Below the pieces are notes generated by a model, which made no database searches, was not told where the DNA came from, and was given only the letters and a program-made list of their open reading frames with translations. DNA of 59,316 nucleotides. It comes from Octopus bimaculoides (Eukaryota). Positions 1-59,316 of this stretch are shown piece by piece. Made by a program: the position numbers and the translations under genes. Position 1 is the first letter of the stretch, and every line of letters starts with the position of its first letter. The stretch spans positions 47,526,567 through 47,585,882 of the forward strand of contig NC_069000.1 in the NCBI RefSeq assembly GCF_001194135.2. Reading direction: 5' to 3'.

Positions 1-373
1 GTCCATAAACAAATCTCAGGGTCAAACACTGTCTATAGCTGGTCTTCTCTTGGAACAGCCCTGCTTCTCACATGGACAACTGTATGTTGGCTGCTCAAGA
101 GTGGGCAGCAAAAAAAAACCTATTTGTATATGCTCCACAAGGGAAAACAAGGAACATTGTTTACAACGAGGTGTTATAATCACAACAGCAAGAAAGTATG
201 TACATGATCACCTTCTTTTACAAAACTTCATTGACTTTCATATATTTATATTGATATACATATATATACGTGTGTATATACATCTCTATATATAAAGATG
301 ATGCGTAGTCTAGACGGCGTTTTTAGATTTCATTATTCTCTTTAACCCGGGCAACGCCGGGTATTTCTGCTAG
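1..373 (+). mobile_element. 3' end of a Helitron (C-terminus of PIF1-like RepHel helicase + terminal hairpin + CTAG)
   Basis: Frame +2 reads SINKSQGQTLSIAGLLLEQPCFSHGQLYVGCSRVG (helicase motifs T/SxxKSQGQT and FSHGQLYVAxSRV). After a frameshift in a 9-A run it continues NLFVYAPQGKTRNIVYNEVL* (stop 177-179). Hairpin acccgggcaacgccgggt at 345-362, then CTAG at 370-373 followed by T. Confidence 0.9.
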
Positions 374-1039
374 TATATCTATATATATATAGGATTAAAT
401 GTAAGGATAAGCAATTTAGGCAAGTCATATGGCAATAATATGGTTGTTTAAGAATACTAAATATGTTTGTGTATATTTGAATTATTTTGTCTCTCATGAA
501 AGTGTGTGGCACATTTGCTTGTCACTGCCATTTATAGCCAGGCAGTCTCTCTCTCTCTCTCTCTCTCCATTGCCTAACATCCTACCAATGATGGCAACAA
601 AGACATAACAAACCCCATCAGACTTGCCTAGCTTGCTTGTCCTTACATTTATTCCTCTCCGTGCTCAAGTTTAAATCTCTTGAGCACTATGAAGTGTATT
701 CTGTACACAGAATACTTGTCTCTAATCTATCTATATGTATATATATTGTTAATGTTTGTTTTTATGTTCAGTTCTAATAAAAACAAATTTGCTTTAATCT
801 CAATAGTTACTCTATAGTTTTGTAGAGTACAAATTTATTATTCTTAAACAAGAATATCATTGACAGTGTGACGATGGTTTAACTGGTCAAAACTTTGAAG
901 TCACTGCCAATAATATGCTTGTTTAAGAATAATGAATATGAGTGTGCGTATGTACGTGTGTATGTATATGTGAATATTTTGTCTCTCATTAAAGTTTATG
1001 GCATGTTTGCTTGCCACTGCCTAACATCCTGCTAGTCAA

Positions 1040-1965
1040 GAACTTCTACGAGATAACTTGTTTAGGGCTGCAGATCAGACATTTGGCTGGAGTGAAGGCC
1101 CAGCCTAGTCAGTATATTACATGGTGGTGGATTATTATGGGGTATAAGGTAATAAAGGCTAAGAGAAAGGTTTGGAAAACCTGCAAGGATGGTAACGGTA
1201 AGGAGCATTACCAAGTGGTTAAAAGAGCTGCTAAGGGACAGGTATGTTTCACTAGGGATAAGGGAGAAACTTGTTCAAGTTTTGCCATGTGAGGGTCCGA
1301 GTTGTGAAGTGTTCAGGATGGTAAGGCAGTGTGTGAGAGAGAACTGTGATGTCACTGGTGAGAAGTGTATTTGGAAGGAGGAGATGGTATATCTGCCATC
1401 GATGAGGAAGACAAGGCAATGACATGGAATTCTGTTATAAGAGGCTGGGGAACATGGAGAATGCATGAGATAAAAAAAGGACTACGTTCTAGTCACCAGA
1501 CAGAGGGACCGACAATTCAAGTTGACAGGTCCATTAGGGATAATTGGAGGGATGCTTAAAATATCTGGTTAAGGTAGGATAAATGGATAGTTAATGAAGT
1601 CATACGGGAAGGTGTCATACCCAAAGGCCAAAGTAGTAGTGTCATTGGAAAATGCTATAAGGAGGAAGGTGATGCCTTAGAGAGAATTCAAACAACTGGA
1701 TCAAGTTATGAAGATCAGAGAGAGAGAGCTATAGCAGAATAGATTTGTCACTGCTTCAATTTGTGCTGGAAGAGGTACCACAGATGCACTATTCTTAGTG
1801 AGGCAACTACAAGAGAAATACTTGGCTAAGAGTAAAGAATTATTCCTGACATTCATTGTCTTAGAGACAGTGTCTGACAGGGTACTGTATACTACTATAA
1901 TGTGGTAGTCACTAGGGAAACTAAATGTTGACAAATGGCTTGTTAGGGCTGTACAAGTTATGTGC
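1040..1965 (+). mobile_element. Degenerate RTE-clade LINE fragment (linker + N-terminal RT region)
   Basis: Frameshifted translation gives AKRKVWK...KEHYQVVKRAA and GRGTTDALFLVRQLQEKYLAKSKELF...WLVRAVQVM, typical of RTE reverse transcriptases; multiple stops. Confidence 0.8.
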
Positions 1966-2227
1966 AGCTGTCAAATGGTGCCCGGGTGGGGGTGGGGGGT
2001 ACTTTTTCAAGTCGGCGTAAAAGCGAGACAGAGAAAGTGCGATTGGATTGGGGAAGTTCTTTTGAAGTTGGTGTTCCGTGTGTGTGTGAGCGCTACAGTT
2101 TTGTTCCTGCTGCTAACTTTTTCTCTCTCTAGGTTTATTTTTCTGTTTGTTGGCGATTTTATGATCAGATTCATAGATACGTTTTTATTAATATTTTTTC
2201 GTTTATATTATTTGTTTTGAAATGTAT

Positions 2228-2346
2228 TATATAAATACAGACACAAGCATAAATAAATGTCCGCTTTCTACGTCAGTCAGTGAAGGCAGTCACTGGCGTA
2301 AACTTTAAAATACATATCCTAGTAAATTCACTCAGTACAAGTAGGT
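2228..2346 (+). promoter_or_regulatory. Candidate core promoter and non-coding first exon (possibly of the TPR-TIR gene)
   Basis: TATATAAA 2228-2235, CATAAATA 2248-2255, Inr-like TCAGTC 2273-2278, donor-like CAA|GTAGGT at 2341. Motif-only inference. Confidence 0.3.
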
Positions 2347-2798
2347 TGTTTGGCAAGTTCAGGAAATACGATTAGGTTGACAGCAGTTAAAAGTGAAACT
2401 ACATTGAAAATTGCTTTGACAACTTGTGACTTCTTTCGTCCAGCTTTGAAAACACCTCAACACATTCCTGGGATCTTTTTTAAAACGGGGGCCACATTTT
2501 TCATTAATGTTTTACGTAGTGCTTTTGGTACCGAAAGACTTTCAAACTTCGTATACTTATCTATTTTGTGTTATAGAACAGAAAAATATTTTTGTATTCG
2601 AATTTATTTCATGTAAAAAATTGTCTTATTTCTTCGTTTTATTTGCTTTTTTCTTTTTAAATTTGCTGTTTAACCCTAACCCTATCACCGATAGAATTGT
2701 TTCAGAATCGTTTGTTTATGTAGTCGGCACTTAATGTATATCGGCTGAATGGACGTCAGTGATTGGTTGAAATTACAGAAATACGACAATTTTAACAT

Positions 2799-3501
2799 NN
2801 NNNNNNNNNNNNNNNNNNNNNNNNNNNNNNNNNNNNNNNNNNNNNNNNNNNNNNNNNNNNNNNNNNNNNNNNNNNNNNNNNNNNNNNNNNNNNNNNNNNN
2901 NNNNNNNNNNNNNNNNNNNNNNNNNNNNNNNNNNNNNNNNNNNNNNNNNNNNNNNNNNNNNNNNNNNNNNNNNNNNNNNNNNNNNNNNNNNNNNNNNNNN
3001 NNNNNNNNNNNNNNNNNNNNNNNNNNNNNNNNNNNNNNNNNNNNNNNNNNNNNNNNNNNNNNNNNNNNNNNNNNNNNNNNNNNNNNNNNNNNNNNNNNNN
3101 NNNNNNNNNNNNNNNNNNNNNNNNNNNNNNNNNNNNNNNNNNNNNNNNNNNNNNNNNNNNNNNNNNNNNNNNNNNNNNNNNNNNNNNNNNNNNNNNNNNN
3201 NNNNNNNNNNNNNNNNNNNNNNNNNNNNNNNNNNNNNNNNNNNNNNNNNNNNNNNNNNNNNNNNNNNNNNNNNNNNNNNNNNNNNNNNNNNNNNNNNNNN
3301 NNNNNNNNNNNNNNNNNNNNNNNNNNNNNNNNNNNNNNNNNNNNNNNNNNNNNNNNNNNNNNNNNNNNNNNNNNNNNNNNNNNNNNNNNNNNNNNNNNNN
3401 NNNNNNNNNNNNNNNNNNNNNNNNNNNNNNNNNNNNNNNNNNNNNNNNNNNNNNNNNNNNNNNNNNNNNNNNNNNNNNNNNNNNNNNNNNNNNNNNNNNN
3501 N
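2799..3501. other. Assembly gap (N run)
   Basis: Direct observation. Confidence 1.
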
Positions 3502-4296
3502 TATGTGTGTGTATATATATATATACATATACATACAAGAAGAAGAATATTTGTCTCTTATTATAAAAACAAAAGGGTTTATAGGACTGCAAAAGAAGTG
3601 CTCGAATATAAATGTGATGAAGATAAGCCGTTCTATTTGTATTATATTTGGATATATGTATATATATATTTATGTGTTTGTAGACCACGGTGTTTTTTTT
3701 TTATATATGATTAAATGTTTGAGGGGTGGGGTAGTATGTCAAGTCGTTGACCCAAAGTTAATGTTTGTTCTATAACCAATGCTTCTTTATATGTATATGT
3801 ATATTATATATATATATGTATGTATATAATATATTTTTTCTTCAAAATATGCTGAAAAATACGGAGATTATGATTCTGAAAAAAGTTTCCAAAAATTTTA
3901 GTAAAATCTTTTTTTGAGATTTCTTTTATTTTGAAATATGCGGAAAAATACGGAGATTTATGATTCGGATAAATATTGTAAAACATTTCTGTACTTACGG
4001 TTCTGGTTGGGGTGTTAGGGTTAGGGGGAAAAAGTCAAAATTGAAGAAGTTGGTGGGAAAAAAAGGGGGGGGGGTAAAATTTCAGAATGCCGATTTTTGG
4101 CAATTATTCAGAACCTCCGTATCCGAAAACGGGGATTTTTGGCAAAAAATATTTTAAATCAACAAATTTGGGAGAAAATGGGGGTGAGGGTCTTTCCCAA
4201 AATTGAAGCGAAAACATTAAACATTATGGTTAATGTTTACATCGCCCACTATTATTGAAAGTGGGTAGAAATAAACGGTAAATTGAATTTTCATTG

Positions 4297-4709
4297 NNNN
4301 NNNNNNNNNNNNNNNNNNNNNNNNNNNNNNNNNNNNNNNNNNNNNNNNNNNNNNNNNNNNNNNNNNNNNNNNNNNNNNNNNNNNNNNNNNNNNNNNNNNN
4401 NNNNNNNNNNNNNNNNNNNNNNNNNNNNNNNNNNNNNNNNNNNNNNNNNNNNNNNNNNNNNNNNNNNNNNNNNNNNNNNNNNNNNNNNNNNNNNNNNNNN
4501 NNNNNNNNNNNNNNNNNNNNNNNNNNNNNNNNNNNNNNNNNNNNNNNNNNNNNNNNNNNNNNNNNNNNNNNNNNNNNNNNNNNNNNNNNNNNNNNNNNNN
4601 NNNNNNNNNNNNNNNNNNNNNNNNNNNNNNNNNNNNNNNNNNNNNNNNNNNNNNNNNNNNNNNNNNNNNNNNNNNNNNNNNNNNNNNNNNNNNNNNNNNN
4701 NNNNNNNNN
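4297..4709. other. Assembly gap (N run)
   Basis: Direct observation. Confidence 1.
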
Positions 4710-4949
4710 ATCGTAATGTATGCTGCTTGAAAGGCACTTCTATAAAATTTCATTGAAAAAGACCCAAATTCCTAAAACTTACGAGGGGAAAACTCGGATC
4801 TTGTGAATTATTCGAGGTCTTCTCCCCCCACTTTCCCATTCCTTTGCGCGCATTTTTTTTTTTTTTCCTATTCGTTTTCTTCACATTTTTTTACACTCAT
4901 TGCACTATTTTTTTCTGACTTTCGTTTCCGAGTCAAGTTACTCTTTATT

Positions 4950-5110
4950 GTTTTTACTTGTTTCAGTCATTTGACTGTGGCCATGCTGGAGCACCGCCTT
5001 TAGTCGAGCAAATCGACCCCAGGACTTGCCTAGTACTTACTCTATCGGTACCTTTTGCCGAACCGCTAAGTTACGGGGACGTAAACATACCAGCATCGGT
5101 TGTCAACTGA
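4950..5110 (+). mobile_element. SINE copy (family with ttgactgtggccatgctggagcaccgcc...atcgaccccagga core)
   Basis: The same core recurs at about 11915, 13470, 15340 and 32770. Confidence 0.75.
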
Positions 5111-6512
5111 AGAGCTGGCCTTATATTCTTCTAATCCACCACTAACTTCATTACTTGAATCGCTGACCAGTCTATAGTTTTCCAGTTTGTAACATGATAT
5201 ACCATCAATAGAAATATTAATCTGGAATCGAACACACTACCCCCCCCCCACACTTGGATGCACAGTGCATGTCAGGTGGCTTCACCCAAATCTCATCCTT
5301 GGTCTCAACTGATGATACTAATCCTTCCTCTCCTCCAGTTTCAGATTTTATTGCGCTTGCGTATTGTTACTCGTATTGGAACACAGCTCTCTGACGTACT
5401 GACTCCATCTGGCCTGAGGTGACCTACCAGAACATTGCTGCCATCAAGGAGGTATGCCCTCTTTCAGCTATCTCTTTGATTGTTCAATGTTGTCTCTCCA
5501 TGATTCCCTTTCTACTCAACCTATACCTAGTGGTGCCTGACCTCTCATTGATTCTGATCAAACTGTGATCAGTCCCTCATCCACTGGGCTCCCTCTCATA
5601 AAATATCATGCTCAGGACCCTAATAATTTCAAGTTGGGCCACTGCTCTAATCTCCCTTAAAATTTCTATTGGGCCTGCAGTTAGTTACGGTGGGACATGG
5701 CCCTTGCTGATAGCACATCACATGCATTGCCAAATATTTCCAGTTGTTTTTCCTTGGCCAGCCCTCAACTACAAACACTCCCTCCATAAAATCCTTTTTT
5801 CACCTGGCCCCTATTCTTCTTGCATGTGCCAGGGCTTCGGTGCCATTGGCAACATTAGCTTTCAGGAGAAATAAGAGAGGAACCCCTACAAATGACTGAT
5901 GTCACCTTTACCCCTCGTTTCACCCACGATCTCAATTGTTAATGTCTCAAGTACTTTATGAACCTGTGATTACTAACACTAATTAAACCATCTTAACTTT
6001 CATTCTATTGTATAGTTTATAAACAATAAAACACCATACTCTAGAATTTCTGTGGCCATCTAGGATGTGCGGCATGTCATTTCCATGTGGTTCATTTTGT
6101 TTTGTACAGTAGGCCATTCAACAATTTTACCCACAACCCAAATCTCAACCACAGCCATCAAATCATAGTGTCTCTGTTTTCAAAAAACGTTCCAACCACG
6201 ACAATCCAGCCATATAAAAGTATTTTGATCCACATTCCAAATATAACCATCTTGTCTATAACAGCAAATATCTGTGTATCTTAGTTCTTGGTTCCAGAAT
6301 CACACACTTTACCAGAATGTGAATATCTTTTCTTTCAATTGCTTTTACTTGTTTTCTCTCTTTCACTCTGTACCCTCTCCCCCACTTTTCCTCCTCTCTC
6401 CTTCCCTCTCTTTTACTCCCTCTCTAGCAGTTAATGTCACTTGTATAATGGCAATATTAATACAATGGGATGTAATGCAGGTTTAACTTCTTTTTTTCTT
6501 TTCTTTACCCAG

Positions 6513-8690
6513 GACTCTGATGAAAAAATAAAATTTTACAGGATAAAAGTTGAAGAATTTCCAAACATGCTGGAAGAATCATTTAGCCTTAAAGTGAATC
6601 TACTTAGTGCCAAGTTGCAAAAAGTTGAAAATGCCTTAAGAAATGAAATTTTGCTTGATTTACAAGAAGAAATTTGCAACCAACATGCTAAAGTCTTTCT
6701 CCTTTGGACTTTACATGAGCAAATATTGGCCAAAGAAATCACCATTGAAATACTGGAAAAAGATCCTAATAACTTGTTGGCGTTAACAAACCAAGCGTTA
6801 ATGTTCCTGCATTATGAAAATTTCCCTGAAGTCGATAGAGTGCTAGAGAAACTGAACACTTTAAAAAACAGCACCAATTTCCCTTCATTAGAAGCAAGAG
6901 GTAAAGCTGAAATTGCCTTTTGCATTTCTAGAATATCTTTTCCCCATTATCAACGTGCTATTGAACTTTTCAAAGAAGCTCTTCAGGTTTGCCCAAACAA
7001 TTATTTTTGGCTTTTTCGCTTGGCTCTGCTAATTTATCGTGGGATAAGGATATTACATGATAAAGAAAAGATGGAAAAATTTTCAAAGGAAGCTACTGAA
7101 ATTCTTCAAAGAATTACTTCAAATTATCCTCATCATGTTAATGATCAGCTAATGGCTAAAACTTTGGTTTTGTTAGGATCTCTTCAAAATATTGCTTTTG
7201 TTCATTCTCGTACTAGGACAACGATTAAATATTTCCAGAGAGCTTGTAGTTTGTTTCCTCAAGACCGATTTGTAATGGAAAAAAGTGCTTCTTTCTATTT
7301 AACAATCGCTAAGTATGAAGATGCACAGAAATTGCTGGAAGAAGCCATTAAAAGGAATGAAACCTCACTTTCACATCATCATCTTGGTATTATTTATAGG
7401 AATCAAATTCCTGGATACAAAGATTTGTGCGTTAAAAAATTACCCTTCTCTAATTGTAAAACACAAGAACTAAAAGAATTAAAAGTCGAAAAACGAATAT
7501 TAAAATGTCCTGAGATAATACCTGATATTGAAAGAAATGAAAGTGTTGATAAGGCTGAATACCATTTTAAAAGGGCTTATGGTCTGGATCCTAGTAATTT
7601 GCATGTTTTGTATGATCTGGCTTTGTTATACAGAAGTGTGCGTGAATACGAAAATGCGATGAAATGTTTTGAAGATATAAACTTTTCAGTTTTGGACATT
7701 TGGGAAAAGATCAAATACTTCATTCAATATGGAAAATTTTGTTTTTTTCTGGCTGATAAAAAAGAAAGTGAAGAAGAGAAACAAGATTTAATAGATGCTG
7801 GTACAGATATGTTTGTCTGTGCCATCAATCATTTATCTGAGATTCTGGTGCTCAATAAAAGACAGAAACAAATTTGGGATATCAAAAAGATAATGAAAGG
7901 AATTTATAACTTTGCTGACACAGAATACAAAAGTAATCTAATGAAATTAATTCAGTCTATAAAAGAATTGCCTGATGAGGGAGGAATTTTCCCCAAACTT
8001 CTCAAAGAATGTGGTGGAAATGAACTTTCACAAAAACTACGATTGTTATGCCGGCAGGAGAAATTTCAACAAGCTTTTTTCCATTTAGAGTTTTCTGGTT
8101 GTCAACAAAGTGAAATTGATGTAGACCTTAGGAAAACAATTTATCTTCAATATGCTAAAGAGTTCTATGGAAAGAGACAGAAGGTAGCTACAATAATTTT
8201 CAAAAAATATTATGAACTTTGCTTTGGGTATTCCCAAGAATCTGGACACAAAGTATGTACACTTAGCTCATCAAAGATTCCTTTTTTTCAATATGATGTC
8301 TACATTTTAACATCAAAAAGTGATAATGGTGATGCTAAACATCTAGCAGAGAGTTTGGTGACATATTTTGGATTGCAAACTAGCTACGGAGACTCTGATT
8401 TCACTCTAGGAATAGGAAAAATGGTAAATGTTCATAAAGTAATGGAAGACAGCTGCCATATTGGAATTTTTTATTCCCCGGATATTTTATCTGAAACGGA
8501 ATATGCCATGGAAATTATGAAAAACCGAAAATTGAAAACTGGGAAGATTTTTCTGATAAATAGTTCTGAGATACCCAAACATTTACAAAGTTTTCCTAAT
8601 GTCGACTACAAGAACAAGAATCACACAGAACTGTTAAGACTCTTTGAATTGCTTTGTTCGTCAGAGATAGATAGAGAGATGGATGGATAA
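6513..8690 (+). CDS. TTC22/IFIT-like tetratricopeptide-repeat protein with C-terminal TIR-like domain; single large coding exon
   Basis: Uninterrupted 2.2-kb frame. A pyrimidine tract plus AG at 6511-6512 (ttctttacccag|GAC) marks the exon start in phase 0, so the TTG at 6441 in the ORF track is probably intronic. First in-frame ATG is 6567 (707 aa). TPR-like helices: DPNNLLALTNQA, AIELFKEALQVCPNNYFWLFRLA, AQKLLEEAIKRNETSLSHHHLGIIYRNQ, AEYHFKRAYGLDPSNLHVLYDLALLY. From 8292 a TIR pattern: YDVYIL...GDSDFTLG...MEDSCHIGIFYSPDIL. AATAAA at 8977. Confidence 0.88.
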   Translation, partial: DSDEKIKFYRIKVEEFPNMLEESFSLKVNLLSAKLQKVENALRNEILLDLQEEICNQHAKVFLLWTLHEQILAKEITIEILEKDPNNLLALTNQALMFLHYENFPEVDRVLEKLNTLKNSTNFPSLEARGKAEIAFCISRISFPHYQRAIELFKEALQVCPNNYFWLFRLALLIYRGIRILHDKEKMEKFSKEATEILQRITSNYPHHVNDQLMAKTLVLLGSLQNIAFVHSRTRTTIKYFQRACSLFPQDRFVMEKSASFYLTIAKYEDAQKLLEEAIKRNETSLSHHHLGIIYRNQIPGYKDLCVKKLPFSNCKTQELKELKVEKRILKCPEIIPDIERNESVDKAEYHFKRAYGLDPSNLHVLYDLALLYRSVREYENAMKCFEDINFSVLDIWEKIKYFIQYGKFCFFLADKKESEEEKQDLIDAGTDMFVCAINHLSEILVLNKRQKQIWDIKKIMKGIYNFADTEYKSNLMKLIQSIKELPDEGGIFPKLLKECGGNELSQKLRLLCRQEKFQQAFFHLEFSGCQQSEIDVDLRKTIYLQYAKEFYGKRQKVATIIFKKYYELCFGYSQESGHKVCTLSSSKIPFFQYDVYILTSKSDNGDAKHLAESLVTYFGLQTSYGDSDFTLGIGKMVNVHKVMEDSCHIGIFYSPDILSETEYAMEIMKNRKLKTGKIFLINSSEIPKHLQSFPNVDYKNKNHTELLRLFELLCSSEIDREMDG

Positions 8691-9030
8691 TTGGAATGAT
8701 GGACGGACGAATGGAGTGATGAACAGATGAATGGATAGGTGGATGCATGCATACATATATACGTATGTATTATTCTTTTCCCTTGAATTTTCTCTGGTAC
8801 TCCATCACTACCAACTTTGCATTATATCATTAATTTTCTATATAATTTTTTTTTATATGTGACTGTGGATTTTCATCGATTAGTTCATGAACTTTGGTTC
8901 TTTTCTCTAAAAGAGACTTTGGTTCTTTTCTCTATTGATATTTTATACTGTGAAACTTAATTTAATTTTAATTCTTAATAAATTGAATTTAATTGAGTTT
9001 TTACCTGTAAATTTGGATTTTTATCCCTAA

Positions 9031-9060
<30 letters not shown>

Positions 9061-9061
<1 letters not shown>

Positions 9062-9299
9062 CTATATATATATACATACACACACATACTATAGCCTCAG
9101 GCCCACCAAAGCTTTGTGAGTGGATTTCGTTCACAGAAACTGAAAGCAGACTGTTGTATATATATGTGTGTGTTTGTACCCCTACCATCGCTTGACAACC
9201 GATGTTCTAGCATGGCCGCAATCACATGACCAAAACAAATAAAACAATAAAAAAAACTATAGCATTTTAATCCCGAGCAACGCCGGGCATCTCTGCTAG
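9061..9299 (+). mobile_element. Short non-autonomous Helitron
   Basis: A|TC start at 9061. Terminal hairpin cccgagcaacgccggg (9272-9287) nearly identical to the one at 346-361, then CTAG|T at 9296-9300. Contains an internal SINE fragment. Confidence 0.75.
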
Positions 9300-9742
9300 T
9301 ATATGTATTCCTGTATAGGATTCACACTTGGTTGGTTGGCAATTATAAATATATACTATTTAGTAGGTGAGGGGTGTTTTAATCAGTTAAATCGACCCTT
9401 GTATATGACTGGTACTTAATGGTATCGACCCCAGAAGCATGAAAGGGAAACGTGACACTAGGAGGCCGTGAAATCACAACCAAGGCGGCCGTAACTAAAT
9501 ACTATAAGGTATTTCGTCTGACGTACCAAGCAATTCTATTTCTTTGTTGAAATATTTCGTTTCCTACTTCCAGTCACTTTCAGTTTAAGCGGAAATTTTG
9601 TTCTGCTAAATATAGAAGTTTTCCATTTTTCCCTCTTTTTTTTTATTGTATATAATTATACAATAGGCCACGTCCTTCGTAAACAATAAAAGGGCGAGAC
9701 AAGGACGGAGCCTTCGATCTGATTAAAAATAGAAGCTAAATT

Positions 9743-9801
9743 GGCATAACTACAGGGTTTTACCCCCCAGACTTTGGGGGGTAAAACCCTGTAGTTATGC
9801 C
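9743..9801. mobile_element. 59-bp perfect hairpin MITE, Merlin/IS1016-like (GG termini, 8-bp TSD)
   Basis: 27-bp arm ggcataactacagggttttacccccca (9743-9769), 5-nt loop gactt, exact reverse complement 9775-9801. gctaaatt is duplicated at 9735-9742 and 9802-9809. Confidence 0.85.
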
Positions 9802-9999
9802 GCTAAATTTCCTTTAGATCTTACCTTACCTTCTAAAAACAAAATAAAAAAAAATACTTAGGTATTGTTGTTGTAGGTTCTTTGCACTGACGAGATGGTC
9901 ACGGCTGGAAAAACTTTGACTTTAATCAAACATCTCCTCTGTCAGGAATAATCTGGAGTTAAACAACAATAGCAATAACAGGAACAATAATATATCGTC

Positions 10000-10019
10000 G
10001 GCATCTCTGTAGTTATGCC
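10000..10019. mobile_element. 20-bp internally deleted copy or footprint of the same element
   Basis: ggcatctctgtagttatgcc, flanked by atatcgtc at 9992-9999 and 10020-10027. Confidence 0.8.
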
Positions 10020-33976: not shown

Positions 33977-36900
33977 TTATGTGAGACAGCCTGAAATCAA
34001 AGTAAAAACAACAGTTATTTCAAATATTCAACACTAATTCCTGGTTTTCATTCAAGGAATCGATTTTAAGAGAGAAAGAAAACAAATATATTCCAAAACT
34101 CTACACAGTTACAGTAGATCTAGAGATGATAGAGAGCTGAAGAATAAATGCCCTAAACATGCTGGGTCCAAACCCTACTGAGGTGAGGTTCACTTTTTCA
34201 TCCTTCCAGAGACAACAAAAAGAGAAACCAGTTAACTGGGATCTAAATGTCTGTACCCACCCTCACATTCTCATTCACCATTTTGTTACAATATTTCTGT
34301 TGAAATATTTGGCTTTTGATCCAATAAACTTTGAAAATAATGAAAAATTTAGTAAAATAACTTATTAAGCTAGTGTTTGAAGTGTAAATTAACATCAAAT
34401 TTAGCTGGAAGGTTCTAATTTAAATCACTTTAACCTTTTTGTTGTCATTAGTTGACCTACACACATCACAGCTAACAATCACCTATCAGTACCTGTAATT
34501 CTATATTTAAATCATTTATACTATTTTGGAAATGAAATAAGTTCATGTTCAACGCTAGAACTGAAACAAGCTGATTCTCTAAATAAATAACCTTCCATAA
34601 AACTTTACAATTATGAACTCAAACAACCATGAAACCTCTTAAGTCTACAAATATCTGTTTCGAAATATCTTCTTAAGAATCCTGAACTTTATATTCTTTA
34701 TGGTACTGGTTTGAGAAGGTCTTTTAATTTTGGACATCTTTGCACCTGTTCTAGCTGCTAAGTCCTACTCATACAGTGCAAATAAAATTAACCCAGTGTA
34801 ACCAATTAAGAGGAGGGACGAGATAATTAGTCACCAGGAAACAAAATACAGGCAGCAGAGATGCAATGGTGCGCTTGATTGCTGCACGTGTGTATGTATG
34901 TGTGACTGTTTACATAGAGATGGAGGCTGTGGCTGAATGTTTACACAGAGAAAGAGAACATATGTGTAGAACTGTTTACATAGTGTGTGTATGTGTGTGT
35001 GTTAATAAGGATGTAAGGTAAGATTTATGAATGCTTTTAGTAAACAGCTTTAGTCTCACTGTGAAAACAAGTTATTGTGGTTAAACCACGAACGTTTCTT
35101 TGTGGAGGGAGAGTGACCTGGCTACCTTCACTGTTTTATTTTATTTTTTCACAACGGAGCTAAAAACAGACACACGCCCATTAGTGCTACTTCTACTAAC
35201 TCACGTTAGCAACACTTGCACTATTATGCAAATTGAGACCGACCAATCCTTTTAGTAGTGGCCAAGTTTGTGTGGAACCGACAAAGAGAGACTGGAGTTA
35301 TAGACCCAGTGGTGAACCTGGGAAACCATGCATTAATCAAGTCCATCTCGTTTTCCTTATCACGCACAGAAATCGGCGTTTGAGCACAAAGTGTTTTAAA
35401 TGTGTGATTACTACACACACGTTCCTAAAGCTACATTAACATCCGTCTACACAAAGAATAAAACGTTTAAAATCCTGTGTAGTTACTGTCTGCCTGATTA
35501 GAGACCATAGAATGTGTATTGGTATGACTTGCATTAAGAGGGGGTGGCTGCGCCTAGGAAGTTCCTTCGATAGTTCACAGCGACTTTTAATCAGAGACAG
35601 TGTGATGGAAGATTGCGGTGATGTGTCAGTGTGAAAGAAAGAATAATAAAGTAAGAAGACGAGAGAATGGGAAGGAAACGCAAGAGAGAAAATGTTGAGG
35701 GGTATATAAAGAAAACGAAGAGGAAAGAGTAAGAGGATGCGTGTGTGCCATGTAGGTGAGTTATTGTCGCCACTCCTCGACGGAATTTCTCACCCTCCAA
35801 CAAAATAACACATCCGTCATCTATTGTTCTAGTCAGTAATGATTGAAGAAACTATTAAAAAGATTTGAAGACGATTTGAAAAAGACGGCAAAAACTACAG
35901 CCCAGAGGGAGCCTCACTGTGGCTGTATGGCACTAGAAATAGCAGCTAAAATCTTCCGCAAATCACAACTGTCTTAAACAAAAAGGAAAGGATATATTAG
36001 ATTAAGCAGTTCTACATAACTTAAGGAAGGTCAGAGTGATTGAAAGAAATGCCTTTAATAGGTCTCCTTGAGATAAGGGCCGACCGAGGGCTAAACAATA
36101 CATAGAGACACACACACACACAGAGAAAGAGCAGCAGCCCCCTAATCAACCATTTCACACACGTGGAATGTGTGAGCATGTGCGCACGCGCTTTAGTGAG
36201 TGTAGGAGACAAGTGCGAGTGGGTGCAATATGAGTGAAGCAGGCGGCAAGTGAGTGTGACATTGAGTGCAAGTTGGTCTTGGTTGGAAATATTTTTAGAA
36301 AAAAATCAGCAGAAATGGTCGAATGGCGAAATGTTACACACGCACACACACATTACTCTCGATTAGTGCATCTCTTTTCTCTCTCTCTCATATATATATA
36401 TATTATACAGTAAAAAAAAAAAAAAGAATGCGCTCGAATATATACCCGTTTTGAAATATTTAACAAAGGGTATAATTGTATGATACAAATGTGTGCATAT
36501 TAAGCGATACTTGATGCTGTAAGCGTATATCTGCGTACACAGACGAGTATATATATTGTAGTTTGTCGTGTGATTGTGTTAATGAGTACCACACGCTGTG
36601 TGTAGATGTTTATATATATTCGTACAGTTCACTGAGATACAAATACTATATACGTGTGTATATATCTATTTTATACAGAGAGAGAGAGACAGACAGATTT
36701 ATATATATGTCTTATTTTGTGTGTAGGAGTTTAATAAACATATACTTGAAAGATACCTTTACACACACACATAGAGCAGTGACTACAAAGTGGTAGAGAA
36801 GAGAGAAGGCAGCAGCCGAGAGAGAGAGAGAGACGGGCGGCCGACATCTCGGCGTCGGCCATGGTAATAGGAGGAGGAGGAGGAAACGGGAGAATGCACA

Positions 36901-37558
36901 CACACACACACAGCAACGTAGTATACACACTTCACACACACATTAATGTATGTATACATACATTCTGTCAGACATTAACGATACCTACACACACATTACT
37001 ATAACACTCGTTCTTTCGCAAACACGAGACATTATACACACACTAATGTGTTCCCAAGCAAATATATTGATATATAAACATTTATAGATCCTCCTTTAGC
37101 ATCGTCGTCGTCCAACACACAGACATTAAAATATACCCGCGCTATTCGTCTTTTATATTAAACACACAACAATTAAGAGAGAATACAGTTACCAGAATCA
37201 CACACACTCCATCATGAATCAATGTGATGAGATGAAACAGGCCATTCTATGGTTTCGCTCTCTCTAACTGTTCTTTACCAAACTACGTCGCTTCAATTAA
37301 GAGTTGCAACAATGTCTCACTGATTCCTTCAGCTTCATATATATATACATACATGTAGACAAGTCAGCTCGTGTGGCTGGCTCATTGCTTACTCTGAGTT
37401 TCTTCAATGTTGAGTCACCTGAAGATTGTCCAAAACTACAAGTTGCAACTCTTTTACAAACTCTACTTCAAATATTTTATTCCATTGTAACAACATCCAG
37501 CTTTTTTCCGCTTAAATGTATTTTATATCAGAGGAAAAAATATCAGCCATTTACTCTT

Positions 37559-37600
<42 letters not shown>

Positions 37601-37689
37601 TTACATACATACACAGGGCCCAGAATATACCGACAGCTTGAAATAGAGAAAAATGCGACCAATTCCATCTATTGATTCTGTATTTCGAA

Positions 37690-37865
37690 TTTTGGCACCA
37701 TGCCAGCAATTTCAAGGGGAAGGGTTTTGTCGATTGCATCGACCCCAGTACCACTTGACTGGTACTGTATTTCATCGACCCTGAAATAACGAAAAGTAAC
37801 GTCGCTCTCAGCTGGATTTGAACTCAGAACCTAAAAAAACTGAAGTTACTCTAACAATTCGCAAG
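37690..37865 (-). mobile_element. tRNA-derived-type SINE copy
   Basis: atcgaccccagtac...gactggtact...ggatttgaactcagaac core; related copies at about 9310, 17480, 41400, 51380 and 51660. Confidence 0.65.
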
Positions 37866-39017
37866 TAATGGAGATAATTTCTTTTAATTTCTATTTAATT
37901 GCATCGTTTTTTTTAGCAACAAGGCTACATATTAGGGAGGTTGATTAAAGCAACTAGAATATAACTGAGACCTTATTTTATCAACATCAGCAAGACGGGG
38001 AGGGGGGTCAATATTAATACAAGATGATGATCTGGACAGTCATTAAACTAATACACGATGGTCAGGGCAATCCTTATTAAAATGGTGAGGTGGTCCGAAG
38101 AGAGAGTGTTTATGTAAACAGACTACCATTTCGTTGAGATTGTGTTGCGGTTCAACAATTAGTGATCGATAAAATAAGTAGTGAAGACGATATGGTGTCC
38201 CAGTACAAGAATGTGTGTGGTGCCCTATATACACGTGCGTGTGCAGTAGTACGTGCTGTACACACACACATTTATATTGTGTTTACGGTGTCTGTGGTGT
38301 ATAAACAACTACAGTTCTATAATTATTGATTAAACAAAAATCATTATTGATCAACTTCCTGACCACAGTTGTTTGCTCCAACTGTGACCAAACACCAAGA
38401 GTCATTAGGCATTCGAAACGACAGGATGTCATACTTTTAACAGATCAAGCAACTACGTTTCTTCATCGCCAGGTTACAAAAACATCTCCGTCCACTGTAA
38501 CACCAAAATGTTACTTTTATACCATTTAGTAATAAAAATGATTAGAAAGCTGTCCGGGAATATCAACGAACAAACACCAACGGTTATCAAGTATCATTTA
38601 TAGAAACAAATGCGTTTATCTATAAAGGGTCCAGTTTTGAGGTAAATTTAATTATTTAATCTCAGAAGCAGTCCCGATCAACAAGTCATTGTTAACTACA
38701 CAATGACCATCTTGACTGGCATTCCCAGTTTATCCAAGAATACATCATTAATGCGTTCGTCATTACGCGATTTGAAGGAGATTTGGCAGCTATTTCTAAC
38801 AGGAACAAGTCCCCTTATTGACCCATAATGATTAGAGAAGATAGGAAATCAAGAGTTTTAAAAGTTCACTCGTCACCTTTGTAAGGAACTTAAAGGGTTT
38901 AAAACATCAGATTTAGATTAAGAAAACAGGAAGGAACTTCCAATTGTTCATGGCCAAAGCAACTGGTTTCCTTCTCCAGCTTCACTAATCATCTTTCCTA
39001 CAAGACACCAATTAGCT

Positions 39018-39061
<44 letters not shown>

Positions 39062-39069
39062 GTGTGTGT

Positions 39070-39095
39070 GGCATAACTACAGGGGTAGTTATGCC
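39070..39095. mobile_element. 26-bp collapsed copy of the ggcataactac hairpin element
   Basis: ggcataactac-aggg-gtagttatgcc; no clean TSD (embedded in TA/TG microsatellite). Confidence 0.7.
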
Positions 39096-39552
39096 ATATA
39101 TGTTAGTATATTACTTACAATTAAACCTGAAAACGATGTTTTAAAAGTATTTCTGTGTTTTACAGTTGGGATCTTTTTATAAAATTTGAGTTGAGAAATG
39201 GGTTTCAATGGTTGTAAATACAAAAGCAGTCACAAGTGTGTGCGTGCGCGCATGTGTCTATAAATAAATATATATATTATATATACACGAACGCATGCAT
39301 ATATATATTATACACGGTACCAGTGGATACACAGCTGTTAAAAACCAAAATTAACAAAGAAAAGAGGGAAGAAATGAAAAATAAACAAGAAATGAGATGG
39401 TGTTTACAAACAGTGGGGGAGGGGGAGATAGAGATAGAGAGGAAGGTAATAAAGGAGGAGGGAGTGGGAAGAGAGTCAGTGCTTGTGTGTGAAAAAGACA
39501 TGAGACAGTTTGGCACACACACACACACACAATATATATAATAATATATAAG

Positions 39553-39587
<35 letters not shown>

Positions 39588-39808
39588 TACACACATACAT
39601 ATATATATATATATATCATACACACACATATGTATAAATCGCTTGAGATATACACCATTTGACACACACACAAATGTAGAAGAATGAGTCAGCCTATAGT
39701 TATTGGTTGGTTGTTTTGCCTTTTCTTTGCGAATTTGAAAATAGAAAAAAGTAACAACCATGAGTGGTGAACCAAAATGTCTGTATCTCTGCTTAACGCA
39801 CAAGTGTA

Positions 39809-39842
<34 letters not shown>

Positions 39843-40674
39843 AGAGAGGGTGATGTGTTTAATGTATGTGAGTCTTATATGATGTGCTGTGTTAATATTA
39901 TATCTGTGTGTGTGTGGATTTCTTACATACATATAATACGTGATATGTTAAATATATCTGAGTGTGTATAATACAAATATATATATAGATGTGGTTTTGC
40001 TGTGTGTATAAATAATAATAATAATAATAATCAATGTCCACCTACCGACCAACCGGCCCCCAAGCACAGCCACAACTGCCAGCAATAATATTCCAGCGAC
40101 CTCTACTGGCGTCCGACCGGGACAACTGTACACGTTCTCCCTCTTTCTATCTAGCTTCCTGTCCCTCTTTCTTCCCTCTCTCTCTTTATCTACCTTCCTC
40201 TTTCTCTTTCTCCCCTTCTTTCGCTGTGTCTTGATCTATTTCCTTCTTCCTCTCTCTTACTGTGCCTTCCAGTGCGTCATTCTCTTCCCTCCCTCTTAGT
40301 CTTCCGTCCTTTCTCTCTTCTAATAGATCACATTCTCTTTCTCTCTCTGGGCCACTTTCTTTTCCTTTTCACTCTCTCTCTCTAACTGTTCTTGTTCTCT
40401 CTCTTTCTCCCTTATAGTAGCAGGCAGATAGAGAGAAAAGATAAAGAGAAAGGGTGTTAGATAAGAGATTAAGGCACGGTTGGGAGAGGAGAAGTATAAG
40501 AAAGAAAGAGGAAATTCAAAAGACTGAGTAGAAGCGCACTGGAGACGAAAGATTAGAAGAGGTTAGAAGGGAAATGAGAGAGAAGAACAAGTCGTAGTGG
40601 TGGTAGTAAAGATGACGAAGAAAGGAGGGGAAAGAGAAGTGGGTTTGGTAGTAGTATTAGAGATGCAGTGGGAG

Positions 40675-40760
40675 AAAGGGGCGGCGGCGGGGGCCATTGA
40701 TTGGTTGCTGTGGAGACTACAGCGACACCTGGCGCTCATTCAAAAGAAAGGGCAGTTAAC
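40675..40760 (-). promoter_or_regulatory. GC-rich CCAAT-box patch, candidate Smad1/5 promoter
   Basis: gcggcggcgggggccattgattgg... is one of the few CpG-rich spots between NGDN and the Smad coding exons; inference only. Confidence 0.3.
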
Positions 40761-42395
40761 TCTTGGCAGTTGCGTTTTTTTTTACATTCAGCTTCCCCTC
40801 CCTTTTTATAATTGTTATATTTCGTATAACACCCCCCCACCGCCTCAAAATAATTATATTTACTAATTAAAGCTATTGCTATTATTTTAAACTCGTTACT
40901 GTATTATACACAGTTATATGTATATATATATTTCCTAATTTCATTAGTTCTATCTATTTTTCTTTAATTTTAATTAACATTTTTAATTTAAATCACTTCC
41001 CTCTAATTAAATAGATTTATTCTTCCCCACTGCTCAAAAAAAAAAAAAATCCCGGTATTCCAGGAAGACGGAATCCCACCGACCTGTTCTACTCACAACT
41101 ATTACCACTGCTAATACATTTGTTCTCATCTGTTATAGTAAATAGGTGCAGAGAGAAAGTCTTTTATTTGTTTTTCGAATGAATATTTAAAGCAGATTAA
41201 CGACAAAATGAAGCACATTCCGATATGTGAACGACATATCTCTACGATAATAATAATAATAACAATAACAATAATAATAATGATAATAATAATAATGGTT
41301 TCTTACAGACGAACACAAGGCTACAGGTTTTTTCTTTTAATTTTTACGGGGAAAAAGAGGAGGAGCAGGAGCTATTGTTCGTTATATCAGCTGCAGTATA
41401 CATATATTTTATCGACCCCGGGAGGGTAAAAGGCGAAGATGACCTCGGCAGGATTTGAACTTAGGGAATAAAGGGACGTAACTGAATATTGCTCTACTCC
41501 CTTGGCTGGCATCACTTCTTGGGGTCCAATTAAGACAACGCTTTTGACGGGAAGGGTGTCAGTCGATGTCATCTGTTTCACTGCTGGACGGACAAATGGA
41601 CTTTGGTTATGTTTAAACTCAGAACGTAAAGAACAGGAATATTATCAAACGCTTTCTTCGGTCACTCCACAGATTTTGTGGAAGCGGTACAGTCGCTAGA
41701 CCCTACTCGCCAATATTGTAGTTCAATCCAGCCATGATTATCCGTTTAAATTACCAGAATAATTTTAACAGAGATCAGAGGCAGAAGTGCCACAGATTTT
41801 TGAAGAGAAGTTTTATTAATTAGATCAACCAATATTTATATTGATTTAGGCTAGTTGATCTCCAAACGTAACGAAATACCTCGCGGTATTTTGTACGTCC
41901 CTTTGTTAATTCTGTTAATTACCACTCCGTTGTATTACTTATAAATATATCAATTAAAAATAATTAAATCAAAAACAGAGGATGGTTAAATTCAAAGACG
42001 AGAAACAATTTCGGCGATAAATTCTATCACTGGTAAATATGCTAGGCTGGAAAGAAAGTCCAGTTGCATTAATCGCTTTGAGGGTACTTTTTCAAAACTT
42101 ACGGTGAAATAAGCATTAATTTTTACATTCCTTTTTTTCTTTCTTTCTTTGCAAATATTACTTCCTTCCATAGTGTTTAAATTCACATCGATCTTTCAAA
42201 GTGAGTTTAGATCAGATCTACATCAGACCCTGCATATTCTGTGAATTTATAGAGCTCTTCAGCAATGACAGTTGCGAATTCGTTCTATGGAAAAAAATTG
42301 TTTCTTGCCCAAGAGATCAACAACTGATAGAAGGAAGCACTGGGCAGATACAGTGTTTTTACATCTTTTGCTAAAAGAGAGAATTTTTTTATTCA

Positions 42396-43320
42396 CACAA
42401 AGGTGAGCTGAAAAGTTCATAGGCTATGAAGGAGAGATGCTAAATCTTTGAAATCTTGCATGCATTAATTTTAATTCTTCTTATTAAATGCATTCTTTCT
42501 TTCCAGGTAAACCGACATTTGACTGTTCAAAGAAGACTTCAAAAGTAACTAGCTGTGAATTTGGCATTGCAGTATTATCAAGTATCTATAGCAAAAGAGC
42601 TTAGCCTCTAAGGACATTCATGTTGAGATGTTTGCTACATTAGAGGATGACACTTCAGCTTTGTCAACAATGCAAAAGTGAGCAGCTGAATTTAGGAAGG
42701 GGAGAGTCTTCAAGATGACCCAATGTTTGGACATCCTGCAAATGCCAGCATCAAGGAAAACATTGATCATATTCTCCACATGGTGATGGATGACAGGTGA
42801 TTAACTATAAATCAAAAAGCCAATGCTATTAGCATATAATATGAGTTGAGAATATCCTGTTCAATGAACTTGGCATGATGAAGGTTTCTGTGCCATGTCT
42901 TCCGACACCTGATCACATCATAGGAAAAATCTGACATTGTTTCCAGCTGATTTCCTTGAATGTTTTCTAAGCCAGGATGAGTGTTGGGTTCCTTGCTTTG
43001 AGTGAGAGACAATCCATGCAATGGAAACACCTTTCCTCACCGGCTCTAAAGAAGGCTGACGTTATTTCATCTGCAAGGAAGGTGACAGCCTGTTTTTTGG
43101 GATGCAAAAAGTATTGTGTTTATTGACTATCTTCAAAACGGCCACATCATCAATGGAGAGTACTCTGCCAACTTGCCGAGACAATTACAAAGAGCTATCA
43201 AGATCAAATTCCCATGAAAACTGACAAATGGGATCTCATTTCCTCAGAACTATGCTCTAGCAGGAATTGAAGTCCTTGCTTTCAATGCTTGCTGTGTGTG
43301 ACTGGTTTTGAACTGGTTGA
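42396..43320 (+). mobile_element. Degenerate mariner (DD34D) element
   Basis: TIR-like aggtgagctgaaaagttcataggct; broken frames with IIKYL, ENIDHILHMV, KVSVP, VFWDAK...FIDYLQ...INGEY. Confidence 0.8.
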
Positions 43321-43899
43321 TTACAGAACCTTCGTTCTGCTGAGATAGATGGGCCTTCCCAAGCACAGCATCTCAGTACCTCCTCATCTCCGAGAGGCTC
43401 AACAGCTTCAGCTTAGTCTTTACAACTTTGTCCCACATCTTCTGCTATCACATTTACTAACTAGCATTTCTCTACACAATCCATTCACACCACAGAACTA
43501 GCAAAATCTGATGCACCTTATGCCTAATATTTCACTCAACCTATTTGGACTTTAAGTAGAATAAAAAAATCTGTTACTTGACAAAAAACAAAAAAAGTGT
43601 CAGAGATTCTGCTGCAATAAAACTTGTCCAAGTCAAACCAGAATGGAGAAGATGACATAAGATCAGTGACTTTGATGAATTTTGAATGTAATAAATGTAA
43701 TAAATTTGACATTAAGCTAGTGTGGAAGGTTTATCATTAGAACCCAGGGGCAGTCTCAGGAAGGTTGGTGCCAAAAGGGTGAATTGTTTAAGATTTTTTT
43801 ACTTTGGTCCTGGAAGAATGGAAAATAGAGTTGACATCAGTAGCATTTGAAGAAGAAATACAATGGCATCTTAACTGCTCTACTTCTCCATACAGTCAT

Positions 43900-44265
43900 C
43901 ATCATCATCATTTTAATGTCCACTTTTCCATGCTTGCATGAATCAGAATTCATTCAAATTCTTTATGGTTGGATGCCCTTTACATGTTCCCAGGCAAAGT
44001 AATTTTACCCCATGGCCAGGCATATTACCACAGAAGATGGGAAATGACTACTTGTATGATGATGAGGCTAATTTACAACTATCACATGATGTCAAGACAA
44101 AAACACACACACACACTTTAACACATGACACGCTTCTTTCAAATCCACAGACAAGGCTTTGCTCAGCCTGAGGCTAGAGTAGAAAACATTTGGCCAAGGT
44201 GCCATGCAGTGGGACTGACCTGGAAGCACATGCTTGGGAAGCAGAGTTCTGAACCATACAACCAT
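43900..44265 (-). mobile_element. SINE copy with (CAT)n tail
   Basis: catcatcatcatcattttaatgtccacttttccatgcttgcatg... is the reverse complement of the (ATG)n-tail family. Confidence 0.7.
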
Positions 44266-44496
44266 ACAAGCATTTAGTTAATAATAATTTAGGAAGCCCC
44301 TATATGGATGTTTGAGCTACTTGAAATAGCAGCCAAGTCACATTATTTTATAAAAGAACATGTTGCATTCAGTTGTCGATTGTCTTCAGATCTCTGCAAA
44401 AGATTGATCAACATTTATCTGGGGTTACACAACATAATTATAATAATTACAATAACAATAATTTACAAAACAATTTTTATTAATCAGAAATACTGT

Positions 44497-44522
44497 TTAA
44501 AGTTTCCGTTTCTTTTTGAAAC
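44497..44522 (-). CDS. NGDN: NGDN terminal coding exon
   Basis: tttttttcag|(G)FKKKRKL*, then AATAAA (plus-strand tttatt 44476-44481). Confidence 0.8.
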
Positions 44523-47500
44523 CTGAAAAAAAAAAACAGTTAATTTTATAAATCAAAATTAACACAATTGAGATCAAACAAATCTAATTTCTTCTGTCAA
44601 CAAAAACATAAACAGCCGCCACCATCACCACCATCACACCAATCATTATGGATCATTAATGTTGTCATATTACTGAAGACTAGGTCTTTGGATTCTCTTG
44701 TATGCCACCATGTCTGTGTCCTTACCTCATTCTGGTTTTGCCCACCTTTTTAAAAGTGGATGAGGTCAGATTTGGTGAAAGTCTGGTTTTCTTGTTATGT
44801 CAGAATAAATAAAGACAATACTGCAAGTGAGACGAGTCAAGCACCAACAGAGGGAACACACCACACACATATACCCCAATGTACTTAACTCTAATGCATA
44901 CCCACACACTGGTGTGCTGTGTCTCCTCTCTCAACCTTTTCTACTGCTACTGTAATGGCTTCTGCTGCTTCTCAGGACTGGACTCATGTCTCCGCTCAAG
45001 GACTCCTCTCATCATCCATCTTGTGTCCATTAATACCATGTTCCACACCAATTACTATCCCCAATCTTTCTCTCCTAGATTGTTGGACCCTCTGCAGGAC
45101 CCTCCTCAATCCTATGCAATCAACTAATACCACACCATCCCTAAAATTTCAAGCCTTATGCCAGTGGTAAGAAAGAAATATTTGTATGATGCTGTCTAAA
45201 AATATCGCTCTAGATACAACAGTGTCTCTGTTTCCAATCTGCCACAGAAATATGTCTAACCACTACGACAGTCGTTCATTCCTCTGTAGTCTTGGAAAAT
45301 ATTATATTACCCGGAAACTAGCGACAGGCAGCACACAGGAAGAACAACTGATCATAGAACTACCTTAATAAGTTTAGTGTGGCCCATGCTGGCAATGAAA
45401 AATAGATGTTAAACTTATGATGATGACTGAGAATGGGTTTGTGCACAATTTGTGTGAACCAAATTTTTGTTAAGCTGAAGAAGACAAGGTGTTGTATGGT
45501 GGGTTTAAACTTGCGATATGGTGAAACCAACTTTGTAAACACATGGGCTATATTTGCATCTCTCTCTATATATTTATTACCAATATATGCATTACAAGCT
45601 ATGTATTGTACAAATATATATTACACACAAACATATCTATATACATATACAGACACACACTCATAAAATCCTTTAACTGCTCACCTTTTTTCTTCCCTTT
45701 ACCCTGCAAGAGTAAATAAGACATACTTAGTAACAGGTAGAATACACACAGTAACACTTACAAAGACAGACAGATACATTCTCTTTCACACACACACACA
45801 CACACACACAAGTGACATCAAATAAAGTAAGTTTTACATTCACTGTAACACTATCTTTAACTGAAAATAATTTCAATATCAGGACAGAGAATTAAAGAAA
45901 CAAAACTATTTTTATTAAAAGGCAATGAGGTGACAGAATTGTTTGCACACCAAGCAAAATGGTTAGCAGTTTTTCATGTCTTCATGTTCTGCGTTCAGAT
46001 TCTGCCAAGGTTGGTAAAATAAAAGAACCAGCTGAGCACTGGGGGGCCAGTGTAATCGATTTACCTGCTCCCTTGAAATTGCTGGCTTTGTGCTAAAATC
46101 TGAACCATTATCATTGTTATAAGATTAAGTTATAACTAAGATAAAATTAAATCATAGCTAAGATAAGATTAATAACTAATCATAGATAAGACAAAATTTA
46201 ATACTAGGGCAAATTCTAAACTTCAAAAATATTTTTCAAACATACCTTCATTTTTTTCTTTTTCTTGCTTGGTTCATCCTAAAGAAGGAAGACAAAAATA
46301 TAGTTAAACATGGAGATGACCCCGTTACTTAGATAGGATTCAGCTGATGCCTATGTCCACTCTCTCATAAGGAAATAGTGATGAGGGATCTGAGTGAATG
46401 GGAGATGGAAATTGTACAAATCCTGTTGTATGGGCGTGTGTGTGTGTGTGTGTAGAGCAGATGGAAGCTGTGGAACAGGGAGAGCCAGGAAGCTAGGGTA
46501 ATTCAGGGGTAGCTGATTCTGTGATACTGATGGTGAGTCCCTGAAACAATTTACTCCTTGTCAGGCCCTCACCAACAAAAGAAAGAAGTGGTACATGGCT
46601 ACCATAGCTACACATGGTTACCTTGTCCTCTTTCTCATCAATCGTAATATTGCAGTGGGGAGTTCTTATCAGTTGAGGCTCTGGGGTTATTGGTATAGGG
46701 TCCTTCTACATATGCATTGTCCCTTCCAGATCTACACAAATCTAGTCAGCACCAGCAGACCTGCTGTTCTTCAGACAGTGAGCAGCTCACAACGACACAC
46801 ACATTTTGCTATTATTTGGAAGTTTTAATGAAGAATGTAGTTGAAATAATTAGAGAAAATTATCTTACCAGGTGAAAATCATTTTCATCATAAAGAACGT
46901 TAATATTTTCAAAGTTGGCAAGTTGACCGAGGGAAGCTGATGTGGTAAGTCTTCGAGACGCCATCTGTAAATAAAGGGAGACAACGATCAACGGTCTGCT
47001 AATATCACCAGGACTGGTGTAGGACAAACAGAAGCAAATATCACCTGGTCCTTTGGAATTTCCATGTGGTTGGCCAACACCACTACCCTGGGTGTCTAAG
47101 AGTGCTTGTCCTAACTCACCTCCCTGAAAATGACATGCTTAAAAACACAATCTGATCAGCTGGAGAAAGGGGACAGCCTTGAATACGTTGCTCTTCTCCT
47201 TATCTGGAGTTTGTAGTCAAAAGGCAGAGGAAAGATGTTTTCTTGAAGACAAGAATCTATCTTGTATCTTATTTAACATACCTGTCTTCAATGTATACAT
47301 ACATGCCACTGACCATTCTAAATTGATTTTCTGAGTACAATTTTGCTTTAATTAGCCATAAATATTTTCTCTTTTTGTGTGATTAAGCCTTTAGGCTGCC
47401 AGTCAAGCTGGAGCAACTGCTATGCTGACAATACTGACTGAGGCAGATTACAAACGTAAACAGCTGTCCTTTTGTCTTCATTCAATCAGATTCGCTTTTC

Positions 47501-50500
47501 TGTAATGGTATATCAATTTCAGAGAATTCTACATTTGCAGTTGGTCGCAACTACCACTAGGCAACTGTTTATCCTTCTGCCAAAGCAAAGGTAATCTCAA
47601 ATAAATCAAGAATTTATCTTGGATGCCATTTTATAAATCCTTATTCATTTTGAGCTATTTTAATAAATTTTTAATCATCACCTGTATCTCAAATATTACC
47701 ATTTTAACTCTTCTTCGTAAAAGATCTCTGAAACAAAATGACTGAAACTTTCAATATATTTATTTCTCAAAACCTTTACCTTCTCTTTTTTGCTGATTGG
47801 AAGTCTGACAAAGTTCTCTTCTTCATAACTGCAATGGAACAAAACCAAATGTCAATTACTTTAGAGTTTAGTCTTTGGAATTCAACATGTAAAATTGGAA
47901 TTTTTAATATTTCCTTAGACATTGTCCCTCTAAAATTCCAAAGTGGCACTGACCAGTGTGTAAATGTAACATTGTGTGCATATACAAATAATAAATAAGG
48001 AGTATGAAGTAGCATTTCATGAATTTTAATTTACATTTTTATTTAAATACAGCTTTATATATATATACATGCACCTGGTCAGTACCACGTTAAAAGCACC
48101 CAGAACACTCTGTAAAGTGGCTGACCTTAGGAACTGTCCAACCTAGCCGACATGAACATTAATTGATAATGATCACATATACACGATCATTATTTGTTTT
48201 AATATCTGCTTTCCTATGCTTGCATGGCTCCAGATTTTCTACAACCAGATTCCTTTCCTGTTGCCAACATTCACCTATTTGATGACGATGGTGGTCAAGG
48301 ACAAAGACGAAGTAGAAGCAGAAGAGGACAATTTCTGCTGTCACCAACATCATGTTGAGAGACAAACCATTAATGAGTATAAAAGGTATCACACTTTGGC
48401 TAAGTTTACCTTGTCTAATCCCACACTCTACAGATATGGAGAAACAGACTGAATAAGAGAAACCAGTGGTCACATGAAACACCTCAGCTTGTCAGCTTGT
48501 GCAATATGCCCCTCAACTTGGTATAGATACAGCTGTAACAATGGACTGTTCCAAGTTATTTGACTCTAGTAAAATCGCCACACAACCAGTTCACAGAAAT
48601 TTTGTGACCCCTAAACAGAGTATAGGCTGTAGTATCAACCACTTACCGTATTCTTTCTTTTGCTTCTTTATTTTCTTTAATTCTGTGTAAACTGTTACTT
48701 TCCTGGAATGGAGAGAAAATATTTGCTTTACAACAATGTCAAATGCTACAAAACCTGATAATTCAAACTGTTTCAGTGGTAGTTGTACAGCCTATGTTGG
48801 TACTGAACGGAGATTTCTGAATCAGATATATTAGACAGACCTTCCTTGTGTTGTTAACGTCAGACAAGGTAAGAAACCAATCCTTGACATAGCTACAAAA
48901 CACCAAATTCTTCACACACACACAAAGACTCTGCTTACCATATATTCCTCTGGTCCTTCATCATACTCTCGTTTCAGGTCCTGTAGCAGTGTACTGCCAA
49001 GAGCTCGTTTCTTTGCTCTCTCAATCAGTTTCTCTCGACGTTCTTCAGCAGTCATTTGACCTGGAAAATTAATTCATGAAATTTGAGTGGAGCAACTTAT
49101 TTAAATTTCATCTGACAAGTTAAATAAATAAATTTAACATGACAAAATAGGTAATTAAATCTGCTCTAACAAGTTAATTAGATTTGACCTGATTATTTTA
49201 ATAAGGCCCAATCAGTTATTCACAATGATCTCCCTGTACATGGGTAAATGAACCATTACACATACGTGTGTATTACTGGTACTGTCAGTCACGACAAGTG
49301 TTCCAAATGATCCAATCAACAGAACAGCCTGAGCACTCCCTTAACAGAGTTGCTCTCAGGGAGAGTCAGCATGGCACAGAATGTGACAACACGGGCCCTT
49401 TTGAATTACAGGTACAACTCAATTGTTGCCAGCTGAGTGGGCTGGAGCAATAAAGTGTCTCGCTCAAGGACACAACGTGCCACTAGGTATCAGAGTCACA
49501 ACCTTATGATCGTGAACCAAACCAAATACACGAACCATTAAGATACATACCTCAACTGTATGTGTGTGTGCGCATACACATGTAATTGTGCAGTAGTACA
49601 TACACGCAGACACTGAGATATATATATATGAGATAAAAGAGAGAGAAAATCAAACACAAACCACACTGGACAGCAGCCAATTTAGGAGGAACGTAGGGTT
49701 TTATATTATGATGTCCCGTTTCTTCTGGATTATTCTCATCGTCATCTTCATCTTCAAGCTAACAATATGAACAATATATACACACGGTCAAGATTCTATA
49801 CCCAATATGAACGATATACAGATCAATTATGAAAAGATGAAAATGATGAATATAGATGGGTTAAAAGAATTGGAAATTGGTATGAGAGTTGATTGCAGTA
49901 CACCTGTCTCTTGTAGAATCACTTGTCTCCCTATTATTAGACAGGGCAAGAAGAAGAGGTGGGGCCTAGTTATTGTAAGAACAACATAGAAACATGAAAA
50001 GTCAACGGAAGTGAAATTTAATTGTGATGTTGTTGATGTCTTACCTTTGGGATAAGATTCTCAGGTTTGGCTCGATATTCCAAAGCATCTGCAACACCTG
50101 AAAACAATATTACAATGCTGGTCATTGTTATGCATTTACTTTTTTAATTAATTCTTTATTTAAAAATTAATCTCTTCTAAATTTTCATTCATGGCATTTT
50201 ATTTCTGTTCCAAGTCTCTGCCTCTTTTATCATCACCATGTAACATGTGCGCATGGGAGTATGCACACATATATTTATGCATGTGTGTGTGTATATATAT
50301 ATATACATACATACATACACACACGAGAGACAGCTGTGCATTGGTCTGGAAATGTGAAGTAAATGGATGACAATGTGTGATGGGTGAATAAGTGTTGTGT
50401 GATGTAAGTGAAGGGAATCAGGGGATGAGAAAGATGTTGTTTAGCCCTAGGTCAGCCGTGACCCAGCAGACATTCCAGCCATCATTATCCTGTCCTATTC

Positions 50501-52221
50501 CTGGGAAGGGAACCCAGAACCATTTTAGGCTTTGATGAGAGAGGTTCTTTCAATGGCCCAATGAGCAAAATGTGTGAAGAGATGATGACACAAGAAATCA
50601 AAAATCTTGAGTAAAGAGGACAAAGGATGGGAAGTAGTAGTAATATCCTCCTGTATTACAGTTGCAATTCACCATTTGTTGTCATTATTGTTCTATATCT
50701 TCTCCAATTGATTTCAACACTGAGAAACAGACATCAACTGTTTTGATTCCAATCCATCCATGACTGCCCCCTCTCACTCTACAATAAAAACTTCCTGCTT
50801 TGAATTGTTCTAAATTTAAATCTTTCATCAAAATTTCAAATTATATTCCAAACATCAGCTTAGTGATGACAAAGTCTTCTTACTAAATCTTTCATTATTC
50901 TATACAAAAGAGGTGTATATTAACAGAAATATAGCAACAAAAAGATTAGAAATGTTGTTGCTGTTGTTGATGATGGTGGCTACCACACACATCACTTTCA
51001 GTGTTTTCAATGCTGTTTCACCTACAGAATTTTGGTTCAAAGCAGATCAAAGTTTATGTCCCTCTGAAGTTTGTGAGAGATAGAGTTGAACATAATGAAT
51101 TTCTGTTAAAAATTACAATTACACGTTCATGATAACTTATAATAAATCAAAATAATTCATATTATAACCACTAACCTTTGCCTGTTACAGCTGACTGAAC
51201 GACTTTGTCGATTTGATACTTGAGTTTATTGTCAATGGGTAAAATCTTCTCCCATACCTAATATTATACAAAAGAACAGAAGGAATCATGGAACAGGATA
51301 ATAATAATAATAATAATATTTCCTACTATAGGCACAAGGCCTGATTTATTAAATATTTTTCACAGAAGGTAGTAGTCAATTATACTGACTCCCCCACCCC
51401 ACCCCTGGACTGGTAATCATTTTACTGACCGTGAAATAATGAAAGGCAAATTCAACTTTGGTGGGATTTGAACTCAGAATGTAAATAGCCACAAGAAATG
51501 CCACTAAGCATCTTATTTGGTGTGCTAATGATTTTGGTAGCTCACTGCCTCGTTAATGAGATAGCTTGGCTGTGAATACTGTTGGGACAATATTGAAAGA
51601 TATTGAGAAGAATATAAAGGGAATGAGAATAGAGTGTCCAGAGGAGCTGTTGCAGCATGGCCAGAGGGGCAAATCGATTATATTGACCCCAGTACTTGAC
51701 TGGTACTCATTTTAGCAACTCCAAAAGGATGAAAGGTAAAGAGTCAACCTCAAGCAGAATTTGAACTCAGAATGTAATAAAGATGGATAAAATGCTACTT
51801 AAGCATTTTGTCTTGAGTGAACTTCGAGTTCTGCCAGCATTTGCTGCTGCTGCTTCTTCAACAACAGCAGCAGCAGATTCAGATTTAGGCAGAAGCCAGG
51901 AATTTTGAGAGTAAGGGTAAGTAGTGAACGGAATCATTTGTTACCAAACCTTCCTGAGAGAAATGGCATTGACTCACTCACAATTCTGTTCTCCACAAGT
52001 CTTTGAACTGCTTCATTCTTTTGCAAAGTATTTCCTTCTGCCTTCTCCAAAAGAAGGAGAGACAAATCTGTGATATAGTTCAATAAAATGTTGCACTTCA
52101 CTGTTAGAAATCCAATTCCCTGCAATTAGAAAAATAGATTAAATTAAAAAACCCTCTTTTCAAACATAAATCCTCACTATTATCACCATTGCCGCTGCCA
52201 CCACCACCACCACCACCACCA

Positions 52222-52266
<45 letters not shown>

Positions 52267-54335
52267 AGAGAGAGAGAGAGAGACAAAATTACAATATATT
52301 TCTAAGATTTAAAATACACATTATAGTTCCCTTGTGGCTGAAATAAGCCAAAACATAAGCAAGATTTGACACCAGTATATTATCAGTATGTCACTAATAT
52401 TTTGGTTCAATTAAAACACATCAGTAATTTACTACCTTAACAACTGTTGGTATGCTACTAATACTAAGGTAACAGGAAAAGTGACAAGTTTGCTTTTGTT
52501 TTTTTATTGCTTAATGAGAAGGGCTGCTCCTGCGAGTCTTTTCAAATCCTCAAAAGACAGAAGACCAGATATTTTATCCCAATATTTTGCAACAGTATAG
52601 ACTATGTGAAAGACAGCCAAAGGAGGATGTGGTGATGTTAAACCAGTTGAAGGATTATGGCTGCCAGGCCACAACCTCAATAACAATCTCTTCAATGGAT
52701 TCTTACAGTTTCTGTTGACCAAATGTCATTTTTGAGACGTGCTGCTAATGGATGAAAGCCAAAACCATATTACTGTGAAGTGAATCACTTAACCACACAG
52801 CCATATCTATACCCCATCGTTGCTGGAATACTGACCGTGGGGTTACAAGTTCAAATTTCATTACAGTCTACAAGATTGACAAAATAACTTCCATTCTTAC
52901 TTCATGATCCAAAAGTTTCAAACACAAGACAAACATTTATGTTAACAATAAAAAATAAATGCAAAACAGTAAAATAGAAAAAAAAAAAAAAACAGGAAAA
53001 CAATTGAAACTTACATCAGAAATATTGAAATCTTCTGAATTGACTTTTTGGATTAGAGATTTGAAGAATTTGTTTGTCTCATGGATTGAATTAGGGAGTT
53101 TCTCCAACATATTTAAGGCATCGGGTAAATCTTTCTGTATCACATCCATCTGTATAATTAAAAAGACAAACACTGAAGACATTTTCCCTTGAACCTTAGA
53201 AATGAACCAGACATCTCTCATACACATATCAACATCACATTCTCAAAAACAACTACAAAGTAAATATCATCATCATGACCATCATTTAATGTTCACTTTT
53301 CAAGGCTTGCATGGGTCAGACAGAATTCATTGAGGCAGATTTTCTACAGCCGGATACAATTTCTGAACATGGTAATATTTCCCCATGGCTGGATATATTT
53401 CCAAGGAAGATTGGAAATACAGGACATTACTTGTGATGGTGGTGCTTGTTTACAGCTGATGTATACCAAGAGATAGAAGTAGACACACGCGCACACGACA
53501 GGTTTCTTTCAGTTTCCATCGACCATATCTACCAAAGCAAAGTGACACGTTTTCGAGAGTGTAGATTACGCAAAATTGAAATTTCAAAAATATAAACCTT
53601 CAAAGTGAAAAATGCTGAAGTTATGGAAATGACGGAAACGAAATTGGCACCGGTGGGAGAAAGAACCAAAACTCGTCCCAACTTTTTTCCCCACCTCGAA
53701 ATTTTGTAATAATATAATATATTTGTGATCAACATCCTTGAAAACGTATTTCTGCAATATGTAATTTAAAAAACAAAACAATCAATTTAAAGTCGAGGTG
53801 TCACCAATCTTATTTCTTTATTGCTCACAATCTGTTGGTACACCAGATTCTGGTTTGTCTATATTTGAGTTTAAAGAAAGATGAATTGATCGGGGATATC
53901 TTTCAGAGACTCTGTCCTTTCCGTCCACCAAACCATGTGTGTGTGTATCTTTGTAGAGCGAACCATTGCGTGACTTACAGTTGCGGCTGAATGAAATAGA
54001 ACTTGCGGCTTTTATGTTCATTTGTTTTAAAGAGAATGAACTGATTTCAACAAATTAAGTCTTCAAGGAAACAGTTATGAACACATTAAAACAATGTGAT
54101 TGTTTAAAAATGTAAGCGTGAAGGAGAAGATCACGTTTTAACAACGAATTGGATGTTTAAGACGTAAATTCTAAAGAATAAACTTAACAGGAAGAGAAAA
54201 CACGGCCAACAATTGAATATACTAGTATTTATAGAGAGGAGAACAATTCAGGCAAGAAATAAAACTGACTTTTGGGAGTTTATATGAAAAATATTTAAAA
54301 GAGGAAAAACTCACCGAAATCGTGGAAGAAACCAT
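44497..54335 (-). CDS. NGDN: Neuroguidin (Lcp5/Sas10-Utp3-C1D family), complete spliced CDS, 308 aa
   Basis: complement(join(44497..44522,45685..45703,46246..46278,46869..46964,47780..47828,48647..48702,48939..49060,49662..49758,50045..50097,51176..51257,51982..52119,53015..53149,54315..54335)) = 927 nt. All junctions GT-AG with consistent phases. Motifs PIDNKLKYQIDK, YVPPKL, ERAKKRAL...LKREYDEGPEE, YEEENFVRL, basic tail GKGKKKGFKKKRKL*. AATAAA about 15 nt after the stop. Confidence 0.9.
45685..45703 (-). CDS. NGDN: NGDN exon 12 (19-nt microexon)
   Basis: cttgcag|GKGKKK-G|GTGAGC; supplies the phase-1 junction needed by the last exon. Confidence 0.75.
46246..46278 (-). CDS. NGDN: NGDN exon 11 (33 nt)
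   Basis: ctttag|DEPSKKKKKMK|GTATGT. Confidence 0.75.
46869..46964 (-). CDS. NGDN: NGDN exon 10
   Basis: ttacag|MASRRLTTSASLGQLANFENINVLYDENDFHL|GTAAGA. Confidence 0.8.
47780..47828 (-). CDS. NGDN: NGDN exon 9
   Basis: ttgcag|YEEENFVRLPISKKEK|GTAAAG. Confidence 0.9.
48647..48702 (-). CDS. NGDN: NGDN exon 8
   Basis: ttccag|ESNSLHRIKENKEAKERI(R)|GTAAGT; supplies the required phase-2 end. Confidence 0.85.
48939..49060 (-). CDS. NGDN: NGDN exon 7
   Basis: ttccag|(G)QMTAEERREKLIERAKKRALGSTLLQDLKREYDEGPEEYM|GTAAGC. Confidence 0.92.
49662..49758 (-). CDS. NGDN: NGDN exon 6
   Basis: gttag|LEDEDDDENNPEETGHHNIKPYVPPKLAAVQC|GTTTGT (weak donor). Confidence 0.8.
50045..50097 (-). CDS. NGDN: NGDN exon 5
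   Basis: tttcag|(G)VADALEYRAKPENLIPK|GTAAG. Confidence 0.85.
51176..51257 (-). CDS. NGDN: NGDN exon 4
   Basis: ttag|VWEKILPIDNKLKYQIDKVVQSAVTGK|GTTAGT. Confidence 0.92.
51982..52119 (-). CDS. NGDN: NGDN exon 3
   Basis: ttgcag|GIGFLTVKCNILLNYITDL...AVQRLVENRI|GTGAGT. Confidence 0.9.
52195..52285. repeat. Compound microsatellite (CCA)n(TA)n(GA)n
   Basis: Direct observation; about 75 nt upstream of the NGDN exon 3 acceptor. Confidence 0.95.
53015..53149 (-). CDS. NGDN: NGDN exon 2
   Basis: tatacag|MDVIQKDLPDALNMLEKL...FNISD|GTAAGT. Confidence 0.85.
54315..54335 (-). CDS. NGDN: NGDN exon 1 (MVSSTIS)
   Basis: ccaacATGG context, donor TCG|GTGAGT, phase 0; assignment by position and splice signal only. 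Confidence 0.6.
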
Positions 54336-55039
54336 GTTGGATGTTAAAGGGAAGTAACTCTGAATATAATGAGGCCGCTTACGACCTTTACTTCGCACCT
54401 GTTGTAGTTTAGCTTTAAGTCAAGCCAGACTGTGTTCAATGTCTCCGTTTTAAGTACGATTTGTTTGGTAGGAATGGGCTACTGTTTCTAGTAAGTCGAG
54501 CAATTAACTCGTAAGATATTATGGTGTGATTGGCTGTTCTTATTAGCAAGTCAAATAACCATGTGGCGGCTCCCTACGGACACCCGAGTCAGAACAAAAA
54601 GGCTTCATTTCCTTCCTCTCAGTAATTATTGTCTCGGAAGTATTTTATTTCTAAACGCTTTCTATTTCCACCACAGCCTAGCTTGGTGTTTACCTGCTAG
54701 AAATAGCAGCCAAATGCCGTTGAAATAAGACACGACTGTTTTTTTTTAAAAGGGATACATTTTAGATATTGTGGGATTGTATTTACTACACATAGGGAAA
54801 GGCGGGATTGTCACGGTTGCAATATCTATGATTACAGAGAGGTTTGCTTAACTTTCTATTTCTGATTTAGCTGAAACTTTGTTTAAGGGTTAGTTTAAAC
54901 ACCAGTTACATTGATTTGAAGCCAAAATACATTCTTAAATAAAACCAGGTGCCATATGGCACCGCTAGCATAATGAGGGTATAAAAATACAACTGTGGTA
55001 ATTTTTTCCATTTTGTTCAGTAATCAAATGTAGATGTTC

Positions 55040-55905
55040 TTCTTTCACAGCAATGCAAATTACAAAAAGGATGTGCGAAGCAACCAGTATTCAGGCGACA
55101 AGAAAGCCCATGGAGGCCTGTAGTTGAGGAGCCTGCCACAACGACAGATCAAATCCGTGCATACGCCAGTTCCCACTCTGAGGGCAATGGAGACATGAAG
55201 TTCGTCCAAGCTGAGTAGGCCACCAACATTAGCCACAAGGATGGCATCAATCCAGTCACCTGAGTATTTGGCGCTAGCAGACAGTAAGCAGTACCTTAAA
55301 AACTGGTCCAACTGGACGAAGAGGGAGTCGAAGGTAGCCTTCGAAATTATGTTGTCCCAAGCTCTCTGACTCCAGCAGTCCACCTTCTCAGGAGCAGACA
55401 AGCCCAATTCCCACCAGTGTTGGAGAGCTTCATCCAACTCCCAGTTGGAACTGGTCCATGTTGGAGAAGAGAGGATGTTTCTCACCAGGGTGGAGGAAAG
55501 AAAGCAGGGGAGAGAGAGGGACGAGCACTTACGAAGACCAAGACCTCCAAATCGCTTGGCCAATGCAGCCTGGTTGCAGGATGTTGGAGAGATTCTGACA
55601 TTGACTGACCATTCAAGTCTTTCAAAGATTAGGTTGCTGATGCATTGGAGGCACAATGGGAATCGGTAAGATGAGCTGACTCTGAGTAAATATAGAAGTT
55701 TAGGGATCGAGAGGTAATTCCTAAGTATGAAAAAACCTTGATGGGGTTTGATAACTTTAATATTTTTCAGCAATTTCTCAAGGGCAGCCACCTTCAACTG
55801 GAAGATGGACTCAAAGGCAAGGTCAGTGATTGGAGCCCCTAGGGAGTACCAAGCTGATGGGGGAGGGGCTGCAATGGAAGGGAAGGACTCTGCAAAAAGG
55901 TCAAT
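55040..55905 (-). mobile_element. CRE-like (restriction-like-endonuclease) non-LTR retrotransposon fragment
   Basis: SLGAPI...QAALAKRFGGLGLR...SGDWIDAI...IALRVG...CRCG resembles the post-RT thumb and zinc-knuckle region of CRE/RLE-type LINEs; truncated at both ends. Confidence 0.7.
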
Positions 55906-56369
55906 AGTTGGTTGATGTTGAGAAGCCAGGTGGTTTAGGATCCATGTTCAAACACAGCAAACACATGGCATACTATATTGGCATAATTCTATCATTTCGA
56001 CACATAAATGGAATTTGTGTTGGGAGAATCTTAGGAATCCTGTTGCCAAATATAACAAAGACTTTTATAATTTCCTATGACAAAAGGAAAAATATTTTTT
56101 TCTTTTTCAGAATGGCACCACTGAGAAGTTGTTGCTCAAAACCTCAGAGAAAATTCCTTCTAAATCTGAAGAACAATGATGGTGGAAAAGTATAGTAACC
56201 AGAGAAAGAATAGGTTCATAAAAGATCAGAATGGATTCCTAAAAGATACTTCCACTGTTGGCAACAAAGGTTTTGTTTTTCTTCTCAGAGTCTAGATTGT
56301 ACGACCTTTGTGTTAGAACTGTTGTGTTGGATAATAGTGTGATGTGGGCCTTGAGTGCAGAAAATAGAA

Positions 56370-56490
56370 CCAAGAAAAACTTGGTGGGAAATGCTGAAGG
56401 CTGAAGATGCTGTACCTGACAGAAGAGATGACAAAGGACCACAATGGTTGATGATATACTGTAGAAGACCCGCCCCTACCCACTGGCAAC
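56370..56490 (+). mobile_element. RTE LINE extreme 3' fragment
   Basis: RTKKTWWEMLKAE and YLTEEMTKD in adjacent frames. Confidence 0.5.
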
Positions 56491-57419
56491 TAGTTCTATA
56501 ACTCAAGGGTGGTGTTTAGGGGTAGTAATAATATTTGTACCCTACCATGCCAACATTTGCTGCCTCTTCCCTTACATCCTTGATCACCACCCCCCAATCT
56601 ACATATTGCTCCCTCCTTGCCTTTTTTGTCCATCTCAACACTCATAACCATTCATCTCTCATGACTCCACCATCCATGTATAGACCTATATGTACATATA
56701 TTAAATGCTACACCAGCCCACTACCACCCTCCACTATAACTTCTCTGTTCTCTGCTGCCAGCCAAGCATGCCTTCTCTCCTCTGAATCACATGTATAGCT
56801 ATTCCTAACCTTTTGCTATTGTCAGCCATTCCACTTTCTTCTCACACCCCTCTGATTTCATTCAAACCTTTTCTATCAGGCCCTTCTTTCTCTTTTCACC
56901 CACAACTCTTCCCTTTGACCACCTCTGTCATTACCAAACACCCTTGCCCTCCACACACCACCTCTACATATTCTTGCTTCTTGCCCTCTTACCCTTGTTA
57001 CCACACCTATTCTGGTCCTTCTGATGTTATTGTGCTTTCTCTCCAATTCCCCTCCTGGGTCCTCTTATTTATTGAAAATCCTCTATACCCCTGTTCTCAC
57101 CTCTCAAGCATTTCTAGCTTTTCCACCATCATTGTTTCCTTTCCAAATTTGCATTCTCTGTAGAAGGCCCTATTGTTCACTGTAAAGTTGTTGCCTAAAT
57201 GAGCAAAGTGTAGGGTTATGAAGTCCCTAGAGTCCTGTTTCACCTGCAACCATTCAACCTCTCTAGTGCTGATGTCACCAGAAAATTCAAAATTATTCCT
57301 TTGTTTATAAAAATAGCATCAATATCAACAGTTTTTTAGTTTCTTCCTTGTGTGTGTGTTTTTGTAGATAACAGGATATAAAACACAATAGTGAACATGT
57401 GACACTGCTTAATATATTA

Positions 57420-57645
57420 TCTAATGTTGCCAGTACCACCTGACTGGCCTTCGTGCCGGTGGCATGCAAAAGCACCCACTACACTCTCGGAGTGGTTGGC
57501 GTTAGGAAGGGCATCCAGCTGTAGAAACTCTGCCAAATCAGATTGGAGCCTGGTGCAGCCGTCTGGTTTGCTAGTCCTCAGTCAAATCGTCCAACCCATG
57601 CTAGCATGGAAGGCGGACATTAAACGATGATGATGATGATGATGT
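57420..57645 (+). mobile_element. SINE with (ATG)n tail
   Basis: Near-identical to 16300-16500. Confidence 0.8.
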
Positions 57646-58914
57646 AGCATATTGACCACATCCTCAGATAAACCATCACTCATACACATACATGCATATT
57701 TGCACATTTTGTTATATCAAATGAAATGACTTTTTTCTATCTTGCAGTAGCAGTAGTGGTGCCAGTGATGTGACAGGTGGAAAATTGACGTACAGTGGAC
57801 ATATAGTAGTCAGGGATGCTGATGATGATGGAAGAGAAGGAGGGGCGGCAAGGGAAGGGGTTCTGAGAAGAGAGATAAACAAACAAAGGAATGGAATTAT
57901 GTGCAGTTCTGTTTCCATAGCAGCAGCTGAGAAATAGTGCCATAGTTAGAGGCGGGAGGGGTGGATGTTACTGAGAAGGTTCAACGGGCACAGACTGGGT
58001 AGGAAGCAGGTGTGCATAAGATGGGGTTAAAAAAATAAAACAATCAATCAATCTCCAACACAGACATATCAGAATCTTGTTTGTTTATTTGCTTTAAATA
58101 AAAACATTTGTTGTTATAATTTAGATACAACTTCAACAGAGTGATTAATTTCATCCTTCACAAAAGAATGCCACCACCAGACCATTCCATTCTCTGAAAG
58201 ACACAAAAAGAAGATAATTGGTCAGTAAACCCAACATGGCTGAAGCAGTAGCAGAACCCGTAGGTGTGTCTGAGTAAAAACAAATTATATTAGAGCACAA
58301 ACTCATAGTACATTACAATAACACCAGAATGAAAAAACTTTCTCAAATAAAACCACAAATGCACAAGTAGCACACACACACACACAGGTGGATGGACAGA
58401 CATAAACAGATGGATGTGTGTGTGTGTATGTATACACACATATGCATATGTGTGATTAAGTGACTGGATGATTTCCTAACGATGCTGCAAATAGTCAATT
58501 GCCTCCAAGAACCTCGGTCACTTTTCATTCCATGCACCATACATGACCATAGCCTCCAATGAGACTGTTGTGTCTTATCCATGAAGTGTGCAAGAGGGCT
58601 TCAGGGAAATGGTTTTTGTTCATCAGTCAAAGCTGATTCGGGTGTCTTTGCAGGGGCAACTGCTGCAGTTATGTTGCCTTTGACTAGTCTAAGTATAATT
58701 ATTGTCATATCATTTCAAATTCTCTGTAGCTCTGTTTGAGGCAGTCCTCTCTTCTAGCAAACATATGTGTGTGTGTGTGTGTGTCTGTTAACTTTTTGCA
58801 AACTAAATAACTTAAGACAATTCCATTAAATTCTTGTTTCCACAGAACTCACATCTCACCATTCACCTCATTATCATGGCGTCACTGTTTCATTCCTCAA
58901 AGGAATAAAACAAC

Positions 58915-59316
58915 GGAAGAGGTAGTCATCATCATCATCGTCGTCATTTAACATCCACTCTCCATGCTGGTATGGGTTAGGTAGTTTGACTGGAATGGAT
59001 GAGCAGGAGAGCTGCCCCCAGGTTCCCGTCTGATTTGGTATGGTTTCTACAGCTGGATGCCCTTCCAAATGTCAACCACTCCAGGAGTGTAATGGGTGCT
59101 TTTATGTGCCACCAGTACAGCTGCCATTTCCATGACACTGGCAACAACTAAGATTCATAGGTGCCACTTACATGGCACCAGCAACAACCACAATTACAAT
59201 GCATGGCTGCCATTTACATGACACTGGCAACAACTAAGATTCATAGGTGCCACTTACATGGCACCAGCAACAACCACAATTACAATGCATGGCTGCCATT
59301 TACATGACACTGGCAT
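58915..59316 (-). mobile_element. SINE with internal 86-bp tandem repeat
   Basis: (CAT)n tail at about 58925; ctgccattt recurs at 59121, 59207 and 59293 (period 86). Confidence 0.8.

What the first reader, a model, noticed from the sequence alone, without database searches (positions are those of the whole stretch)
6513..8690. IFIT/TTC22-like TPR array fused to a C-terminal TIR domain
The N-terminus (SFSLKVNL...KLQKVENALRNEI...DPNNLLALTNQA) resembles recalled TTC22. The middle (FVMEKSASFY...KLLEEAIKRNETSLSHHHLGIIYRNQ...AEYHFKRA...DLALLY...YENA) parallels recalled IFIT5 (VLRYAAKFY...LLKKALEVTPTSSFLHHQMGLCYRAQ...AIFHFKAA...DLANMY...YSNA). Vertebrate IFITs have no TIR domain. The single large coding exon behind a splice acceptor echoes vertebrate IFIT gene structure. 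Inference: a cytosolic RNA sensor wired directly to a TIR output, with no transmembrane or leucine-rich-repeat part.
Basis: partly seen in the sequence, partly recalled or inferred. Interest (0 to 1): 0.8.

Follow-up and report, generated by a model that had tools for sequence, protein, structure and literature searches.

The report
Octopus IFIT-like protein with TIR domain
This octopus gene encodes a protein whose front four-fifths closely resemble vertebrate IFIT antiviral RNA-binding proteins and whose tail is a TIR signalling domain; it belongs to a large, uncharacterised invertebrate family, although IFITs were thought to be confined to jawed vertebrates.

Summary
Window 6513-8690 (+) is the large last exon of an Octopus bimaculoides gene. 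It starts behind a real splice acceptor and encodes 725 aa.

Residues 1-556 (numbered from the ATG at 6567) are a full-length, collinear IFIT homologue:
- IFIT1 and IFIT5 are the best natural matches among solved structures by sequence profile (1e-34).
- They are the only fold matches with a high TM-score (0.60-0.68).
- The family's best-conserved polar residues align with IFIT1's RNA 5'-end pocket.

Residues 573-700 are a divergent TIR domain. Pfam misses it, but family profiles find only TIR domains in the PDB (3.5e-10; 4e-5 with a strict 6-sequence profile). The AlphaFold model shows the TIR strand/helix order.

At least 85 representative proteins share this architecture. The named ones are molluscs, one hemichordate and one sea urchin, and all are uncharacterised. 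A "TIR-TPR" class is listed in oyster and Aplysia immune-gene surveys. I found no paper linking it to IFIT.

Most likely function, inferred: an RNA-end sensor driving TIR-TIR signalling. Rivals are a TRIF-like adaptor or an NADase effector.

Verdict: a new variant of known kinds, of moderate to high interest.

The parts
6490..6512 (+). Splice acceptor: pyrimidine tract plus AG (AG at 6511-6512)
   Evidence: Sequence read. The boundary matches the exon 2 start of paralogue P0003 and of O. vulgaris P0002.
6513..8690 (+). Large last coding exon: 725 codons plus stop at 8688-8690. Protein numbering here follows gene call P0001, whose residue 1 is the ATG at 6567.
   Evidence: The 14-codon first exon was not found in the window. 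It is expected near or inside assembly gap 2799-3501.
6513..8234 (+). IFIT-like TPR superhelix: P0001 residues 1-556 plus the 18 residues before the ATG
   Evidence: - Query against the PDB: IFIT1 is the best natural hit at 7e-4.
- Family profile: IFIT1 1.2e-34 and IFIT5 1.9e-33, collinear over IFIT1 residues 2-192 and 232-468.
- N-terminal subdomain profile alone: IFIT1 2.2e-12.
- AlphaFold model pLDDT 85.4.
- Foldseek TM-score 0.60-0.68 to IFIT5/IFIT1.
6918..7040 (+). Counterparts of the IFIT1 cap/triphosphate pocket: F118 (6918-6920), R122 (6930-6932), Y128 (6948-6950), R158 (7038-7040). K19 lies further upstream at 6621-6623.
   Evidence: Mapping through the family HMM:
- IFIT1 W147 to F118 (family Y/F)
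- K151 to R122 (family R in 60 of 71)
- Y157 to Y128
- R187 to R158 (family R in 65 of 71)
- R38 to K19
7377..7382 (+). HH motif (H271, H272), the counterpart of IFIT1 H289/Q290
   Evidence: Family H in 63 of 72 at the first column; H in 51 and Q in 8 at the second.
8235..8282 (+). Flexible linker (residues 557-572) between the TPR array and the TIR domain
   Evidence: pLDDT below 50 at residues 557-569.
8283..8666 (+). Divergent TIR domain (residues 573-700). Box 1 YDVYIL is at 8292-8309. BB loop GDSDFTLGIG is at 8388-8417. A possible alpha-C Glu, E649, is at 8511-8513.
   Evidence: - No Pfam hit for the window's own sequence.
- 50-sequence family profile against the PDB: TLR15/2 TIR at 3.5e-10, then Hydra TRR-2, oyster TIR-STING, MyD88, TRAM, MAL.
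- 17 of 50 members hit Pfam TIR_2 and 5 hit TIR.
- A strict 6-sequence profile still returns TIR domains as its 21 best hits, 4.3e-5.
- Model: strands and helices in TIR order over residues 576-697, pLDDT about 90.
- Motif mapping.

Best explanation
**What it is.** The locus is an intact Octopus bimaculoides gene for a soluble protein of about 740 aa, with two parts joined by a short flexible linker.
- Part 1 is a complete IFIT-type TPR superhelix. It is homologous end to end with vertebrate IFIT1/IFIT5 and keeps the core of their RNA 5'-end pocket.
- Part 2 is a C-terminal TIR domain of the animal TLR/MyD88 (scaffold) type.

**Proposed mechanism (inferred).**
1. The IFIT-like clamp binds a non-self RNA 5' end, triphosphate or incompletely methylated cap, in the pocket lined by K19, F118, R122, Y128, R158 and H271/H272.
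2. Binding changes the conformation or promotes self-association.
3. This frees or clusters the TIR domain.
4. The TIR domain nucleates TIR-TIR assemblies with other TIR proteins, such as MyD88-type adaptors, to switch on NF-kB/IRF-type antiviral transcription.

**Shown here:** the gene structure, both domain identities, the family and its spread, conservation of the pocket residues, and purifying selection.

**Inferred:** RNA as the ligand, activation by ligand binding, and TIR output through scaffolding.
For: **Source and integrity**
- The window is O. bimaculoides chromosome CM046620.1.
- The ORF is intact.
- dN/dS against O. vulgaris copies is 0.30-0.39 in both the TPR and the TIR parts.

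**IFIT homology**
- IFIT1 is the best natural PDB hit for the single sequence: 7e-4, query 87-305 against IFIT1 95-306.
- For the family profile: IFIT1 1.2e-34 and IFIT5 1.9e-33. The next natural protein, SKI3/TTC37, scores 2.6e-21.
- The match is collinear from IFIT1 residue 2 to 468.
- The N-terminal subdomain alone gives IFIT1 at 2.2e-12.
- The AlphaFold model has pLDDT 85.4 and pTM 0.86.
- In Foldseek, IFIT5 and IFIT1 are the only hits with high TM-scores (0.60-0.68 over about 500 columns). OGT and SPINDLY have similar E-values but TM-scores of about 0.2.
- Several of the family's most conserved polar columns fall on IFIT1 ligand-contact residues R187, H289, K151 and R262.
- The two-exon structure with a 3.7-5.4 kb intron resembles vertebrate IFIT genes (PMC3688568).

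**TIR domain**
- Profile evidence; secondary structure.
- Box 1 Asp, BB-loop Asp and BB-loop Gly are kept.
- The profile matches TLR, MyD88, TRAM and MAL TIR domains at 1e-10 to 1e-5. SARM1/TIR-1 and plant TIR domains score only 0.015-0.7.
- The catalytic-Glu column is not conserved in the family. This favours a scaffolding role.

**Context**
- An intronless SAMHD1-type gene lies 1.6 kb downstream on the same strand. This is consistent with an antiviral neighbourhood.
Against: - No experiment or expression data exist for any member.
- The window protein has lost residues that the family keeps and IFIT1 uses for RNA: IFIT1 Y218 becomes L200, K259 becomes S242, and R262 becomes L245. IFIT1 R255 is Glu across the whole family.
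- The BB-loop proline, important for signalling in many TIR domains, is Leu here.
- The residue mapping rests on an HMM alignment at about 17% identity, and I recalled the list of IFIT1 contact residues from the literature.
- The TIR fold was not confirmed by a structure search of the isolated domain. Long TPR hits filled the 50 rows shown.
- The first exon is missing from the assembly.
- One O. vulgaris copy carries at least 3 frame changes. Copies of this gene can therefore decay, or the assembly is error-prone.
Confidence: 0.5

Rival explanations
1. TRIF-like adaptor. The protein acts downstream of a Toll-like receptor or another TIR receptor rather than sensing RNA itself. The IFIT-like region serves as an autoinhibitory or protein-docking module, as the IFIT-like N-terminal domain of vertebrate TRIF/TICAM1 does.
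For: - TRIF combines an N-terminal helical domain structurally similar to IFIT with a TIR domain, and experiments suggest that this domain binds the TIR to prevent constitutive activation (PMC5397763).
- TRIF/TRAM orthologues are reported absent from molluscs, and other TIR proteins are proposed to fill that role (PMC9334734).
- The family TIR profile matches TRAM at 7.6e-7 and TLR3 at 2.8e-5.
Against: - TRIF keeps only about 150 aa of IFIT-like fold. This protein has the whole IFIT clamp, and the pocket residues are its best-conserved polar positions. That is hard to explain for a pure docking module.
- It has no TRAF6-binding motif, no RHIM, no real pLxIS motif and no long disordered region.
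- The TRIF N-terminal domain is not among the 60 best PDB matches of the N-terminal profile.
- The TRIF TIR domain is not among the 60 matches of the TIR profile that are shown, out of 63.
Confidence: 0.2
2. RNA-triggered NADase effector. Ligand binding to the IFIT-like domain clusters the TIR domain. The TIR domain then cleaves NAD+ or makes a nucleotide signal, as in SARM1 and in bacterial and plant TIR immune proteins. The result is metabolic shutdown or death of the infected cell.
For: - The window protein has glutamates in helix alpha-C (E643, E645, E649). In an ungapped comparison, E649 aligns with the Glu of the TLR 'YEL' motif, the position of the catalytic Glu in NADase TIR domains (plus my reading of the sequence).
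- TIR domains fused or paired with TPR sensors act as NADase defence systems in bacteria (bioRxiv 10.1101/2023.05.26.542521; PMC7075850 group 6).
- One family member hits Pfam ThsB_TIR.
Against: - That column is not conserved in the family: R in 15, Q in 14, E in 12, K in 9. The closest paralogue lacks a Glu there.
- The profile matches scaffold-type animal TIR domains far better than SARM1/TIR-1 (0.015-0.7) or plant TIR domains (0.05-0.25).
- Human TLR TIR domains also carry this Glu without NADase activity (my knowledge).
Confidence: 0.15
3. IFIT-type effector with a vestigial or merely structural TIR domain, or a decaying gene copy. The protein sequesters RNA or binds translation factors as vertebrate IFITs do, and the TIR tail has no signalling role.
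For: - The TIR domain is so divergent that Pfam does not detect it.
- The BB-loop Pro is lost.
- IFIT-like proteins without a TIR domain exist in molluscs, for example P0008 (480 aa), P0036 (499 aa) and P0070 (458 aa).
- One O. vulgaris copy has frame changes, one of them at the TPR/TIR junction.
Against: - dN/dS in the TIR part (0.30) is as low as in the TPR part (0.36-0.39).
- The TIR domain is kept in 85 of 150 representative relatives across three phyla.
- The model is confident in this region, with pLDDT about 90.
Confidence: 0.1
4. Generic TPR scaffold unrelated to IFIT function. On this view the IFIT resemblance only reflects shared TPR repeats.
For: - Consensus-designed TPR proteins score as high as or higher than IFIT in profile searches.
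- Liu et al. 2013 rejected invertebrate BLAST hits as non-IFIT TPR proteins (PMC3688568).
Against: - The designed TPR proteins score through many repeated short matches, whereas IFIT matches once, collinearly, end to end, including the non-repeat N-terminus.
- TM-scores of 0.60-0.68 are seen only for IFITs.
- The pocket residues are conserved.
- The gene structure is shared.
Confidence: 0.05

Closest known systems
Vertebrate IFIT1/IFIT5 (interferon-induced proteins with tetratricopeptide repeats)
   Same: - Full-length collinear sequence-profile match (1e-34) and the same global fold (TM-score 0.60-0.68).
- Conserved counterparts of K151, Y157, R187, H289 and Q290, and an aromatic residue at W147.
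- Two-exon gene with an intron of a few kb.
- Tandem gene copies in O. vulgaris.
- Cytosolic, with no transmembrane segment.
   Different: - It has an added C-terminal TIR domain and extra helices (residues ~470-555).
- Exon 1 encodes 14 codons rather than ATG plus 2 nucleotides.
- IFIT1 R255 is not conserved.
- No interferon system is known in molluscs, and induction is untested.
- IFITs act as effectors by sequestering RNA, whereas a TIR tail implies signalling.
TRIF/TICAM1
   Same: - An IFIT-like helical module lies N-terminal to a TIR domain in one cytosolic protein.
- A TRIF-like regulatory contact between the N-terminal module and the TIR domain is conceivable here too.
   Different: - TRIF has only about 150 aa of IFIT-like fold, a long disordered region with TBK1- and TRAF-binding sites, and a RHIM. 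None of these was found here.
- No sequence-level link to the TRIF N-terminal domain or TIR domain was detected among the matches shown.
Invertebrate 'TIR-TPR' proteins listed in immune-gene surveys (oyster PMC4346834; Aplysia PMC9334734), and probably one of the 'ecTIR-DC' families of Gerdol et al. 2017 (that paper is not held)
   Same: - The same domain combination in molluscs and sea urchin.
- Cytosolic, with function unknown.
- The window protein is very probably a cephalopod member of this class.
   Different: - The surveys only count the class.
- In the papers I could read I found no statement that the TPR part is a full IFIT homologue with a conserved RNA pocket.
Oyster TIR-STING (PDB 6wt6)
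   Same: An invertebrate cytosolic nucleic-acid-pathway sensor fused directly to a TIR domain. Its TIR domain is among the best matches of the family profile (4.3e-9).
   Different: - Its sensor is STING, which binds cyclic dinucleotides, not an IFIT clamp.
- Its TIR domain is N-terminal.
Bacterial TIR plus TPR defence proteins (BcTir/Tpr; actinobacterial group 6 TIR-TPR)
   Same: A TIR domain combined with a TPR sensing or regulatory module in antiviral defence.
   Different: - In the actinobacterial fusions the order is reversed (N-terminal TIR); BcTir/Tpr is a two-gene operon. At least the BcTir system works through NAD+-derived signals.
- Their TPRs are not IFIT-like, and there is no evidence of common descent.

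Membership tests
IFIT family | Significant sequence similarity, collinear over the whole protein, closer to IFIT than to other TPR families | tested here: met
   - Single sequence: IFIT1 at 7e-4 is the best natural PDB hit.
- Family profile: IFIT1 1.2e-34 and IFIT5 1.9e-33, against 2.6e-21 for the next natural protein; IFIT1 residues 2-192 and 232-468 aligned.
- N-terminal subdomain alone: 2.2e-12.
- Only solved structures were compared, so TTC22 and other unsolved TPR families were not.
IFIT family | IFIT global fold: a TPR-like clamp of several subdomains, not a regular superhelix | tested here: met
   Model pLDDT 85.4 and pTM 0.86. Foldseek TM-score (normalised by target length) is 0.60-0.68 to IFIT5 and IFIT1, against about 0.2 for OGT and SPINDLY.
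IFIT family | Basic pocket residues that hold the RNA 5' triphosphate or cap | tested here: inconclusive
   - Kept: K19, F118, R122, Y128, R158, H271, H272.
- Lost in this protein: L200, S242, L245, E238.
- The contact list comes from my memory of the IFIT1/IFIT5 structure papers.
IFIT family | Binds 5'-ppp or cap0 RNA | not testable with these tools
   This needs binding assays.
IFIT family | Induced by infection or interferon through ISRE elements in the promoter | not tested
   The promoter and exon 1 are not in the assembled part of the window. In O. vulgaris a GAAAGAGAAA core lies 134 bp upstream of the ATG in two tandem copies. These are copies of one duplicated promoter, so the evidence is weak.
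IFIT family | Two-exon gene: a tiny first coding exon and one large exon | tested here: met
   Paralogue P0003 has a 14-codon exon, a 3.66 kb intron, then the rest. The O. vulgaris gene call has a 14-codon first exon about 5.4 kb upstream of the large exon. Vertebrate pattern from PMC3688568. Exon 1 size and intron phase differ.
TIR domain superfamily | Sequence match to TIR profiles or TIR structures | tested here: met
   - The window's own tail has no Pfam hit.
- Family profile: TIR domains at 3.5e-10.
- Strict 6-member profile, none of whose full-length members gave a Pfam TIR hit at E<=0.01: 4.3e-5, with TIR domains as the 21 best hits.
- 17 of 50 members hit TIR_2 and 5 hit TIR.
TIR domain superfamily | Flavodoxin-like fold of alternating strands and helices | tested here: inconclusive
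   The model gives bA 576-581, aA 584-601, bB 605-607, aB 618-627, bC 629-634, aC 638-653, bD 661-664 and aE 686-697, at pLDDT about 90. No structure search of the isolated domain was possible, and TIR hits were not among the 50 rows shown.
TIR domain superfamily | Box 1 and box 2 (BB loop) motifs | tested here: inconclusive
   Box 1 YDVYIL with the Asp kept (family 71 of 85). BB-loop Asp and Gly are kept, but the Pro is Leu here (family P in 32 of 85).
TIR NADases (SARM1, plant and bacterial TIR enzymes) | Conserved catalytic glutamate in helix alpha-C | tested here: inconclusive
   The window protein has candidate Glu residues (E643, E645, E649). The column is not conserved in the family and is not Glu in the paralogue. 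The alignment is uncertain in this helix.
TRIF/TICAM1 | Detectable homology of the N-terminal domain and TIR domain to TRIF, plus TRAF6, TBK1 and RHIM motifs | tested here: not met
   - The TRIF N-terminal domain is not among the best 60 PDB matches of the N-terminal profile.
- The TRIF TIR domain is not among the 60 matches of the TIR profile that are shown, out of 63.
- No PxExx[acidic/aromatic] motif, no RHIM and no real pLxIS motif.
- The architectural analogy remains.
TTC22 | Closer similarity to TTC22 than to other TPR proteins | not tested
   There is no TTC22 structure or sequence in the tools' reach. None of the 30 representative relatives looked up carries that name.
Invertebrate TIR-TPR class | Cytosolic protein with TPR repeats and a TIR domain in a non-vertebrate animal | tested here: met
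   for the protein. The class is listed in PMC4346834 and PMC9334734.

The most novel reading that the evidence does not exclude
The invertebrate IFIT-TIR family preserves an ancestral bilaterian antiviral sensor in which an IFIT RNA-end clamp signals directly through a TIR domain. Vertebrate IFITs would descend from it by loss of the TIR domain. TRIF/TICAM1 would descend from it by truncation of the clamp to its N-terminal subdomain. This would explain why TRIF carries an IFIT-like domain, and it would push the origin of IFITs back before interferon.
Probability: 0.15. Interest if true: 0.85.

Novelty: new variant of a known kind. Interest (0 to 1): 0.62.

Why it matters
IFITs are textbook interferon-stimulated effectors. 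A genome survey concluded that they arose in jawed vertebrates together with interferon (PMC3688568).

This locus changes that picture in three ways:
- A full-length IFIT homologue with conserved pocket residues in octopus, other molluscs, a hemichordate and a sea urchin would move the origin of the fold's antiviral use to before the protostome-deuterostome split.
- The fusion to a TIR domain suggests that the clamp originally worked, or also works, as a receptor that signals rather than only as an RNA-sequestering effector.
- It offers a concrete candidate for the missing MyD88-independent or RNA-sensing branch of molluscan immunity, and a possible evolutionary link to TRIF's unexplained IFIT-like domain.

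Each point can be tested with standard binding, NADase and reporter assays.

Tried and rejected
1. AlphaFold on the single sequence gave a useless model (pLDDT 41.5). It was replaced by a run with a 73-sequence alignment.
2. Pfam on the window's own C-terminal 146 aa and on the 189 aa before it gave no hit even at E<=10. The TIR call therefore rests on family profiles.
3. The word-index homologue searches were of little use. The single sequence found only itself and one O. vulgaris protein. The alignment query was swamped by generic bacterial TPR proteins.
4. Foldseek against viral structures returned only generic giant-virus TPR/Sel1 proteins.
5. Foldseek against the PDB could not show TIR matches, because long TPR hits fill the 50 rows shown and sub-ranges cannot be submitted.
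6. The search for exon 1 in the window by tblastn and blastn with O. vulgaris DNA failed. Upstream homology ends at 2468 and an assembly gap starts at 2799.
7. TRIF link: the N-terminal profile does not bring up the TRIF N-terminal domain among the best 60 matches. No TRIF signalling motifs were found.
8. Literature:
   - Gerdol et al. 2017, which defines the ecTIR-DC families, is not held.
   - No paper combines the full IFIT name with OsHV-1.
   - 'IFIT-like' plus 'invertebrate' returned only Liu et al. 2013.
9. I considered and rejected a prokaryotic or contaminant origin. The contig is a 47.9 Mb octopus chromosome with introns and octopus orthologues.
Full report
**1. Source and gene structure**

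The window is part of Octopus bimaculoides chromosome CM046620.1, assembly GCA_001194135.2, near 47.5 Mb. It has about 33-40% GC and three assembly gaps. A 749-codon open frame runs 6441..8690 on the + strand. That is far longer than chance allows in AT-rich DNA.

Two relatives show that this is a true exon boundary:
- The paralogue P0003 (XP_014783632, 42% identical) has a 14-codon first exon, a 3.66 kb intron, and a second exon starting at the homologous residue.
- The O. vulgaris relative P0002 starts METEFLRQMVNLTL|DSDEKIKFY.

The window's own first exon was not found. Homology to the O. vulgaris upstream region ends at 2468 and an N gap begins at 2799, about where the exon is expected.

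A tiny first coding exon, an intron of a few kb and one large exon make up the typical vertebrate IFIT gene layout (PMC3688568). There, however, exon 1 carries only ATG plus two nucleotides.

**2. The N-terminal four-fifths is an IFIT homologue, not just a TPR array**

- Pfam sees only generic TPR families.
- Against all solved structures, the single sequence's best natural hit is IFIT1 (7e-4).
- An exhaustive HMMER search of 1.84 billion representative proteins gave 205 relatives.
- A 73-sequence alignment of these (A2) matches IFIT1 at 1.2e-34 and IFIT5 at 1.9e-33. The next natural protein, SKI3/TTC37, scores 2.6e-21.
- The match is collinear from IFIT1 residue 2 to 468.
- A profile of the first 170 residues alone still puts IFIT1 first among natural proteins (2.2e-12, profile positions 5-179 against IFIT1 7-188).
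- Designed consensus TPR proteins score higher only by adding many short repeat matches.
- AlphaFold with alignment A2 gave a confident model: pLDDT 85.4, pTM 0.86.
- In a Foldseek search of the PDB, IFIT5 and IFIT1 are the only hits with high TM-scores (0.60-0.68, normalised by target length, over about 500 columns). OGT and SPINDLY have similar E-values but TM-scores near 0.2.

**3. The IFIT ligand pocket is the best-conserved feature of the family**

I rebuilt the IFIT1 sequence from the tool's own printed alignments. The numbering agrees with the published contact residues as I recall them. I then aligned it to the family HMM.

| IFIT1 residue | Window residue | Family |
|---|---|---|
| R38 | K19 | K in 32 of 67 |
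| W147 | F118 | Y/F in 59 of 71 |
| K151 | R122 | R in 60 of 71 |
| Y157 | Y128 | Y in 35 of 71 |
| R187 | R158 | R in 65 of 71 |
| H289 | H271 | H in 63 of 72 |
| Q290 | H272 | H in 51, Q in 8 |

R158, H271 and R122 are among the most conserved polar columns of the whole family. A plain scaffold would not be expected to conserve exactly these positions.

The window protein itself deviates at three channel positions that the family keeps: L200, S242 and L245. IFIT1 R255 is Glu throughout the family.

**4. The C-terminal domain is a divergent TIR domain**

- The window's last 146 aa give no Pfam hit.
- Among the 150 listed relatives, 85 share the same C-terminal domain of about 125 aa.
- A 50-sequence alignment (A1) finds TIR domains in the PDB almost exclusively: TLR15/2 at 3.5e-10, Hydra TRR-2, oyster TIR-STING, IL-1RAcP, TLR1/6, TRAM, MyD88, MAL and TLR3.
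- 17 of 50 members individually hit Pfam TIR_2 and 5 hit TIR.
- To exclude carry-over from canonical members, I built a 6-sequence profile from the window protein and its five nearest domain relatives. None of their full-length proteins gave a Pfam TIR hit at E<=0.01. The profile still returns TIR domains as its 21 best hits (4.3e-5, covering positions 4-113 of 120).
- The model shows strand and helix elements in TIR order between residues 576 and 697, at pLDDT about 90.
- Box 1 (YDVYIL) and the BB-loop Asp and Gly are kept. The BB-loop Pro is Leu.
- The column of the NADase catalytic Glu is not conserved in the family.
- SARM1 and plant TIR domains match far worse than TLR and MyD88 TIR domains.

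The domain therefore looks like a scaffold-type animal TIR domain.

**5. Spread and state of the family**

The representatives I looked up are:
- O. bimaculoides and O. vulgaris;
- gastropods (Batillaria, Gigantopelta, Pomacea, Physella, Bradybaena);
- bivalves (Tegillarca, Argopecten, Mercenaria, Pinctada);
- a hemichordate (Glandiceps);
- sea urchins (Lytechinus, which have a canonical TIR domain).

All are 'uncharacterized' or 'hypothetical', or are auto-named IFIT1B-like or IFIT5-like. TIR-less IFIT-like proteins also occur in molluscs.

O. vulgaris carries a tandem array with a period of about 13 kb. One copy has at least three frame changes. The adjacent copy is intact across the TPR/TIR junction.

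dN/dS between the two octopus species is 0.30-0.39 in the TPR and TIR parts alike, from small counts. Both parts are therefore under similar, moderate constraint.

**6. What is already known**

- Oyster and Aplysia immune-gene surveys list a 'TIR-TPR' class without further analysis.
- The placozoan paper cites conserved invertebrate 'ecTIR-DC' families proposed to be adaptors. The defining paper is not held.
- Liu et al. 2013 searched sea urchin, acorn worm and lancelet. They concluded that IFITs arose in jawed vertebrates and that the invertebrate hits are not IFITs.
- TRIF's N-terminal domain is structurally IFIT-like and is thought to fold back on its TIR domain.
- TRIF and TRAM are reported absent from molluscs.

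I found no paper stating that the invertebrate TIR-TPR proteins are full IFIT homologues.

**7. Interpretation**

Shown here:
- an intact, selected gene;
- a cytosolic protein with an IFIT clamp, a linker and a TIR domain;
- a large family across three phyla;
- a conserved pocket core.

Inferred: the clamp binds RNA 5' ends, and this controls TIR-TIR assembly and downstream transcription.

The rival explanations, with my confidence in each, are:

| Rival | Confidence |
|---|---|
| TRIF-like adaptor role for the whole protein | 0.20 |
| RNA-triggered NADase effector | 0.15 |
| IFIT-type effector with a vestigial TIR domain | 0.10 |
| Generic TPR scaffold | 0.05 |

The protein lacks TRIF's TRAF6, RHIM and pLxIS motifs and has no transmembrane segment. 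No sequence link to TRIF's domains was found. It is therefore analogous to TRIF, not a demonstrated member of that family.

The adjacent intronless SAMHD1-type gene fits an antiviral neighbourhood but proves nothing.

**8. Verdict**

The thing is best described as a new variant of known kinds: an IFIT-type sensor fused to a TIR output. Its family is visible in databases and counted in surveys, but it has not been characterised.

The interest is moderate to high. It contradicts the published vertebrate-only origin of IFITs. It also yields directly testable hypotheses about invertebrate RNA sensing and about the origin of TRIF's IFIT-like domain.

Noticed in passing
window 10284-11642 (+): An intronless 452-aa ORF encodes a SAMHD1-type dNTP triphosphohydrolase core. 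It matches human SAMHD1 residues 117-572 at 3.6e-123 and has a Pfam HD hit, but no SAM domain lies within the ORF. It sits 1.6 kb downstream of the IFIT-like/TIR gene on the same strand, so two antiviral-type genes lie side by side.
   Followed up: partly
window 33371-33973 (-): An exon encodes a SMAD MH1 domain (Pfam MH1 2.5e-42). It abuts the assembly gap at 32789-33340.
   Followed up: partly
window 2799-3501, 4297-4709, 32789-33340: Runs of N mark assembly gaps. The first lies where the missing 14-codon first exon and promoter of the IFIT-like/TIR gene are expected, because O. vulgaris upstream homology ends at window 2468.
   Followed up: partly
L003 (O. vulgaris OX597833.1) 1-19231: A tandem array of IFIT-like/TIR genes has a period of about 13 kb. 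Copy B (11431-13617) needs at least 3 frame changes to read through, which explains the truncated 521-aa 'IFIT1B-like' model. The upstream copy is intact across the TPR/TIR junction. This could be pseudogenisation or assembly indel errors.
   Followed up: partly
L003 5867-5876 and 18840-18849: An IRF/ISRE-like core, GAAAGAGAAA, lies 134 bp upstream of the ATG of two tandem copies. There are 7 matches in the locus against 1 expected, but they are copies of duplicated segments, not independent sites. The paralogue locus L002 shows no enrichment.
   Followed up: partly
window 16247-16500, 57425-57640, 58931-59119, 31123-31278, 25892-26056: A dispersed repeat of about 250 bp, probably SINE-like, is also present in several copies in the O. 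vulgaris locus at 74-88% identity.
   Followed up: no
window 55060-55797 (-): A 245-aa ORF has no Pfam hit. Its sequence looks like the tail of a retroelement polyprotein.
   Followed up: no
L002 (O. bimaculoides CM046620.1, 57-83 kb): The only close paralogue, P0003 (736 aa, 42% identity), has the same IFIT-like plus TIR architecture. It lies on the same chromosome but about 47 Mb away, not in tandem.
   Followed up: partly
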